Shown: positions 1-64,000 of the stretch, piece after piece
Layout: the number at the start of each line of letters is the position of its first letter
Position numbering within the stretch: position 1 is the stretch's first letter
Origin: an uncultured cyanobacterium
GTDB lineage: Bacteria; Cyanobacteriota; Cyanobacteriia; Phormidesmidales; Phormidesmidaceae
Length of the DNA stretch: 64,000 nucleotides
Reading direction: 5' to 3'
Assembly (NCBI GenBank): GCA_963793265.1
Contig: CAWBZI010000005.1
Coordinates: 128,001-192,000 of the forward strand
Notes under the pieces: model-generated
Told to the model about the DNA's origin: nothing
What the model saw: the letters and a program-made list of their open reading frames with translations, nothing else
Database searches by the model: none
Position numbers and translations under genes: made by a program

Positions 1-507
1 AGCTACCTTTTTTGCAGCGTCTGCGAGCTGGGCTGGCCCCATGTCTAGCGCGGGCGTGTTGATTAGATCGCGCACAAGGTAGGTCGCTTCGGCTGCTGCC
101 GTTACGTACGCCTGATCGACGTTTTTGGGAAAGGCAAGTTCGGGTAGGGCGTTGGCATCTGTTCGCTTGTAGCGGGTGAAGCGGTATTGGCCCAGCGTCC
201 AGCCTAAGCAAAGCTTGTTGGTAATCTCGGCGGGCAAATCGTCGGCTAGCTCGTACTTTTGGGCAGGTAGCGTGTGGGCAAGGCGTCCGAGTGTCCAGGT
301 GTCGAGCGTGTCGGGCTTACCGACCAAAACGCGATCTAGCTCACCGTCAGCAGAGGGCACCAGGCAGTATTTGCCCGCTTGACCTGTAAAACCAGACATT
401 TCTAGCCAAACCGCTTGCTTCGCATAGTCGCGCTTAATTTGAGCTTCATCGACAAAATGTAGGGGGATATTAGCAGGCAAGGATTTGACTCCGAGAAGTT
501 TGATCAC
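1..507 (-). CDS. M17 leucyl aminopeptidase family protein, N-terminal part (runs off the window start)
   Basis: Manual translation from GTG at 507 is open to position 1 and contains LGWTLGQYRFTRYK and VRDLINTPALDMGP, typical of M17 peptidases. Confidence 0.8.
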   Translation of the reverse strand, partial: MIKLLGVKSLPANIPLHFVDEAQIKRDYAKQAVWLEMSGFTGQAGKYCLVPSADGELDRVLVGKPDTLDTWTLGRLAHTLPAQKYELADDLPAEITNKLCLGWTLGQYRFTRYKRTDANALPELAFPKNVDQAYVTAAAEATYLVRDLINTPALDMGPAQLADAAKKVA

Positions 508-553
508 TCTAAACCCTAGCAGAGTTGCCCGTGAGAATATATAGATACAGCAC

Positions 554-590
554 AAAAAAGCGACTGAGGCACTTATACCTCAGTCGCTTT
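554..590 (-). terminator. Intrinsic terminator downstream of the DoxX gene
   Basis: Stem GCGACTGAGG/CCTCAGTCGC with an 8-nt loop and a T-tract on the minus strand. Confidence 0.75.
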
Positions 591-630
591 ACGTTTATTA
601 AGCTAGCTGCCTTTAAAGACTGATTAGAGA

Positions 631-1170
631 CTAGACTTCAGACTTTTGCACGGGATTCTTACCGGCTGGAAACTTGTCTTTGATGCGCATGACTTGCTTA
701 GCTTTTGCGGAGAGTGCAGTGGTGTCGATGCGGTCGGTGAGCAGTGCGTCAAAGGAGAATAGACCTGCGCCGTTAATAGCGAAGTACAAGAAACAAGCTG
801 CGTAGATTGCAGACAGCTCCAGGTAAGGCAGGCTGAGGCCAGCGACTTTGATGTGGTGGTACATTGCCACACACATTGTACTAAACAGGCCGAGCGCAGC
901 GGGGCGAGTAAACAGGCCGACCATGACCAAAGGCGCACCGATTAGCTCAGTGTAGGCTGCGATGTAGCTGAGGAAAATAGGGAATGGAAGGCCGAGGTAG
1001 GCAACGTAGGCTTGCGCAAATCCTTCGATGTCAGCGAGCTTGTCCATGCCGTTGTGGATCATCATGATGCCGAGAACAGCGCGGGCGATCGCAAGGGTCG
1101 TCTGTGAGGCGAGGTTAGCGTTGACGTTGGGCTGAAATATAGTGCCCAGCAGTTTTTTTGCAGAGTTCAT
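631..1170 (-). CDS. DoxX family membrane protein
   Basis: R..LG..M.HNG..KL, ELIG...VGLFTR..A pattern; about four TM segments. Confidence 0.85.
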   Translation of the reverse strand: MNSAKKLLGTIFQPNVNANLASQTTLAIARAVLGIMMIHNGMDKLADIEGFAQAYVAYLGLPFPIFLSYIAAYTELIGAPLVMVGLFTRPAALGLFSTMCVAMYHHIKVAGLSLPYLELSAIYAACFLYFAINGAGLFSFDALLTDRIDTTALSAKAKQVMRIKDKFPAGKNPVQKSEV

Positions 1171-1393
1171 AGGTTATTTATGGTGTGCTAAAGGAGGACG
1201 TGAAGAAATATAAATTATTTCGCGGTGGCTATGTAAATAAGTATAACGATTTACTGCTCATATTGTAAGTAATAAAAAGCGCTAATTGTGTAGCTTTCGC
1301 GACATTTCTCCCTTTCGACGCACTTTTCGGACTCTCATAAATAGAAGTCCATCTGAGAGATTAAGGGAAGTTGGGTTGATTTTTATTAATTTA

Positions 1394-2899
1394 TTACTTT
1401 GGAACTAGGCTGCGAGGCTGAGAAGAGACACAGCTAATTCGGTAGATTGGAGTGTTGGAGGCGGATAGGGCTAGGGTGCTAGCGGCGTGAAAGGGCACAA
1501 AGTCGTAGCCGGTGCCGGAGCGCGTGCCGGTTTCGACCTTTACGAGACGGTCTACCTGGCGGCGATCGCCCGATGGCAGAAAGTTGATTGGCCCAGTCGC
1601 GCTACTCACGCTGAAGTCGGCATTGTCTAAAGCAAGCTTGAGCCCTTCTCGGCTGGGGTCGTCTTGCAGGCCAGCAGCGATCGCAACTACCGCGTCATAG
1701 GCCGTCGCCGTCCGCCAGCTCACATCCCCTTCCCACAAATTCCGAGAGCTAGTGACAAAATCCATTGGTGAATCCTGCGCCAGGATATGCCATGGCACAG
1801 CCACCGTAAGCGCCTGAGAATCTGGCCCGGTTTCTTCTAAAATGCCGCGATTGTACAGCTCATCGCCGCCGAGAATAGGCAGTCGCCTGCGGTTGTAGTT
1901 AATAACATCTGCGGCTTCTTCCATGGTTTCTAAGCTAGCTGCAATCATCAGCGCATCAGCACCTTCTTCAATCGCGTCGTCTTGCACTTCGGGGTCAAAG
2001 CTGTTTTGAGAAAGATCGTACTCACCCATGACCTCGCCGCCCCAAGCCTCAATAAACATCTCAAACTCTTCTTTGAGTGAGTTGCTTAAATCGCTGCTGG
2101 AATCGTAGTAGATAGCGGCATTGGGAAGTTCACGGTAGTAGATCATGTAGGCCGCAAGGGCAGCCGCGGCAAAGCTATCGCTGGGGATGGTGCGATAGAG
2201 ATAGGGGCTAACACCAGAGAGTTCTACGGCGGTGCTCACCGGGGAAACGCTGACTAGCTCGCCAGCTTCATAAACGGGCGCTGTAGCTAGGGTGACATCG
2301 CTTGAGTAGTGGCCGACAACACCCACAATGCTGGGGTCATCTACGAGGGTTGCCGCAATGCCTCGGGCGATCTCTTCGTCGTCGCCATCGTTTACAATCA
2401 CTAGCCTGAGCGGTACGCCGTCAATGCCACCGTTGCGGTTGATGTCGTATTGGGCCTGGGCGGCTCCTCGTAAAATTTCGAGGCCGATATTGCTGGTGCC
2501 GTTGGTGGGAGCGACAACGGCGACGGTGAGCGATCGCTGGTTGGCAATGCGGGCGTTGCTGCGATAGATAAGGGCTTCTGGATCGTTGGGATCTTCGTCT
2601 AGAGAGGTGTTGAGTACGGTGATGGCGCTGGCATAGTTGCCCTGAGCGATCGCGCTGACGGCCTCTCTTTTATCTGCCGATGCCGCTGGAAATAAAATCT
2701 GCTCGCCCGCGCTCACGCGAGAAGTGATTGATTCTGGCAGGCTATTGCTAGAGGCTACGTTCGTGTTTTGCGAGGGCACCTGCACGGCCCGATCGAGCCG
2801 AGAGCTAATCGCCCAGAATATAAGGGATATACCGCCCACTAAGCCAAAGGCAAGCAACGTAGCCAATATGGCAAATCGGCTGTTGTTTTCCTGAGACAT
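1394..2899 (-). CDS. Branched-chain amino acid ABC-type substrate-binding protein with N-terminal TM anchor and TPR-like segment
   Basis: RGAAQAQ..IN..GGI.G..L, VVGHYSSDVT and YDAV motifs of type 1 periplasmic binding proteins; NDPEALIY..NA segment. Confidence 0.8.
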   Translation of the reverse strand: MSQENNSRFAILATLLAFGLVGGISLIFWAISSRLDRAVQVPSQNTNVASSNSLPESITSRVSAGEQILFPAASADKREAVSAIAQGNYASAITVLNTSLDEDPNDPEALIYRSNARIANQRSLTVAVVAPTNGTSNIGLEILRGAAQAQYDINRNGGIDGVPLRLVIVNDGDDEEIARGIAATLVDDPSIVGVVGHYSSDVTLATAPVYEAGELVSVSPVSTAVELSGVSPYLYRTIPSDSFAAAALAAYMIYYRELPNAAIYYDSSSDLSNSLKEEFEMFIEAWGGEVMGEYDLSQNSFDPEVQDDAIEEGADALMIAASLETMEEAADVINYNRRRLPILGGDELYNRGILEETGPDSQALTVAVPWHILAQDSPMDFVTSSRNLWEGDVSWRTATAYDAVVAIAAGLQDDPSREGLKLALDNADFSVSSATGPINFLPSGDRRQVDRLVKVETGTRSGTGYDFVPFHAASTLALSASNTPIYRISCVSSQPRSLVPK

Positions 2900-3134
2900 A
2901 ACCTAATAGCGGCCCCTAAGCAAAGGTGTGATGTTCTTACTAGCGAATCATACCAACTATACGGTGTTTTCGGCTCTCACCGATACGTTGCAATAGTGAT
3001 TGCAATAATACACGTATTTTATTGTTTTGAGAGGATTTACCACGCGTTACGAATGACTTTGCGTCGTTTCTACAGGGTTACAGTTCCGTAACATTATGGA
3101 TTTTCAGGGGGTTTTAGAGCGTGTTCGTACAAAG

Positions 3135-4691
3135 CTACAGCGATAAAGTGCTGAGCATTTTTTGATGATCGCGAACGGGGATTAGGGTGTGAGCTGCGAT
3201 CGCCCCGCTAGCCGCAACAGCCGGTAGGCCGATACCTGGAAAAGTAGAATCACCACAGCACAGCAGACCTTCAATGGGCGTTTTGGGGCCAGGAAAGAGA
3301 GATTTTCCAGCCGCGATCGCAGGCCCATAAGATCCTCGATAGCGCCGCAAATAGCGTTCGTGCGTAAGCGGCGTTCCGGTCAGAGAAAGCGCGACTCTCT
3401 GTCGAATATCAGGTATCACGCGCTCTAGCGCCTGCCACATTACCTGCGATCGCGCCTCTTTTTGATCAGCGTAAGCCTCGCCTGTGCGCGCCAGATACTC
3501 CCACAGCTCATAGGGTTCATTGCCCGGCGTGTACACGTGAATTGCGTGCTTTCCAGGCGGCGCTAGTGACGGGTCAAGCACCGAAGGAATAGAGATCAGA
3601 ATCAAATTTTGAGGGGCTGTAATTCCCTGCGCCCAATCATTAACAACAATGTGATGACAGGCCAAATCGGCGGGTAGCCCTGCGGCCTCAATGCCCAAGT
3701 GCAGATGCATAAAACTCTCGCAGGGTGGCGTAGCCTGTCTTTTTTCAACAAACTTCTCAGGTGCTCCACCGGCTGGAATCAGCTTGAGCGTATCCCACAC
3801 AGACGCATTAGAAACCACCGCCAAGCTAGCCTCAATCATCTCGCCATTACGCAGGCGTACGCCCGTCGCCCTGCCATTCTTCGTATTGATTTGAGTGACG
3901 TGCGCGCCCGTTTTAATCTCTCCTTTGTGCTTGGTAATACCCCGTACCAGCGCCTCTACCAGCGCCGCCGAGCCGCCCATGGGATAGTCGAGCTGAACGC
4001 CGGGTCGATACCAGTCAGCAAACATAAAAGCGACTTCAGCCGTACTCGTGCCGCTCGCAGGCAGTCCTGATAGCAAAAAGCACAGCATGTTTAGCCAGTT
4101 GCGGATAAAGGGATCGGTCACAACTCTATCCATAATGCGGCTGAAAGGCCCAGCCAGCTTAGGCGTATTCGCAGCGTGTTTGAGCAATCTAGGTGCAAAC
4201 GGCCCCACGGTGCGCACCGCTCCCCAGTCAAATCGCACGGCAGCCGTCGGTAGGGCTACCGCCGCACTCGCTAAAGGCTTCATCACCCTTTGCAGCTCCC
4301 GCCATTGGGCTACTGCCTCATCCCCTCGCAGCCGTTGCAAAACATCGCAGAACTGATCGGCTCCTACTGCTGTTTTGAACTCACCTTCGGGCAGGTAACA
4401 GCCCCATGTGTCGTAGTTGGCCCAGGGAATATCTTCATCAATAATGTCTAGCACCTGTCGCAACGGATTAGGCGAAGGGCTGTAGGACATGCCTGAATAT
4501 AAGGAGGGGCCAGAGTCAAACTGATAGCCATCGCGATTGAAGCCGTGAGCTGCGCCACCAAGGAGCGTATGACTTTCGCAAACAGTTACTGTAAGGCCGT
4601 AGTGTGCGAGTAGCGCAGCGCAACAGAGGCCGCCAATACCGCTGCCGATAATCACGACATCCGTTTTCTGTTCTTTGGGTGAGGCGATCAT
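3135..4691 (-). CDS. Phytoene dehydrogenase/carotenoid isomerase-like FAD oxidoreductase
   Basis: GSGIGGL dinucleotide motif, FDSGPSL, and C-terminal CGDSTFPGIGLPAVAASG. Confidence 0.85.
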   Translation of the reverse strand: MIASPKEQKTDVVIIGSGIGGLCCAALLAHYGLTVTVCESHTLLGGAAHGFNRDGYQFDSGPSLYSGMSYSPSPNPLRQVLDIIDEDIPWANYDTWGCYLPEGEFKTAVGADQFCDVLQRLRGDEAVAQWRELQRVMKPLASAAVALPTAAVRFDWGAVRTVGPFAPRLLKHAANTPKLAGPFSRIMDRVVTDPFIRNWLNMLCFLLSGLPASGTSTAEVAFMFADWYRPGVQLDYPMGGSAALVEALVRGITKHKGEIKTGAHVTQINTKNGRATGVRLRNGEMIEASLAVVSNASVWDTLKLIPAGGAPEKFVEKRQATPPCESFMHLHLGIEAAGLPADLACHHIVVNDWAQGITAPQNLILISIPSVLDPSLAPPGKHAIHVYTPGNEPYELWEYLARTGEAYADQKEARSQVMWQALERVIPDIRQRVALSLTGTPLTHERYLRRYRGSYGPAIAAGKSLFPGPKTPIEGLLCCGDSTFPGIGLPAVAASGAIAAHTLIPVRDHQKMLSTLSL

Positions 4692-5041
4692 GAGAGCTTA
4701 GCGATTTTCTCTTCTTCTTTCGCGCGAAAGCCGACCAGAACAGCCTTACCGTCTTTTTCAAAAAGAGGTCGCTTGAGCAGCATAGCGTCTTTTGCAAAAG
4801 CGGTTGTCCACTGCTCATCGCTCCATTCTTTTTTCTCTTCACCAAGGGCGCGATAAGAGAGCCCGGACGTGTTGCGCATAGACTTGGTGGTGAGCGCTTC
4901 AATCCAGGCGGTGATTTGCTCGGCGCTGGGGGGCTGCTCTTTGGTGTTGATAAATTCGTAAGCAATATCTTGTTGCGCTAGCCAGGCCATTGCCTTTTTG
5001 CAGGTGCCGCAGTTAGGAATGCCGTAAACTTTTAGACTCAT
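4688..5041 (-). CDS. ArsC/Spx family protein
   Basis: YGIPNCGTCKKA and LLKRP motifs; start reassigned to the ATG of MSLKVY. Confidence 0.85.
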   Translation of the reverse strand: MSLKVYGIPNCGTCKKAMAWLAQQDIAYEFINTKEQPPSAEQITAWIEALTTKSMRNTSGLSYRALGEEKKEWSDEQWTTAFAKDAMLLKRPLFEKDGKAVLVGFRAKEEEKIAKLS

Positions 5042-5084
5042 GAATTTACCTATAAACCGCCCATAGACCAAGGAGGATAGCACT

Positions 5085-6842
5085 TTATTGAGCGCCTTCA
5101 GGTGACACCGCTGGCGAACTCGGCGTAGAACTTGGGATAGCGCCTGGTACGGTATTCGGCGTAGCGTCAACCGCAGGCGGCTGCGTTCTAGCGGGTCTGA
5201 GCATGGCCTGGGTAAGCGTATCTACAATATAGAGCGGTAAGGGCTGCTGACCGATTTGAACAATAGAGTCGTCGCTCAAAACATTTTTGTAGACTGGGTT
5301 TTCAGAGACTTCTGCCTCTAGAAAGCCTAAGCTGAGCGCTTTGAGGTAGCTGTAGGCAAGCGATATGTCGGCGCTCACTAACTCGTTAGCTAGCGCAATA
5401 TCGGTGCTGCCCTCTAGAGAAGGGAGATCGTAGAGGTGAGAGCCGCCTTGGATGAGCGCTAAATAGTGATCGGGCCGGGTGGTGCCGTCTGCGGTGGGGG
5501 TGTTGAGCCAGGTGAAGGGGCGAATTTGCTCTATTAGCGCGGGGGCGATGGGGTCGCTGCTGCCGGAGATGATTAGGCTGGGAATGTCGATTTGGGCGAA
5601 TCCTGTTGGGCCAAATAGGCTGCTGGTGACAGGATTTATAGCGATTACGGCGTCGATGCGCTCGTCTTGTAGGTCGTCGTCGAACTGCTCAGGATCTAAC
5701 AGGGCGGTGCACTGCAATAGCATGGAAGGATTGGCGGCGGTGTAGATAATCGCTTCTGAGTTGCAGTTGGCTTGCAGGGTGTCGAAGTTGAGCTGTGCGC
5801 CGGATAGGGCGAGGGCCGTGTAGCCGCCGAAGGAGTGGCCAATGATGCCAACTTTGTCGAGGTCAAAGCGATCTGAGAGCGCTCGGCCTGGTTCGTTGAG
5901 CCGGGTGAGTTCGTCTAATAAGTAGGACACGTCGCGGGGGCGATCGCTAAATTCACTGGGCTTAGCAATTTCTCTAGCAGAGCCTTCCAGCAGGGCAATG
6001 AACTGATCGGTATTGCTGCCGGGATGATCAAGGGCGGCGATCGCATAGCCGTAGCTAGCGAGATGCTGGGCTAGTTCGACAAATCCTTTGCGATCGCCTG
6101 CTAGCCCATGAGAGATTACGATCAAAGGCGCGTTGGCTGTTTCGGGTAAATAGAGATCGATAGGCAAGGCACGATTACGCTCTGAATCAGTGAATGTAAG
6201 CGTTTGAATCGTCACTGCCTGCGGCCCTGGCTGAGCCGCATCGGCCAAAACTGAAGGATCTAAACCAACGCGGGAGGTCGGCGTAGCCTGATTTTCGATT
6301 GCCGTCAGAGCGGCCTGCGTGTTTTGAATGAGCTGAGTGAACCCGCCAAACGCTTGAAATGCCCGCCGCGAATCGATCCGAACGCCGCCTGTCGGAAATT
6401 TTTCAAGCACATTTAATAGAGAAAGCCCGTCTGGCTCGGCGGCAGCTAGCACTAGGGCACCCCTTAGCCCTTTGGCTCCGTCTCTACGGCCCTGGGTTTG
6501 AATAATTTCACCCAGGTAGCGCAAAATATTTGAACCGATAGAAGAGTACAGGAATTGAGAAATTGCAACGGGGCTAACGTCTTGTTTAGCGTTGAGAGCG
6601 GCTCGAAACTGCGCCTGCTGCTCTTCGCTCAAAAACCTCAGATAGGGGTCTAGCTCTCTATTCGCCTTGCCTTCCTCAGCGTAGGTTCTTAAGGCTTCTA
6701 CCGACGTAGAAATTTCGACGAATCCATACGTTAGCGTGACCCTTTCAGCGGCGACAGCAGGGGTGGTGGCAAGTACGCCACCTAAGCAAGCGCCGCCTAG
6801 CAGTAGCGAGCGGGCTAACCGACGAGATAGGGGAAGGGCCAT
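5085..6842 (-). CDS. Secreted alpha/beta hydrolase (DUF1400-like N-terminus)
   Basis: Signal peptide ending AVA-AER, SHGLAG, nucleophile motif GHSFGG. Confidence 0.85.
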   Translation of the reverse strand: MALPLSRRLARSLLLGGACLGGVLATTPAVAAERVTLTYGFVEISTSVEALRTYAEEGKANRELDPYLRFLSEEQQAQFRAALNAKQDVSPVAISQFLYSSIGSNILRYLGEIIQTQGRRDGAKGLRGALVLAAAEPDGLSLLNVLEKFPTGGVRIDSRRAFQAFGGFTQLIQNTQAALTAIENQATPTSRVGLDPSVLADAAQPGPQAVTIQTLTFTDSERNRALPIDLYLPETANAPLIVISHGLAGDRKGFVELAQHLASYGYAIAALDHPGSNTDQFIALLEGSAREIAKPSEFSDRPRDVSYLLDELTRLNEPGRALSDRFDLDKVGIIGHSFGGYTALALSGAQLNFDTLQANCNSEAIIYTAANPSMLLQCTALLDPEQFDDDLQDERIDAVIAINPVTSSLFGPTGFAQIDIPSLIISGSSDPIAPALIEQIRPFTWLNTPTADGTTRPDHYLALIQGGSHLYDLPSLEGSTDIALANELVSADISLAYSYLKALSLGFLEAEVSENPVYKNVLSDDSIVQIGQQPLPLYIVDTLTQAMLRPARTQPPAVDATPNTVPGAIPSSTPSSPAVSPEGAQ

Positions 6843-6862
6843 ATGATTTTTTATAGAAGTTG

Positions 6863-6885
6863 CTAAACCAACGGGTTTAGTTTAG
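6863..6885. promoter_or_regulatory. Dyad operator-like site CTAAAC-N11-GTTTAG, copy 1
   Basis: 20/23 identical to the site at 27118-27140; about 20 bp upstream of the hydrolase ATG. Confidence 0.55.
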
Positions 6886-6889
6886 CGAA

Positions 6890-8117
6890 TTAGCGATTGG
6901 GTGAGGGCATAAGGTGGACGGATGCTACGCCCTCGCGCAGACCTTTTTGTTCGTGAAGCCAGATGTTTTGAGCAAAGCGGAAGGGGCCGAAGGTGGTTGC
7001 GATCGCTTTAAATCCCCAGTAAGGCAGTCCCGGCTGCGAAATAAACGCAACCTTGCGCCACTCAGCTAGCTGCATTTTTTGTACTGCTTTGATTTCAGGC
7101 GATCGCTCTGCTTGAATAGCCTCAAACACGTCATCAACGGAATTATCGTCCAGACGCGCAAACTGATTAGCAACAACAATCGCATCGCGCAGACGCCATA
7201 TTGATGCCCTGCGCCCGATTAGGGGCCATTGGGTGAGCCGCATCGCCAATCAGCAACAAACCTGGAACCGTCCACGAGTCACAGCATCCAACCTGCACAT
7301 CTAAATATATTGGCCCTTCTAGCTCGTCTTTGTGCGCCCGGAAGTGACTAGCTAATTCTGCTGGTAAAGCCTGCGAAAACTCTTCTATCCAATCTTTCTC
7401 TTTCAACGCCGCGAGTCCACCCTTCTTATGAGCTTTCTTTTCAACAATCCAGCCAATCTGCAAACGCCCATCCCAGGAGGGATAAAACGCAAACTGCCGG
7501 TCGGGTTGCAAGCATGCGAAGAAAGGCGTTTCTGGTGATAGAGACTCGGGGGCCGGTAGCTTGAACCACAGCACATCAAATTCTGCATCGGACTTTTGAA
7601 GGTTTAGACCAGCTAGCTTACGCAAACAAGAGTAGCGGCCATCGCAGGCGATTACGCAGTCGGCGGCAAAGTCTCTAACTTCACCGTTTTGTGAGGCACG
7701 AAGTCCAACAACTTTATTCTGTTCATTTCGTAATAGTTCGTTTACCTGATAGCCTGTGTGGAGATGGAAGTTATGTAGCTGAGTGGCTTTTTGTGCGATC
7801 GCCTTCAGCAAAGCTCCCTGATCCATAATCTGCGTAGAGAGCCCATCATCCTCTGGCTCCTCTACCCGCATCCGCCGCCGCCCGCCTACATAAAAATCCC
7901 AAGATGTCAGCCGCCGCGATGGAATGCTCTCAAATGTCTCTTTCAATCCCATCTCGTACAGCGCTTCTAACCCAGCAGGCATGAGCCCTTCGCCTCTGAA
8001 GACGCGATCAAAAGCGGTTTCTTTTTCTATCAGGGCTACCTGATGCCCCTGTTGGGCTAGCAATAATGCTGTTGTTATACCGGCTGGGCCTGCGCCAGCG
8101 ATCGCAATGCGTTTCAA
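6890..8117 (-). pseudogene. FAD-dependent monooxygenase (UbiH/PHBH-like) split by a +1 frameshift near 7193
   Basis: GAGPAG, ACDGRYS and GDAAH.M.P..AQGINMA in one frame continue as LRDAIVVAN in another; removing one base (GCG T CTG CGC GAT) restores GINMALRDA. Confidence 0.75.
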
Positions 8118-8210
8118 AATAGTCCAGTCCCCAACAGTTCAGTAAAAACCTATTATTGAACGCATAGCAAGCCCTCTAGCATATTCAAAGGCTTGCTATA
8201 TGCCTCATGG

Positions 8211-8459
8211 TTACATCTTTACACGACGAGTCAACACAACCATGACTTCGTTGCGATCGCCCGTCGGCACAGGCTTACTCCAATCATTAGGCTCGGCGTA
8301 GTTAAGCTTGAACAAAGTGCGGATAGTCGATTGAACCGCATGAAGGGAGCCCCGTATGGTGTGGGTCACAATCTCGGGGCTATCGTCTGAGGGAAATGAG
8401 GAATTGCCGATAGGGGGAACGGTGGACGCAGAGGCGTCCGGGCGGGCTGAAGTAAGCAT
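8211..8459 (-). CDS. 82-aa hypothetical protein, copy 1 (paralog at 48651-48899)
   Basis: Near-identical second copy in the window; differences are mostly synonymous or conservative. Confidence 0.75.
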   Translation of the reverse strand: MLTSARPDASASTVPPIGNSSFPSDDSPEIVTHTIRGSLHAVQSTIRTLFKLNYAEPNDWSKPVPTGDRNEVMVVLTRRVKM

Positions 8460-8680
8460 AGTATTTTCCGTTGTTTTGAGGAAACCAGAACCCCACTAAA
8501 CCAGGCCACCCCGCGAAAATGTAGTGCAAATCGGGGTGGCTAGAGTAAAGTGACTCTAGCCGCCGGGACTGCGTGTTAGTCCGGGGGGTTAGCTATCGGT
8601 AGGTGCTAGTAACACCTATCGATAGTGCTGAGCGAAATCGAGTTCTGGTGAGAACGACTGTGATAGGCATCACAGCTTAG
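8460..8680 (-). ncRNA. Putative structured 5' leader RNA, copy 1
   Basis: At least five hairpins; differences from copy 2 cluster in loops; lies downstream of a sigma70-like promoter. Confidence 0.55.
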
Positions 8681-8685
8681 AGATG

Positions 8686-8714
8686 ACGATAATCTGATTC
8701 TTTGCTGCCGTCAA
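8686..8714 (-). promoter_or_regulatory. sigma70-type promoter TTGACG-N17-TATCGT, copy 1
   Basis: Conserved in both copies with a 17-bp spacer; homology between copies starts just upstream of the -35. Confidence 0.6.
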
Positions 8715-8888
8715 GTGGAATTAAAATAATTGGCGAACCAGAAGACGGCAGTAATTTTATAGCGAGCGGGTCAGCGACGAGTAATCGGGTTGAGTTCAGG
8801 CCCCCTTCTAATCTATCAAGATTGGGCGCTGTAAGATATGAGAAATAAAGGGGAGTACGATGCACGATTATTAACTTAGGAAATCGCA

Positions 8889-9131
8889 ATGCTTAAAAGC
8901 TATGAAGCAATCTATGAAAACGGTCAGGTAAAGTGGCTGGATGGTCAACCGCCCGTGAGTTCGGCGCGCATTATTGTAACGGTATTGGAAGAATCTGCCG
9001 GAAGTGATAGCGCGGTGGTTGAGAAGAATCAGCGACGTGTGCCGCCTGCCTCGATTGCAGGAAAGGGAAAAACGCTAGGTGATATTGTGAGCCCCATTGT
9101 TGCAGAAGACGACTGGGAGTGTCTGAAATAG
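8889..9131 (+). CDS. Putative antitoxin of the adjacent VapC
   Basis: Small ORF (EAIYENG..KW start; GKGK.LGDIV.P....DW end) overlapping a PIN toxin gene. Confidence 0.7.
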   Translation: MLKSYEAIYENGQVKWLDGQPPVSSARIIVTVLEESAGSDSAVVEKNQRRVPPASIAGKGKTLGDIVSPIVAEDDWECLK

Positions 9132-9520
9132 TAGTGCTGGATACGCATATTTGGTTTTGGATGATGACTCAGGAATTTGAGCGATTTCCTACTGACTGGC
9201 AAACGGAAATTAACATAGCCAAGCAAGTAGGCGTGTCGCCAGTATCTTGCTATGAGATTGCGTTGGCTAATAGCAAGGGCCGCTTAGAATTGCCTTGTGC
9301 TGCGGATGAGTGGTTTGAGGCTGCTTTAGAACCTACGGGTATAGATCTGTTGCCGTTGACGGCAGATATCTCCTTTAAAGCAGTAAATTTATCACCTATT
9401 CACAAAGATCCTTTTGACCGAATGATTATTGCAACAGCACTGAGCTACAAAGCTAGATTGGCCAGCGTAGACAGGCTATTCTCTCGATACGATGAGCTAA
9501 AGGACTGCTTAATGGTGTAG
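9119..9520 (+). CDS. vapC: VapC/PIN-domain toxin
   Basis: VLDTHIW, S..EI and HKDPFDRMIIATA PIN motifs. Confidence 0.9.
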   Translation: MSEIVVLDTHIWFWMMTQEFERFPTDWQTEINIAKQVGVSPVSCYEIALANSKGRLELPCAADEWFEAALEPTGIDLLPLTADISFKAVNLSPIHKDPFDRMIIATALSYKARLASVDRLFSRYDELKDCLMV

Positions 9521-9673
9521 TTTATCAATCGCGCTAAGCAAAATGAGGTAGCCGCAAAAATAGAGTTTCGCATTGGATGAAGCAGCTTCAATAGCGGCCT
9601 TAACCAAAGCGATCGCACTCAAGGCTTAAAATATGGCTTGACCAGAAAAAAGCAGCCATATCAGGAACATCTT

Positions 9674-10549
9674 ATGCCCGAAAATCCCACGCCTAAAGAG
9701 ATTTTGTCCGCACTGCTGCCTTTCTTGAAAACCGCAGGAGCCTACGCTGATCAAATCCAGCAGCGGATCGCATCTTTACCTGATAAGTACGATGGCGATC
9801 ATCTCTTTGCCAATGCCCTAACAGATGCAGACCTTTCGATTCAAACGTTTATAGAAGTCGTGCTGCTCGCAAAGTTTCCAAACGTGCGCTTTTACGGTGA
9901 GGAGTACGAAACGACTTACAACACCAAGTACTTTAGGGCGATTGATTTGGGGCCGCAGGGTGACTACCTGATCACGCTTGACCCGATTGACGGCACCCGC
10001 TATTACATGGACGGCCATCCTAACTATTTGGTGATTTTGACGATCGCGAATGCAGATAATTTTGAGGCAGCGATCGCACTTAGCCCAGCCAACAACCGCT
10101 ACTACTACACCCTTCGCAATCAGGGCACTTTTGTCGGCAGCATGAGCGACACGCTAGACGAATGCACACCGCTAAAAGTAGATAATCCTGGAGAGAAAGT
10201 GTTGTTGGGATGGGCGCTGAGTCCGATTGCCGATAAGGTGCGATCGCACTTCCCCATCATCGATCTCAAAAAAGACTATTCTTCCACCACACCCGTTCCA
10301 CCTATTAACGGACTGCTGACCGGAGAAATCGCAGGGGTTGTATTGGCCAGCGCTCAGTTTATTGATACGGCCGCCCTTGCCTGGATGGCGCAAGAAATGG
10401 GCTACTTACTTACAAAATTTGACGGTAGCGAGCTACCGCCCCTTTCAGCGTGTGCCAACTACCGTCAATCCGAAATCATTGTTTCTGCAACCGCAGAAAT
10501 GCAACAGCAGCTCATTGACATAATGAAATCTGTAGAGCTGCCGCTATAA
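9674..10549 (+). CDS. Inositol monophosphatase family protein
   Basis: T.AD, GEE and LDPIDGT motifs; start placed at MPENP. Confidence 0.85.
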   Translation: MPENPTPKEILSALLPFLKTAGAYADQIQQRIASLPDKYDGDHLFANALTDADLSIQTFIEVVLLAKFPNVRFYGEEYETTYNTKYFRAIDLGPQGDYLITLDPIDGTRYYMDGHPNYLVILTIANADNFEAAIALSPANNRYYYTLRNQGTFVGSMSDTLDECTPLKVDNPGEKVLLGWALSPIADKVRSHFPIIDLKKDYSSTTPVPPINGLLTGEIAGVVLASAQFIDTAALAWMAQEMGYLLTKFDGSELPPLSACANYRQSEIIVSATAEMQQQLIDIMKSVELPL

Positions 10550-10565
10550 GCATTTAGCAGGCTGT

Positions 10566-10775
10566 TTACTCTTCGCCGCCTTCGCCACCTTCCTCCAAAG
10601 GCTCCTCTTCTAAAGGCTCTTCTTCTAAAGGCTCCTCTATCGGCTCACCCACATCGCCGTCAATTTCAGTGTCTTCTGTGGGGCCACCGCAAGCCGTTGC
10701 CAGCGTAGCAACCAAACCCAGTGAAAGGAACAGCGCCGTTGGTTTTAATCTTTTGTTCTTGCTTTTCTCAGTCAT
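10566..10775 (-). CDS. Small acidic lipoprotein with EEPLE repeats
   Basis: Basic N-terminus, hydrophobic stretch, lipobox-like ATAC, Glu-rich tail. Confidence 0.6.
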   Translation of the reverse strand: MTEKSKNKRLKPTALFLSLGLVATLATACGGPTEDTEIDGDVGEPIEEPLEEEPLEEEPLEEGGEGGEE

Positions 10776-10903
10776 ATTTAATGCAAAGTAAACAACATAA
10801 GCCAACGACCATCGTATAAATAACGACACTAAATTTCAATAGGCCGAAATGAATATGCGCTGTTCTGCCTTTGAGAGGTTGCGTTTTCAGCAAAAGCGTG
10901 GGC

Positions 10904-11959
10904 CTAAGGCATAGGCTCTACATCTGAGGTCTTTACCGTTCCTTTCATCGCATCAATCTCTAACAGGCTCACAATGGCACTCGCCGCGGGTATCGAAAGA
11001 AAAATGCCTAATACACCTGCAATCCGAGCACCTACAATCAGTGCAAAAAACATCACCACCGGATTGATGTTGAGCGAATCTTTCATAATTCGGGGCAGCA
11101 GCAGGTTTTCTTCTACTTGCTGAAGCACGACGCAGGTGACCGCCGACTGCAAGGCCAAAGCAATACTTTGAGAAAGTAGAAACAGCGAGATAAGTCCGAT
11201 GCCAATCGTCGCACCGATGCCTGGAATGAGATCAAACAAACCTGCAATCACAGCGAGCGTAAGGGCGTAAGGCACTTTGAGAATCAGAAACACGATAAAG
11301 GTAGAAACGCCGAAGAAGATAGAGAGCAGCAGCCGCCCCCAGAAAAAGCCTAGCAGACTTTTTTGGACTGTTGTTGCTACGCGATCGCGCTGAGCAGGTG
11401 GAAATCTGTTGATAATGAGATGCCATATGCGATCGCCATCCAACAGCATAAAAAAGGTTACCACCGCAATCAAAATAGCGTGCAAAAAGTTGCTTAACAG
11501 CGCCTGTAATAGCCCAATGCCCGCACCCAAAATACCAGCCGCCTGATCTCTAAGCTGCGCGCTTAAAGACTGCAAATCGACCGGCAAATTCCACCGTTCA
11601 AACGTACGCTCAATAGCTTCGAGCCGGGGCATTAAAGATGTAAGCAAGTCAGTAAGATTGTCGATTAGCGGCTGTCCCTGGGAGAGCACTGCCAAGCCAA
11701 TAGTGGCCACCATGCCGCCGATGAGAATAATAGCAACAATAAAGACCGTAAAAACGGCAATACTGTGAGGCAAAAACCGCTTGAGCCAGCGCACCGGATA
11801 GCTGAGCAGAAACGCCAGAATAGTCGCGGTAGCAAACACCACCACCACAATCTCAAAATATTCTAAAACCTCAATCGCCGCCCAGCCGCAGGCAAACAAC
11901 AACAGATACCTCACCAGCGAGGAGGTGCTGAAATAAGTCCAAAGCGGGTGGCCTTGCAT
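10904..11959 (-). CDS. AI-2E family transporter
   Basis: Multi-TM; IPGIG, QQVEENLLLPRIM and NPVVMFFAL motifs. Confidence 0.85.
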   Translation of the reverse strand: MQGHPLWTYFSTSSLVRYLLLFACGWAAIEVLEYFEIVVVVFATATILAFLLSYPVRWLKRFLPHSIAVFTVFIVAIILIGGMVATIGLAVLSQGQPLIDNLTDLLTSLMPRLEAIERTFERWNLPVDLQSLSAQLRDQAAGILGAGIGLLQALLSNFLHAILIAVVTFFMLLDGDRIWHLIINRFPPAQRDRVATTVQKSLLGFFWGRLLLSIFFGVSTFIVFLILKVPYALTLAVIAGLFDLIPGIGATIGIGLISLFLLSQSIALALQSAVTCVVLQQVEENLLLPRIMKDSLNINPVVMFFALIVGARIAGVLGIFLSIPAASAIVSLLEIDAMKGTVKTSDVEPMP

Positions 11960-11992
11960 AGTGGGGTGCCTGTTATGGATGAGTGCATGGGC

Positions 11993-12316
11993 CTAGTCGG
12001 AAGCCTCAGCCGCTTTGACTAAAACGTAGGGCTGCACAATAAGCGACGTAAAGTGCCAGTGGCTTGCAGATCCTTCGTTCCACTGTGAAAGCTGTTTAGC
12101 CGTTGGCTTACCGATGAGCTGTTCGTTAATCCAGCGCGCTACGGCCTGGGTATTGTCTGTTGCGATCGCAACGCCCACATCCACCAAATCCAAATCAGGA
12201 TTCACCACCACCACCGCATCTCTTTTCACATGGGGTTCAAGCACAGCCCACGGCACCGGCCCCATCATCTTCGTTAGCTCCTGACGCAAATCCTGCGCCT
12301 GCAAATCCTCAGCCAT
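11993..12316 (-). CDS. DUF2288 family protein
   Basis: W..L.PH..RDAV..V...LDLVDVG.AIA.DN...V..W and IVQPYVLV. Confidence 0.75.
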   Translation of the reverse strand: MAEDLQAQDLRQELTKMMGPVPWAVLEPHVKRDAVVVVNPDLDLVDVGVAIATDNTQAVARWINEQLIGKPTAKQLSQWNEGSASHWHFTSLIVQPYVLVKAAEASD

Positions 12317-12365
12317 CAATACTCTTAGCTACCGTACAAAAAGCATTTTACCGCCTTTGCCGCCG

Positions 12366-13019
12366 CTATCGCCCCAGCGCATGCAGCGCATGAATCTCAT
12401 CTACGCATTTTTGAGTAATCTCCTTCAGCGCGCCCTTATCTTTAGCAGAATCCGGTGGTGCAATCGGCTCCCCAATCCGTACCGTGACTGGGCTTGGTCT
12501 TGGCAACGCCGACCCCTTAGTCAAAATCTTCTCAGTGCCCCACAGGCTCACGGGCAGCAAAGGCACCTGAGCTTTCGCTGCAATCATCGCCGCCCCCAGC
12601 TTAGGCGATGAGATCCTACCATCCGGCGTCCGCACGCCCTGCAAAAAAATCCCCACCGCCCAGCCGTGTTCTAACTGCTTTAGCGCCTCTCTAATCGCAC
12701 TGCGATCTGCCGACCCACGCTTCACCGGATACGCCCCATACGCCCGAATAGCAGGCGCTAGCACCGGCACTTCAAACAGCGACTCCTTGGCCATAAACGA
12801 CACGGGCCTGCGGATACAGTTCGCCAGCAGCACCGGATCGACATTGCTAGCATGATTAGCCACTACAATAAGCGGCCCGGTCATCGGCACCTTTTTTGCG
12901 CCATAGATGCGCCCGCGCCAGTAGCTATGCAGCACCGGACTCACCACCGACCACTTAAATAGGTGATAGAGCGCCAGGCTAATAAACGGTTCACGGGGTT
13001 GGGCCATCTCTTCTGCCAT
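12366..13019 (-). CDS. plsC: 1-acyl-sn-glycerol-3-phosphate acyltransferase
   Basis: NHAS..D acyltransferase motif, FMAKESLF, FLQG.R; downstream of fabD. Confidence 0.85.
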   Translation of the reverse strand: MAEEMAQPREPFISLALYHLFKWSVVSPVLHSYWRGRIYGAKKVPMTGPLIVVANHASNVDPVLLANCIRRPVSFMAKESLFEVPVLAPAIRAYGAYPVKRGSADRSAIREALKQLEHGWAVGIFLQGVRTPDGRISSPKLGAAMIAAKAQVPLLPVSLWGTEKILTKGSALPRPSPVTVRIGEPIAPPDSAKDKGALKEITQKCVDEIHALHALGR

Positions 13020-13053
13020 CAGCTCATACGACGAATTGTTAAAAGGTTAGCAG

Positions 13054-13935
13054 CTAAGCATTTTCTGTCTTAACTGATTCAACAGTACTCACATTCCTGA
13101 GTGCTAGACCTTTACAGGTGCGCTTGATCAAACCTGTTAATACTTTTCCTGGGCCAACTTCAACCACCAAGTCTACGTTTTGTTCTGGCAGGTTAAGAGA
13201 GATTTCGCGCCAGCGGACAGCGCCTGTCATTTGGCCTCTGAGCCGCGCTTTTAGCTCGGCTGCACCCGTCTGTGGGCTCGGGTCTACGTTAGACATTACT
13301 GCAACTTTGGCGTCTTGAAAGGCCACCTCAGTGAGTACATCTTCAAAGGATTGGGCCGCATCAGCCATTAAAGGAGAGTGAAAGGCACCGCCTACGTTTA
13401 GCTTGACGGCGCGCTTAGCTTTTACACCATTCATCACAGCTTCTACAGCTTCAGGCGTGCCCGAAATAACAACCTGACCAGGACTGTTGTCGTTAGCGAG
13501 AACAACCCCTTCGGTTTCAGCGATTTTGGCGTCTAGCTCGTCGCGCTTAAATCCCATAAATGCGGCCATCGCGCCTGACGAGGCTTGAGACATTAGCTCG
13601 GAGCGCTTTTTGACCAGGTGAAGGCCCGAGGCAAAGTCATAGACGCCTGCGGCATAGAGGGCGGAATATTCTCCTAAGCTGTGGCCTGCTACAACATCGG
13701 GCTGTTGCCCAGCGGCGCTAAGCAAATCGGCTAGGGCGCATTCAATTACGTAGAGGCTAGGCTGGGTGTAAAGGGTGCTGGTGAGCTTGTCTTCTTTTTG
13801 ACAAACGTCTAAGACAGACCAACCTAAAATTTCTTGGGCTTCAGCGAGGTGATCGCGACAAACTTCAGCTAAATCGGCCCCCATCCCAACAGCCTGTGAT
13901 CCTTGCCCCGGAAACACCCACGCAGTTTTTGACAT
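13054..13935 (-). CDS. fabD: Malonyl-CoA:ACP transacylase
   Basis: FPGQGSQ, GHSLGEY, GAFHS motifs. Confidence 0.95.
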   Translation of the reverse strand: MSKTAWVFPGQGSQAVGMGADLAEVCRDHLAEAQEILGWSVLDVCQKEDKLTSTLYTQPSLYVIECALADLLSAAGQQPDVVAGHSLGEYSALYAAGVYDFASGLHLVKKRSELMSQASSGAMAAFMGFKRDELDAKIAETEGVVLANDNSPGQVVISGTPEAVEAVMNGVKAKRAVKLNVGGAFHSPLMADAAQSFEDVLTEVAFQDAKVAVMSNVDPSPQTGAAELKARLRGQMTGAVRWREISLNLPEQNVDLVVEVGPGKVLTGLIKRTCKGLALRNVSTVESVKTENA

Positions 13936-14008
13936 AATCTACAACAGTTTTATAAGGTTTGAGCTTAAAGAGTGACAGCAGGAAAATAGGAGACTTTTTA
14001 AAGGACTG

Positions 14009-15088
14009 CTACTGACCCCATTTAAGAATGGCAGCGCCCCACGAAAGCCCTGCGCCAAAGCCAGAGAGAGCCAGCGTGTCGCCAGGTTTTATTTTGCCAG
14101 CGCGCACCCATTCGTCTAGGGCAATGGGGATAGAAGCAGCATCGGTGTTGCCGTGTTTGGCCATGTTGCTCACCACGCGATCGCTCGGCACGCCCAGCCT
14201 TTTCGCCGCGGCATCTAATATTCGCTGGTTCGCCTGATGCAGTATCAGCCAGTCAATATCTGCTGTTTTTAGGCCCGCATGAAAAATAGACTTTTCGAGA
14301 GTTTCAGGAACGCGGTTGACGGCAAAGCGGTAAACTTCACGGCCATTCATAGTCACAGTATTGAACTGGCCTTTTTGCACCGTGATATCGTCTACTAGCG
14401 TCTCGGACTCATGCGCGTAGGCCACGTTTAGGCAGTCATTTAGGGTGCCGTCGCTGTGCATCTCAAAGCTGAGGAGGCGATCGCACCCTTCACTTCTTTG
14501 CATCACAATGGCCCCGGCCCCGTCGCCAAATAATACGCAGGTGCGGCGATCGCTCCAGTCCGTCAGTCGCGATAGAATATCGGCCCCAATCACCACCACA
14601 TTCTTATAAGCGCCCGTGCGAATGAACTGCGCTGCCGTAACCAGCGCAAACACAAAGCCAGAACAGGCCGCTGTAATATCAAAAGCAACTGCTCTGGTCG
14701 CACCAATTTCGGCTTGAATTTGGCAGGCAGAGCCGAATAAATCGTCTGGGGTAGAGGTCGCCAAGATGATGAGATCAATCTCTGTAGGGGTGAGGTTGGC
14801 CTGGGCGATCGCCGCTCTCGCCGCCTGACCGCCAATAGAGCGAATCGAATCACCCACAGCAGCAATATGCCGCGAGCGAATCCCTGTGCGCGAGGCAATC
14901 CACTCGTCTGAGGTATCGACCACCGTCGCTAGCCGCTCATTGCTCAGCACCGTCTCCAAACGGGCCGAACCGCTACCGATAAAAGCCACGCCAAACGAGC
15001 TACCCAAAGCCTCTTCAACAGACTGGCTCGGTGATTGGCTCGGTGATTGGCCCGACGGTCGGCTAGACGAAACGGATTGCTGAGTCAT
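14009..15088 (-). CDS. fabH: 3-oxoacyl-ACP synthase III
   Basis: AACSGF, LFGDGAGA, HQAN.RI, GFGAGLSW; Ser/Gln/Pro-rich N-terminal extension from 12-bp repeats. Confidence 0.95.
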   Translation of the reverse strand: MTQQSVSSSRPSGQSPSQSPSQSVEEALGSSFGVAFIGSGSARLETVLSNERLATVVDTSDEWIASRTGIRSRHIAAVGDSIRSIGGQAARAAIAQANLTPTEIDLIILATSTPDDLFGSACQIQAEIGATRAVAFDITAACSGFVFALVTAAQFIRTGAYKNVVVIGADILSRLTDWSDRRTCVLFGDGAGAIVMQRSEGCDRLLSFEMHSDGTLNDCLNVAYAHESETLVDDITVQKGQFNTVTMNGREVYRFAVNRVPETLEKSIFHAGLKTADIDWLILHQANQRILDAAAKRLGVPSDRVVSNMAKHGNTDAASIPIALDEWVRAGKIKPGDTLALSGFGAGLSWGAAILKWGQ

Positions 15089-15092
15089 CTAT

Positions 15093-16142
15093 CTATTCAC
15101 CGGTAGCTTTAGCAGTTGCCTTGGCCGTATCTGCAACCTTTGTGTACTGACTTTGAATGCGATCTAATACCTGATTATCCACCGCGTCTTTGGCTAAGCG
15201 AATCGCATTAAAGATAGAAGGTGCTTTGGAGCTGCCATGACTAATCACCGCAATTCCAGCGACGCCAAGCAGCAGCCCACCACCATGCTCAGCATGATCC
15301 ACACGCTGCTTAATCCGCTTTAAATTGCCTTTGAGTAACGTGCAGCCGACCTTACCAGCAACGCCCTGAGGCAGCTCCTCACGCAAGATTTGCAGCACCG
15401 ATTCGCCTACGGCCTCAGCAAACTTTAGCAGCACATTGCCCGTAAACCCATCGCACACAATCACATCAAAATCGCCAGATAGCACGTCGCGGCCCTCGGC
15501 ATTGCCGACAAAGTTGATTGCAGACTGCTCAGTCAGCGCGTTATGCACCTGCACAACGACTTCATTACCCTTACTCTTCTCTTCACCAATATTCAGCAGG
15601 CCGACCTTCGGTGACTCGTTCCCGATCACGTACTGAGAATAAAGGCTGCCCATCACCGCGAACTGCTCCAGGTATTTAGGCCGACAGTCTACGTTTGCGC
15701 CCACATCTAATATCAGCACAGGTTTACCCGCGATCACTGTCGGAAACACAGCTCCAATCGCAGGTCGAACAATGCCTTTTATTCGACCTAACCGCAGCAG
15801 CGCCGCCGCCATCGCCGCACCAGAGTGGCCCGCCGACACCACGCCATCAGCCCGGCCCTGCTTCACCAAATCCATCGACACATTAATAGAGGCTTTGGGC
15901 TTACGGCGCAGTGCGCTCAAAGGCTCCTCGTGCATCTCGATGGTGCCTTCAGCAGGCACTATTTCAATGTCATTCAGCAGATCAAGCTGAGATACCGAAG
16001 CTTTGATCTGGTCGGCATCGCCTACCAAAATCACTTCAATACCCAGCTCTTCCTTGGCTCTGATAGCGCCCGCGACAACCTCAGCAGGCGCATAATCGCC
16101 ACCCGTTGCGTCTACTGCAATGCGTACCTGCTTTGAATCCAT
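15093..16142 (-). CDS. plsX: Phosphate acyltransferase
   Basis: IAVDA.GGDYAP, LDVGANVD, CDGF.GN, HGSS motifs. Confidence 0.95.
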   Translation of the reverse strand: MDSKQVRIAVDATGGDYAPAEVVAGAIRAKEELGIEVILVGDADQIKASVSQLDLLNDIEIVPAEGTIEMHEEPLSALRRKPKASINVSMDLVKQGRADGVVSAGHSGAAMAAALLRLGRIKGIVRPAIGAVFPTVIAGKPVLILDVGANVDCRPKYLEQFAVMGSLYSQYVIGNESPKVGLLNIGEEKSKGNEVVVQVHNALTEQSAINFVGNAEGRDVLSGDFDVIVCDGFTGNVLLKFAEAVGESVLQILREELPQGVAGKVGCTLLKGNLKRIKQRVDHAEHGGGLLLGVAGIAVISHGSSKAPSIFNAIRLAKDAVDNQVLDRIQSQYTKVADTAKATAKATGE

Positions 16143-16261
16143 GAAAGCTATATCCCAACAAGTTAGTCTTATAGAAACTTTATGAATTCTATCAGACTAC
16201 CTATGGACTAATCCATTGGGAATAGGTAAATTGCGCTCTTAAATATCTAACAAAAGAGGCG

Positions 16262-16990
16262 TTATTCTTCGCCAGGCTCAACAATTCGCTGGAATAGATA
16301 GCCCGTACCGCGCGCCGTCAAAATCAGCTCAGGGTTACTAGGATCGTCTTCTAGCTTGGCACGCAGGCGAGAGATATGAACGTCTACCACGCGGGTGTCC
16401 ACGTGGCGTTCAGGCGTGTAGCCCCACACTTCTTGCAAAATCTCAGAGCGCGAGAACGGCTCGCCTGAGCGGCTGACCAGTAGCTCTAGCAGGCTAAACT
16501 CCATGCCAGTGAGGCGGATGCGCTCGTCGCCTTTGTACACCTGACGCTTGTTGGTGTCGATGCGGATATTGTTAATGGTGATCACGCCCGAGCTAGGAAT
16601 GCCCGACGCGCCCGTTTTCTCAACCCGGCGCAGCACGGAGCGAATGCGAGCCTCTAGCTCTTTGGGGGAAAATGGCTTGACAACGTAGTCGTCTGCGCCT
16701 AGCTCTAGGCCAGTGATGCGGTCGGCAACGTCGCCCAAGGCAGTAAGCATAATGATGGGAATATCTGACTCTTTGCGCAACTCCTGACACACGCCGTAGC
16801 CGTCTAGCTTGGGCATCATCACGTCTAGCACTACCAAATCAGGAATAGTGTTACGAAAGGTTTCTAGGGCTTCTTCACCGTCAGCGGCAGTCACGACATC
16901 ATAGCCAATCATAGAGAGGCGAGTTTCGAGGATTCGACGGATGCTGGCTTCGTCATCAACCACCAGGATTTTTTCTTTAACGCTTTCCAA
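16262..16990 (-). CDS. rpaB: OmpR-family response regulator RpaB (Ycf27)
   Basis: KEKILVVDDEASIRRILETRLSMIGY and LTARGTGYLFQR, characteristic of RpaB; TTG start. Confidence 0.92.
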   Translation of the reverse strand: MESVKEKILVVDDEASIRRILETRLSMIGYDVVTAADGEEALETFRNTIPDLVVLDVMMPKLDGYGVCQELRKESDIPIIMLTALGDVADRITGLELGADDYVVKPFSPKELEARIRSVLRRVEKTGASGIPSSGVITINNIRIDTNKRQVYKGDERIRLTGMEFSLLELLVSRSGEPFSRSEILQEVWGYTPERHVDTRVVDVHISRLRAKLEDDPSNPELILTARGTGYLFQRIVEPGEE

Positions 16991-17433
16991 AGCTCTCTAA
17001 ACTCCTATTAAGGTCGCGGCTGATTGCGAAGCAGTCGTTACAAAGGGGTAATTAACGTTTGCAATCAACGGTTTGTGCAGGATTATCATTCTACAGACTA
17101 ATTGTATGTCTTTGAATGCTCTTGAACCGCTTACCTATTTGGGTTTCACGGTTTCTTAAGGTTTGTGCCACTTGTCAAAGAACTGTCACGAATCGCTATA
17201 TCACTGGTGGGATATAGGGTTTAGATCTATGAAAGTTAGCATTTGAGGACAATTGTTCTGATTTCTTCTTAATTTATGGAGTCTGCGATTCTTTTCTTAT
17301 TTGCAAAGAAATGTGTCGAATTCAGTCCGCTTGCTCGCCCCATCGCTGCCGTGCCAATTTTCTCAACAACACAACCTCCACTAGGTACGTTTATACTAGG
17401 TAAGGTCTATCCCTTCTACCTCAAGCCCTGATC

Positions 17434-18909
17434 GTGCCTAAAACTCGCTCAATATATGTGTGTAATGCCTGTGGCGCGGAGTCTCGCCAGTACTTCGGCA
17501 AATGCCCTACCTGTAATAGCTGGAACTGCCTGGTAGAGCAAAAGGTGGAGGCGAAAGAAGATACGACGACGCGGCCTAGCATGAAGTCACGCACGAGCAA
17601 GCGCCGTAAAAGTCAGCCGCCTGCGCAGCCGCGATTATCACTTACGTTTAATCAAATTCAGGATCATCCTCAGGCCCGGATTCCTTCGGGTTATTTTGAG
17701 CTAGATAGAGTGCTAGGCGGTGGCATTGTGCCGGGTTCGCTGGTGCTGCTCGGGGGCGATCCGGGGATTGGAAAATCGACGCTGCTTTTGCAAACGGCCA
17801 ATCAGCTTGCAAAAGAGACGCCGATTTTGTATGTGTGCGCAGAAGAGTCAGGGCAGCAGGTGAAGCTCAGGTCGCTTCGCTTAGGCATTAACGACAGTAC
17901 AGACAGCTCAAAAGAACCTACCAAAGGCAACATTCACGAAAATCTCTATCTGTTACCTGAGACGAACCTGGAAACCATTCTCGAAGAGTTGGAGTCGCTG
18001 CGCCCACAGGTGGCAGTCATCGATAGTATTCAAGCATTGTTCTATTCGGCATTGACTTCGGCACCCGGATCGGTGGCGCAGGTAAGAGAGTGTACGTCGG
18101 CGCTAATGCAGCTTGCGAAAAAAGAGAATATTTCGCTGTTCATTGTGGGTCATGTGACTAAAGAAGGGGCGATCGCAGGCCCGAAAGTATTGGAGCACTT
18201 GGTTGATACGGTGCTGTATTTTGAGGGCGATCGCTTTGCCAGTCACCGGCTGCTGCGCTCTGTGAAAAACCGCTTTGGGGCCACCCATGAGCTAGGCGTG
18301 TTTGAGATGGTGGATAAGGGCTTAGCAGAAGTGTTGAACCCTTCGGAGCTATTTATGAGCAGCCAGGAAGAGAATGTGCCAGGCGTTGCCACGATAGTAG
18401 CCTGTGAAGGAACGCGGCCTATTGTTGTAGAGTTACAGTCTTTGGTAAGCCCAACGAGCTACAGTTCTCCTCGCCGGTCTACAACAGGCATTGAATACAA
18501 CAGATTGTTGCAAATCTTGGCGGTACTAGAGAAAAGAGTAGGGATTCCGCTTTCTAAGCTGGATGCCTATGTGGCTTCTTCGGGCGGGTTAAATGTGGGG
18601 GAGCCTGCGGCAGATTTAGGGATTGCAGTGGCGGTGGCGGCAAGCTTTCGCGATCGCATTATTGACCCCGAACTTGTCCTAATTGGCGAAGTAGGCTTAG
18701 GCGGGCAGATTCGCCCGGTGTCGCAAATGGAGCTGCGGTTGAAAGAAGCGGCCAAGCTAGGGTTTAAGCGAGCGCTGGTGCCGAAGGGGCAAAAGCGCGA
18801 TGGGCTCGGGATGGAGGTGATTGAGGTAGGACGGGTTGTGGATGCGATCGCGACTGCTTTGGCTAACTCCACCCAACACGAACCTGAAGAATCCTCTGCA
18901 AAAGATTAA
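17434..18909 (+). CDS. radA: DNA repair protein RadA/Sms
   Basis: C4 zinc finger, GDPGIGKST, KNRFG motif. Confidence 0.95.
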   Translation: MPKTRSIYVCNACGAESRQYFGKCPTCNSWNCLVEQKVEAKEDTTTRPSMKSRTSKRRKSQPPAQPRLSLTFNQIQDHPQARIPSGYFELDRVLGGGIVPGSLVLLGGDPGIGKSTLLLQTANQLAKETPILYVCAEESGQQVKLRSLRLGINDSTDSSKEPTKGNIHENLYLLPETNLETILEELESLRPQVAVIDSIQALFYSALTSAPGSVAQVRECTSALMQLAKKENISLFIVGHVTKEGAIAGPKVLEHLVDTVLYFEGDRFASHRLLRSVKNRFGATHELGVFEMVDKGLAEVLNPSELFMSSQEENVPGVATIVACEGTRPIVVELQSLVSPTSYSSPRRSTTGIEYNRLLQILAVLEKRVGIPLSKLDAYVASSGGLNVGEPAADLGIAVAVAASFRDRIIDPELVLIGEVGLGGQIRPVSQMELRLKEAAKLGFKRALVPKGQKRDGLGMEVIEVGRVVDAIATALANSTQHEPEESSAKD

Positions 18910-18989
18910 GGAACTTGTCATAACGTGCTTGGTGAATAGTATATTGAATCTGTTTTTCTACAAGACTTAGTTCAAACGACCATTGCGAT

Positions 18990-19868
18990 CTAACCTTTCT
19001 TTAATAGGTTTCTCCCAAGGTCGTTAGCGATCGCAGTCCCCAACAGCACCAGCAAACCACCAAAGATCATTGCTCTCGTCATTGGCTCGCCTAAAAAGAT
19101 TGCGCCCCACAGCATCGCAAACACGGGAATGAGATAAGTTACTGTCAATGCCTTCGTAGACCCTACGTTTTGAATCAGGCGAAAGTAAAGGAGATAGGCG
19201 ATGGATGTGGAGAAGAGGGCTAGTGCGACAACGGAGAGCCAGATGTTGGCGGTAGGCATTACGGCAGGGAGAGTGAAAGGGAGGGCGGGAACGAGAAAAA
19301 TGGCGGCGCTGAGCTGGCTGATGGTCGCGATCGCAATCGGTGGCACGCCTGCAAGCTGTTGTTTGGTGTAGGGAGCAGCGATCGCATACATCAAAGCTGC
19401 TGACAAACCCGCAACTACCGCAATCCAAAAGTCAGCCGTCACCGCAACCAAATTCCACCCCACCAAAACCGTCACCCCGGCAAAGCCCAAGGCAAACCCA
19501 ATCATTCGGGCAATGGTCAGCCTTTCACCTAGCCATATAGCCGCAACAACAGTACCAAACAAAGGCGCGGTTGCATTCAAAATAGACGTAAATCCAGCAG
19601 GCAGAGAGATAGAGGCGAAGGCTAGCAGTAGAAAGGGTATCGCTGAATTGAGACAGCCGACGATAAATAAAGGAACTGCTTTGCGACGTGCAATTTCCCA
19701 AAGGTCGGCCCGAATAAACAAAGGTAACAAGGCTACGCCAGCTAGCAGTACGCGAATTTCAATTAGCCAGACCGGCCCCAGCACAGGAGCCGCTATCCGC
19801 AAAAACAAGAAAGAGCCTCCCCACAGCGCCGCTAGCATGAGTAATTCAACAATATCTGACCCTTTCAT
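18990..19868 (-). CDS. EamA/DMT family transporter
   Basis: LWGGSF, about ten TM segments, YLIPVFA..WG..FLGE. Confidence 0.9.
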   Translation of the reverse strand: MKGSDIVELLMLAALWGGSFLFLRIAAPVLGPVWLIEIRVLLAGVALLPLFIRADLWEIARRKAVPLFIVGCLNSAIPFLLLAFASISLPAGFTSILNATAPLFGTVVAAIWLGERLTIARMIGFALGFAGVTVLVGWNLVAVTADFWIAVVAGLSAALMYAIAAPYTKQQLAGVPPIAIATISQLSAAIFLVPALPFTLPAVMPTANIWLSVVALALFSTSIAYLLYFRLIQNVGSTKALTVTYLIPVFAMLWGAIFLGEPMTRAMIFGGLLVLLGTAIANDLGRNLLKKG

Positions 19869-19889
19869 AGCGATGCCTCTGCAATATCT

Positions 19890-20777
19890 CTACGGTTTAT
19901 AGCTGGCTTTATGGTCGCTCCGGCTCGCTTCCCAGCCCAAAAGCGCACCTTTGCGATCTAACCCCCACCGATAGCCGCCTAATTCTCCTGAACTACGAAT
20001 AACTCGATGACAGGGAATAAGATAGCCTATTGGGTTTTTCCCGATGGCAGTACCCACAGCTCTTGTCGCCTTTGGTCGATCTATCATCTCAGCGATCGTT
20101 TTATAGGTGCTCAAACTCCCTAAAGGAATCTGCAAAAGCGCTTGCCACACCTGAATTTGGAAGTTAGTCCCTTTAACCAACAGCGTCAGCGGCTTTTTAT
20201 CTTTTGAGTTAACCGAGCTAAAGATAGCGTTGCACAGAGGCTTGGTTGTTTGGCGATCTCGAATAATCTCAGCGTTCGGCCAGCTTTGTTGCAACATTTT
20301 TGGCGCATTCAAAATATCTGTTGCTTCTAAAAAATGCAGATTACAAATACCGCGAGGCGTGGTTGCCAGTAGCGCATTGCCAAAGGGCGTACTGTGAATA
20401 TCGTAGTGAATGACCAGACCTGCGCCGCCTGCCTTATATTCGCCTGGAGACATCGCTTCTAAAGCAACAAACAGATCGTGCAGTCGCCCAGGACTAGAAA
20501 GGCCAACATCAGTCGTCAAATCCAGCAGGGTTTTAGTCTCTATAATTTTAGACTTTGCATATTCGAGGGTAAGGTATTGCAGAAATCTTTTAGGACTGAT
20601 ACCTACCCATTGCGTAAAGAGTTTTTGAAAATGTGAGTCGCTAAGGCCAACGTGTGCGGCGACTGTTGTCAAATCAGGCTGGGTGAGATGGTGATGATGG
20701 ATGAAGGCGATCGCATTTGCAATCCGCTCATAGTTTTTAGCCTCTTGGGCCGTACCTTGTGTCACAGAACCATTCAT
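19890..20777 (-). CDS. AraC HTH + O6-methylguanine-DNA methyltransferase (Ada-like, no N-terminal Zn domain)
   Basis: HF.KLF..W.GISPKRF HTH and IPCHRV active site. Confidence 0.88.
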   Translation of the reverse strand: MNGSVTQGTAQEAKNYERIANAIAFIHHHHLTQPDLTTVAAHVGLSDSHFQKLFTQWVGISPKRFLQYLTLEYAKSKIIETKTLLDLTTDVGLSSPGRLHDLFVALEAMSPGEYKAGGAGLVIHYDIHSTPFGNALLATTPRGICNLHFLEATDILNAPKMLQQSWPNAEIIRDRQTTKPLCNAIFSSVNSKDKKPLTLLVKGTNFQIQVWQALLQIPLGSLSTYKTIAEMIDRPKATRAVGTAIGKNPIGYLIPCHRVIRSSGELGGYRWGLDRKGALLGWEASRSDHKASYKP

Positions 20778-20859
20778 CAAGCCACTCCGCCAAGACAACT
20801 ACCGCTTTCACTTTACCGACTGACTGAGGCTAACACCACCCGTTTCTGGCGATAGGCGT

Positions 20860-21282
20860 CTACTCAAGCCAGTTCTCTAGCTTTAGACCCTGAAAGTTCT
20901 GAAAGTCTGCGATGTTGCGGGTTACAAGAGTGAGGTTGTTGGTGGCTGCGATCGCGGCTATCTGTCCATCAGCATAAGGCGGCGTCCTTCCTATCTTGCG
21001 AAGTCTCGCTTGCTCAAAAGCGTGCCATCTCGCAGCTTCTAAGCCGTAATCAAGAATAAGCAGTTCACACTCTACATCGTCGATAATGTATGCCATGATT
21101 GCCTGCTTCTTTGCGGACTCTGGCATCATCAAGCAGCCAAACTGCATTTCGTAATACACCATCGCTGCCGTTGAGAGCGTATTAGCATTCTGAGTCAATT
21201 GATTCAGAACGCCAACGTTAGGCTGCGGTTTCAAAGGTTCTGATAGAACATTAGCATCTAGTAGAAAACGAGCTAAGACCAT
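20860..21282 (-). CDS. vapC: VapC/PIN-domain toxin
   Basis: FLLDANVLSE, DGQIAAIA..NNLTLVTRN..DF. Confidence 0.9.
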   Translation of the reverse strand: MVLARFLLDANVLSEPLKPQPNVGVLNQLTQNANTLSTAAMVYYEMQFGCLMMPESAKKQAIMAYIIDDVECELLILDYGLEAARWHAFEQARLRKIGRTPPYADGQIAAIAATNNLTLVTRNIADFQNFQGLKLENWLE

Positions 21283-21560
21283 AAATCGACCTCTCGACCA
21301 GGGGATTTATCTCTGACGTCAAAGATTGCGTCAAGGTCTACGTCATCTTCCCAGTTGGAAACATCATACTTTCTACGAAATTCTAGAACAGCCTGTCCAA
21401 AGTTTCGCGCTGGCCTTTGTAGACGGTTGTATTCTTCAATTGACAAGAGTATTGCGACAGGGTGACCTCGACGGGTAAGTTCGACGGTTTCGCCCGCTTC
21501 GGCACTATGCACTATCTGAGAAAGGCGATCGCGAGCCTGAGCAATTGAGTACTGGATCAT
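21273..21560 (-). CDS. Phd/YefM family antitoxin
   Basis: SI.QAR..LS..V...E.GE.V.LTRRG.PVA; overlaps the vapC start. Confidence 0.88.
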   Translation of the reverse strand: MIQYSIAQARDRLSQIVHSAEAGETVELTRRGHPVAILLSIEEYNRLQRPARNFGQAVLEFRRKYDVSNWEDDVDLDAIFDVRDKSPGREVDLWS

Positions 21561-21608
21561 AATGGCTATCTAAATGGCTATATCCTCAAGTTATAGCAGC
21601 CATACGTA

Positions 21609-24600
21609 TTACACGCTCAGCAATGGTGTTGCCCTAGCTCTAAACGAAGCCGCTTGCAGCGCTGCAACTGCCGCTTCAGCATTTTGCACCCTAAACTGCG
21701 ATCCCAAGCGGATAGCCTGCCGCTGCTCGCGCGTACGAATCACCGCAATCACGGGCGTCTTAGCTGCGAACTTGTTCTCACCTTGCAGCACTCTGAGCAC
21801 ATTGCGCAAACGGTATTGTTGTTCAATGTCGCCTGCAATCGCCGGATCTAAATCCACCATCACCATCCGAATAGACTCAATCGGCTCTGCATCATCTACA
21901 ATCATCTGCACCCGGTCGTCACGCCGATCGACTTTCCCCCACACCATCAAACGAGCATCCGGCTTTATATACTGACCGATGCGAGCATACGCTTTAGGAA
22001 ATACAACAGATTCGCAGTGCCCACTCAAATCTTCCATCTGTAGTACGGCCATAGAATCACCCTTTTTAGTCGTGACCGGCTTTACCGTGCTGAGCATGAC
22101 AATCGCGCTCAGCGTCACTTTCTCAGGCTGCTCGCCAATGCTAGCAAGGCTGATCGGCGCTAAAATTCTGGCCGAACGCTGAACGTCTTTTAAAGGATGA
22201 TCGGAGATATAAAAGCCAAGGAGTTCTTTTTCTAGCTTAAGCCGCTCCTGAGGCTCGTAGTCGGCTACAGCAGGTGCTTTGGGTGCAGACTCAAAGGAGT
22301 CAGTAGCCGGGCCGGTTTCAGCTGCCCCAAAGCCTGACATCATATCGAAGATGTTGCCCTGCCCCACTTCTCTATCTTTGGCGCGGCCCTGAGCCCATTC
22401 AACTACTAGCTCAAGGTCATGCATAAGCTGCTGGCGATTGGGTTCTAAGCCCTCTAAGGCACCTGAGAGAATCAGGGCTTCTAGGGCGCGCTTGTTGACG
22501 GCTCGAAGATCTACGCGATCGCACAAATCCGAAAGTGACACAAACGGCCCCTTCTCCTCGCGAGAGGTAATCAAAGCCTCAATCGCGCCAAGTCCAATAT
22601 TTCGGACTGCCGATAGGCCAAAGAGAATCTGATTATCCAGCGGCGTAAAGTCCACACCTGAGCGGTTCACGTCAGGCGGCAACACCTGTATACCCATGCT
22701 AATGCAGCTTGCAATATACATCTGCACCTTGTCCTGATCGCCGCTAATCGCCGTCAGCAGCGCCGCCATGTATTCAACCGGATAGTTCGCCTTCAAATAC
22801 GCTGTTTGGAAGGTGACAAATCCGTAGGCTGTAGAGTGAGACTTGTTGAAACAATACTCCGCAAACAACACCATCTGATCGAACAGATCGTTAGCGTTCT
22901 TACGAGGAAACTCATTCTTTCCTGCACCCTCAATAAATTTTTCCCGGTGCAGCTCCATCTCTTTTATCTTCTTTTTACCCATTGCCCGTCGCAACAAGTC
23001 GGCCTGCCCCAGAGAATAGCCTGCTAGGTCTTGAGCAATTTTCATGATCTGCTCTTGATAGACCATGATGCCGTAAGTCTCTTCTAAAATCGGCTTTAAA
23101 ATATCGTGAGCATAGTCAATTTTCTCCCTGCCGTGCTTACGATCAATAAACTTAGGAATCAGTCCAGCATCTAGCGGCCCAGGGCGATAAAGGGCAAGCA
23201 CTGAAGAAATATCTTCTAGTCCAGAAGGCTTCAGATCTTTGACAATCTGTCGCATTCCCGAAGACTCTAGCTGAAATACGCCCGCAAGTTCACCACCAGC
23301 TAGAAGCTTGTAAGTAGCCGGATCGTCTAGCGGCAAACCATCGAGATCGATTTTCACGCCCTCATGGCGAGCCTCAATATGATCCACCGCTTTTTGAATC
23401 ATGGTGAGGTTGCGCAACCCCAAAAAGTCCATCTTCAACAGACCGATTGCTTCTACATCCTCCATGTAGTACTGAGTGATTACAGAGCCGTCGTTGTTAC
23501 GCTGCAAAGGCACGATGGTATCTAGCGGATGCTCAGAAATCACCACGCCCGCTGCGTGCATTCCAAAAGTCTTGTTTGTCCCTTCGATGGTGATAGCCGT
23601 GTCAATCCACCGCTGAAACGTAACTGAGGTGCCCGGAATCAGCTCGCCGCTGTCGTATTTATCTTTAAACTCAGGTGCTGGCGTCTCGTCAGAGATCATC
23701 ACGTTGAGCTTGCAGGGCTTGCCCCGTGCAACCGGAATCAGCTTGGCGAGCTTATCAGATTCGTTGTAGGGAATATCCAACACGCGGGCCACATCTTTGA
23801 GCACCGCCTTGGAGGTCATACGGTTGAAGGTGATAATTTGCGCAACGTGATCGGTGCCGTATTTCTTAGTGACGTAATCAATCACGTCGCCTCTGCGGTC
23901 AATGCAGAAGTCGGTATCTACGTCCGGCATTGACTTACGCTCAGGATTTAAGAATCGCTCGAACAACAGTCCATGGTGTACCGGATCGATATTGGTGATG
24001 CCCATGGCGTAGGCAACCAGTGAACCTGCCGCAGACCCGCGACCGGGGCCAACAGAAATATTGTTGTCTCTCGCAAACTTGATATAGTCCCACACTACTA
24101 AGAAGTAGGTTGCAAAGCCCATCTGGTGCATCATCGCAACTTCGTAGTTCATTCGCTTCTGATACTCCTCGCTTAGCTCCTCTTTGCTGGTGATGTTCAT
24201 TCTCTCGAACAGGCCATCCCAGGCGACTTGCTCCATGTAGCTCTCTTTGGTGTGGCCCTCTGGGATAGGGAAGTTGGGGATTTGGGGGTTGCCTAAGATG
24301 TTATATTCTTCTACTTTGTCAGCGACTTCTTGAGTGCGGGCGATCGCATCTTCAATCACATCTAGCGGCAAATGATCGCGAAACAGGCGGTTCATCTCCG
24401 CTTCCGACTTCAAGTACTCCGTTCCGCTATACCGCAGCCGCTTATCTTCTGTAATTAGCTTGCCGGTTTGAATACACAGCAGCGCGTCGTGAGCTTCTAC
24501 ATCAATACAAGAAATAAAGTGAGAGTCGTTAGTGGCCACCACTTTAATATCAAGCGCTTTGGCAATCTTGATAATCTCAACGTTCACGATTCGATCTTCA

Positions 24601-25142
24601 GGAGAACCGTGATCTTGAATTTCTAAATAAAAGTCATCGCCTAGCAGATCTTTGTACCACTGAGCAACTTTCGTCGCCACATCCAGCCGGTCTTTCATAA
24701 TCGCCTGAGGGATCTCGCCCCCCAGGCACGCGCTGGTAATAATTAACCCTTCGTGGTACTGCTCTAGCAGCGCCTTATTAATACAAGGGCGCGAAAAGAT
24801 ACCTTTACCCTGCACGCCTTCTAAGTGTGAAACGGTCGTCAGCTTCACCAGATTTTTGTAGCCAATATCGTTCTTGGCAAGCACGAGCTGATGATACTTA
24901 GGGCGCTTCTCCTGCTTTGTAATATCGCCGTTAATGACGTACATCTCATTGCCGATAATCGGCTTGATGCCCTTCTTTTTGCACACCTTCAGCAGCTCGA
25001 TCGCGCCGTACATGACACCGTGATCGGTCAGGGCGATCGCATTCATTCCCAGCTCTAGCGCCTTATCTACCAGCGGGTCAATGTGGCTAGCACCATCTAG
25101 CAGGCTGTAATCGCTATGGATGTGCAAACCAACGAAAGGCAT
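21609..25142 (-). CDS. dnaE: DNA polymerase III alpha subunit, contiguous and intein-free
   Basis: PHP (H.HS.YSLLDG), [15 protein letters not shown], uninterrupted [12 protein letters not shown]-terminal OB fold. Confidence 0.97.
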
Positions 25143-25814
25143 AGGAAGTTCCTCGCAATCACAAGGTAATAGAAGGACGTATAGGCTAATTTAGTACAAA
25201 ATTACTTCCAAAAAGCGAGCATATCAAAGGCTGCGCGAAAGGAGAACGCATTTGTACATGAAGGAAGAATAGCTGATTTGATCGCTATATATGGCAATCT
25301 TTTTAAAACTATAAGGCGTATGGACGCTAGAGATAGCGCCTATAGGTAGGGAGCAGGCTGAACACGATAGAAAGCCAGAAAGGTGGTTGCCTAAATAGCG
25401 CCCATAGGGGGCTACACCCCTCACAGACATCTTTGGTAAAACTATTTCAAGATTCGTCGATACGTACAGTCATGATTGAATTTATCTATGCTTTTCATTG
25501 CTTTTACTCAATGAAATAGGCGATCGCTCTACCCCACATCAGCAAACGAACACAAAGCCTCTACGTATTTTCAACTATGTCTTAAGAAATAGAAAATCAT
25601 ATTTTTGTCTATTTCCAAGGGTATAAAGCCCTCTTTTGAGTCTATCTCTTTAGGACGGTACGCCCCCGCTCGTAGTTCGACAATATGGCCACAGCTCGAG
25701 CGTCATCGACCCTCGAACGGTCAATAATGAAGCGACAATCAACAGAATCTCACGCGGTTAAAACCTCTACGAACAGCGCTTGTGCAGCCCCTAGTTTGTA
25801 ATTAAGGTTTTTTA

Positions 25815-26942
25815 ATGAAACGGATTATCTATGGTTCCTTGTCTGTACTCACTGCCGTTTGCACAGTGTTTGTATCAGCAAAAGCAGAAGTCTTCAATGC
25901 GAAAAACGAAGCAGCTACAGTTCAAGAAACAGCTCAAAAAGTACCTACCAAAGAGGCTTTGAGCGAGGCCGGTAGTCTTTTTGAGCTAGCTGAAGAAGAT
26001 TTTTCTAAAGGTTCACTTGCAAACATCAAACTGCCTAGTGCCCCCATCACAGGCGCTGCTGTTAGGCCACAGATCAGACCTAAAGCAGACCCTCGGCTAG
26101 AAGCGCAGCTTACCGAAGACGAGATGATTCAGGAGGCTCCTCTTGAATCAACGCCAGTCGTACCTGCGACACCAGGAACACCCAGTAAGCCTGATATGAC
26201 ACCACCAGCAGGTTCCCCCGAGCTAGAAGAGCCAGGCAACATCACACCAGTGTCGCCTAACGAGCCCGGACTTGACGATCCTGCACTCAACGATCCTGCA
26301 CTCGACGATCCTGCACTTGATGAACCAGGACTCAATCAACCTGAACTCGACGAGCCCGGACTTGACGACCCTACTCTAGAAGACCCTGCTCTAGACCAAC
26401 CAGGCTTGAGCGACCCAGTGCTTGACGATCCTGCTCTAGACGACTCTCCGGCTAGTGAAGATTTGCCCCCTATTCCTGAAAGCCCTGCACCTGGGTTCCC
26501 ACCGGCTGGCGTACCAGAAGATAGCACTTTTCCCGCTGAGCCTGTTGAACCACCGATCGAACCAGTAGAGCCGCTGCCGCCTTCTGATATAGAGCCGCTG
26601 CCATCAGACGATAATTTTGAAGATGGACTGGATGATAGTGCGGTGCCAGATAATGACTTTCCGGTAGGTGATACAGGTAGTGGAGATCGCCTCGTCGGAG
26701 AAGGCTTCACGGCGTTTCAGCTGTCATACCTGGCGCTTGGCGGTGGACTCAAAGAACAAGGCATTCCTGGTGGCTCGCTGCTAGTCAGTGCTTACAAACA
26801 GGGCGACATTTCAGCTGAAGACGTGGTAGAAGCGGGCGCAGTGGCTAATCGCCTGGGCACAAACGCTAACGATCAGGATGACTACACCAAAAGCGTCGAT
26901 AGATTCCTCAAGATCATTAGACGAGACGCCCGCACGAACTAG
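25815..26942 (+). CDS. Secreted Pro/acid-rich hypothetical protein with 5-aa (LDDPA/LDEPG) repeats
   Basis: Signal peptide, low-complexity middle, compact C-terminal domain. Confidence 0.75.
   Translation: MKRIIYGSLSVLTAVCTVFVSAKAEVFNAKNEAATVQETAQKVPTKEALSEAGSLFELAEEDFSKGSLANIKLPSAPITGAAVRPQIRPKADPRLEAQLTEDEMIQEAPLESTPVVPATPGTPSKPDMTPPAGSPELEEPGNITPVSPNEPGLDDPALNDPALDDPALDEPGLNQPELDEPGLDDPTLEDPALDQPGLSDPVLDDPALDDSPASEDLPPIPESPAPGFPPAGVPEDSTFPAEPVEPPIEPVEPLPPSDIEPLPSDDNFEDGLDDSAVPDNDFPVGDTGSGDRLVGEGFTAFQLSYLALGGGLKEQGIPGGSLLVSAYKQGDISAEDVVEAGAVANRLGTNANDQDDYTKSVDRFLKIIRRDARTN
26262..26445 (+). repeat. 15-bp coding tandem repeats (CTYGACGAYCCTGCA-like)
   Basis: About a dozen degenerate units visible. 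Confidence 0.8.
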
Positions 26943-26985
26943 AGCGGGGCTAAAGCCTGAAGAACCTTACGCACCTTGATTTTCA

Positions 26986-27020
26986 AAAGCCTGGCTTTGA
27001 ATAGCTGGGCTTTCTTTTTT
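26986..27020 (+). terminator. Intrinsic terminator
   Basis: AAGCCTGGCT-loop-AGCTGGGCTT followed by a T-rich tract. Confidence 0.6.
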
Positions 27021-27117
27021 GACAATTTTTTCGGCTCTAATCGGCCCTAAGAGGGAGCATAGAATATGTACTTTTAGATAATGTGTCCTCTTATCGCGCA
27101 AAATTTTTTCGTTAAAA

Positions 27118-27140
27118 CTAAACCAAACGGATTAGTTTAG
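27118..27140. promoter_or_regulatory. Dyad operator-like site CTAAAC-N11-GTTTAG, copy 2
   Basis: 27 bp upstream of the RND operon start; 20/23 identical to 6863-6885. Confidence 0.6.
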
Positions 27141-27167
27141 TTATATACACTCGGGTCACCCTCAACT

Positions 27168-28604
27168 ATGACGGCTTCTTCGGACTCATCGCCTGCTTTA
27201 CCTATTCCGCCCAGTCAAACGCCTGCCCAGCCTGACTTCACTGAGCCGGATATCTATCCTGGAGAACCCTCAGCAGAGAAGGGGCGATCGCCTCGTAGCT
27301 GGCTGAGTAAGCTGGCGCTGGCGCTGTTAGTCGCAGGGGTGGGCTTTGCGCTGTGGCGGGCGATCGCCGGGCGCGGTGGATCCGAAATGCAAGGGGCACA
27401 GGCCATTCCGGTCAAGATGGAGCGCCTGCAGGAGGAGTCGATTGAAGACAGTACTGAATTTGTCGGCACGTTGGATTCCCAGGCGGGTGTAAGCTTGCAG
27501 TCTGAAGCGGACGGTCGCGTTACGCAGATTTATGTGACCTCGGGCGAGCAGGTGCAGGCGGGCGATCCGATTGTGCAGCTGAGTGCTGAGCGATCACAGT
27601 CTGATTACAACGCGGCGCTCTCTAGCGTGACAGCTGCCAATGCCGGGCAGACGGCTGCTGAAGCACAGCTACGGGCCGCACTCGAACGCAGGGCTCAGCT
27701 AGAAGCTGATTTAGAGCTGCAAGAGAACGACTATGCGCGAACGGCAACGCTGGTAGAAAGGGGCGCTTTGGCGCAAGAGCAGTTGGATGAGGTGGTGCGC
27801 GATCGCGCCGTCGCTCAGGCCGCGCTCAACTCAGCGATTCAAGAAATTCAGGCTCTCAGCGCCAGCCGTGATCAGGCCAGTGCCACTCTAGAGCAGGCCA
27901 ACGCCAACGCCAACGCCATTCAGCAGGATTTGCTTGATAAAACGGTCACCGCGCCTGTCGCTGGTACCGTGGGCGATATTCCCATCAAGCTAGGCGACTA
28001 CGTAACCACCAGCAGCCAGCTTGCAACGATTACTCAAAACAGCGATCTCGATCTTGAGATTGCTGTAGACATCGGCAATTCTTCGCGTCTGCGCACCGGC
28101 CTGCCCGTTGAGCTTACGCTTGCCGGACAAGAGAACGTCATCGCCACTGGCACCCTCACGTTCGTCTCGCCAACAACCGACACCAACACCCAAACCGTCT
28201 TAGCAAAAGCTCGCTTCTCCACCCCTACACAGCCACTTCAAGACAACCAAAGACTCACCGTCCGCGTCATTTGGGACGAGCGCCCCGGCATCCTCATTCC
28301 GACCACTGCTGTCTCCCGGCTAGGCGGTCAAACTTTTGTCTTTGTCCCTGGCGAGCCTGAGCCGCCTGCTGAGGGAGGAGCTGAAACCGCGCCCCCAGCC
28401 GAAGCCGATGGGCCACCACCAACAGTGGCAAAGCTTAAGGCCGTTGAACTAGGCGACTTGCAGGATAACGAATATCAGGTTGTCGAAGGTCTGAATGCAG
28501 GCGATACCGTCATTACCTCAGGGCTGCTCAACCTGCGAGACGGCGTACCGATTGAGCGGCAAACAGGCGAAGCTAACGCTGACGAAGCGCCTGGCGAGCC
28601 CTAA
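27168..28604 (+). CDS. RND efflux membrane fusion protein
   Basis: TM anchor, lipoyl half motifs (GRV..I.V..GE.V..GD; APVAG.VG), alpha-hairpin. Confidence 0.92.
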   Translation: MTASSDSSPALPIPPSQTPAQPDFTEPDIYPGEPSAEKGRSPRSWLSKLALALLVAGVGFALWRAIAGRGGSEMQGAQAIPVKMERLQEESIEDSTEFVGTLDSQAGVSLQSEADGRVTQIYVTSGEQVQAGDPIVQLSAERSQSDYNAALSSVTAANAGQTAAEAQLRAALERRAQLEADLELQENDYARTATLVERGALAQEQLDEVVRDRAVAQAALNSAIQEIQALSASRDQASATLEQANANANAIQQDLLDKTVTAPVAGTVGDIPIKLGDYVTTSSQLATITQNSDLDLEIAVDIGNSSRLRTGLPVELTLAGQENVIATGTLTFVSPTTDTNTQTVLAKARFSTPTQPLQDNQRLTVRVIWDERPGILIPTTAVSRLGGQTFVFVPGEPEPPAEGGAETAPPAEADGPPPTVAKLKAVELGDLQDNEYQVVEGLNAGDTVITSGLLNLRDGVPIERQTGEANADEAPGEP

Positions 28605-28665
28605 GATAGCGCTAGGAAAGAGCCTCAAAAACAGGGCCTTGCAAGGCCACTATCCCTTCTTTGAT

Positions 28666-31600
28666 ATGTTTGTTAACTACTTTATCAAGCGGCCCGTTTT
28701 TGCCACTGTCACCGCGCTAATCATGCTGCTAATCGGGGCTATTAGTATTCCGACGCTGCCAATCGCGCAGTATCCAGACATCAGCCCGACGCAGGTTAAC
28801 GTCAGCGCTCGCTATATTGGCGCTGATGCTGAAACAGTCGAACGCGGCGTTACTACCGTCATCGAACGGCAGATTAACGGCGTGGAGGGGATGCGATACA
28901 TCACCTCTAACAGCAGTAACGATGGCGCAAGCAATATCGTTGTTACCTTCGACGCTTCACGCGATAAAGACCTGGCCGCTGTAGACGTGCAAAACCGCGT
29001 GTCGCTAGCCGAGCCGCAGCTACCTGAGTCAGTCATTCGCGGCGGCGTGACGGTCGCCAAGCAAACCAGCAACATTCTGCTGGCGATGAGCCTCTACACC
29101 GAGAACGAAGAATACGATGATATTTTCCTGAGCAACTATGCCGATCTGTACGTGGCCGATGCACTACGGCGGGTTAACGGCGTGGGCAACGTGCAGATTT
29201 TTGGTGAGCGCACCTATGCCATGCGCCTCTGGCTAGATCCGCAGCGATTGGCTACGCGCGGGCTGACGGCTGACGACGTGGTGAGCGCGCTGCAAGAGCA
29301 AAACGTTCAGGTAGGTGCAGGTCAAATTGGTCAGCCGCCTACACCAGACGATCAAAATTATCAGATCGACCTGCGCGCAGAGAGCCGTCTGCAAAACGCC
29401 GATGAATTTGAAGATTTGGTGCTGCGAACGGGTGAGGAAGGCCAGCTGATCAGGCTCAAGGATGTAGGACGCGCTGAGCTAGGGGCCGAACGCTACAGCT
29501 CGTTCCTGCGGTTTCGCGGCAAGCCTGCGATTGGCTTAGGTATTTACCAACTGCCGGGCAGCAACGCGCTAGAGGTCGCAGCTGGTGTCAAAGAAACGAT
29601 GGCTGAGCTGTCGTCGGATTTTCCACCTGGAATGGAATATGGCATCGGCTTCGATACGACTGAGTACGTGCAGCAGTCTTTGCTCAGCGTGCTGTGGACG
29701 CTGATTCAAGCCATTGGGCTGGTGGTGCTGGTTATCTACATTTTCTTGCAGGACTGGCGCACAACGGTGATTCCAGCGGTGACTATTCCGGTTTCGCTAG
29801 TGGCGACGTTCGCAATTGTCAAACTCTTCGGGTTCTCTATCAACAGCCTGACGCTGTTTGGCCTGACGCTGGCAACCGGGATGGTCGTGGACGACGCGAT
29901 TGTGGTCGTTGAAGACATTAGCTCAAAAATCAACAAACGCGGGCTCAATCCTGTTCAGGCCGCGATCACATCTATGAGCGAGCTAACGGGCGCGGTGATT
30001 GCGACCTCGCTGGTGCTGATGGCGGTATTTGTGCCCGTGGCCTTTTTCCCAGGCACCACTGGCGCGCTCTACCGGCAGTTTGCGCTAACGATTGCCTTTG
30101 CGATCGCAATCTCCACCTTCAACGCCCTTACTCTCACCCCCACCCTCTCGGGCCTGCTGCTCAGACAAAAGCAAGACCCCACTGGCTGGCGGGCCAAAAT
30201 ATTCAATCCCTTTAATCGCGGGTTGGATTGGCTGCGCGATCGCTACGGCAGCGTGCTCTCCACCCTCACCCGCTTCAAACCCTTCGTCCTCGCCGCCTTC
30301 GTCACCTCCCTGGTGCTCACGGCCTGGCTCTACACCACCGTCCCTTCTGCCTTCTTACCTGACGAAGACCAGGGCTACTTCATCACTATTATTCAAGGCC
30401 CCGAAGGCGTTTCACTCAACTACACCAGCGATGTAATGGCAGGCGCAGAAGAGCTGCTCCTGGCCCAGCCCGAAGTACGCGCCACCTTTGCTGTCGGCGG
30501 CTTCGGCTTTAGCGGTAACACTGCCAACAGCGGCGTTATTTTCACCACGCTTAAGCCGTGGAGCGAGCGCACGGGACAAGAAAGCTCAGCGCTCGGGATT
30601 ATCGACCGCGTGCGGGGGCCGCTGATGAGCACGACAGAGGCACGAATGCTGCCAGTGAATCCGCCCGCGATTCAGGGTCTTAGCAGCTTTGGCGGCTTTG
30701 AATTCCAGCTTCAAGACAGGCGCGGCAATGCCGGGCTTGAGAATTTAGTCGGCAGTATGGGCGCGATGCTCGGAGCCGCTAACGAAGATCCTGATCTGCA
30801 AAACGTCTTTAGCACCTATGCGGCCAGTACGCCGCAGATTGCGATCACTGTAAACCGCGATCAGGCAAAAGCGCTGAACGTGAACATCAGCGACATTTTC
30901 AGCACCCTGCAAACAAACCTGGGCTCAAGCTACGTCAACGACTTCAACTTAGAAGGTCGCACCTATCGCGTCTTTGTACAGGCCGACGAACAGTATCGAT
31001 CTGCGCCAGAAGATATCAATAAGCTGTATGTGCGATCGCGCAGCGATGAACTCATTCCCATGAGCAACCTCATCGAGACGACCGACACTGTAGGCGCACA
31101 AACCATCAACCACTACAACCTCTTCCGCTCCATTGCGATCAACGGGGCTCCGGCCCCAGGCGTCAGCTCGGGCGCGGCGATTGAGGCAATGGAAGGGGTG
31201 GCCGAGCGCGTGCTGCCCGCGGGCTTAGGCTATGAGTGGTCAGGAACGGCTTTAGAAGAAATTGAGGGCGGCAACCAGGCTCCGATTATTTTCGGGCTGG
31301 GGATTATTCTGGTCTTCTTGGTGCTAGCGGCACAGTACGAAAGCTATGTAGACCCGGTGATTATTCTATTCGCCGTGCCGCTAGCGGTATTTGGCGCGCT
31401 GATAGCACAGACGATTAGGGGTCTGCCGAATGACGTTTACTGTCAAATCGGGCTGGTTATGCTGATTGGGCTTGCTAGTAAAAACTCTATTTTGATTGTG
31501 GAGTTTGCCAATCAGCTTAGAGAGCAAGGCCGCTCGATTACAGAGGCCGCATTGGAATCAGCGCAGCAGCGAATGCGACCGATTTTGATGACGGCAATTT

Positions 31601-31923
31601 CTACGCTCAGCAGTATCTTTCCGCTGGTGATTGCCACAGGGGCAGGTGCGGGCTCTCGTCAGTCTTTGGGCACTGCTGTGTTCGGCGGCATGTTAGTGGC
31701 GACCTTCCTCAGTCTGTTTGTGGTGCCGATTTTGTACATCATTATCAAGCAGCTTACGGACAGGTCTTCGAGGTCAAAGCCTGGTGATAATGGGAATGGC
31801 AGAATGCCCAGTACGCCTGAGAATGGCAGCGCCCGAAATGATAGGCAGAATGGTAGTGGTCGAACGCATGAGCCTCTGCCCGCGCCGGTTTATCGTACGG
31901 AAGAGGCAGGGTATGAGGGATAG
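28666..31923 (+). CDS. RND efflux permease (HAE1/AcrB family)
   Basis: FIKRPVFA, VDDAIVVVE, KNSILIVEFA, RMRPILMT; start at MFVNY. Confidence 0.95.
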   Translation: MFVNYFIKRPVFATVTALIMLLIGAISIPTLPIAQYPDISPTQVNVSARYIGADAETVERGVTTVIERQINGVEGMRYITSNSSNDGASNIVVTFDASRDKDLAAVDVQNRVSLAEPQLPESVIRGGVTVAKQTSNILLAMSLYTENEEYDDIFLSNYADLYVADALRRVNGVGNVQIFGERTYAMRLWLDPQRLATRGLTADDVVSALQEQNVQVGAGQIGQPPTPDDQNYQIDLRAESRLQNADEFEDLVLRTGEEGQLIRLKDVGRAELGAERYSSFLRFRGKPAIGLGIYQLPGSNALEVAAGVKETMAELSSDFPPGMEYGIGFDTTEYVQQSLLSVLWTLIQAIGLVVLVIYIFLQDWRTTVIPAVTIPVSLVATFAIVKLFGFSINSLTLFGLTLATGMVVDDAIVVVEDISSKINKRGLNPVQAAITSMSELTGAVIATSLVLMAVFVPVAFFPGTTGALYRQFALTIAFAIAISTFNALTLTPTLSGLLLRQKQDPTGWRAKIFNPFNRGLDWLRDRYGSVLSTLTRFKPFVLAAFVTSLVLTAWLYTTVPSAFLPDEDQGYFITIIQGPEGVSLNYTSDVMAGAEELLLAQPEVRATFAVGGFGFSGNTANSGVIFTTLKPWSERTGQESSALGIIDRVRGPLMSTTEARMLPVNPPAIQGLSSFGGFEFQLQDRRGNAGLENLVGSMGAMLGAANEDPDLQNVFSTYAASTPQIAITVNRDQAKALNVNISDIFSTLQTNLGSSYVNDFNLEGRTYRVFVQADEQYRSAPEDINKLYVRSRSDELIPMSNLIETTDTVGAQTINHYNLFRSIAINGAPAPGVSSGAAIEAMEGVAERVLPAGLGYEWSGTALEEIEGGNQAPIIFGLGIILVFLVLAAQYESYVDPVIILFAVPLAVFGALIAQTIRGLPNDVYCQIGLVMLIGLASKNSILIVEFANQLREQGRSITEAALESAQQRMRPILMTAISTLSSIFPLVIATGAGAGSRQSLGTAVFGGMLVATFLSLFVVPILYIIIKQLTDRSSRSKPGDNGNGRMPSTPENGSARNDRQNGSGRTHEPLPAPVYRTEEAGYEG

Positions 31924-31952
31924 GCATCGGAGGAGGCACAGTCGTAACGCCC

Positions 31953-32822
31953 CTACGATTTGAACTGCACGTTTAGCAATTCGATAATGTCCTCCGTACC
32001 GCCTGCGCCCATCAGGTCGCTCACGGGCACTGGGTTCTCAGGATCGATAGAAACCGAGAAGCCATCAGGATCGTTGATAAAATCTGTCATTTCATCGACG
32101 AGTTCCTGGCTGAGGGTTTCGTCGCCTTCTGCGAGGCTTTTGTTGAGGTCAGCGATCGCTTCTTTTTTAAACTCATCTACGCTCACGCCATTAGCAGCAG
32201 CGGCAGTATCAAACACGCGCGTTACAAACGAATCGTCTTTGTAATTGATCTGGGCCTCGTGGAACACCATGCCGAACAGAGAAAACGGCATACTTGCCAC
32301 CGAAGCCGCATCCAGGCTGATGTTAGACAGATAAAGGGTCATATCAAAATCACCCATATCCTCTGCGCCCACCTGAAACTTCTTCAGGCGCACCTCTTTT
32401 TCATCTTCTTCGTACTGATACTCAGTCGCAAAATTCACCGATAGCGTATCGCCATAGCCAAACTCTTTGAGCGACGCTGCATTCTCACCTAAGTCAGCCA
32501 CCTTTAGCGCCATACCGTTGACAGCCACGTTGAGATAGGTAGGAATGTCGCCCTTTTCATCGTAGTTATACACCACCACTTCATCGACATTAAACGTCTC
32601 ACCCGTACCCACAGGCGATAGGGTAATGTCTTTTACACGAGTACCGCCGCCTAGCAGCGAGGCGTTGACCTTCTTGTAATCAATATCGACCAGCTCAGAA
32701 ACGCTCGAGATCGCCTCATCCACTTCCTTCTGAGCCGCCTTCGACACATAGATTTGAGCACCTGCTAGTAGCGCGATCGCACCCCCAACTACCCCAACAC
32801 CAGCAATCACCTTCTTGTTCAT
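31953..32822 (-). CDS. Hypothetical protein with N-terminal membrane anchor
   Basis: Long ORF, MNKKVIAG hydrophobic N-terminus, acidic body. Confidence 0.7.
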   Translation of the reverse strand: MNKKVIAGVGVVGGAIALLAGAQIYVSKAAQKEVDEAISSVSELVDIDYKKVNASLLGGGTRVKDITLSPVGTGETFNVDEVVVYNYDEKGDIPTYLNVAVNGMALKVADLGENAASLKEFGYGDTLSVNFATEYQYEEDEKEVRLKKFQVGAEDMGDFDMTLYLSNISLDAASVASMPFSLFGMVFHEAQINYKDDSFVTRVFDTAAAANGVSVDEFKKEAIADLNKSLAEGDETLSQELVDEMTDFINDPDGFSVSIDPENPVPVSDLMGAGGTEDIIELLNVQFKS

Positions 32823-33040
32823 AACGCCTTCAAAACTCCTTATTTTATGACCGACACCAGCAGCGCTCACGATAGTTAGCTATACACGCTGCTAGAACCG
32901 TTTTCCGGTTTGCGCCTGCGCTCAGATTGCCCGGCTGGAGCTACGGCCTCATCTCCTTCTCTATACAAATGCACGCTCAAGCGGTTGACAGACAGCCCGT
33001 CTTTTGACTATCTATCTAGTCATCTGCACTATAGGATGTA

Positions 33041-33631
33041 ATGCAGTTTACTTCCCTCACCTCACACTTCACCATGGCAATCTACCAGGTTTGCAAAACT
33101 GTTATTACTGGCACAGTCATTGCTAGCACTACATTTCTAGCGGCGAGCTGTAGTCTTCAAAATAGGAGCACTGAGAGTATAGCCGCGCCCAACGTATCTG
33201 AAGCCCACGCAGAAGGCGAGCATGCTGATGGCGCAGAGCACGCTCACAAAGGCGTGAATACTAATCACGATATCTATCACTCCAAGGCGATAGAAGTTCC
33301 GGCAGGCAGACCCGTTCCAGCCGTTACCGTGCGCGTTGATGAAGACAGCGTACGCGGTTGGAATCTGTACGTTGGCACCGCGAATTTTGACTTTACACCC
33401 GAAGACGTTGGCGGTGAAAGTAGCGCGTTAGGAGGTCATGCACATCTATATATAAACGACGAGCCGGGACAGCGAATCTACAGCACCTGGACGCACCTAC
33501 CAGAACTACCGCCCGGCACCAACGAAATTCGCGTTACGCTAAATGCAAACGGTCACGAAAGCCTAACCACGCAGGGCACACCTATTGAAGACAGCGTGAC
33601 GGTTGACGTTTATGACCCCAATGCTGATTAG
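33041..33631 (+). CDS. His-rich putative metal-binding lipoprotein
   Basis: LAASC lipobox-like site, HAEGEHADGAEHAH, GHAHLYIN. Confidence 0.7.
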   Translation: MQFTSLTSHFTMAIYQVCKTVITGTVIASTTFLAASCSLQNRSTESIAAPNVSEAHAEGEHADGAEHAHKGVNTNHDIYHSKAIEVPAGRPVPAVTVRVDEDSVRGWNLYVGTANFDFTPEDVGGESSALGGHAHLYINDEPGQRIYSTWTHLPELPPGTNEIRVTLNANGHESLTTQGTPIEDSVTVDVYDPNAD

Positions 33632-33643
33632 CCACTAATTCTT

Positions 33644-34981
33644 GTGATGCCAAGCCCCTCAGACCTGTGGTTGATTGCGGCCCTGGGTTTTCTCGGGAGC
33701 TTTGGTCATTGCGTGGGTATGTGTGGCCCGGTGACTGCTGCTTTTGCGCTTTCAGCCCAATCGGCAGCGCAGTCATCGACGCCAGAAGGTCAAGAGGAAA
33801 ATCAGGGAAGACCACGACAGTCAACGGTTAGATTTCATCTGCTGCTCAATTTAGGTCGGCTGCTGAGCTATGCGCTGGTCGGTGCAGGAATTGGGGCGAT
33901 AGGATCGGTGGTCGTAGCGGGCGGGCAGGTGGCGGGTGTCGGATCTGCGTTCAGGCGAATGGTTTCTATTTTCACGGGTGTACTGCTGATCTGGTTTGGC
34001 TTAACGCAGGTGAACCCTGGTTTTTTGCCTAGTTTGCCTTGGCTACACCCGGCTAAACAGCAGCAGATTCATGAGCGGCTTAGCCAGCTTATGATGCGTG
34101 TGTCTAAGTCGAGTAGGCAGCGAACCGAGGCTGTGCTGCCGTTAATACTCGGCCTGCTTTGGGGGCTAATTCCCTGTGGCTTTTTGTATGCGGGCCAGCT
34201 TCGAGCGGCTGAAACGCAAAGCTGGATGGGGGGAGCAGCCGTGATGCTGGCGTTTGGCGCTGGTACGCTACCGGCCATGGTGGCGATGGGAACGGTGACG
34301 GCTGTGCTGAGCCGCGATCGCCGCTCTCAGCTATTCCGCATTGGCGGCTATCTCACGATTATCATCGGTGTGCTGCTGTTGGTTCGCACAGGCGACACCA
34401 TGAGTGACTACAGCGGTCACGCGGCGCTGATTTGCCTGATGCTAGCGCTGATCGCTCGTCCGGTCAGTCGATTTTGGGCAATGCCGCTGCGCTATCGCCG
34501 GGTGTTGGGCGTAGGGGCGTTCGCGCTCAGTCTGCTGCATATCATGCACATGGCTAGCCACACCTGGAACTGGAATTTTCAAGCCGTGCAGTTTATGCTG
34601 CTGGGGCATCAGGTCGGGATTGGGCTAGGGGCGATCGCAACTCTATTCATGCTGCCAGCCGCCCTCACCAGCTTCGATCGGGCTCAAAAAGCGCTAGGCA
34701 ATCGATGGCGAAAACTTCATCTGCTCGGTGTACCTGCTTTGGGCTTAGCCGCTATCCACACGCTGCTTGTCGGCGCTAGCTACTGGGGCGCGTTGGATCT
34801 TTCGTGGCAACATCAGCTCCGAGCAGTGGGTCTAGTCACTATGGTGGCCGTGGTATTTGGAGCGCGATCGCCTCACCTATGGTCTTTCTTCTCACTTAAA
34901 AAATATTATGCTTCTCCCAAAAGCTCGCTCTCGCTACCTTCATCTGAGTCTGAGCGCGATCACTGCTGCCATTCTGATTAG
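33644..34981 (+). CDS. TauE/DsbD_2-like membrane domain fused to a ferric reductase (MsrQ-like) TM domain
   Basis: GHCVGMCGP and IPCG motifs, then RR.LGV.AF....LH, ALTS and W.KLH.L heme-TM motifs. Confidence 0.8.
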   Translation: MMPSPSDLWLIAALGFLGSFGHCVGMCGPVTAAFALSAQSAAQSSTPEGQEENQGRPRQSTVRFHLLLNLGRLLSYALVGAGIGAIGSVVVAGGQVAGVGSAFRRMVSIFTGVLLIWFGLTQVNPGFLPSLPWLHPAKQQQIHERLSQLMMRVSKSSRQRTEAVLPLILGLLWGLIPCGFLYAGQLRAAETQSWMGGAAVMLAFGAGTLPAMVAMGTVTAVLSRDRRSQLFRIGGYLTIIIGVLLLVRTGDTMSDYSGHAALICLMLALIARPVSRFWAMPLRYRRVLGVGAFALSLLHIMHMASHTWNWNFQAVQFMLLGHQVGIGLGAIATLFMLPAALTSFDRAQKALGNRWRKLHLLGVPALGLAAIHTLLVGASYWGALDLSWQHQLRAVGLVTMVAVVFGARSPHLWSFFSLKKYYASPKSSLSLPSSESERDHCCHSD

Positions 34982-35561
34982 CCCAATAGTTACGCTCCTC
35001 TCAACCGCACAGGCCCACCAGGTAGAACTTTCTACTGACATCGGCGGCACTTTGCACATCGAGCCTAGCGATACGCCCCGCGCCGGAGAGGAAGTTTTGG
35101 CATGGGTGGCTCTCACCCGCAAAGGCGGCGAAACCCTTCCTTTAAAAGACTGCGATTGCCAACTGAACATCTACGCGTCAGCACAGCAAGGCAGCGACGA
35201 ACCGATTTTGTCTCCTGCGCTGATGGCGGTTGAGCAAGAAAGCTATGAGGGCATTCCAGGGGCAGAATTTATCTTTCCTGAGGTGGGCGCTTATACCCTG
35301 GAGATCAGCGGACAGCCTAAAGCAGAAGGCGCTGAAGCATTTGCACCGTTTGAGCTAGCCTTTGATGTCACGGTTGCCCAGGCGATTCCTACAGTCCCAG
35401 CAAACGCTGAGGCCGCGCTCCCTGATCCCTATAGTGAGGTGGTTTCTGAGCTAGAACCGGCTCCGTCTGGGATTAAAAGGTGGATTACGATCGGGATGGG
35501 CAGCGCAATTTTGTTGGGGCTATTCGCTGTGATAATGCAGCGATCGCGCCGCAGGTCGTAA
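34908..35561 (+). CDS. Secreted, C-terminally anchored hypothetical protein
   Basis: Signal peptide ending AQA-H, HIEP.D.P.AG, C-terminal TM plus RRRS. Confidence 0.7.
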   Translation: MLLPKARSRYLHLSLSAITAAILISPIVTLLSTAQAHQVELSTDIGGTLHIEPSDTPRAGEEVLAWVALTRKGGETLPLKDCDCQLNIYASAQQGSDEPILSPALMAVEQESYEGIPGAEFIFPEVGAYTLEISGQPKAEGAEAFAPFELAFDVTVAQAIPTVPANAEAALPDPYSEVVSELEPAPSGIKRWITIGMGSAILLGLFAVIMQRSRRRS

Positions 35562-35608
35562 AATAAAAAGACTCACTCAAAACGCGCCCAGGAACCCAAC
35601 ACCTGATA

Positions 35609-36295
35609 ATGCAAGCAACTGACACCTACCACGACAATCTTCTAGATCGATTGTTCATTTGGCTCTTTTCTCGCAAAATGGCGAATGCCATCGGTGCTGA
35701 AATACCGATGAGCGGCTATGGTGGCTTTGTCGATCTCTCCAAACAGATCATGCAGGGGCGCAGTGCAGAGGAGCAGCAGGCAGCGGTGGCGCGGGTGCTG
35801 CAATCTTTGGTACCCGCTCCGGTGCTGTGGCTGATTCGGACGATCTTTTCACCCACTCGGCTGGTGTGCGTGCTCAATGCCTGGTTCGCTGCGCAGATGT
35901 TTGAGTGGCTAGTCGGCCCTTGTGAGGTGGCCGAGGCCGATGTAGAAGGGCTAGACGGGGTGGTGCGATCGCAGCCCAGCGCCGTTCAAATTCAGAAGTG
36001 CCGCTATCTAGAAGATTCGCAGTGCGTCGGCATGTGCGTAAACATGTGCAAGCTGCCAACCCAAACCTTCTTCACAGACAAGTTCGGCATTCCGCTCACC
36101 ATGACACCCAACTTTGAAGACCTTAGCTGCACCATGGTTTTTGGTCAGCTACCCAGCGAGCCTGAAGCCGACGAAGCCTTTACTCAGCCTTGCCTCAGTG
36201 AATGCGATGCCGGTAGGCCAACAGCAGCAGCTTGCCGGAAGCTGGCCTACCCGAGAACCGAGAGCAGCCATTACGGCACAGGCGCTTCATCATAA
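35609..36295 (+). CDS. DUF4033 / beta-carotene isomerase D27-like protein
   Basis: WLVGPC, KCRYLE.S.C.GMC.N.CK.PTQ.FF, M.PNFED.SC. Confidence 0.85.
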   Translation: MQATDTYHDNLLDRLFIWLFSRKMANAIGAEIPMSGYGGFVDLSKQIMQGRSAEEQQAAVARVLQSLVPAPVLWLIRTIFSPTRLVCVLNAWFAAQMFEWLVGPCEVAEADVEGLDGVVRSQPSAVQIQKCRYLEDSQCVGMCVNMCKLPTQTFFTDKFGIPLTMTPNFEDLSCTMVFGQLPSEPEADEAFTQPCLSECDAGRPTAAACRKLAYPRTESSHYGTGASS

Positions 36296-36450
36296 CTTTA
36301 GTTCAGATTACGAAGCTACACGGAAGGCTAACTAAAGCATGAAATGGCAGGTTTAAACAGAAGTGAGAAAAAAACGCTTCCTTTGAACTTAAACCTACCT
36401 AAAATTATCGCAACTGAGCCTGCTTCCGTAAGTAATCAGTGCAAAAGCAT

Positions 36451-37119
36451 ATGAAACAAAAACTACTCCTAGCGCTCTCTGCTATGGCAATGGCGCTCGT
36501 CATTCAGCCACGGGCCGAAGCCTTAACTTTCACAACCTTTACCGACCGCAGCGAGTTTGAAGCCGCTGTCGGTGCAAGCTTGCTAACAACCGAAGACTTT
36601 AACAGGTTTGAGAGCGACTATAACTTTACGAGAAGATCGTTTACAAATGGCGATCTGACCATCACTGGCAACGGTAGTAGATCATTCATCGATGCGCCCG
36701 CTTTTAGAAACGCCGACAAAAACGTTGATGGGACAACCATGGCGGTCGTGTCGGCCAACAGCGAGATCAGCTCAAGCTTATCCTTTAGCACAGCCATCAG
36801 ATCCTTCGGTGCAGACTTTGCAGATTTCTCTGAAGGTCAACATGACACCCGGTTCAAATTCAGCGATGGTACAACCCTCGCACCCATCCTCACAGGCGCT
36901 AACGGCAGCGGTTTCTTCGGCTTCATTGCTGATTCGCAAATATCGTCCTTTGGCTTTGAGGCTTTTGGCATTAACGACGGTCTTGGCATCGATAACATCG
37001 CCTACAGTGCCTCTGCTGGCAATGCTACGGCGGTGCCCACACCTGCGCCTCTGCTGGGCGTTATTGGCATGGGGATTGCTGCTGTGCGTAAGCGCAAGCA
37101 GGCAATGGCTGCAAGCTAG
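36451..37119 (+). CDS. PTPA-CTERM (PEP-CTERM-like) sorted surface protein
   Basis: Signal peptide; C-terminal VPTPA + TM + RKRK. Confidence 0.8.
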   Translation: MKQKLLLALSAMAMALVIQPRAEALTFTTFTDRSEFEAAVGASLLTTEDFNRFESDYNFTRRSFTNGDLTITGNGSRSFIDAPAFRNADKNVDGTTMAVVSANSEISSSLSFSTAIRSFGADFADFSEGQHDTRFKFSDGTTLAPILTGANGSGFFGFIADSQISSFGFEAFGINDGLGIDNIAYSASAGNATAVPTPAPLLGVIGMGIAAVRKRKQAMAAS

Positions 37120-37202
37120 TCAATATCTAGCAGTAACCGAATAACGTTTCTTTGAGCGAACGATTTACACTGTATAAATCGTTCGTTTTTTATTTTTTAA
37201 AC

Positions 37203-37676
37203 ATGGTCGGCTCTGAAACTCAATGGAAGCTAAATCTGCTCTACGACGGTGAGTGTCCGCTGTGCGTGCGCGAAGTCAATTTTTTGCAGAAAAAGGATGC
37301 TGGCAGGGGGCTGGTGAAGTTTACAGATATTGCCAGTCTTGACTACAATCCAGCGCAGAATGGCGGCGTAGATTTTGAGACGGCAATGGGTCGAATTCAT
37401 GCGGTGCGCGCGGATGGCAGCATTGTCAAAAACGTGGCGGTGTTTCAAGAGGTATACGACGCTATTGGCATTGGCTGGATGTATGCACCTACTAAATGGC
37501 CTATTGTTGGCCCTTTGGTGAATAAAATTTATGATATTTGGGCCGATTGGCGACTGATGGTGACAGGTCGCCCTAATTTAGAAAAAGTGATTGCAGAGCG
37601 AGAAGAGAAACTGGCTAAACAGAGTGCCGATCAAGGGGCCAATCAGAGGGGCGCTCGCTGTCGGCTAGAAGCGTAA
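37203..37676 (+). CDS. DCC1-like thiol-disulfide oxidoreductase (DUF393)
   Basis: LYDGECPLC motif. Confidence 0.85.
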   Translation: MVGSETQWKLNLLYDGECPLCVREVNFLQKKDAGRGLVKFTDIASLDYNPAQNGGVDFETAMGRIHAVRADGSIVKNVAVFQEVYDAIGIGWMYAPTKWPIVGPLVNKIYDIWADWRLMVTGRPNLEKVIAEREEKLAKQSADQGANQRGARCRLEA

Positions 37677-37942
37677 ACTTTTGCAACTGTTGCAGTAAAG
37701 ACTATGACAGAAAATTTACTGAAATCACTTTGTTTTTTATCACCTGGCGCTAAGGCGAATCCACTCAGCAGCAAAAGATCTGCAGATCTTACGCAGATTT
37801 CATATAGATGATAACAACAAGAAATCGGGGGTGCAAAAATGTCGCCGATCGCTGATTTGATCTAGTGTATTTTTACTGGCTTTTTCCCAGCTAATCCTAC
37901 TAAAGCTAGTTCCTACTAAACAGATCGCGAGCAGTATTCACT

Positions 37943-39826
37943 ATGGACATCTTCGATTTTGGCACCACAAGCTTCTTAGACGGTAGCGATCTGAATATTG
38001 TTGAGGGACTCATAGAGAATGTAGATGACGGCGCGATCGCACTTGAGCCAACTTTAATCGCCGTGGATTTGGAGGATGGAGAAGGCAGCGGTAGTGACGA
38101 TCTTTCAGAGAGCCAGTTGAACAGCCTTAGAGAAGTATTGGGCGATCGCCCCTTCTCAGACGGCAGCTTTGTGCAATTCTTGAACGACTTAGGCAGCAGC
38201 GCGCTATCTAATTCAAACGTGGTGTTAGCGTTAGCGGCTATAGATGCTTCTGTTTTGACCAATAGCCAAGCAACAAACTGGCTATCTTCTCTGGTTGAGG
38301 CACTAGGCAGCGATGTCTTAGCTAATCGCAACTTTAGTCAGTTTATCTCTAGCCTGGATAGCGAAGTACTCACGAACGGCTCCTTTCTCAATTTCGTTAC
38401 CGACCTTAATCCTGGCCTATTTTTAGACGGGAGCTTTACCGAGTTTCTATCGGGTATTGGCGATGAGCTGCTTGTTAATGAGCGAGTTTTGGCAAATCTC
38501 AGCGGCCTTTCACCCAATTTTTTGAGCAACAGTAACTTTACTAACTTCCTTAGTAACCTGAGCGCAAACTTGCTCGCTGACGGCAGCTTTCTAAACTTTG
38601 TCTCTAGCCTGGACGACGACCTACTTGTTGACGAGACGTTTCTAACAGCATTTGGCGGACTTAATCCTGATATCTTAACCAGCGGCAGCTTCACAAATGT
38701 GCTCAGCCAGCTTGGCATTGAGCTAGTGAGTAATCCCACTTTTGCAAGCTTTGTCTCTAGTTTGGATCGCGACCTTTTTGACGACGGTAGCTTCGTCAGC
38801 TTCTTAACAGATCTCAACCCAAGTGTGCTGCTAGACGGCAGCTTTACTGAATTTCTATCTGGCTTAGATCCTCAGCTTTTAGCAGATAGAGCCTTCACTA
38901 CCGCATTAAATAACTTTGATACGTCGCTGCTAACGCAAGGCGTACTTACGCAATTTTTAGGCAGCGTTGGCCCCGAGCTAATCATCAATAGCGATTTTGT
39001 AAGTTTCGTCAATAGCTTGAGCGAACAGAGCTTACAGGACGCGAGCTTAATTAGCTTTTTAAGCAGCCTGAGTGATGAGGTTCTGAGCAATCGTGAATTT
39101 TTGGATGCGATCGCATCCCTCGATCCCGATCTCCTCAATCAGGCCGAATTCACTAACACGCTACTGGCCCTAGAAGAATCGGTACTACAAAGCGAAGACT
39201 TCTTATCCTTACTCAGTCAGCTAGATAGCAGCATTCTTAACGATCCAAACTTTCAAACACTGCTAATTGAAATTGACACCGCGCTGCTAGAGAACAGCAC
39301 CTTTGCCGATCTAGTCTCTAATTTGAGCACAACTGTTTTAACCGACCGCAGCTTCACGCAGGCGCTGAGTGAGCTGGATGCGGGTGCGATCGATAATTTT
39401 TCAAGTCTTCTTAGCAACCTCAACGAAGATATTCTCACCAGCGATGTCTTTTCGACGCTCATCAGATCCAACCCTAGTCTGTCAGATATAGATAGTTTGC
39501 TATCGCAGCTAGGCAATCTCTTCTCTGATTCCTCTACGCTATCTGCTCTCACCGATGAATCCGGTGAGGCTGATACGCTCACCGCAGGCGGTCTGTTAGG
39601 GCTAGACGCTGGCGATGTAGAGATTGATGAGGCGCTGCTGCTGACGAGCGGCGACAGTTTCTTGACCAGCGCAGACGTAGAACCGCTGGGAGGTTTAGCG
39701 ACTGATACGCTGATTGATGTCAGTGGTGGAACGGTTGATATAAACGCTACCGATTCTACGCTGCAACTGCCTGAGTGGATGAGCCAAACGGAAACAACGC
39801 CGTTTGAAGCGCCTACGATTGAGTAA
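37943..39826 (+). CDS. Acidic 17-residue tandem-repeat protein of unknown function
   Basis: 627-aa ORF with about 25 repeats of the DGSFTEFLSGLDPQLLA type. Confidence 0.75.
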   Translation: MDIFDFGTTSFLDGSDLNIVEGLIENVDDGAIALEPTLIAVDLEDGEGSGSDDLSESQLNSLREVLGDRPFSDGSFVQFLNDLGSSALSNSNVVLALAAIDASVLTNSQATNWLSSLVEALGSDVLANRNFSQFISSLDSEVLTNGSFLNFVTDLNPGLFLDGSFTEFLSGIGDELLVNERVLANLSGLSPNFLSNSNFTNFLSNLSANLLADGSFLNFVSSLDDDLLVDETFLTAFGGLNPDILTSGSFTNVLSQLGIELVSNPTFASFVSSLDRDLFDDGSFVSFLTDLNPSVLLDGSFTEFLSGLDPQLLADRAFTTALNNFDTSLLTQGVLTQFLGSVGPELIINSDFVSFVNSLSEQSLQDASLISFLSSLSDEVLSNREFLDAIASLDPDLLNQAEFTNTLLALEESVLQSEDFLSLLSQLDSSILNDPNFQTLLIEIDTALLENSTFADLVSNLSTTVLTDRSFTQALSELDAGAIDNFSSLLSNLNEDILTSDVFSTLIRSNPSLSDIDSLLSQLGNLFSDSSTLSALTDESGEADTLTAGGLLGLDAGDVEIDEALLLTSGDSFLTSADVEPLGGLATDTLIDVSGGTVDINATDSTLQLPEWMSQTETTPFEAPTIE

Positions 39827-39841
39827 CAGGCTTAGTAGCGA

Positions 39842-40591
39842 TTAGTCTTCCTGTAAAAAGGCCAAATAGCCTGCGCTGAGTTCTTTGACGGCTAGCTCGT
39901 AAAACTGCTGGCCGTGCGCGGGCGTGGCCAAATCTGGATTAGAACCCATACGCCCATCGGCATAGAATTTGCGAAAGTCGGTGGCGTTGTAAATGGAGCG
40001 ACCTGAAGGGGCAACAGCGGGTGAAAGCTGAGCGGTTTTGATGGCTTCTGGATAGACGAACTGAGTAAGGGCGACTTCGCTGGGGGTGGCGTGAGAGCCT
40101 TCTTGATTGCCGTAGAGCTGTTGGGCTAAGTCGGTGACGGCTTTGCTTTGATACCAGTTGGCGACTTTGCAGCGAATGTTGCTGGCGTTCGGGAGGTTGG
40201 CATCTGCGATCGCCGCATAAGTTTCTGAAAAAGCAGCCTTCATCGTTGCGACATTGCCGCCGTGCCCATTGATGAAATAGAAGCGCTCGAAGCCATTGCG
40301 GGCCAGTGGCTTTATATAGTCTTGAATGAGGGCAATTAGGGTGCTGGGCCGGAGGCTAACGCTGCCAGGAAACGCGAGATGGTGAAGCGCCATACCCACA
40401 TTGATAGTGGGGCCAATCAGCGCATCGGTGGCTTCGCCTACGCCTTTGGCGACGATTTCGGCGCAGATAGCGTCGGTACCAATCAGGCCAGTAGGGCCGT
40501 GCTGCTCGGTGGAGCCGATAGGGAAAATGATGCCGCGCGATCGCTCCAGATACGCTTCAACTTCAGGCCAGGTACATAAATGAAGGAGCAT
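39842..40591 (-). CDS. Creatininase family protein
   Basis: P.GS.EQHG...L.GTD, NGHGGN, HA...E motifs. Confidence 0.9.
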   Translation of the reverse strand: MLLHLCTWPEVEAYLERSRGIIFPIGSTEQHGPTGLIGTDAICAEIVAKGVGEATDALIGPTINVGMALHHLAFPGSVSLRPSTLIALIQDYIKPLARNGFERFYFINGHGGNVATMKAAFSETYAAIADANLPNASNIRCKVANWYQSKAVTDLAQQLYGNQEGSHATPSEVALTQFVYPEAIKTAQLSPAVAPSGRSIYNATDFRKFYADGRMGSNPDLATPAHGQQFYELAVKELSAGYLAFLQED

Positions 40592-40727
40592 ACGGGATTT
40601 TTGCCTCATCAAAAGGGCTTAATGGAATGGAAAGCTCAATCAGGCTATAGTTTAGCGCTTGCTGACTTGTCCGGAACTTACTGGGCGCACTCGGTAAGCT
40701 TAGAGTAAGCCAGCCCAGACGCGGCGT

Positions 40728-42110
40728 GTGTCTATGCTCACACAGGAAATTATTTCAATGGATCTTACCGATCTAAAACAAGCGATTCAAAGCCTCCCTC
40801 AAAATGCACCTGAGCCCGTCGTCAGCGCGCGATTTGTGCCGGTTCTTCTACGGGCATTAGGGTTTGATTTATCCGAGACAGTGCCCCAGTTCGAGACAGG
40901 TCAAGGGCCGGTTGATTACGCAGCCAGGCGCAGCTCAAAACACGATAGGTTTATCGATACCCGCACTCAGCCTTTTTTGTATGTTGAAGTAAAGGGGCAA
41001 GAGAGAACGCTGACGGGCCAGCATCCTCACTATACGAAAACGCTGGTTCAGCTCAAAAGATATCTTTTAGCGCCTAACTCCGAGTCGGTGCAGTGGGGCG
41101 TTATGACTAACTCCCGACACGCCCAGCTATTCCGTAAGCACGGCAAGGTTGTTTATCCGGTCACCCCCTGCCTGGACTGCTCTGATATTGAACAGGTCAT
41201 CAGCACGTTTCGCCGTCATATTGCTACGCCCCCTCGGGCGCTGACGGTTGCGGTATACAACAACAAAGGCGGCGTCGGCAAAACGACCACGACGATTAAC
41301 TTAGCAGCGGCCCTAACCGTGCTCGGAAAAAGCGTACTCGCTATCGACTTTGATCCGAATCAACAAGATTTGGGAGACTCGCTAGGTATGCCATCTGTTA
41401 AGGGTGGAACCCTGTTAGAAGCGCTTTCTCGCAAGTCGGCAAGCATTCAAGACAGTATTCAAACCTACACTTACAAGCATCCGAAAGCGCCTAGAGGCTT
41501 TGCCTTTGATGTAATTTTGTCGGATGCCTCAATGGCCTCAGAGATAGACGAGGTGAAGCTACGACAAAAGGTGAGGCCTGATGCCCTACTGCGCGCTTTA
41601 GAAGCGGTCAAAGATAATTACGACTATATATTGATCGACGCGCCGCCTAACTGGCGAATCTTTTCTCAGCGGGCAGTCTATGCGGCTGATGTGGTGCTAA
41701 TGCCTGCAAAGCACGACAACTTACACTCTTTTCAGAATGCAGCGATGGCCATTACTGAGCTATTGCCACAGGTACAAGAAGAACATATTAAGGACGGCGG
41801 CGCGGGGCCGACAGCGCTCCCTGTTTTTCTCAACAGCGCGCCTTCGAGCATTTCTCACGTACAGTCTGAGATGATGCATCAGGCAATTGTCAAAATCATT
41901 AAGCACAACCGCACGCATAAAAATATAGATCTGACGCCGTTCTTTTATCCTAAGTGGGTGCCGGGCCAGCGCAACAATGACATGGCTCAAATTCAGCAGC
42001 TTGCCTATATTTCTAAGGCTGACTTTCACCATGTCCCGGCAGTGTTTGGCTTTAAGGTCGCTCGCGAACAGTATTTTGAATTTGTCAGGGAGTATTTCTT
42101 GTGGGCTTAA
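40728..42110 (+). CDS. ParA/Soj ATPase with N-terminal HsdR-N-like PD-(D/E)XK domain
   Basis: VDYA..VEVK..QL..YL..WGVMTN, then NNKGGVGKTT, IDFDPNQ, YDYILIDAPP. Confidence 0.82.
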   Translation: MSMLTQEIISMDLTDLKQAIQSLPQNAPEPVVSARFVPVLLRALGFDLSETVPQFETGQGPVDYAARRSSKHDRFIDTRTQPFLYVEVKGQERTLTGQHPHYTKTLVQLKRYLLAPNSESVQWGVMTNSRHAQLFRKHGKVVYPVTPCLDCSDIEQVISTFRRHIATPPRALTVAVYNNKGGVGKTTTTINLAAALTVLGKSVLAIDFDPNQQDLGDSLGMPSVKGGTLLEALSRKSASIQDSIQTYTYKHPKAPRGFAFDVILSDASMASEIDEVKLRQKVRPDALLRALEAVKDNYDYILIDAPPNWRIFSQRAVYAADVVLMPAKHDNLHSFQNAAMAITELLPQVQEEHIKDGGAGPTALPVFLNSAPSSISHVQSEMMHQAIVKIIKHNRTHKNIDLTPFFYPKWVPGQRNNDMAQIQQLAYISKADFHHVPAVFGFKVAREQYFEFVREYFLWA

Positions 42111-42781
42111 GCGACGTTGGTAATTTGCTGTGTTTGCCGTTCGATGAAATTGAACCGGGCGTGGGCACCCAGGCACATGATTTTTTGATTCAGGCAGGGG
42201 CACGGCTACTGCATCAAAGCCAGCGAAACTGGGTGCCGCTGATTGTAAAAGAGACGGGAAGGCATCGGTATGAGGTGATTGCCAATGGGTTTGTGTATGC
42301 CGCGATCGCCCAGGCCGGTTTGGAAGAAGCCTGGTGCATTTTAGCCGATGATTCTGCTGAGATTGCGGCTGCCTCTGCTGTACTGGCTCAAGACACGCTG
42401 CCGCGAATCAATCTTTCAGTGGCCTCTCGTCAGCAAATTTCTACCGCACTAGACTATTTGGTGAAGCAGCCGGGAACGCCTTTGAAAGGGGTGAGCGTTG
42501 CGAGTGCGACGACTCGAATTGATGAAGCGCCGCGTAAGTATTGGAAAACGCTACAGCCAATTACAAAGCTGGGTTGCAGGATTTCGGCTGGGAAGAAGCT
42601 GAAGGTGCTAGAGCAGGTTTTTTATGTTGAGCCTGAGCCTTTGCCGGAGATTATTCGCGATCGCTCCCTACTGAATTCTTTTACTGCCACAGAGCTAAAA
42701 AAGATGGCAAGAAAACGGGGCATTGCGAAGACTTCAAAGTTGAAAAAGGCAGCGCTAGTAGAAGCCCTAGCAACGACCTGA
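42101..42781 (+). CDS. ParB-N-like protein with C-terminal Rho-N (HeH) domain
   Basis: PLIV...RYEVI ParB-like segment; C-terminal T..ELK..A...G....SKLKK..LVE.L; overlaps the ParA stop. Confidence 0.7.
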   Translation: MGLSDVGNLLCLPFDEIEPGVGTQAHDFLIQAGARLLHQSQRNWVPLIVKETGRHRYEVIANGFVYAAIAQAGLEEAWCILADDSAEIAAASAVLAQDTLPRINLSVASRQQISTALDYLVKQPGTPLKGVSVASATTRIDEAPRKYWKTLQPITKLGCRISAGKKLKVLEQVFYVEPEPLPEIIRDRSLLNSFTATELKKMARKRGIAKTSKLKKAALVEALATT

Positions 42782-42883
42782 GGCTTAGGAAATCACTGGT
42801 GAGATAGCGCGCGTTTCGCTTTGCGCCGCTAGAATATAGGAGTCACGTCCGTATTCACCCGCAGACACTAGACCCTACAGATC

Positions 42884-43183
42884 ATGCTGCAACGTAAAAT
42901 TTACCAGCTTTCTTGCGACAGCCGCGAGGTTCAAATTTTTCTACGCGATCAGCAGAGGTGGATTGAATCGGCCACCATTTTAGGCATAGAAGGCGATTTG
43001 GTAACCTTTCGCTACGAGACTGAAGACGAAGACGAAGTGTGCTCTTGGGAAGAAATGGTGCGCGTTGAGAGTATTGGCGCAATTAGTCAGAAGCTAGCGA
43101 CGGTGCCCAAAGGCCCGATAGAGCTATCGCTGACGAATGACTGCCCAGATGCCGAGCAAATGGGCGAAAAGCGAGAATGGTAG
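42884..43183 (+). CDS. Conserved cyanobacterial hypothetical protein
   Basis: MLQRKIYQL..D.REV.IFLRDQQRWIE, recognised from cyanobacterial proteins. Confidence 0.7.
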   Translation: MLQRKIYQLSCDSREVQIFLRDQQRWIESATILGIEGDLVTFRYETEDEDEVCSWEEMVRVESIGAISQKLATVPKGPIELSLTNDCPDAEQMGEKREW

Positions 43184-43193
43184 ATAATCACGG

Positions 43194-44348
43194 CTAATTG
43201 CGACTTGCTAAGTCAAATACCTGACCGTCTACCAGCAGCCGCGTGATACCTTTGGCCTGTAAATACGGGCTAGTTCTGGTAATCAAATCGCCATCGGGCA
43301 CTTTAATCACGCGCTGCTTATTGCGCGAAAATCGTCTGGCAACTCGGTGATTGTCAAACACGGGCAGCGTTTTAGCTGTTCCTTCATTGCTAGGAATTTG
43401 ACCCAAATCAGCAAAGTCGCTCAGGGGCCGCGTGATTAGCTCGGAGCGCATGTCTACGACTAGGTAGCAGGGCTTCGGTAAGACAGCTTCGTCTAAAGGC
43501 ATGACCGATATGGTGACGGTAGGCTGAAGCTTGGGCTTAGGGACGTCAATGCTGTCGTCATCGTCATCGTCTTCCTCCTCTTCGTCATCATCATCGTCGC
43601 CAAAGTCATCGCCTAAGGTTTCGTCAAGACCTAGTAAATCGTCGTCATCATCGTCTTCCTCCTCGTCATCTTCTGAGCTGCTAGCGAGTATAGGAGCAGG
43701 TTTTCTAACGGGTTTGCCTTTGCTGCTGTCTAGCTCGGGACTGTCTAGCTCAAGACTGTCTAGCTCAGGACTGTCTAGCTCGGGACTGTCGGCGTCTTCT
43801 AAGCCTTCGGGCTGTGCTGGTTCATCTGCGATCGCCCCGCCAACCTCTTCGGTAAGTAGCGGTAGCTGCTCATCTTCATTCGTCGAACGGCTTCTGCGGC
43901 GGCGTCTCGACTTGGGGGCCTCGTCTTTTTCGGCGGCTGTTTTTAGCCTGGGGGGCTCTACTTTGGCAGCTTGCTCGTCTGGCTCATTCGCCTGAGCGAT
44001 CGCCTCGACTACGGGCGTGCTTTGCTGAATTAGCTCAGGCATGGCCGTCTCGACTGACTCAACAACCTCAGCAGAGCCACGCTTTTTCTTTTTGTCCGGT
44101 ACGTTCTTTCTACGCCGCTTTTGCTCGGGCTCGCTGCTTTCAGCAACCGTTTTATCGGCACCCGCCATCCGCTTCTGCGAAATCAGGGCGCTGTATTCCT
44201 CAGAGGGCAGCGTCGTCTTTAAAATTCGGCTGATTGTACTGTTGCTGACACCATACTGCTCAGCGAGCGTCGAAGTGGTTTGATTGGGCTGTTTGTACAG
44301 CTCAATGATGTCGCCTTTATCTGAGTCAGACAGTTTTCTCGGGGCCAT
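43194..44348 (-). CDS. Cyanobacterial HTH protein with acidic low-complexity linker
   Basis: LA..YGVSNSTISRIL HTH; poly-D/E tract; C-terminal LPVFDNHRVARRFS. Confidence 0.8.
   Translation of the reverse strand: MAPRKLSDSDKGDIIELYKQPNQTTSTLAEQYGVSNSTISRILKTTLPSEEYSALISQKRMAGADKTVAESSEPEQKRRRKNVPDKKKKRGSAEVVESVETAMPELIQQSTPVVEAIAQANEPDEQAAKVEPPRLKTAAEKDEAPKSRRRRRSRSTNEDEQLPLLTEEVGGAIADEPAQPEGLEDADSPELDSPELDSLELDSPELDSSKGKPVRKPAPILASSSEDDEEEDDDDDDLLGLDETLGDDFGDDDDDEEEEDDDDDDSIDVPKPKLQPTVTISVMPLDEAVLPKPCYLVVDMRSELITRPLSDFADLGQIPSNEGTAKTLPVFDNHRVARRFSRNKQRVIKVPDGDLITRTSPYLQAKGITRLLVDGQVFDLASRN
43726..43790. repeat. 15-bp coding tandem repeat (DSPEL x4)
   Basis: CTGTCTAGCTCRRGA four times. Confidence 0.85.
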
Positions 44349-44399
44349 GCTGCCGATGTCCTTGTGTCTTTGCCTCTCACAGTATGGCAGTTTTCAGCC

Positions 44400-45371
44400 T
44401 TACAACCACTGCTTGCGAGAACGTGTTTGCTGCATCTTAACGGAAATTCCACGTTCGACTCCAGCCCCCAAGCCAAAAAATAACGCTGATAAAATCCAAA
44501 AGATTTCCCACGCTGAGCCCTGCACGTAGCGCCCTCGGCCCACCTCATAGATCAAAAACATATCCGCGACGTACAGGCACAGGCCCGCCAGCGCGATCAG
44601 CTTCCAGGCTTCGGAATAGGTGCCGCCCCAAAAGGCTACGAGCAGGGCCGCGGCCATGACGATAAGCGCGCAGTCACCAATTACATAGAGCAAATCTACG
44701 CGGCTGGTGATGCGGCTAAGGCGCTGATCTATGAGCTGTACAATCGCCGGGGCGGCCTGCTCTGAGCTGGTGACGGTGCCAATAGCTGCGCCTTTGGCCT
44801 GTGTGATTGTGGGTGCGATCGCCAGTTCACTCACTGTGCTATCCACGCTAGTGGTGGCAACCTCGGGCGGGTAAAAGTTCAGCCAGCAGGCCAACACGAT
44901 ACCCACCGTACCCACTGCTGCGATTCCTAAGCTCTGCTGAATATTAAGGTTAATGCGCCGGGGCAAGATGGCATTTAGCAGGCCGAGCGAGAGGAAAAGG
45001 TAGCTGGCGCTGTAGAACACGTCGCCCAAAGAGACAGCGGAGGTAATGCCCCAAATGCTGCGCCATAGGATGACGGTGATGTCGCCGAGGGCGTAGAACG
45101 TGAGGCCGAGTGCGATCGCCTGCCACACCGTCCGTCCGCTCAAAATAGACGCATCTCGTGAGTTTTGCCAGCACAGTACGCTCGATATCAAAAACGCGCC
45201 GACTTTTAGCAGGCTGACAACTGTCGGAAACCATCTTGCATGCAGCGTTGCGGGCAGCACGCTAAAGAGCAAAAAAGCGCAGACAGACAGCAAGGCCCAG
45301 CCTGCACACAGCACCAAAGCCCCTCGATCTGCTTGGGCTATTCCTAAAGCCGCCTTAGTTGTCTCGCTCAC
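44400..45371 (-). CDS. Hypothetical multi-pass membrane protein
   Basis: Seven or more hydrophobic segments; W..IA.G, SLGDVFY. Confidence 0.75.
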   Translation of the reverse strand: MSETTKAALGIAQADRGALVLCAGWALLSVCAFLLFSVLPATLHARWFPTVVSLLKVGAFLISSVLCWQNSRDASILSGRTVWQAIALGLTFYALGDITVILWRSIWGITSAVSLGDVFYSASYLFLSLGLLNAILPRRINLNIQQSLGIAAVGTVGIVLACWLNFYPPEVATTSVDSTVSELAIAPTITQAKGAAIGTVTSSEQAAPAIVQLIDQRLSRITSRVDLLYVIGDCALIVMAAALLVAFWGGTYSEAWKLIALAGLCLYVADMFLIYEVGRGRYVQGSAWEIFWILSALFFGLGAGVERGISVKMQQTRSRKQWL

Positions 45372-45414
45372 GCCCTTTCCTCAAGTTTGAAATTGTTGCT
45401 ATCAGCACCTAAAG

Positions 45415-46059
45415 CTACAGATGCTTCAGCCAAAGATTATTTAATAGAGAAAGGCGTAGCCAGTTGAGAAACACTGTTTTGTCATTAGTCGCAAGATCGT
45501 CTAGAGCGGCGATGGTTCGCGTAACGAAGCTAGCGCAGCCGAAAAACTGGGTGCCCAAACGATGCAGCTCCAGCAGAAGCTTGCTGATGTCGTCTTCTTC
45601 CCAGTGGGGCAGCGCTTCTGTGAGCGGATTGAGGCGCAAAATTCCACCGAAGCCCCCGACGGCTGATAGCTGCTTGGGTGAGATCGCCTCCAAGGCCGCA
45701 CCAAAATCCTTAGCCTGCTTGCTGCCTAGTAGCTGCTCTACATCGCTATAAAGCGCCTGAATCATTACTACGCTAGCTTTGGCATAGGCCACGGGCGCAA
45801 CGGGCTGTAATACCCCTATATTCAAGCGCACCTGTCGCCACACGCTATAGCGAAAGCGTTCTTCGAGCAAAACGCACATCTTACCCTCGTTCTCGGTCAA
45901 ATCGCGCCAAGAGGCATGAGCCTCGGCCTGCTGGTCGGAGCCGAAGACGCTCAGCAGCCGAAAGGTTTTGTCTTCGTATGACAAAATCGGCACTTTTTTT
46001 GCCTTTTTGGGATGTTGAATGCTGGTGATTTCGACATCTTCTGGGGTTAACAAGAACAT
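45415..46059 (-). CDS. Conserved cyanobacterial protein (Npun_F0813-like)
   Basis: MF.L...DVEI..IQHP....VPIL.Y..KTFRLLSVF N-terminus. Confidence 0.65.
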   Translation of the reverse strand: MFLLTPEDVEITSIQHPKKAKKVPILSYEDKTFRLLSVFGSDQQAEAHASWRDLTENEGKMCVLLEERFRYSVWRQVRLNIGVLQPVAPVAYAKASVVMIQALYSDVEQLLGSKQAKDFGAALEAISPKQLSAVGGFGGILRLNPLTEALPHWEEDDISKLLLELHRLGTQFFGCASFVTRTIAALDDLATNDKTVFLNWLRLSLLNNLWLKHL

Positions 46060-46293
46060 GGGCGGTAGGTGCTAATCTTGAGCGGGGCCAAGCATAGCAG
46101 TGGCCTCAGGTTGTGCGGTTAGCGTACCCAAATGCTGCATCAATTAAGATAGGTATTACTAGCACGCCAGAGAATTCGGCAGCTTTGAAGAGATGCGAAT
46201 GACCGCCTAAACAAGCGGGCCAAATTGCGATATATTCGCTATCAGGTGTAAGCTAGTACAGCTAAATAATTAGCGCCCTCGGCTAGCCGATAA

Positions 46294-46367
46294 GGATCCT
46301 TAGCTCAGTTGGATAGAGCAATCGCCTTCTAAGCGATCGGTCACTGGTTCGAATCCAGTAGGATCCG
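46294..46367 (+). tRNA. trnR-UCU: tRNA-Arg (anticodon TCT)
   Basis: Acceptor GGATCCT/AGGATCC, D-arm GCTCAGTTGGATAGAGC, anticodon arm ATCGC-CTTCTAA-GCGAT, T-arm GGTTCGAATCC. Confidence 0.97.
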
Positions 46368-46422
46368 TTGAAAAAATAAATACTTATGGTTTGGGATTCA
46401 CCTATTAACGCCCGTGAGCTTT

Positions 46423-46809
46423 CTATGAAAGCTGCCATAGTTTTTTGCAGTCATAGTCCTGAAAGGCTGAGTCGCGAGTAACGATAGTGACTGCCTCAGT
46501 CCGGCTCTGAGCAATGATCAGCCGATCAAAGGGATCTTTGTGATGCTGAGGAAGCTGCTCTAAATCTAGAATATGAGCAACGGTGATTGGTAAAAGCCTA
46601 ATGCCGTTAGATTGATGATGGTTCACCATTTCAGCTAGCGGCATATTCAGGTTAAGTTTTCCTATCTGCGTCTTAATTTGAATTTCCCAAAGTGAGACTA
46701 GGCTTACCAGCAGCTCTGAACGTTGCAGTAGCTCAAGCGTAGTAGCAGGAATGCGACTCGGCTCTCTGTCCCACCAGATAAATGTGTGCGTATCAAGCAG
46801 TAACTTCAT
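46423..46809 (-). CDS. vapC: VapC/PIN-domain toxin
   Basis: MKLLLDTH, SLWEI, HKDPFDRLIIAQ. Confidence 0.9.
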   Translation of the reverse strand: MKLLLDTHTFIWWDREPSRIPATTLELLQRSELLVSLVSLWEIQIKTQIGKLNLNMPLAEMVNHHQSNGIRLLPITVAHILDLEQLPQHHKDPFDRLIIAQSRTEAVTIVTRDSAFQDYDCKKLWQLS

Positions 46810-47014
46810 TTTCTCCCAGCCAGAATGAATCTGGCAGGGGGGCATCAAAATCGTCTGCCATCCAGTAGGGAGTGTCTTTGTGGAGTCCAGGAGTGGGGGA
46901 AGTGGGCGTGATGGGGTTTCGCTGACGGAGGAAGGCAGCAAAGTTGAGAACTTCTTGCTGCTGTTCGGGTGTCAGCGATCGCACTTCTGCGATTAAAGCT
47001 TGCTCGATACTCAT
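46793..47014 (-). CDS. DUF2281-type antitoxin
   Basis: L.PEQQQEVL.FA.FL and WMADDFDAPLP; overlaps the toxin start. Confidence 0.8.
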   Translation of the reverse strand: MSIEQALIAEVRSLTPEQQQEVLNFAAFLRQRNPITPTSPTPGLHKDTPYWMADDFDAPLPDSFWLGENEVTA

Positions 47015-47088
47015 AGTGTCTGCCTTCGTGACGTGCATTGAGATTATTGTAGCCCTACGCTGAGGCGAGACAGCCGCATAGCAGATAC

Positions 47089-47289
47089 TCACTGCTGAGC
47101 GATTGGAGAGGGAATGGGTTTTCCCTCTGCGGTAGCAGCCTCTAGCCAGGCTTGTTTGGCAATGGCTAGCTCTTGCAAGGCTTCGATAGGGGTTTTGCCA
47201 AAGGCGGAGCAGTAGGTAAGGTCGGGAATATCAGCAATATAGCCTTTGTCGTCTTCGCTATAAAAGATGTTGATGTGATGGTCTTTCAT
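47089..47289 (-). CDS. HicB-like antitoxin without adjacent hicA
   Basis: YS.ED.GYIADIPDL..CSAFG.TP.EAL...W......G..IP.P. Confidence 0.8.
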   Translation of the reverse strand: MKDHHINIFYSEDDKGYIADIPDLTYCSAFGKTPIEALQELAIAKQAWLEAATAEGKPIPSPIAQQ

Positions 47290-47462
47290 GGCTAGTCGTC
47301 TAAAAATAGTAAGGACTATGTTATCTCTACACCTATGCTATCAAGCTGTTGATCGATCCAGGAATTGGCACTTTTCTCATCGGTTTCGATGGCCCGTTCT
47401 GCGCCAATTTTTAGCATTTTCTATATAGTTGCTCAAATTGCGCATGAGGGAAACTCAACAGT

Positions 47463-47915
47463 ATGCTTACTTCAGCTCGCCCGGACGCCTCTGCGTCCGC
47501 CGTTCCCCCTGTCGGCAATTCGTACAAAGCTCTGCTGAAATATGAAAACATATTTGAGGTGTACTGGGTGACGAGCGATTTTCCCTCTGACGATATCTAT
47601 CTGAAAAGCCTATGTGAGCTTTATACAGAGATTGAAGTCGTAGAGATTAAGAAATACCTCGAAGAATGGAGTGCTGGAACATACGCAACGACCGCGCAAG
47701 GTGTGCTAGACCACGCTATTCGAAAAGGGATTGAACCGATAAAATACTTAAGGCGATGCCACAATTTCAATCGCAAAAGAGCGCGAAGAGTGCCTCCAAA
47801 GGGCTACCGACAGGATGGTTCAGCGGTTTACCGAAAGGATGGACAGTATTTGATCGTTCGATTAGATCAGTTCGGGATTGAGAAAGTTGTAAGTTTTGGT
47901 ATTTCCCAGGAGTAA
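47463..47915 (+). CDS. Hypothetical protein: first 20 aa shared with the 82-aa ORF, C-terminal toxin-like domain
   Basis: MLTSARPDASA..VPP.GNS N-terminus; basic C-terminus W..GTY......LDHA..KG.....YL....NF. Confidence 0.6.
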   Translation: MLTSARPDASASAVPPVGNSYKALLKYENIFEVYWVTSDFPSDDIYLKSLCELYTEIEVVEIKKYLEEWSAGTYATTAQGVLDHAIRKGIEPIKYLRRCHNFNRKRARRVPPKGYRQDGSAVYRKDGQYLIVRLDQFGIEKVVSFGISQE

Positions 47916-47917
47916 AG

Positions 47918-48334
47918 GTGATGACAATAGATGATGGCAGCCTCGAAATTAAGAGAAAACATGTTGCTCAGGTGCTGTCGCAGCTCACAATTGATTATCA
48001 GCTTGCGAAGGCTGAGCGTAGGCTTTTATCTGAATCTTTAGGTAGCGAAGATACGGCTTTTACTCTTATTGAAGAGCTAGAGTTGCTGACTGTGGGAATT
48101 CGTGGATGGGGATGTCAGTTTTCGGCAGCTACCAGCATAGAGAATACAAGGGAGGCGATCGCACAGCTAAGAGGTCTTAGGGTCTTCCAAGTACCGAATA
48201 TTACTGAGTTTTATTTTGACGAGTCAACACAGTCCGAGCGATTGAAGCTTTACATCAGTCTGCTAGACTATCTACGCTTGTTGTTGCTTGAGTACTTAGA
48301 GGCGATCGCTTCCGAAGAATCTATTGCCGCGTAG
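47918..48334 (+). CDS. Acidic helical hypothetical protein, possible immunity/antitoxin
   Basis: Starts 2 bp after the upstream stop; Glu/Leu-rich. Confidence 0.6.
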   Translation: MMTIDDGSLEIKRKHVAQVLSQLTIDYQLAKAERRLLSESLGSEDTAFTLIEELELLTVGIRGWGCQFSAATSIENTREAIAQLRGLRVFQVPNITEFYFDESTQSERLKLYISLLDYLRLLLLEYLEAIASEESIAA

Positions 48335-48391
48335 CTCGCACAATCGTTTTATTGCACAGCGCTTTTCTCTCCACATTCACATAATTTCCAC

Positions 48392-48420
48392 TTGACGGCA
48401 GCAAGGAATCAGATTATCGT
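48392..48420 (+). promoter_or_regulatory. sigma70-type promoter TTGACG-N17-TATCGT, copy 2
   Basis: Same boxes and spacing as copy 1. Confidence 0.6.
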
Positions 48421-48426
48421 CATCTC

Positions 48427-48650
48427 TAAGCTGTGATGCCTATCACAGTTGTTCTTGCCAGAACTCGATTTCGCTCAGCACTATCGATAGGTGGTGGAAC
48501 ACCTACCGATAGCTAACCCCCCGGACTAACCAGCAGTCTAGGCGGCTAGAGTCACTTTACTCTAGCCACCCCGATTTGCACTACATTTTCGCGGGGTGGC
48601 TTGGTTTAGTGGGGTTCTGGTTTCCTCAAAAATAAAGGAAATTCAACGTT
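48427..48650 (+). ncRNA. Putative structured 5' leader RNA, copy 2
   Basis: Hairpins CTGTGAT/ATCACAG, GTTCT/AGAAC, CTATCG.TAGGTG/CACCTA.CGATAG, GGCTAGAGT/ACTCTAGCC, GCCACCCCG/CGGGGTGGC. Confidence 0.55.
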
Positions 48651-48899
48651 ATGCTTACTTCAGCTCGCCCGGACGCCTCTGCGCCCACCGTTCCCCCTGT
48701 CGGTAATTCTTCGTTTCCCTCAGGCGATAGCCCCGAGATCGTCACTCACACCATACGCGGCTCCCTTCATGCGGTTCAAGCGACCATTCGCACTTTGTTC
48801 AAGCTCAACTATGCTGAGCCTAACGATTGGAGTAAGCCTGTGCCGACGGGCGATCGCAACGAAGTCATGGTTGTGTTGACCCGTCGTGTAAGACTGTAG
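48651..48899 (+). CDS. 82-aa hypothetical protein, copy 2
   Basis: Paralog of 8211-8459; AAAGGA RBS-like sequence upstream. Confidence 0.75.
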   Translation: MLTSARPDASAPTVPPVGNSSFPSGDSPEIVTHTIRGSLHAVQATIRTLFKLNYAEPNDWSKPVPTGDRNEVMVVLTRRVRL

Positions 48900-48969
48900 C
48901 GCTAGCCATACAGCGAGTTATCCAATGGCGATACGCTAAAACACGAAGGCAAATTGCCAAAAGCCTTAC

Positions 48970-49179
48970 ATGATCTGCCAAATCACCTGCATGATTCGGC
49001 AGATCATCAATACGATCCGTCGAATCATGCAGGTGATTTGCCGAACCATCAACACGATCTGCCGGATCACAAGGATGATTTGCCACCTCATCAACACGAT
49101 TTGCCAGATCATGAAAGTGATCTGTTGAAGTCGCTACGTACTTTGACAAAGTACGTGGGCGATCTGCCTTTCGTCTTTG
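48970..49179. repeat. 21-bp-periodic array of degenerate dyads (YGAT-N7-ATCA), about 10 units
   Basis: Units start at 48970, 48991, 49012, 49033, 49054, 49075, 49096, 49117, 49138 and 49159. Confidence 0.85.
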
Positions 49180-49315
49180 GCAATAAGTAGTCTTACAGAT
49201 AAGGCAATGTAATTTTTGTTGCTTTTGTCGGGCACTGTAATCACAGGCAGAGAACCTGTGAGCTTAGCGCGCTAGGGTTTCTGCACAACAACATTACTAC
49301 CTGGGCACATCCACT

Positions 49316-49702
49316 ATGCCAAGACAAAAGAAAAAATCCGCGGCCCTCCCTGACGCGGCCAAGCGCCTTTCAGGCATGAAGTCTATTGATCCTAAGCTCG
49401 ACTTCGGCGCAGGCTATTCTAATGCAGAGTTTGCCAAGCACATTGCCAAGGTAACCGCTAACCTGGATACCTACAACACACTGCTCTCTAAGGTTGATGA
49501 AGCCTACAATGCCTTCCTTGAGTCAGAAAAAGAGCTGTCAAAGTTTTCGGGCAAGATGCTGGCTAACGTGGCCATTCGCTATGACAAAGACAGCAGTGAG
49601 TATGAGATGGCAGGCGGGGTGAGGACGCGCGATCGCAAACGCCCTACACGAAAGGCCACTGCACCTAAAGCCACCACGCCTAAAGCCCTTGCTGCTGTGT
49701 AG
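49316..49702 (+). CDS. Basic helical 128-aa hypothetical protein
   Basis: KSIDPKLDFG.G, YN..LS.VD, Y.KDS.EYEMAGG.R..RKR; a family I recognise as recurrent and uncharacterised; followed by a terminator. Confidence 0.8.
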   Translation: MPRQKKKSAALPDAAKRLSGMKSIDPKLDFGAGYSNAEFAKHIAKVTANLDTYNTLLSKVDEAYNAFLESEKELSKFSGKMLANVAIRYDKDSSEYEMAGGVRTRDRKRPTRKATAPKATTPKALAAV

Positions 49703-49742
49703 ACTAATTTTCACTCGTTAAAAACAGATATCAAAGATGTGG

Positions 49743-49776
49743 GGTTTACTGGCGCTGGCTAGTGAACCTTTTTTTT
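49743..49776 (+). terminator. Intrinsic terminator
   Basis: GGTTTACTGGC-loop-GCTAGTGAACC followed by T8. Confidence 0.7.
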
Positions 49777-49840
49777 GCGCAGGTTTAATCATTAACATTA
49801 CAATGACTTCAAATTTACCGCTAAAAGAGGCCCCTAACCC

Positions 49841-50173
49841 ATGCGCTCTATTTACTCAGCTTTGCTTTTAACACCTCTGGCAGGTCTATTACTGGCAGCG
49901 ACCCCAGCCCCCGATAACCATGCATCGCAGCAGACAACTATTACAAGACTGGTGCTGCGCGACTATCAGGTAACCATTTCAGCCGGTGACAATGGGCGCG
50001 ATCGCTACGACATCTATACTCAAAACGGGCATCCCTTAGACACTAACCTAGACGCCTCAGCGCTTCAGGCCAACTATCCAGCGCTTTATGATAGCCTTCG
50101 TCCGGCAGTAGCCCGCGATACTGAGCCTTTAGATCGAATGTTCTTGATGATGGAAAACATTGATTTTCAGTAA
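49841..50173 (+). CDS. Small secreted hypothetical protein
   Basis: N-terminal signal peptide; AGAGG upstream. Confidence 0.65.
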   Translation: MRSIYSALLLTPLAGLLLAATPAPDNHASQQTTITRLVLRDYQVTISAGDNGRDRYDIYTQNGHPLDTNLDASALQANYPALYDSLRPAVARDTEPLDRMFLMMENIDFQ

Positions 50174-50197
50174 AACATTTTGAGCATAGAAGAAGTC

Positions 50198-51394
50198 TTA
50201 TATCGGCTTCGTGTCTCGCGGTTGCCTGTAGCGCAGCCATAAAACAACAGCCAGGCTCAGCAGCACCAGCGGCCAGCTTACCTGATTGAGAACTTCCCAA
50301 TCGAACCGATAGAACACACGACCTGAGAGGAAGGTCGCTAAGGCCACAAAGCTAAACACGGTAAAATCGTGCGCCGCCTGAACTTTGGCCTTTTCGGGCG
50401 GTAGATAAGTTTCAGTTAGCAGCGTAGTAGAGCCCACGTACATGAAGTTCCAGCCGAGGCCCAGCAGCAGGAGCGCTATGGCAAAGTGCCAGAAGCTAGT
50501 GCCTGCTAAGTTTAGGCCCACGCAGGCCAAGTTCAGAGCGGCCCCGGTGATCACGATTGTTAAAACGCCAAACCGTTTGATCAGCCAGCCAGTGAACAGC
50601 GACGGGCCAAACATGCCGAATACGTGCCACTGAATTACCGAAGCCGACTGCGCAAAGCTGTGGCTGTAACCTTCCATCGCCAGCGGTGTAGCGGTCATAA
50701 TGAAGGCCATTACGCCATAGCTAATCGTGCTGCCTAGCGTCGCGACTAAAAACTTTGGCTGTCGAACAATGATGCTCAAAGGCCGCAATGTCTCTTTTAC
50801 CTTACTTTTTACAGCGGGCGGCACCTGGAGAAACAACAGCAGCACCGAAGAGAGAATCTGTAGAACCAGCACGGCGACAAAAGCACCGATGTAAAGTTCG
50901 CTGTTAAACCAGTCTTTAGAGCCGGTGGCGACCCATGGGCCTAAAATAGCCGCGATAATGCCGCCTGCAATCACCCACGAAATTGCCTGCGAACGGAAGG
51001 CTTCGTCTGCAATGTCGGCAGCGGCAAAGCGGTAGTAGCCGACAAAGCTATTGGCGAGCCCGAGTACAACCATCGATAGCGTAAATAGCCAAAAGTGAGC
51101 GATGCTGAGGCTGTAGATGCTAAGGCTTGCGCCAATGATACCGAGCCCAGTACCGAGCAAAAAACCGCTGCGCCTGCCGATGCGCGCCATGAGCAGAGAG
51201 GCCGGGATAGTGGCGCTCATTGTAGCAACCTGCCTGAGTGCTAGCGGCATTGTGGCTAATGCTTTATCGGTTGCCAGGGCAAAGCCGACTAGCGCAGCGG
51301 TGGTAATCAATACGGTGTTAGTAGTCATCGCTAGCGCTTGGGCCAGTGCTAAAAGCGTGACCTGTGCTTTGGTGGCGGTCGTCGCGGCGGGCAT
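50198..51394 (-). CDS. MFS transporter
   Basis: About 12 TM segments; GRR.G loop, YRFAAAD, H..GM..PS..TG.LI.RFG. Confidence 0.9.
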   Translation of the reverse strand: MPAATTATKAQVTLLALAQALAMTTNTVLITTAALVGFALATDKALATMPLALRQVATMSATIPASLLMARIGRRSGFLLGTGLGIIGASLSIYSLSIAHFWLFTLSMVVLGLANSFVGYYRFAAADIADEAFRSQAISWVIAGGIIAAILGPWVATGSKDWFNSELYIGAFVAVLVLQILSSVLLLFLQVPPAVKSKVKETLRPLSIIVRQPKFLVATLGSTISYGVMAFIMTATPLAMEGYSHSFAQSASVIQWHVFGMFGPSLFTGWLIKRFGVLTIVITGAALNLACVGLNLAGTSFWHFAIALLLLGLGWNFMYVGSTTLLTETYLPPEKAKVQAAHDFTVFSFVALATFLSGRVFYRFDWEVLNQVSWPLVLLSLAVVLWLRYRQPRDTKPI

Positions 51395-51483
51395 AGGTGA
51401 TGCTCAAGAAAGTTTGAGCTTAGCACCGTTACCTGACGCTGGTTATCGAAGTGATAGATACTCGCTGCCCAATAAAGGCATTA

Positions 51484-51645
51484 GGGAGCTGCGCTCAAAT
51501 AAAGTACCGGCAAACCGACAAATATTGCCCTGGGCATAGCGTGCTAAGCCCCTACGTCACCGTCAATTTCTGTAGGGGCTTAGCACTGCTATGCCCGAGG
51601 CAATGAACAGCGCTATCAGCGGTACTTTATTTAGACGCATGTCCC
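51484..51645 (+). mobile_element. 162-bp MITE, copy 1 (25-bp imperfect TIRs, TTA target duplication, internal GTAG-REP-like doublet)
   Basis: Identical inverted copy at 60870-61031; TIRs GGGAGCTGCGCTCAAATAAAGTACC / GGGACATGCGTCTAAATAAAGTACC; TTA on both sides. Confidence 0.85.
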
Positions 51646-54513
51646 TTATAGCTGAGTCTCTATAAACTCTCGCAGTTGCTTGAGTTGAAACGCTTTCGCA
51701 AACTTCAGCAAGGGCTTGGTAAATCCAGCGCATTCTGGGTGGCTGCTTTGGATATCCTCAGCCTGCTTTACCAATTGATTTATCAGCCCCTTGCGGCTGA
51801 GGTCATGAAGCTTTTGAAGATCTTCTAGCGGCGGTAGAACAATCTCTGAAGGATCTGTTTGACTGCTTGAGGCATTGAGATTACCTGCTAGCTGAGAGGT
51901 TCCCGGCTGATCGCCCGCTCGCTCATAGCGCCATTCCAAGTTGAGTTGCTTTTTGATGGCTAAAAACAGACTGTCGGCCTGTACCGGCTTAGGAATGAAC
52001 TCATCTGCACCCGCGCTAAAACTCTTGTATTCATCGGCAGCAAAAACGCTCGCTGATGAAACAATAATAGGTACGCTCTTCAGTGGTGCTGGCAGTTCTC
52101 TAACATGCTTAATCATCTCGTAGCCGCCCATCACAGGCATAGCAATGTCGGTAATAATCAAATCTGGTGAATGGTCTTTGGCTTTTTGCAATCCTTCTTC
52201 GCCGTTGTGCGCCTCAATTACCCTAAAGCCGACAGGCTCTAGCAAATGGGTCACCACCGATCGGTTTTCCCAACGGTCGTCAACTACTAGCACAGTGCGC
52301 TCAGCCCCATCAAAGCCTACAATCGTCCCCTGGGGCGCGCTGATAGAAGAGGTCATCCAATCCCCGGCTTCGGTCGCGGTTATATCAAACCAGAACAGGC
52401 TACCCTGGTTAGGCTCGCTGCGTACTTCTAGCGTTGTATCCATCAAAGCGACGATTTTCGACGTAATTGCTAGCCCAAGCCCCGTGCCTTCTGATTGTTT
52501 ACGAGTATCGCCCACCTGCTCAAAGGGTAAAAAGATTTTCTCTATCTGCGCTTCTGACATGCCAATGCCAGTATCTTCAATCTGAAACCGCAGGTTATAA
52601 GAAACTGGCGACTCGGTTGGGTGATGCTGGCTACTACCGGCTAAGTGAGTGGCGGGTTGAGCTTTGACAATAAATTTTACGTGGCCTGCATCTGTAAACT
52701 TGATCGCGTTGCCTAAAAGGTTAATAAGCACCTGGCGCAATCGCTTTTCATCAGCATAGATACCCGTTGGCAGTATCCCATCGACTTCGTAAATGAAGTC
52801 AACCTGTTTTTGCTCTGCTTTAATCCTACAAATTTCAGCAATGCCCTGTAGAAAAGAAGAGAAATGAAACTCATTAGGATGAAGATCCATCTTTTGCGCT
52901 TCAATTTTAGAGAGATCAAGAATGTCGTTGATTAAGGTCAGCAGATGCGCCCCGCACTGGTTGATAATGCCAGCACCCTTTTGTTCTTTTTCAGGAAGCT
53001 GCTTTGATCGCAGCAAAATTTGAGCGTATCCCAAGATTCCGTTTAACGGTGTGCGCAGCTCGTGGCTCATGTTTGCTAAGAAGTCACTTTTAGCGCTATT
53101 GGCAACTTCAGCAAGTTCTTTCGCTTCTTTAAGCTCAGCAGTGCGCTGTTCTACACGAATCTCTAGCGCTTCGTTACTATCAGCAAGCGCTGTAAAAGAC
53201 TCTCGTAGCTGCTGAGCCATCCGATTAAAGGCAGAAGAGAGTACGTTTAGCTCACTAACCGCAGAACTTTTTACGGTTTGATTGAGGTTGCCGCTGGCAA
53301 TAGATTCTGAGGCTTCGCTGAGCTGGCGAATGGGCTGGGAGATCCAGCGGGAGGTGAGATAGCCCAAGATGAGCGCGATCGCTAAAGACATCAGGCACAA
53401 AACAATCGTCGTTCGCGTGTTTTTGTTGATTTGGCCCATAAAGTCTGACTCTGGCACCACGACCACAACCAGCCAGTCTAACCCTGTACCCTCGCCCCAG
53501 GGCATTACCTGCAAAAACTGACGCTCACCATCAAGCCTAAACGTAAGCTGCTCGGACGACTGAATATCACCCAGTCCACCAAAATTCTCAACAAGCTGAT
53601 CGACAGCGGCCCGCGCTATTGAGCTGTCTATTTCTGAAACGTGAAGCCTGACAGGCAGATCGTCAACAATATCGAAGGGCTGGTGTTTGCCTGAGCTGGC
53701 AACGAGCATACCATCTCGCTCCATCACAAAGGTGCGGCTGTTGGGGCTGATGCGTAAGTCTCTTAAAAAGTCGCTGATTTGGAGTAAAAGCTGCTCGACG
53801 CCGATGGCACCGATGAGCTGACCGTCAGCGTCATAAATCGGGCTGGCGTAGGCGATCGCGAGCGGAAAAGGGTTAATTTCCCAGCTATATACCGAACTCC
53901 ACACGGGCTTTTTGGCTGCGATCGCCTCTGGATACCAGCTCTCCGATTGAAAGTCATAAACATCAGGATCAAAGGCGAGCTTCGTTCGATTCCCCTCACT
54001 GTCCGACTTGTAGGCATACTGATTATTGTTGCCGCGCTTTGCCGGGGCAATCTCACTGATAACCACGCTATCCACGCTAGGGTCGTAGCCCGAGTCAGCA
54101 TAGTATCCAGACTCAGTGCCAAACATCACAAAGCCAACGTCATGCACCTGTCTGTTTTGCCAGAACAAATCGCCTAGCTGCCCGACCTCCTCAGGATTCA
54201 ACAGCCCCATGCGAAACAAGTTAACGTTGTTCTGCACGATTTTAGCAGGCGCAGACATATAGCCGTCGAGGTGCAGCGAGATTCGTTTGCTCGCTTCTTC
54301 TTCTAGCTGAGCTGCCAAATCTTCGACCGCCTCGCGACCGTTGCGTAAGGATAAGTATCCGGTAATCCCGACGGCTGCAAATATTTGGATGGCAAACGGA
54401 ACGACTAAAATCAGCCTTAGCGGTAGCGCTCTACGGCCACCATCAGGCTGCCGCCCGTGCAAGCTTTGTTTTTGAGCTTCAAGCGGCCTGTCGGAAATAT
54501 GAGACTGTTTCAT
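51646..54513 (-). CDS. Hybrid sensor histidine kinase (TM-dCache-TM-HAMP-HisKA-HATPase-REC)
   Basis: [41 protein letters not shown]...DIAMP.M.G. Confidence 0.92.
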
Positions 54514-54566
54514 TTTAATTCTGGACTGTCGTATTTGAGCGCGAGACTGCTGTTTTTAAGCCTGTT

Positions 54567-55160
54567 TTAAGCCCGAACACCTGGCACTTTGATCCGCTTT
54601 CTTAAGATGAGCACCATCATAGTTGAGGCCAAAGCAAATAGATAAAACGGGTAGGGAATAGATGCTAGGTTCCAGTCACCAGAAAATAGAATAGTGACAA
54701 AGTTCAGCGTATTTCCCGTCCAGAAAACGGCCCACGAAAGGACATCTTCGGTATCAGGTTCAAGGTAAGTTTTGCGAATAGTCGGCAGCGCGCCCGTAGC
54801 ATCAATCACTAAGTTAATAGTGAGCGCTAGAATCGGACTGTTGGTAAGCTGCCACAGAATGAGACTAACAAAGGAGATAATGAGGCAGGCAATATCGAAC
54901 TTTTCTAAGGCGTCTGCTTTGCCATACTTAAAAGAGAGTATGCCAATAATAGAGGGGCCAATAGCGTAGGTGAGCATCAGCCAAAAGGTTTCGTGCTCTC
55001 CGGCGGCAAAATAGCTGGCAAAAGCCGCCCAGCCAACGACGCTCCAAATCCACCAGGTTGCCGGATTGGGCGTTGTTTTTCGTTTGACAATAGCGAGGAT
55101 GTAAGGGATGTAGCCTAAAAGGCCGATGATGCCTGCGATTTTAGCGAGTTCGGCAATCAT
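54567..55160 (-). CDS. Small membrane protein, PQ-loop/SemiSWEET-like duplicated repeat
   Basis: IPYI..I.K..T.P...TW and LPTI.K.Y..P..E...W repeats; ATGA overlap with the upstream reductase stop. Confidence 0.65.
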   Translation of the reverse strand: MIAELAKIAGIIGLLGYIPYILAIVKRKTTPNPATWWIWSVVGWAAFASYFAAGEHETFWLMLTYAIGPSIIGILSFKYGKADALEKFDIACLIISFVSLILWQLTNSPILALTINLVIDATGALPTIRKTYLEPDTEDVLSWAVFWTGNTLNFVTILFSGDWNLASIPYPFYLFALASTMMVLILRKRIKVPGVRA

Positions 55161-56296
55161 AGTGCGTGAGGGGTGTGAATGAGCTGAGAATGATGAGCGG
55201 CGGCTTTAGGAATAAAGCCCTTTTGAACAAAGTAGTTGAGATAGGTGCTAAGCAGCTGACGATCGGCGGGCGGGCATTTGATAAGCTCGCCTTTGAGTCC
55301 GCGCTCTGTATTAGCACAGTCAAAGACGTAGTGGCCGCCTAGCCATAGCTCTAAGCAGGTTTGTTGTTCTTCTGGGCTGGCCTTGGCTGTAAAAGCCGCT
55401 AAGGTGCTTAGCTCGTTGGGCTGCGTGTAGAGCTGGTTTAGCCAGTCGGAATAGTTTGTGGGCGCGATCGCATAGCCCCTAGCCTGCAAGGTTGCCACCA
55501 GCTCCTTTAAATCAATAGGCTGAGGATTAACGATGTGAAACACCTTGCCAATCGCCTCAGGCTGATAGGAGAGTCGAGCGATCGCCTTGCTCACATAGTC
55601 CACAGGGGTCATATCTACCCGCATTGCCAAATCAGGCGCTGCCTGGAGCTGAATCAGGCTTTTGATAAAGCGGCACAGCACATCATTAGTATTAGAGTCT
55701 CCTTGTTGGCTATGCCCGGTCACCATCCCCGGACGATACAGACAAACCGGCAGTCCTTTTGCCGCTGCTTTCATCACTAGCTTCTCAGCGATCCATTTGC
55801 TTTGGGCATAGCCGCCCGAAATTCCATCTCCCTGCGCAATGCTGTCATTTTCATAAAAGACATCCGTGCCCATTCTGGCCAGAGACTCGAAAACATCCAG
55901 GGTAGAAATATGATGAAGCACCTTGAATCTACCCGTGGTTGCAAGCTGAATGACAGATTGGGTACCGCCGACATTAGCGCCTTTAAGAGCGGTGTAAGGA
56001 TAAAACATATTGACGTTAGCGCCGCTGTGATAGATAGCGCTAACCGATTGGGCAATCAGTTGAAACTGGGCCTCATCCATGCCCAAAAGCGGCCTGGTCA
56101 AATCTCCCATTACCGGCACAATGCGATCGTAGGCAATCTCGGCGGGCGGCAAATACTTCTCTAAAGAAGTTCGTAGCTTCTGCTGAGCTTCTACCGCGTT
56201 GTGGGCTCGAATAAGACAGTAAATTTTAGCGGTAGCGGACTGTTGTAAAAGCGCCTGTAGCAGAAAAGCCCCCAGAAATCCGGTTGCGCCTGTCAT
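55157..56296 (-). CDS. Thioester reductase (R) domain, C-terminal part of the frameshifted A-T-R enzyme
   Basis: TGATGFLG, NV.GT, GY.QSKW.AE, RPG.V.G. Confidence 0.88.
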   Translation of the reverse strand: MTGATGFLGAFLLQALLQQSATAKIYCLIRAHNAVEAQQKLRTSLEKYLPPAEIAYDRIVPVMGDLTRPLLGMDEAQFQLIAQSVSAIYHSGANVNMFYPYTALKGANVGGTQSVIQLATTGRFKVLHHISTLDVFESLARMGTDVFYENDSIAQGDGISGGYAQSKWIAEKLVMKAAAKGLPVCLYRPGMVTGHSQQGDSNTNDVLCRFIKSLIQLQAAPDLAMRVDMTPVDYVSKAIARLSYQPEAIGKVFHIVNPQPIDLKELVATLQARGYAIAPTNYSDWLNQLYTQPNELSTLAAFTAKASPEEQQTCLELWLGGHYVFDCANTERGLKGELIKCPPADRQLLSTYLNYFVQKGFIPKAAAHHSQLIHTPHAL

Positions 56297-56369
56297 AAAG
56301 ATGCCGTTTGGCGCTGTGCTTCTATCTGCGATCGCCTGCCTCTGCCAGCAGTTTACAGCAGTCCAACAG

Positions 56370-58268
56370 TCAGCCGCTTCCTGCTGTAGCTGCAGGTAGG
56401 CTCATATGCTCGCTTAAGCGGTGCCGATCGGTTTTGGTTTGGCCTACCAGCATCGCCATACTCGCCACCGATGGCATCGCCAAAAAGTCTTTGAGCGGGA
56501 TGCTGAGGCTGTGGTTTTTCTCAACGTAGGAGATTAGCTCCATAGTTTGCAGCGAATTGCCGCCTAGCTCAAAGAAATTGTCATTGACGCCAACTTTAAC
56601 AACGCCTGTGACCTTAGCCCACAGGGCTGCTAGCTCAGCTTCAAGCGGCGTACGCGGGGCAACATAAGCTTCTGCGAGGGCCGGACGCTCTAGCGTCGGG
56701 GCAGGCAAAGCTCTCTTATCTACTTTACCGTTGGCACTCAGCGGCAGGGTATCTAGCAGCATAAAAGCAGCAGGTACCATGTAGCCAGGAAGCTTGCCCT
56801 GAATGTGGGCACGCAGGCTAGGAATTTCGCCAGAAATAAGCTGAGGTAGCGTCTGCTCGGATCGAATCTTTTCATTGAGCACAACATAGGCCACCAGGCG
56901 CTTGTCACCGGGGATGTCTTCTCTGGCTAGCACAATCGCCTGTCGAACCTTGGCATGTTGTTCTAGTACGGTTTCAATTTCGCTCAGCTCTATGCGAAAG
57001 CCGCGAATCTTCTCCTGCTTATCAGCTCGACCGAGAAATTCTAGATGTCCATCGTCTCTTTGCTGTACGCGATCGCCCGTTTTATAAAGCCGAATGCTGC
57101 CTTTATCTTGAACTGAAATACAAGGATAGCTCTCAGCCGTTAGCTCAGGCCGATTGAAATATCCCCGTGCGAGCCCCTTGCCGCCAATATAAAGCTCGCC
57201 AATCAATCCGGCTAAGACGGGCTGACGCTGTTCGTCTAAAACATAAACTTGAACATTGTTGAGCGGTTTGCCAATCGGCAGAATCCGATTTTTGTGCGTC
57301 TCTACAGCATAGGGGCCAGCCAAATCGCATAGGGTTGTTACCACGGTGGCTTCTGTTGGGCCGTAGGTGTTCACTAGCCGAACGTGAGGCGGGGCATGTT
57401 GTTTCCACAGGTTGAGCCACTGGGGCACGGCGCGTTCGCCACCGATAATGACCAGACGGAGCGCGTCGGGAAACTCAGCGTCAGCCAGATCGGCGCAGAG
57501 CTTATGCCAGAAGGCAGTAGGCAAGTCAATCACCGAGATTTCCCAGCGCTGGCAGGTCTGTAAAAAAGCTGAGGTAGAGCGCAGCATTTCGGGCGATCGC
57601 AGCACCAGCGTAGCCCCGTGAGTCAGCGTGGCAAAAATCTCTTCGACTGAAATATCGAAGCTAATAGAGGCAAACTGTAGGACGCGATCGGCAGGCGATA
57701 GCTGATAGGTAGCACCCACCGACTGCACAAAGTTTATAAGCGCCGGGTGTTCAATCATCACACCTTTAGGCTTGCCAGTAGAGCCGGAGGTGTAGATAAC
57801 ATAGGCAAGCTGAGCGTCTAGTAAAACATCCAGATTCTCATCCGTTTGTTGGCCAATGATGTCTCCATCTGTCTCTATACAAACCACATCAGTAATTGTA
57901 TTGAACAGATTTTTGGTACGCACGCTATCTGCGATTAGCACCGGCACCTGCGCCTCTGCAACAATCAGATCGATCCGCTCCTGCGGATAGTCGGGGTCGA
58001 TAGGAACGTAGGCACCGCCTGCTTTGAGTACAGCAATCAGGGCGATCACCATTTGGGGCGATCGCGCCATACAAACGCCCACCAAGGTTTCTGAGCGAAC
58101 GCCCTTCTGTTGTAGATAGCGAGCGAGCTGATTAGCCTGCGCGTTTAGCTGCTGGTAGCTGTAGTGTTGGTCTTGATAAATGAGTGCGATCGCTTCAGGG
58201 GTTGCAGCTACCTGCTGCTCAATCCACAGGTGAATGCATAGATGCTGATTGCCTTCTGATGAAGTCAT
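56370..58268 (-). CDS. NRPS adenylation + thiolation didomain, N-terminal part of the A-T-R enzyme
   Basis: YTSGSTGKPKG, SFD, YGPTE, YKTGD, NGKVD, PCP motif FFELGGNSL; no condensation domain. Confidence 0.92.
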   Translation of the reverse strand: MTSSEGNQHLCIHLWIEQQVAATPEAIALIYQDQHYSYQQLNAQANQLARYLQQKGVRSETLVGVCMARSPQMVIALIAVLKAGGAYVPIDPDYPQERIDLIVAEAQVPVLIADSVRTKNLFNTITDVVCIETDGDIIGQQTDENLDVLLDAQLAYVIYTSGSTGKPKGVMIEHPALINFVQSVGATYQLSPADRVLQFASISFDISVEEIFATLTHGATLVLRSPEMLRSTSAFLQTCQRWEISVIDLPTAFWHKLCADLADAEFPDALRLVIIGGERAVPQWLNLWKQHAPPHVRLVNTYGPTEATVVTTLCDLAGPYAVETHKNRILPIGKPLNNVQVYVLDEQRQPVLAGLIGELYIGGKGLARGYFNRPELTAESYPCISVQDKGSIRLYKTGDRVQQRDDGHLEFLGRADKQEKIRGFRIELSEIETVLEQHAKVRQAIVLAREDIPGDKRLVAYVVLNEKIRSEQTLPQLISGEIPSLRAHIQGKLPGYMVPAAFMLLDTLPLSANGKVDKRALPAPTLERPALAEAYVAPRTPLEAELAALWAKVTGVVKVGVNDNFFELGGNSLQTMELISYVEKNHSLSIPLKDFLAMPSVASMAMLVGQTKTDRHRLSEHMSLPAATAGSG

Positions 58269-58590
58269 GATTCCTGTGGTGAAGGTGAAAAACGCATACT
58301 TTGCGCACCTTTTGCACACCTATGGCGACAGTGTATGTCGATAGACAATCCATAAGGTTGATTGGGAGCAAGGTACTTTAAATACATTGCCCATCTCATA
58401 TCAACCTTTCAACATCAAAGAAAACCTGATGCCTCCTCTAGATTTATGCGTAAAATCAGCCTTATTACTTAATATCAGCTACCGATAAATAAAGATGATG
58501 CTGCTGGCAGATTCGGGAATATTTATACAAATACAGTTGATACGTCCTGAATTCTAGACATTCCAACCCTCCAGGTTAAAAGTAGGTTAC

Positions 58591-59943
58591 ATGCTCTCTT
58601 CTGCTGATACTCAAAGCATCTTAATTGTTGACGACAACCCGACAAACTTAGAAGTGCTCTCTGAGTCTTTGAGTGAGGAGGGCTTTCAAGTAGCGGTTGC
58701 TATAGATGGCGAAAGCGCACTAGAGCAGGTAAGCTATCATCCGCCCTCCTTAATTTTGCTAGATGTGATGATGCCAGGCATTGATGGCTTTGAAACCTGC
58801 GTTCGCCTTAAAGCCAACCCAGAGACTCAAGATATTCCAGTAATTTTTATGACAGCCCTATCCGATACTGATAAAAAGGTAAAAGGACTGTCATTAGGGG
58901 CCGTAGACTACATCACTAAGCCCTTTGAGTACGAAGAAGTCAGAGCGCGGGTGCGGGTGCATCTTAAGGTTGAAAACCTGACAAAAACGCTACAGCACCA
59001 AAACCAACAGTTAGAAATTCGCGTAGAACAACGGACGAAAGCGCTATCAGACGCTCTTAAAAAGCTTCAGCTCACTCAGGTTGAACTGATTCAGCGAGAA
59101 AAGCTATCGGCGCTTGGCCAGCTCGTGGCAGGCATTGCCCACGAAATCAACAATCCGATCAATTTTATCCATGGCAATATCGAACACGCTAGTAACTACA
59201 CTCATGACTTACTAGAGATAGTCAATCTCTATCAGCAGTCTTGCCCAGCGCTTTCGCCTGAGATTCAAGCGCAGATAGACGATATTGACGTAGATTTTTT
59301 ATCAGAAGATTTGCCCAAACTCATACGTTCAATGCAGGTCGGCACAGACCGCATTCGTAGCATTGTTTTGAGCTTGCGCATTTTCTCTCGGCTGGATGAA
59401 GCTGAAATTAAAGATGTGGATTTGCACGAAGGCATTGATAGCACCTTGATGATCTTAAATAGCCGACTAAAAGCACAGTCAACCCGAGCAGATATTTTAG
59501 TGGTTAAAGAATACGGCGACCTGCCGCAGGTGAAGTGCTATCCTGGCCAGCTCAATCAGGTTTTTATGAATATTTTAAGCAACGCGATTGATGCGCTAGA
59601 AGAGCAGTATGCAAAAAACAGCCTACGCGACGACACTGACAGTAGCTGGCATCCTGAGATTAAGATTCGAACAGAGCAGTGTGACGCTGAGAAGGTTAGC
59701 ATCCATATTGCGGATAACGGTATGGGCATTCCAGAGGCGCTGCAACAGAAGATTTTTGATCCTTTTTTCACAACAAAGGCAGTGGGCAAAGGAACCGGTT
59801 TGGGGATGTCTATTAGCCATGAAATTGTCACTGAAAAGCACCACGGAACGCTATCCGTCTGTACGCTATCTCCCCACGGAACTCAGTTCACAATCACAAT
59901 TCCAACTTTTCAGAATGGGCCAAAGCTGAACGCATTCAATTAA
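58591..59943 (+). CDS. REC-histidine kinase hybrid (cytoplasmic)
   Basis: ILIVDD, LLDVMMP, AHEINNP, NQVFMN, DNG.G, GTGLG. Confidence 0.92.
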
Positions 59944-59975
59944 GATGCGAGTCTACGCTAGTTTGACAAAACATC

Positions 59976-60863
59976 ATGGCACCATCAGCATTAAGCCGAC
60001 AGCAGCCTACTATGATTGGGTTTACGGCCATTTTGATGTGGGCGACATTGGGGCTACTGACCAAGCTAAGCGGGGAGATACCGCCCTTTCAGCTCACGGC
60101 CATGTCGTTTACGATCGCCTTTACAATCGGGATAGCGACTTGGATACGAAGTGGGGAGAATCCACTGCACTTGATAAAGCTGCCTAAGAGAGTTTGGGCT
60201 ACCGGAATTACCGGACTATTCGGCTATCATCTTTTTTACTTTGTTGCTTTGGCTAATGCGCCTGTCGTTGAGGCCGGATTGATTGCCTACTTGTGGCCTT
60301 TGTTGATTGTGTTGCTTTCTGCTTTGTTGCCGGGTGAGCGGCTGAGGTGGTTTCATGTGGTGGGTGCGATCGCTGGCTTCATCGGCGTGTCTCTATTGGT
60401 CACAAAAGGCCAGTCCTTAACTCTCGATCCTCAATACACCATAGGCTATGTAGCAGCCTTCTCCTGCGCCCTCATCTGGTCAATCTATTCAATCGTATCT
60501 CGTCAGTTCGGCACGATTTCAACCAGCGCAGTCGGTGGATTTTGTGGGGCAACAGCTATTCTCTCCTGGGTTTTCCACGTTCTGTTTGAAGCGACTGTTT
60601 GGCCTGTAGGCTGGCAGTGGGTGGCCGTTATCTGCTTAGGGCTTGGGCCAGTCGGGCTCGCCTTTTTCACCTGGGACTACGGCGTCAAGCATGGCAACAT
60701 CAAAGTGTTAGGGCTCCTTTCCTATCTCTCTCCTTTACTGTCCACTATCTTGCTTATTGTCTGTGGGCTTGCTGAATCTAGCTGGTTTGTGTGGTTGGGC
60801 TGTTTGCTCATAGTCGGCGGCGCACTGCTGGGCGTTCTAGATTTTTTTAAGTCAGATATTTAG
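59976..60863 (+). CDS. EamA/DMT exporter (YddG-like)
   Basis: PPFQL.A, GLFGYH..YF.AL, IAYLWPLLIV, AFF.WDYG.K.G. Confidence 0.88.
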   Translation: MAPSALSRQQPTMIGFTAILMWATLGLLTKLSGEIPPFQLTAMSFTIAFTIGIATWIRSGENPLHLIKLPKRVWATGITGLFGYHLFYFVALANAPVVEAGLIAYLWPLLIVLLSALLPGERLRWFHVVGAIAGFIGVSLLVTKGQSLTLDPQYTIGYVAAFSCALIWSIYSIVSRQFGTISTSAVGGFCGATAILSWVFHVLFEATVWPVGWQWVAVICLGLGPVGLAFFTWDYGVKHGNIKVLGLLSYLSPLLSTILLIVCGLAESSWFVWLGCLLIVGGALLGVLDFFKSDI

Positions 60864-60869
60864 AGCTAA

Positions 60870-61031
60870 GGGACATGCGTCTAAATAAAGTACCGCTGAT
60901 AGCGCTGTTCATTGCCTCGGGCATAGCAGTGCTAAGCCCCTACAGAAATTGACGGTGACGTAGGGGCTTAGCACGCTATGCCCAGGGCAATATTTGTCGG
61001 TTTGCCGGTACTTTATTTGAGCGCAGCTCCC
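60870..61031 (-). mobile_element. 162-bp MITE, copy 2
   Basis: Exact reverse complement of 51484-51645; TAA on both sides. Confidence 0.85.
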
Positions 61032-61212
61032 TAATTGCAAAGACGGCTACGACGAAGAGGCGCGGAGTCGAGACTTTTATAAGTCGGGTGATGACAAAAT
61101 TGTTTTTTGTAAGGCGATCGCATCTCTACCATCAAACTGAGCAACGATAGCAATATCATTTACAATTAAGTCTCAGCATAGTATCGAATCAGTAAAGATA
61201 ACGCTTGCCACG

Positions 61213-61539
61213 ATGATTAAACTAGAACCTTTTATATATGAGCGACTGACTGCAAAACCAGCTCAAATCCGTGAGTTCTGTCAGCGCTGGAAAATCAATG
61301 AAATGGCGCTATTCGGTTCGGTTCTTCGGAGCGACTTTCGGTTAGACAGCGACATTGACGTTTTAGTTGATTTTGCTAAAAATGCTGAGTGGAACCTATT
61401 TGACTACGTTCATATGCAAGATAAGCTAGGCACTATCTTTAAGCGAAAAGTCGATATTGCAGAGGAACGCGGACTGACGAACCCTTACAGAAGACGTGCC
61501 ATTCTAAGCACTTGCCAAAGCATCTACACAGCCGAATAA
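61213..61539 (+). CDS. Minimal nucleotidyltransferase (MNT/MntA-type antitoxin)
   Basis: LFGS..R.DF..DSDIDVLV, R.VD. Confidence 0.88.
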   Translation: MIKLEPFIYERLTAKPAQIREFCQRWKINEMALFGSVLRSDFRLDSDIDVLVDFAKNAEWNLFDYVHMQDKLGTIFKRKVDIAEERGLTNPYRRRAILSTCQSIYTAE

Positions 61540-61676
61540 CGAGTGTGGCTTGATGAATTTTATTGTACCGATTCGTAGTGTGCTTAAAAAATACCGCTGC
61601 GGGTGCCGAGCACAATTGCAAAGAGCAACAGAGCGCTATAATCTTCAAGAACACAGCAAAACTTAAATAAACTCAC

Positions 61677-61877
61677 ATGAGCAATCTTCAGAAGATTGAG
61701 TCTGCCGTTAGTCAGCTTTCTTTAGACGAGCTAGCAACCTTCAGAGAGTGGTTTGCGAAGTTTGATGCAAAGCAGTGGGATCAGCAATTTGAGCAAGACG
61801 TTGCAGCAGGTCGGCTAGATAAACTAGCGGCAAAGGCAATTGAGCACCTAAAGCAAGGCCGCTGTACTGATTTGTAA
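61677..61877 (+). CDS. Small antitoxin-like protein
   Basis: IE.AV.QL...EL..FREWF..FD...WD.QFE.D...GRLD.LA pattern, usually seen next to RelE/ParE-type toxins. Confidence 0.65.
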   Translation: MSNLQKIESAVSQLSLDELATFREWFAKFDAKQWDQQFEQDVAAGRLDKLAAKAIEHLKQGRCTDL

Positions 61878-61910
61878 GGTGCGTTTAGAAACGACGATAT
61901 CTCCTCTGCC

Positions 61911-62432
61911 TTACAGCTCCAAAGACATCCACTTAGCCTGCGACTGATAGCCAAGCTGCGTATACAAATTCATCGCCGCCTCGTTGTCTTCAAACACTTG
62001 CAGACTAATCTGCGTATACCCTGCCTGCTTCGCCCAACAGCGAGCATGATTCATCAGCGCCTTTGCCAGTCCCTTTTTCCGATGTGCAGGCGCAACATAT
62101 AGCAAAAAAACATACGCCTGCTTACCTCCCGTGCGCTGATCGATCGCTTCGCCCATCCACAAACAGCCTACCGGATCAAGGCCAGTATGAATGCCAGGAA
62201 GCCCAGCCGGTAGCGCAGTCGCTTTGTTGTCTATGAGCCACCAAAGTTTAGAAGTAGAAGACAGATGGCGCTGAACGGTGTCAGCTAAATGTGCGCCCGT
62301 GCTGGAAGAAGTGCCCGCCTTGCCCTCGTTCATATCGCGATAGGCCCGCTGCATAAACTTGACAAGGCGAGCCCTCTGTAAAGATGAGCCCGCCTCAATT
62401 CGATAGTTTTCAATTGGAAAAGGATCGGCCAC
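61911..62432 (-). CDS. GNAT family acetyltransferase
   Basis: YV.P.HR..G.A..LM and N..A..LY..LGY. Confidence 0.88.
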   Translation of the reverse strand: MADPFPIENYRIEAGSSLQRARLVKFMQRAYRDMNEGKAGTSSSTGAHLADTVQRHLSSTSKLWWLIDNKATALPAGLPGIHTGLDPVGCLWMGEAIDQRTGGKQAYVFLLYVAPAHRKKGLAKALMNHARCWAKQAGYTQISLQVFEDNEAAMNLYTQLGYQSQAKWMSLEL

Positions 62433-62623
62433 TAGGAGAAGATAGTCGCTGAAGTAGCCAGAGAAGTAGTCGGTGAAGCAGGTAGTGCAGAGATGGGTTC
62501 TTCAATCGGGGCTGGGGCCATCATGTCGCTGGGTAGGAAAATGCGAGCGCTAACGGCCACTAAGGCCACCGCGAAGATAAGCACGATAAACAGCGGTGCA
62601 ATGTACTGGCGAAAGAAACCCAT
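62432..62623 (-). CDS. Small conserved cyanobacterial membrane protein
   Basis: FRQY.APL...L.F..AL.AVSAR.FLP.DM.APAP. Confidence 0.7.
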   Translation of the reverse strand: MGFFRQYIAPLFIVLIFAVALVAVSARIFLPSDMMAPAPIEEPISALPASPTTSLATSATIFS

Positions 62624-62671
62624 GGCAGTTAGTTAAAGTTGAGTGAGCGTTCTTATTATTCTATCGCCGTT

Positions 62672-64000
62672 TTAGCCATCTTCAGTGCCGGGCCTGCCGA
62701 CCGGGAAGTTGGGCCGCTTATTGAGCTGACGCAGCCAGTAGCCGCCTACCACGGCCATAATCAAAGACACCCAGGCCGTAACCTGTTGAAACAGCAGGAA
62801 TCCACCCACGGTAAACATTGAGCCAAAGAGCAGCAGTAGCGACGCCAGCACTTTTTGAATATCCAGCTTCAAATTTTGCGCAGGCAACAGCCCCGTGCGC
62901 TCCCTTTGCCGCTTCCAGCCAGCGCCACCCGGACGCACTTTCGTGTAAAAAGCATCCAGGGTTTCATCACTCTCCGGTGGCGTTATCAGCATTGCAACGA
63001 CCCAAAACACGCTCGTGATTAGAGAAGTTACTAGCAGCCTTTGCCCAAAGTTTTCAATCGTGAGCACGGGCACGACGCTGGTCAAAAAGCCCACAATGAA
63101 GCCGCCCAGCATCGCTGCTAGCTCAGCCGCCGCATTGATTCGCCACCAAAACCAGCGCAAAATCAGCACCAGTCCGGGGCCAGTACCAATCGCAATTACC
63201 AGGCGGAATACAGTGGCAACATCGGTCGCAATAAAAGCGGCCCCTGCACCTAAGATCGTAACTAAAATAGACGCAATTCGCGCGGCAAAAACGAGTTCAC
63301 CTTGGGTCGCGTTCGGACTGATAAATCGCCCGTATAGGTCGTTAGTAAGGTAAGAAGCGCCCCAGTTAATCAGCGTTGAAACCGTGCTCATGAAAGCCGC
63401 AACCAGAGAAGCGACCACTAAGCCAAGCAAAATCGGCGGCAAATAGTCGAGCATTAATAGCGGATAGCCCAGCTCGCGATCTTCTAGGTTGGGATAGATG
63501 ACCACCGCCGCCATTGCCACGATAATCCAGGGCCAAGTGCGAATGACGTAGTGCAAGATGTTAAAGAACCAAGCGGCCTTTTCTGCCTCCGCTTCCGTTT
63601 TAGAAGCCGCTAAGCGCTGCACAAATTCGCCGCCACCATCGCTCCGCCGGAACGACCACCACTGCAACAGAACGTAGGCCAAAAACGTACTTGAGGGAAT
63701 TCCGGCTAAAGCGCTCCACTCAATGCCGCCGTTAAAGCTCACGGGGATAAAGCTAAGCATGTCTGGATTAGTAGCAGCGGTGAACTGATCGACTAAGGGC
63801 CGCATTCCACCGACAGAGTTAACCGCAGCAACGGCCACAATAATCGCCCCAATCAGGGCCAGGAAAAACTGAAAAAAGTCAGTCGCCACCACGCCCCAAA
63901 GGCCGGAAAATCCGGCATACAGCAACACCAGCGCACTAATGCCGATCACGCTCCACAGCTTGAGATTGCCATCGCCAGGGTCTATGCCTACGCTCTCCCA
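62672..64000 (-). CDS. Sodium:solute symporter family protein, C-terminal part (5' end outside window)
   Basis: SGLWGVV.TD..QF, QR..A.K, AAFMST; frame open to position 64000. Confidence 0.9.
   Translation of the reverse strand, partial: WESVGIDPGDGNLKLWSVIGISALVLLYAGFSGLWGVVATDFFQFFLALIGAIIVAVAAVNSVGGMRPLVDQFTAATNPDMLSFIPVSFNGGIEWSALAGIPSSTFLAYVLLQWWSFRRSDGGGEFVQRLAASKTEAEAEKAAWFFNILHYVIRTWPWIIVAMAAVVIYPNLEDRELGYPLLMLDYLPPILLGLVVASLVAAFMSTVSTLINWGASYLTNDLYGRFISPNATQGELVFAARIASILVTILGAGAAFIATDVATVFRLVIAIGTGPGLVLILRWFWWRINAAAELAAMLGGFIVGFLTSVVPVLTIENFGQRLLVTSLITSVFWVVAMLITPPESDETLDAFYTKVRPGGAGWKRQRERTGLLPAQNLKLDIQKVLASLLLLFGSMFTVGGFLLFQQVTAWVSLIMAVVGGYWLRQLNKRPNFPVGRPGTEDG

Follow-up and report, generated by a model that had tools for sequence, protein, structure and literature searches.

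What is represented by two inverted copies of a promoter, a structured leader and an 82-aa ORF in the genome of an uncultured cyanobacterium? The copies (A and B) lie in a stretch of 64,000 nt, the whole of which is referred to here as the window. In the original prediction, the homology ran from just upstream of the −35 box to the end of the ORF, and this description is accurate: a repeat finder applied to the window resolved three collinear inverted-repeat segments (Table 1), and alignments place the start of the homology about 5 nt 5′ of the −35 box and its fading about 20–30 nt past the stop codon. The best overall explanation, with a probability of about 0.65, is a monocistronic unit in which the leader is a cis-acting translational switch and the product is a dimeric β–α–β protein.

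Table 1. Positions of the repeat segments and of the elements of the units in the window.
Feature	Position	Strand	Description
Repeat segment 1	8212–8460 / 48650–48898	inverted	249 nt, 91% identity
Repeat segment 2	8463–8605 / 48500–48642	inverted	143 nt, 93% identity
Repeat segment 3	8613–8720 / 48386–48493	inverted	108 nt, 96% identity
Copy A promoter	8686–8714	−	−35 TTGACG, 17-nt spacer, −10 TATCGT; predicted transcription start about 8679
Copy A 5′-terminal hairpin P0	8658–8675	−	CUGUGAUG CC UAUCACAG; from folding
Copy A core leader RNA	8479–8653	−	Closing helix P1 and hairpins P2–P5, five-way junction; covariance model 171.4 bits
Copy A expression platform	8460–8494	−	P1 3′ strand GGGGUUCUGG, UUUCC, linker, weak ribosome-binding site GGAAA
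Copy A ORF, 82 aa	8211–8459	−	Variable N-terminal tail and conserved β–α–β domain (residues about 29–80)
Copy A in-ORF hairpin	8424–8439	−	GGACGC CUCU GCGUCC; 21–36 nt after the A of AUG
Copy A hairpin 3′ of the stop codon	8164–8199	−	ATAGCAAGCC / GGCTTGCTAT; without a U-tract
Copy B promoter	48392–48420	+	TTGACG, 17-nt spacer, TATCGT; predicted transcription start about 48427
Copy B 5′-terminal hairpin P0	48431–48448	+	From folding
Copy B core leader RNA (P1–P5)	48453–48626	+	Covariance model 170.4 bits
Copy B expression platform	48612–48650	+	P1 3′ strand, UUUCCU, linker, AGGAAA
Copy B ORF, 82 aa	48651–48899	+	6 amino-acid differences from copy A
Copy B in-ORF hairpin	48671–48686	+	GGACGC CUCU GCGCCC; one A–C mismatch
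Partial third copy	47444–47521	+	Ribosome-binding region, AUG, first 20 codons, in-ORF hairpin; repeat match 90%

A hairpin occupies the P0 position in other copies as well, with a differing sequence, and the hairpin just inside the ORF is a conserved feature. The hairpin that follows the stop codon of copy A possibly marks the 3′ end of the unit. The partial third copy, absent from the original prediction, continues in frame into a 150-aa ORF (47463–47915) that is otherwise unrelated, and has no leader RNA on its upstream side.

Copies A and B did not arise by a recent mobile duplication; they are members of a family with at least 23 copies, which the original prediction likewise missed. Using covariance model R1, at least 23 units scoring 94–172 bits were identified in the same genome; this count is a lower bound, 150 of the 970 first-look candidates having been scored. 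Each unit runs from a sigma-70-type promoter through a 5′ hairpin, a five-way-junction RNA of about 175 nt and a ribosome-binding site to the small ORF. A promoter of the form TTGNNN-N16–18-TANNNT lies 5′ of 110 of the 114 units inspected. In the genomes searched, the leader RNA is limited to some filamentous cyanobacterial families. At 50% identity, the protein family falls into 845 clusters. Of 400 cyanobacterial genomes sampled, 50 have it, with expansions that reach two dozen copies within one genome.

Many dispersed copies with sharp homology borders might be left by a mobile element or a recent segmental duplication (a MITE or an IS fragment), but this origin is extremely improbable. As the original prediction stated, terminal repeats and target duplications are missing: no inverted or direct repeats were found flanking the copies, the RNA hairpins are the sole inverted repeats in the units, and inspection of ORF listings revealed no transposase-like ORF within ±1.5 kb. 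The four closest copies differ at 23–55% of four-fold degenerate sites and by 2–19 amino-acid changes per 81–82 residues, whereas their leaders, with the P2 and P3 loops set aside, differ by 2–6%. Since silent sites have diverged to this extent while the leader is almost unchanged, the limits of the homology are set by selection. Copies A and B themselves differ at 11 of 47 four-fold degenerate sites (23%), which is at odds with a recent duplication, and the other paralogues are only 25–55% identical to the copy A protein.

The leader could not be assigned to a known RNA family in the original prediction, and the searches agree. With Rfam 15 (4227 families), the whole window yielded nothing but a tRNA at the gathering threshold. 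In the region 8100–8950, searched at E values up to 10, two chance-level matches appeared (Lambda_thermo, 16.6 bits; DABA-DC-AT, 12.8 bits), and the T-box model gave no match; the downstream genes are not related to aminoacyl-tRNA. Seven diverse members of the family, searched at E up to 1, had no match on the RNA strand. A full-text literature search found no description of the leader RNA/ORF unit. The screen of the PMC12873609 study took in only 931 KEGG orthologue groups, so that it would not cover the small-protein gene family.

Both leaders fold far better than shuffled sequences (z = −5.6 for copy A and −5.7 for copy B, with none of 200 shuffles equal), in keeping with the high degree of structure originally ascribed to them. 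The fold has strong covariation support. RNAalifold, applied to 17 paralogues, showed compensatory changes in 25 of 33 pairs. A set of 47 sequences, drawn from 11 genomes, has 83.6% of cells paired, compared with 28–43% when the partners are slid, and double changes in 37 of 46 pairs. In a further 73 sequences, retrieved from other genomes by way of the protein, the corresponding values are 89.5% against 29–49%, with 36 of 46 pairs double-changed. In neither set did any of 500 shuffles reach the observed pairing support. Examination of covariation across homologues had been proposed in the original prediction, and the signal is strong in both sets. The junction contains the conserved sequences GCUAACCC and AGCCACCCC/GGGGUGGCU. 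G–U pairs outnumber A–C mismatches (251 versus 152, although only 133 versus 112 in the more divergent alignment); this excess, together with the upstream position of the promoters, supports the direction of transcription. Two differences between copies A and B had been assigned to hairpin loops. One of them, TTACTAG versus GTGGAA, does make up a loop, the terminal one of hairpin P2; the other, CACC versus TGCC, is located not in a hairpin loop but in the linker that borders P1 on its outer side.

The RNA is coupled to the ORF almost obligately in the lineages that have it. The ORF family is found 3′ of the RNA in all 23 copies of the same genome and in 20 of 24 loci of other genomes, which together give 43 of 47 RNA-anchored loci. 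Conversely, in 73 of 80 protein-anchored loci the RNA is encoded upstream of the ORF and in the same orientation; in the remaining seven, the contig ends 6–256 nt upstream of the protein match. In more distant lineages, the RNA accompanies only 1 of 20 loci of the protein family. In genome G002, the gene that follows the RNA is an unrelated one of 197 aa, and the same is probably true, at a contig end, in G095. The 197-aa gene was considered as a second regulated family and set aside, having the RNA upstream in just 1 of 9 loci. In none of the loci examined is a metabolic or transport gene downstream of the RNA. The earlier proposal of a cis-regulatory structured leader tied to a small ORF is supported.

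According to an AlphaFold prediction, the 82-aa protein is a soluble β–α–β domain that forms a symmetric homodimer; its sequence has no long hydrophobic stretch. Pfam and NCBIfam contain no family for the small protein, for the 197/212-aa protein or for the ORFs at 47463, 47918 and 49316, and assign no nuclease family to the proteins of the unit. With Foldseek, nothing in the PDB matched at E ≤ 0.001, and the wide VIA-align search reached a best Z of 4.8, which is not significant. The fold searches brought up generic ferredoxin-, ACT- or CutA-like halves and nothing else. The ESM Atlas returned solely unnamed cyanobacterial clusters, apart from one auto-named ‘peptide ABC transporter substrate-binding protein’, a name that looks like an annotation artefact. 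Among the 150 best representatives there is one long protein, P0197 (580 aa), with a TIR domain, a WD40 fragment and the small-protein domain; it may be a gene-call fusion.

The order of the elements, with a structured RNA preceding a small ORF, and the PIN, DUF2281 and HicB-like genes that adjoin both copies, as the original prediction had noted, recall a toxin–antitoxin-like or antisense-controlled locus of type I, type III or P1 c4–icd kind. This resemblance is one of layout only, and such a locus is very improbable. The possibly toxic protein of a type I system would be expected to be a hydrophobic peptide, whereas the product here is predicted to be soluble. The type III variant is opposed by the absence of tandem RNA repeats, with zero direct-repeat families in either unit. 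Antisense control of the c4–icd kind found no support either. The loops lack cognate complementarity upstream or downstream, whether as pseudoknots or as c4-like targets, P2, P3, P4 and P5 showing no preference for their own downstream 130 nt over that of other units (p = 0.37–0.74). The one antisense promoter-like match, at 9 of 12 positions, is at the level of chance, with 2 found against 1.0 ± 1.1 expected from shuffles. An ORF listing around the 23 copies of the same genome shows no recurring neighbour, so the toxin–antitoxin genes of the window look incidental and the link once drawn to them is not supported.

The preferred reading of a translational switch derives from the expression platform. 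The 3′ strand of P1 is predicted to pair, alternatively, with the region of the Shine–Dalgarno (SD) site and AUG, and the two helices, which have 7–14 nt in common, are mutually exclusive. Nearly all of the 27 units folded show the hairpin in which the SD/AUG region is paired with the 3′ strand of P1. In 15 of 24 units, the predicted energies of the two states are within 4 kcal/mol of each other; the other nine favour one state by more than 4 kcal/mol. Mean duplex energies of the P1 3′ strand over 108 units are −18.3 kcal/mol with the unit's own SD region, −14.5 with those of other units and −9.4 with shuffled ones. In subfamily 1, the cognate pairing (−19.6 kcal/mol) is better than the non-cognate one (−16.6 kcal/mol) in 60 of 75 units, and at least five of the nine P1 3′-strand bases are reused in all 75. 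These contrasts between cognate and non-cognate pairing consist of predicted energies and are inflated by the relatedness of the copies. Within the limits of such calculations, the two helices were shown computationally to exclude each other, to be nearly equal in predicted stability and to co-vary. Both window copies are among the nine units with one favoured state (+12 to +14 kcal/mol for P1): the alternative helix is degenerate in copy A, where the P1 state is predicted to be more stable by 13.8 kcal/mol, and weak in copy B, where the difference is 12.2 kcal/mol. The two copies and one close relative have a weakened OFF helix and are therefore predicted to be mostly ON, and with P1 favoured so strongly, the switch may be vestigial in the window copies.

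In the proposed mechanism, each copy would be a complete, monocistronic transcription unit, with the leader acting in cis to switch translation. In the ON state, the 3′ strand of P1 would pair with its 5′ strand, forming the folded junction and leaving the SD site and AUG free; in the OFF state, it would pair with the SD/AUG region and mask the start site. As P1 pairing frees the SD site and AUG, a factor that stabilises the junction would turn translation on. We infer that the switch operates in vivo. As to the trigger, a tentative guess, which could well be wrong, is that the encoded protein or its paralogues bind the folded junction in a feedback arrangement. This guess is disfavoured by the existence of the protein family without the RNA in other lineages, by the presence of the RNA before the unrelated 197-aa gene and by the lack of a recognised RNA-binding family or fold in the protein (Pfam, NCBIfam and fold searches). 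A small molecule as the trigger is possible, at rather poor odds, and ligand-free control, be it kinetic, thermal or by processing, is an unlikely one.

A classical riboswitch would account for the same platform if the five-way junction were an aptamer for a small molecule or an ion; the ligand would stabilise P1 and free the ribosome-binding site, and the small protein would be an effector or binder of the same ligand. This combination is rather improbable. The multi-helix junction with its conserved sequences is aptamer-like, the platform resembles known translational ON switches, the RNA can precede an unrelated gene, as would be expected of a portable sensor, and the weak best fold matches, with non-significant Z values below 5, include ACT-type ligand-binding domains. 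Nearly all copies, however, control one uncharacterised gene family, with at least 20 copies per genome; metabolic and transport genes are never downstream in the loci examined, and the gene context, in which the only regulated genes are uncharacterised, points to no ligand. If this reading were nevertheless correct, for which the chances are rather low, the RNA would form a new riboswitch class with an aptamer of about 175 nt and an ON-type platform, present in more than 20 copies per genome, each gating a small dimeric ACT-like protein.

The leader might also need no ligand, with translation set by the order of folding, by temperature or by RNase processing. Early formation of P1 could permit a burst of translation, followed by refolding or cleavage to the masked state, or the element could serve mainly to stabilise the mRNA. 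5′-terminal and early-ORF hairpins characterise mRNAs, such as hok and tisB, whose control lies in folding and decay, and the near-isoenergetic states, the hairpin P0 at the predicted 5′ end and the conserved hairpin just within the ORF are consistent with this type of control. A simple timer or thermometer, however, needs no 175-nt junction held at 2–6% divergence while silent sites differ by 23–55%, and ligand-free control is unlikely.

Still less probable is an action in trans, either as a stable non-coding RNA or within a ribonucleoprotein, in which the RNA shares its promoter with a protein partner and owes its specificity to the fast-changing loops of P2 and P3. The RNA and protein genes duplicate as one unit, the protein is a predicted symmetric dimer, and the P2 and P3 loops of the four closest copies differ at 43–60% of positions, in contrast to the remainder of the leader. 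This loop divergence is about the same as that of four-fold degenerate sites and is therefore explained by neutrality. A terminator scan of the window units found none, including between the RNA and the ORF, and the conserved pairing of the SD/AUG region with P1 speaks for a cis-acting RNA.

The features predicted for the leader, a covarying sensor domain and mutually exclusive SD/AUG platform helices, are of riboswitch type. The add adenine riboswitch of Vibrio vulnificus is a translational ON switch with a three-way junction of about 70 nt. Like the leader described here, it has a sensor closed by P1, whose 3′ strand alternatively pairs with the SD/AUG region, and stabilisation of the sensor frees the ribosome-binding site. 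The present leader is far larger, with a five-way junction of about 175 nt, has no Rfam match and occurs in at least 20 copies per genome, nearly always before one small-protein family. Autoregulatory leaders of ribosomal-protein operons and operons like them are structured 5′ leaders of small-protein genes, usually mediating repression. The likeness lies in a structured leader directly 5′ of a small-protein gene and in RNA and gene being inherited and duplicated together. The protein considered here has no known RNA-binding fold, its platform predicts activation if the folded form is bound, and its gene, unlike a lone essential one, has undergone a large paralogous expansion. Comparative genomics has yielded large orphan structured RNAs and gene-associated motifs such as raiA and yjdF; they share with the present RNA a definition by covariation alone, an association with one gene family and the lack of a known ligand. 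In distinction to them, this leader is outside Rfam 15, belongs to some filamentous cyanobacterial families among the genomes searched and has an unusually clear platform. P1 c4–icd and type I loci also have a structured RNA 5′ of a small ORF in one transcript, but the loops of the present leader are not complementary to downstream targets, its control helix is intramolecular, a hydrophobic toxin is absent, and no overlapping antisense gene is apparent.

Sharp borders of a ‘repeat’ can thus mark selection on a whole transcription unit and not the ends of a mobile element. The units define a large structured RNA family outside Rfam that precedes an equally uncharacterised protein family, with a platform clear enough for direct mutation of the ON and OFF helices. 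If the RNA does constitute a riboswitch class, one signal would be read through a battery of paralogous sensor–effector modules. Identification of the trigger would give either a new riboswitch ligand or a new RNA–protein feedback module, and either outcome would provide the first function for a widespread family of small cyanobacterial proteins.

The two units of the window, copies A and B, each consist of a promoter, a structured leader and an ORF of 82 aa. A repeat finder matched 8212–8720 with 48386–48898 as three collinear inverted-repeat segments of 91–96% identity; according to the alignments, the homology starts about 5 nt 5′ of the −35 box and fades 20–30 nt past the stop codon. The promoter of both copies comprises TTGACG, a 17-nt spacer and TATCGT, and both leaders fold much more stably than shuffled sequences (z about −5.6, 0/200 shuffles equal). 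The original prediction had described the duplicated unit correctly in its inverted arrangement, borders, structured leader and ORF; it had also reported neither terminal repeats nor target duplications, and a repeat search found none flanking either window unit. The toxin–antitoxin-like neighbours that it gave to both copies are PIN, DUF2281 and HicB-like genes.

Features of the window in and around the two units
Feature	Position	Strand	Remarks	Source
Copy A	8211–8721	−		
Copy B	48386–48899	+		
PIN gene	9119–9520		beside copy A	Pfam
PIN gene	46423–46941		near copy B	Pfam
DUF2281 gene	46793–47092		near copy B	Pfam
HicB-like gene	47089–47289		near copy B	Pfam
Partial third copy	47444–47521		78-nt direct repeat of 48632–48709, 90% identity	repeat finder
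Adjacent ORFs, 150 aa and 138 aa	47463–48334	+	adjoin the HicB-like/DUF2281/PIN cluster	no Pfam or NCBIfam match
tRNA gene	46294–46367		1.1 kb from the adjacent ORFs	
FAD-binding monooxygenase-like ORF, 316 aa	7167–8117	−	directly 3′ of copy A; C-rich tail; may be frameshifted or truncated	PF01494
Further ORF	6890–7249		overlaps the monooxygenase-like ORF	
Low-complexity region	48954–49190		just 3′ of copy B; several open frames on both strands; repeated HDLPNH / DRVD-like units	
Tandem array	26260–26454		15-nt units, 9 overlapping 45-nt copies; presumably repeats within coding genes	
Tandem array	38333–38786		51-nt units, 6 copies, 61–74% identity; presumably repeats within coding genes	
Inverted repeat pair, 182 nt	51480–51661 and 60854–61035		97% identity	

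The 182-nt element is a long imperfect palindrome with the ends AAATAAAGTACCG / CGGTACTTTATTT and is MITE-like; since its translation artefact (..QIKYRQTDKYCP..) is also found near locus L040 of the same genome, the element is dispersed.

In the window's own genome (5.68 Mb, 7 contigs), a BLAST search with copy A returned four full-length copies (100, 92, 92 and 83% identity) and several diverged ones, and tblastn with the 82-aa protein located its conserved C-terminal domain at 18 loci. The loci form two subfamilies, “YAEPNDWS...EVMVVLTRRV” and “YAETVLWS...IITPAQGEAMSLLRK”. An alignment of the 420 nt upstream shows the same promoter and multi-hairpin leader, with visible compensatory changes, in 17 of the 18; the last, C4:698717, is an open frame without a start codon and looks like a 5′-truncated remnant. 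A covariance model, R1, built on the 17 leaders (174 positions, 46 pairs) has at least 23 matches in this genome at 94–172 bits, 150 of 970 candidates having been scored. Each of the six additional copies is followed by a subfamily-2 ORF; the one at C2:476114, which starts with TTG and diverges at its C-terminus, may be decaying. Inspection of the ORF listings revealed no recurring partner gene on either side of the 23 copies, and the units appear monocistronic. Toxin–antitoxin, antisense and mobile-element readings were compared with the unit on the features of each class and rejected.

The leader is composed of a 5′-terminal hairpin (P0), a closing helix (P1) that is long and interrupted, and four hairpins (P2–P5) radiating from the junction, whose conserved sequences are GCUAACCC after P2 and AGCCACCCC/GGGGUGGCU at P4/P5. 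RNAalifold found double changes at 25 of 33 pairs among the 17 paralogues. Covariation across homologues, the evidence to which the original prediction had pointed, is strong. In two larger alignments, both fitted to R1 and so biased toward the model's own structure, 83.6% of cells were paired in 47 sequences from 11 genomes (slid controls, 28–43%) and 89.5% in 73 sequences from other genomes gathered via the protein (29–49%), with double changes at 37/46 and 36/46 pairs, respectively, and 0/500 shuffles as high in either. Low pairing in the slid controls and the abundance of double changes speak for a real signal. The promoter is conserved upstream of 110 of 114 units and G–U pairs are in modest excess over A–C mismatches (251 vs 152 and 133 vs 112); together with the pairing of a P1 strand with the ribosome-binding site (RBS), this indicates that the ORF strand is probably the sense strand.

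A further 6-bp hairpin, GGNCGC N4 GCGNCC, lies 21–36 nt into the ORF. In the 73 sequences it is 89% paired (30–58% when slid), with double changes at 4/6 pairs, evidence that is weaker because the hairpin lies within coding sequence. The partial third copy keeps exactly the RBS region and this hairpin. Because the 150-aa ORF opens with the RBS region of the small-protein family and its first 20 codons, it is a chimeric gene arisen by partial duplication.

In nearly all of 27 units, one long hairpin forms when the sequence running from the 3′ strand of P1 to the AUG is folded. In it, the P1 3′ strand, together with the UUUCC after it, pairs with the Shine–Dalgarno (SD) sequence, as well as with either a near-copy of the P1 5′ strand lying immediately ahead of the AUG or, in subfamily 2, the AUG. 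With either helix forced in the full leader, P1 and the masking helix have 7–14 nucleotides in common. The predicted energy gap between them is ≤4 kcal/mol in 15 of 24 units, and the predicted minimum-energy structure is the P1 state in some units and the masking state in others. For the duplex of the P1 3′ strand with the SD region, 108 units gave −18.3 kcal/mol for cognate strands, −14.5 for non-cognate strands and −9.4 with the SD region shuffled. In the 75 units of subfamily 1 the values were −19.6 (cognate) and −16.6 kcal/mol (non-cognate), the cognate duplex being stronger in 60, and all 75 reuse at least five of nine P1 3′-strand bases. Three-way changes, in the P1 5′, P1 3′ and SD-proximal strands, occur in single units (e.g. 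L141, L140, L084), and the alternative duplex co-varies. The computed platform is laid out as a translational ON switch, in which closure of P1 would free the ribosome-binding site; that it switches in vivo, in response to some trigger, we infer. In copies A, B and C1:209k the SD-proximal strand is shortened; because P1 is predicted to win there by 12–14 kcal/mol, these copies may be largely constitutive.

The RNA and the small protein are closely coupled. An ORF of the family follows 23 of 23 R1 copies in the window's own genome. When the phylum was sampled evenly (18 candidates scored per genome, strict filters), R1 matched in 10 of 150 other genomes, belonging to five GTDB families, and a homologous small ORF follows the RNA at 20 of 24 loci. 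L062 and L075 have no ORF after the RNA; at L053 and L056 the ORF is unrelated, the latter being cut by the contig end after 16 similar residues. At L053/L177 (genome G002), the intact leader lies about 130 nt 5′ of a hypothetical protein of Coleofasciculaceae-type cyanobacteria, 197 aa long and well conserved, and the intact leader at L056 (G095) likewise lies about 130 nt before what is probably a gene of this type. Only one of nine loci of the 197-aa family has the RNA, and seven others are without it. Close relatives of the small protein are encoded in more than 505 stretches of species-representative genomes, their sources being Leptolyngbyaceae, Phormidesmis, Leptothoe, Oscillatoria sp. 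CS-180 and several metagenome-assembled genomes. The leader is directly upstream on the same strand in 73 of the best 80 protein-anchored loci; in the other seven (L080, L096, L105, L108, L118, L121, L152) the contig ends only 6–256 nt upstream.

A domain profile collected 845 representatives at 50% identity (346 with E ≤ 1e-10) and detected the protein in 50 of the 400 other cyanobacterial genomes sampled. In more distant lineages, R1-type RNA is present at only 1 of 20 loci (L157–L176), even with filters off; the others have a promoter, one long hairpin at the 5′ end (often based on the HIP1 word GCGATCGC, or on GUAAGGUGAUC...GAUCACCUUAC), a C-rich/CCCC tract and an RBS before the ORF. Such a leader could be simpler than, or ancestral to, the five-way-junction form. 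Across these genomes, the five-way junction is thus lineage-restricted, whereas structured 5′ ends are general.

That the encoded protein or its paralogues act as the trigger is a tentative reading: RNA and gene are co-inherited and the whole leader sequence is constrained, but the protein occurs elsewhere without R1-type RNA, and in G002 the RNA precedes the 197-aa gene. A small-molecule riboswitch would be consistent with the architecture and portability of the leader, but is doubtful, one uncharacterised family guarded in at least 20 copies being odd for it. Ligand-free control by kinetics, temperature or processing is unlikely, and a trans-acting ribonucleoprotein distinctly improbable.

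Among the four closest copies, divergence is 23–55% at four-fold degenerate sites, 2–6% in the leader outside the P2 and P3 loops (215 positions) and 43–60% in these loops; the proteins have 2–19 differences in 81–82 residues. These values mark the copies as old duplicates under strong purifying selection on the protein and even more on the leader, with the P2 and P3 terminal loops drifting at an approximately neutral rate. Purifying selection on old units explains the abrupt end of homology at the promoter and past the stop codon in units that lack transposon ends. Antisense control by the leader, as originally proposed, found no support: the hairpin loops have no cognate complementarity elsewhere in the unit to which they belong.

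The AlphaFold model of the protein (42 aligned relatives) has a disordered N-terminal tail followed by a confidently predicted domain (pLDDT about 90) made of a strand (29–37), a helix (39–51) and a strand (72–80). No specific structural relative was found by Foldseek (no match at E ≤ 0.001) or by VIA-align in its wide mode (best Z 4.8), the weak matches being to ferredoxin-like, ACT or CutA-type halves. The homodimer scored 0.84 (best control, 0.01), a mark reached by 20/30 proteins solved as pairs and 1/23 solved as single chains. Three runs agree in ≥94% of contacts, with partner pLDDT ≥89 and the first strands of the two chains paired in antiparallel orientation, which supports a predicted homodimer. 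The protein matches no Pfam or NCBIfam family, and its relatives are nearly all stand-alone proteins of 60–185 aa. A single long protein of the representative library, P0197 (580 aa), carries the domain C-terminally, where it follows a TIR domain and part of a WD40 domain; the protein may represent either a genuine fusion or read-through in the gene call.

The Rfam search suggested in the original prediction gave no match of the leader to any Rfam 15 family, and full-text literature searches turned up no published description of the element. A 2026 survey of cyanobacterial RNA structures (PMC12873609) took 931 KEGG orthologue groups as its anchors, a set that would leave out the small-protein family. 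The leader can be classed as a putative new RNA family whose functional type is already known, either a cis-acting translational switch or a candidate for an orphan riboswitch.

What the first reader, a model, noticed from the sequence alone, without database searches (positions are those of the whole stretch)
51646..60863. Candidate autoinducer-like cassette: A-T-R synthetase, transporters and matched sensor kinases
Seen: one strand carries A-T-R NRPS-like enzyme > coupled PQ-loop-like membrane protein > dCache hybrid kinase; the divergent strand carries REC-kinase > EamA exporter. There are no tailoring enzymes. Known: single-module A-T-R enzymes release amino aldehydes that can cyclise or dimerise to imines, pyrazines or piperazines, and synthase-sensor co-location is typical of quorum-sensing loci. 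Inference: a cyanobacterial make/export/sense circuit for a small amino-acid-derived signal, which I do not recognise as described.
Basis: partly seen in the sequence, partly recalled or inferred. Interest (0 to 1): 0.85.

Follow-up and report, generated by a model that had tools for sequence, protein, structure and literature searches.

The report
Cyanobacterial signal-maker and matched sensor cassette
A small enzyme that probably turns one amino acid into a signal molecule sits beside a sensor whose pocket appears matched to that molecule, and the pairing recurs in many chemical versions across cyanobacteria, making it a strong but untested candidate for a new cell-to-cell signalling family.

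Summary
The core is four genes: an A-T-R synthetase (predicted Arg/Lys), a PQ-loop-fold membrane protein, a dCache hybrid kinase and a REC-kinase. All four co-occur in 8 of 8 genus relatives, in several gene orders. The window's frameshift is most likely an assembly error; the EamA gene is a bystander.

Across cyanobacteria, 52 of 61 assessable stand-alone A-(MT)-T-R genes have a histidine kinase within 3 kb, against 3 of 44 control NRPS/PKS genes. In 43 pairs the sensor domain follows the synthetase (rho 0.53) and the kinase core of the same protein does not (0.09). The sensor tree splits into basic, primary-amine and secondary-amine product classes (grouping made after seeing the tree): N-methylating Ala/Gly enzymes pair with Pro-type sensors, pointing to product, not substrate, sensing. 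The carboxylate-binding Arg of amino-acid dCache sensors is absent in 48 of 48.

No product, binding or expression data exist, so quorum sensing is inferred. Ten literature searches found no description; the scan noted an analogous Legionella pair on other DNA.

The parts
55157..58268 (-). Stand-alone A-T-R NRPS-like synthetase (1036 aa when intact). Specificity code DIEDIGTVV(K), predicted Arg/Lys. One extra base near 56394 in this assembly splits T from R.
   Evidence: domains; base missing in 3 of 3 covering runs; intact P0078, motifs; code
54567..55160 (-). 197-aa membrane protein with PQ-loop/SWEET/cystinosin fold, translationally coupled to the synthetase; probable transporter of the cationic product (inferred)
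   Evidence: fold; co-conservation; fused to the sensor kinase in L114/L265
51646..54513 (-). dCache_1-HAMP-HisKA-HATPase-REC hybrid sensor kinase. Pocket Y186/E191/W193/Y209/E240, with Glu where amino-acid sensors have the carboxylate-binding Arg.
58591..59943 (+). REC-HisKA-HATPase relay kinase, no DNA-binding domain; conserved partner
   Evidence: a REC-kinase of at least 50% identity over 400 aa in 27 of 66 synthetase loci, 0 of 61 controls
58269..58590 (.). AT-rich divergent intergenic region (38% GC over 58320-58590), presumed shared promoter region
   Evidence: the promoter scan was not above chance
59976..60863 (+). YddG-type EamA exporter; neighbour, not part of the conserved cassette
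   Evidence: NF050091, 388 bits against cut-off 300
51483..51645 (+). 163-nt palindromic MITE-like repeat, left copy, inserted at the kinase stop codon; strain-level insertion
60870..61032 (-). Second, inverted copy of the same repeat, just after EamA

Best explanation
A self-made-signal circuit. The A domain activates a basic amino acid (Arg or Lys; predicted), the T domain carries it, and the R domain releases it with NAD(P)H as the amino aldehyde (which may cyclise or dimerise) or the amino alcohol (inferred from ATRed chemistry; the oxidation level is unknown). The PQ-loop protein moves this cationic product across the inner membrane (inferred). The periplasmic dCache domain, whose pocket has lost the carboxylate-binding Arg, binds the product and switches the hybrid kinase, which signals through the REC-kinase (inferred). 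The locus is one dialect of a cyanobacteria-wide family in which amino acid choice, N-methylation, racemisation or halogenation change the product and the sensor domain changes with it. The most likely role is population or neighbour sensing in mats and biofilms. Shown: gene content, conservation, enrichment, sensor-synthetase matching, pocket residues. Inferred: product, transport, binding, output.
For: Four genes together in 8 of 8 genus loci found through the membrane protein, in several orders and flanks. Kinase within 3 kb of 52 of 61 assessable A-(MT)-T-R genes against 3 of 44 controls; counting the set-aside loci, 52 of 66 against 3 of 61; background 7%. In 43 pairs: sensor~A rho 0.53, kinase core~A 0.09; partial sensor~A given kinase 0.53 (p=0.001), kinase~A given sensor 0.06 (p=0.16); the nearest sensor from another family has the same chemotype in 23 of 27, the kinase core in 3 of 27. 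Reciprocal swaps: window/L050 sensor 70% and kinase 40%; window/L015 sensor 45% and kinase 78%. Ala and Ala+MT A domains average 62% identity but their sensors 17%, while Ala+MT sensors are 51% to Gly+MT and 40% to Pro sensors; amine class needs 2 changes on the sensor tree (the minimum), 5 on A, 6 on R and 15 on kinase trees. Arg at the R126-equivalent site in 0 of 48 sensors, Glu/Asp in 33. Sensors at least 70% identical to the window's lie beside the synthetase in 5 of 5 cases among 173 genomes. A MATE gene follows the synthetase in two basic-type loci that lack the PQ-loop gene.
Against: No product, binding, transport or expression result. L011 has the same code and a 70% identical A domain but a sensor only 36% identical. 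Related acidic-pocket dCache kinases at 36-45% occur with no synthetase nearby: 5 of the 6 loci fetched at 9-10 kb, L294-L298. 9 of 61 assessable synthetases have no kinase within 3 kb. Substrates are code predictions, and one paper's table calls the related DAEDIGTVVK Glu at 70%. The amine classes were drawn after seeing the tree. Loci were picked from the top of ranked hit lists, kin are not independent, and many controls are orthologues of each other. Most family members have no transporter nearby. No Hpt or transcription factor is encoded, so the output and any positive feedback are unknown.
Confidence: 0.62

Rival explanations
1. The sensor does bind the product, but the product is mainly a defensive, allelopathic or osmoprotective metabolite (for example an argininal-like protease inhibitor or a choline-like amino alcohol). 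The kinase only provides feedback on its own production, not population-level signalling.
For: All matching evidence shows self-sensing, not density control. Tailoring genes are typical of bioactive compounds. Distribution is patchy (membrane protein in 9 of 36 genus genomes), and one relative is decaying (L013: internal A-domain deletion and split kinase).
Against: Downstream genes are general signalling outputs (REC-kinases, REC-GGDEF, GGDEF-EAL, GAF-cyclase, SpoIIE), and one Gly-type synthetase lies near a dCache chemoreceptor (L227). Gly/Ala products would be very simple molecules. Other cyanobacterial NRPS clusters rarely have a kinase beside them (3 of 44).
Confidence: 0.2
2. The dCache kinase senses an outside cue (host or neighbour amines, or the substrate amino acid) and regulates the synthetase. 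Sensor and enzyme match only because they are inherited as a block.
For: Orphan relatives of the sensor exist. L011 pairs the same enzyme type with another sensor. Linked genes share history; R domains also track chemotype in 20 of 27.
Against: The kinase core in the same polypeptide does not track the enzyme. Ala and Ala+MT enzymes share substrate and A-domain clade yet have sensors from different clades. The pocket lacks the Arg that binds an amino acid's carboxylate.
Confidence: 0.13
3. A chance cluster, or a dead locus: a frameshifted NRPS remnant among abundant kinase genes, caught between two mobile repeats.
For: The frameshift in the window; 77 kinase ORFs in the genome; repeats on both sides.
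Against: The extra base is absent in 3 of 3 covering runs; intact protein P0078; conservation and enrichment. The repeat was not found at full length in 5 relatives searched, so it post-dates the cassette.
Confidence: 0.03

Closest known systems
ATRed minimal NRPS of Xenorhabdus indica (xind01729; Tietze et al. 2020, PMC7586950, passages read) and fungal piperazine A-T-R enzymes
   Same: A-T-R architecture; reductive release of an amino aldehyde that can dimerise to a pyrazine
   Different: Phe substrate; the paper says the function was not addressed and the passages read mention no receptor. Here the predicted substrates are Arg/Lys, Gly, Ala or Pro, with or without N-methylation, each beside a matched dCache kinase.
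Synthase plus sensor-kinase quorum-sensing loci: Vibrio CqsA/CqsS, Legionella LqsA/LqsS/LqsR, Ralstonia PhcB/PhcS/PhcR (recalled, no call)
   Same: Signal synthase next to its cognate membrane kinase; PhcR is also a REC-kinase relay (recalled)
   Different: Those synthases are PLP aminotransferase-like or SAM methyltransferases making lipid-type signals, with non-Cache sensors (recalled). Here an NRPS-like reductase and a dCache_1 domain, in cyanobacteria, with several chemotypes.
dCache_1AA amino-acid and dCache_1AM amine sensors (bioRxiv 10.1101/2023.04.06.535858, passages read)
   Same: Fold and the Y121, W128 and Y144 positions; loss of R126 as in amine sensors
   Different: R126 is Glu and D173 is Glu in the window. 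The ligand is proposed to be self-made. The full AM motif is in a figure that I could not see.
Anabaenopeptin synthetase ApnA A1 domain (PDB 4d4g; PMC5311044, section 15 read)
   Same: Closest solved single A domain (E 1e-136). Codes DVEDIGAIEK (Arg) and DVEDIGGVEK (Arg+Lys) resemble the window's DIEDIGTVVK.
   Different: ApnA is part of a multimodule peptide line; here the A domain stands alone with T and R.
Legionella cluster C formyl-A-T-Red NRPS (Tobias et al. 2016, PMC5126622, passages read; scan note e1-4181871)
   Same: Single-module reductive NRPS proposed to make a signal; the scan note reports a kinase partner
   Different: Different phylum and sensor class.
PQ-loop/SWEET transporters (cystinosin, SWEET, KDELR)
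   Same: Seven-helix fold, Z 14.1 over 193 of 197 residues
   Different: 7-13% identity, no Pfam hit; substrate and direction unknown

Membership tests
ATRed minimal NRPS | A-T-R with no condensation domain | tested here: met
ATRed minimal NRPS | Intact A3/A6/A7/A10, carrier Ser, Rossmann and YxxxK motifs; a PPTase in the genome | tested here: met
ATRed minimal NRPS | Two-electron release of an amino aldehyde, giving a pyrazine or piperazine | not testable with these tools
   Needs expression and LC-MS; an alcohol or cyclic monomer is equally possible
Synthase/sensor-kinase quorum-sensing loci (Cqs, Lqs, Phc) | Synthase gene conserved beside a membrane sensor kinase | tested here: met
   52 of 61 against 3 of 44
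Synthase/sensor-kinase quorum-sensing loci (Cqs, Lqs, Phc) | Sensor specificity co-varies with synthase type | tested here: met
   exception L011
Synthase/sensor-kinase quorum-sensing loci (Cqs, Lqs, Phc) | Synthase homologous to CqsA/LqsA or PhcB (enzyme classes recalled) | tested here: not met
   The synthase is AMP-binding/PP-binding/NAD_binding_4; it works like these systems but is not a member
Synthase/sensor-kinase quorum-sensing loci (Cqs, Lqs, Phc) | Product binds the sensor; density-dependent response | not testable with these tools
   No binding or expression data available
dCache_1AA amino-acid sensor | Arg at the PctA R126 position, binding the ligand carboxyl | tested here: not met
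   Glu in the window; Arg in 0 of 48 linked sensors (alignment less sure for distant clades); role of R126
dCache_1AM amine sensor | Full AM motif | tested here: inconclusive
   W128/Y144 kept and R126 lost as in AM domains, but D173 is Glu and the motif figure could not be seen
PQ-loop/SWEET superfamily | Seven-helix fold with internal triple-helix repeat | tested here: met
PQ-loop/SWEET superfamily | Pfam PQ-loop or MtN3 profile match | tested here: inconclusive
   0 of 24 members listed at E<=1; one weak LAB_N hit
YddG aromatic amino acid exporter | NCBIfam NF050091 cut-off | tested here: met
   388 against 300 bits; not co-conserved with the cassette

The most novel reading that the evidence does not exclude
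A class-wide cyanobacterial quorum-sensing family in which minimal NRPS reductases make amino-aldehyde or amino-alcohol autoinducers in many dialects (basic, primary-amine, secondary-amine; methylated, racemised, halogenated). Each is read by a dCache domain that has been swapped onto different kinase, c-di-GMP and chemotaxis outputs, with orphan sensors eavesdropping on neighbours.
Probability: 0.45. Interest if true: 0.93.

Novelty: new variant of a known kind. Interest (0 to 1): 0.86.

Why it matters
Few quorum-sensing systems are known in cyanobacteria (PMC7690835, passage read), although mats, biofilms and blooms depend on collective behaviour. This family supplies named synthase and receptor pairs with predicted, simple products, so the question becomes directly testable: express one enzyme, purify one periplasmic domain, measure binding. 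It would also give a function to a widespread orphan class of NRPS-like genes, ligands to many orphan dCache kinases, and a set of orthogonal sender/receiver pairs for synthetic biology.

Tried and rejected
EamA as the exporter: rejected. Its orthologue is in 15 of 45 other genus genomes, and none of those 15 loci has a synthetase or REC-kinase orthologue in its 1.5 kb flanks; it is absent from 8 of 8 cassette loci. A different EamA paralogue lies convergent to the REC-kinase in L015, with similar untested membrane ORFs in L016 and L018.

True pseudogene: rejected.

Pfam/NCBIfam for the membrane protein: nothing. Promoter and terminator scans: not above shuffles. Rfam: 0 matches. Expression: no RNA holder listed, which is no evidence either way.

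'Charged products always need a transporter': not general. A nearby transporter is seen for the DIED/DVEN types but for only 1 of 9 DTE-type and 1 of 9 other basic+MT loci; the hydropathy filter also missed two known PQ-loop genes.

Outside cyanobacteria: the genome-collection scan used patterns close to one protein and gave 1 stand-alone A-T-R among 73 other loci, with no kinase beside it, so the range outside the class is untested. Plasmids: none of the 25 listed best hits was a close full-length relative.

Composite-transposon origin from the flanking repeats: not supported. Each copy has its own TTA duplication, and relatives hold the cassette without the repeat.

Literature searches for the system and for specificity codes found no description. 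The library lacks most subscription journals, and bioRxiv supplements were closed.
Full report
Observation. On the minus strand an A-T-R synthetase (58268 to 55157) is followed by a 197-aa membrane protein whose start overlaps the synthetase stop (ATGA) and, 53 bases later, by a 955-aa dCache_1-HAMP-HisKA-HATPase-REC kinase. Divergently lie a 450-aa REC-HisKA-HATPase and an EamA protein that passes the NCBIfam cut-off for YddG. Titles of the closest named relatives are Phormidesmis-type cyanobacteria.

The frameshift. In the window T and R are in different frames. Contigs from 3 of 3 runs that cover the place (two studies; the fourth run laid has no cover) lack one base at 56394 and share two further nearby substitutions. 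One run may be the window's own source sample, so this is not three independent tests. An intact 1036-aa protein, P0078, equals the window's first 625 residues and keeps the catalytic motifs. The genome has a PPTase-family gene. I read the break as an assembly error.

The conserved unit. The membrane protein was found in 9 of 36 other genus genomes and 0 of 24 genomes of other families. In the 8 with a close orthologue, synthetase, membrane protein, dCache kinase and REC-kinase are together in 8 of 8, in several orders and different flanks; the ninth (28% identity) has no synthetase. The YddG orthologue is in none of the 8 loci and sits elsewhere in the 15 of 45 genus genomes that have it. A different EamA lies next to the REC-kinase in L015. 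The membrane protein has no profile hit, but its model (pLDDT 87.7) matches cystinosin, SWEET and KDELR folds (Z 14.1 over 193 residues). In one genome it is fused in frame to the sensor kinase (L114/L265; a single case). In two basic-type loci without it, a MATE gene follows the synthetase.

A class-wide family. I searched 173 family genomes with an intact orthologue and 401 class genomes with its R domain, and fetched 120 further neighbourhoods, chosen from the top of those ranked lists by open-frame length. With the first 8, 127 loci were classified by domain content; L052 was dropped because its contig ends before R. A kinase lies within 3 kb of 35 of 42 assessable A-T-R and 17 of 19 A-MT-T-R genes, in 9 of 10 and 6 of 7 families. 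Controls: 2 of 29 other R-terminated NRPS/PKS genes and 1 of 15 A-T genes without R. Kinase-negative loci with under 3 kb of flank were set aside (5 test, 17 control); counting them gives 52 of 66 against 3 of 61. A random 3.1-kb segment of this genome has a kinase that close 7% of the time. Kin are not independent and many controls are mutual orthologues, so I give no p value. Genes between or beside synthetase and kinase include NNMT-type methyltransferases, alanine racemase (once fused), a HalD halogenase with a SET protein, and MATE. Downstream genes include REC-kinases, REC-GGDEF, GGDEF-EAL, GAF-cyclase and SpoIIE.

Predicted substrates. The window's code is DIEDIGTVV(K). The closest solved single A domain is ApnA A1; my extraction gives it DVESIGVIA, the code printed in Table 2 of PMC5311044 (section 15 read), where DVEDIGAIEK goes with Arg and DVEDIGGVEK with Arg plus Lys. 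A supplement of PMC4558948 (rows seen) lists, as predictions, DLFNNALTYK Ala, DVQFIAHVVK Pro, DIIQLGVVWK Gly and DVENVGAITK Arg; it also calls DAEDIGTVVK Glu at 70%, which is against my 'basic' label for that group. So Arg/Lys is likely, not shown. That the inserted methyltransferase acts on nitrogen is inferred from its position (recalled).

Sensors match products. Of 53 synthetase/kinase pairs I dropped 5 (two permease-like multi-helix sensors, two truncated kinases, one with a deleted A domain) and 5 whose H-box my pattern missed, leaving 43. Sensor identity follows A-domain identity (rho 0.53; partial 0.53, p=0.001 by permutation, which ignores relatedness); the kinase core of the same protein does not (0.09; partial 0.06, p=0.16). 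The nearest sensor from another family has the same chemotype in 23 of 27 cases, the kinase core in 3 of 27. Reciprocal swaps are plain: window/L050 (same code type) sensor 70% and kinase 40%; window/L015 (different code) 45% and 78%; L015/L051 (same code) 69% and 41%. On FastTree trees chemotype needs 10 changes on the sensor tree (minimum 9) and 24 on the kinase tree. The sensor tree has three clades: basic products; Ala and Gly; and Pro with methylated Ala and Gly. Ala and Ala+MT A domains average 62% identity while their sensors average 17%; Ala+MT sensors are 51% to Gly+MT and 40% to Pro sensors. Methylation is a property of the product, not of the substrate, which is the best argument that the sensor reads the product. 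I defined these amine classes after seeing the tree.

The pocket. The sensor is a dCache fold. Aligned to Vibrio amino-acid receptors, it keeps the Y121, W128 and Y144 positions but has Glu for R126 and Glu for D173. R126 binds the ligand carboxyl and is lost in amine sensors (bioRxiv 10.1101/2023.04.06.535858, passages read). None of 48 linked sensors has Arg there and 33 have Glu or Asp (the alignment is less sure across clades). This fits a ligand whose carboxyl has been reduced.

Against. L011 has the same code and a 70% identical A domain but a 36% identical sensor. Sensors at least 70% identical to the window's sit beside the synthetase in 5 of 5 cases among 173 genomes, but relatives at 36-45% are often alone (5 of 6 loci fetched at 9-10 kb); these may be eavesdroppers, or evidence of a general amine-sensing clade. 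Nine assessable synthetases lack a nearby kinase. One relative is decaying (L013). Most members have no transporter nearby. No Hpt or transcription factor is encoded here. Nothing tests product, binding or density dependence.

Mechanism. Most likely (0.62): Arg or Lys is adenylated, tethered and reductively released; the PQ-loop protein moves the cation out; the dCache kinase binds it and signals through the REC-kinase; the role is population sensing. Rivals: feedback sensing of a defensive or protective metabolite (0.2); sensing of an outside cue with block inheritance (0.13); chance or a dead gene (0.03).

Known systems and novelty. The enzyme has the architecture of Xenorhabdus ATRed (PMC7586950, passages; PMC8658869, passages), whose function was not addressed. 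The logic is that of Cqs, Lqs and Phc loci (recalled), but the synthase and sensor classes differ, so it works like them without being a member. A myxobacterial pyrazinone affects aggregation (PMC10979478, abstract). Legionella monomodular NRPS were proposed as signal sources (PMC5126622, passages), and an unchecked scan note reports a kinase partner there. Two cyanobacterial genome-mining papers show no sign of this pairing in the passages and supplement rows that I searched (PMC4247773; PMC4558948). Searches found no description; the library lacks most subscription journals. A 2020 review says that few quorum-sensing systems are known in cyanobacteria (PMC7690835, passage).

Verdict. A real, intact, conserved synthase/sensor cassette, and one member of an apparently undescribed, chemically diversified cyanobacterial family. 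Novelty: new variant of a known kind. Interest 0.86.

Noticed in passing
L015:9876-11939, L016:8291-10297, L018:8671-10635: In three species the PQ-loop protein is fused in frame to a Mutator/IS256 transposase domain (654-687 aa). Synonymous sites are saturated (pS 0.78-0.80) while pN is 0.36-0.39, and the later DDE residues look decayed (motif positions recalled). It looks like a domesticated dead transposase on a membrane protein.
   Followed up: partly
window 51483-51645 and 60870-61032: 163-nt palindromic MITE-like element with TTA/TAA target duplication, 19 copies in the genome. Two inverted copies bound the five-gene block exactly, and 3 of 13 gaps between copies are under 10 kb, all inverted pairs. 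Not found at full length in 5 relatives; no Rfam match.
   Followed up: partly
L114:1200-4494 (also L265): PQ-loop protein fused in frame to the dCache hybrid kinase; the open frame runs to the contig end
   Followed up: partly
L102:3582-7775, L106:3441-6503: Two Gly-type synthetases pair with kinases whose sensor is a multi-helix domain (amino-acid-permease-like by Pfam in L102) instead of dCache
   Followed up: no
L227:3689-6562: A Gly-type A-T-R lies about 5 kb from a dCache-HAMP-GAF-MCP chemoreceptor, a possible chemotaxis output
   Followed up: no
L106:6639-10817; L096:12321-13550; L097:12346-13607: Tailoring variants: A-T-R fused to alanine racemase; a free racemase; HalD halogenase plus SET protein between synthetase and kinase
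   Followed up: no
L216:1323-11214; L290: Some larger R-terminated NRPS genes are also followed by a HAMP/Cache hybrid kinase, so the family may include dipeptide-aldehyde members
   Followed up: no
L065, L068, L069: Pro-type A-T-R genes without a dCache kinase lie about 3.3 kb from a FIST-domain protein and soluble kinase pair
   Followed up: no
L013:7228-13404: Decaying copy of the cassette: in-frame deletion within the A domain and a split hybrid kinase
   Followed up: no
window 46423-49702 and 61213-61539: PIN/DUF2281 toxin-antitoxin-like pair, unannotated small ORFs (two begin with the same 20 or so residues, at 47463 and 48651) and a nucleotidyltransferase antitoxin-like gene flank the region
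   Followed up: no
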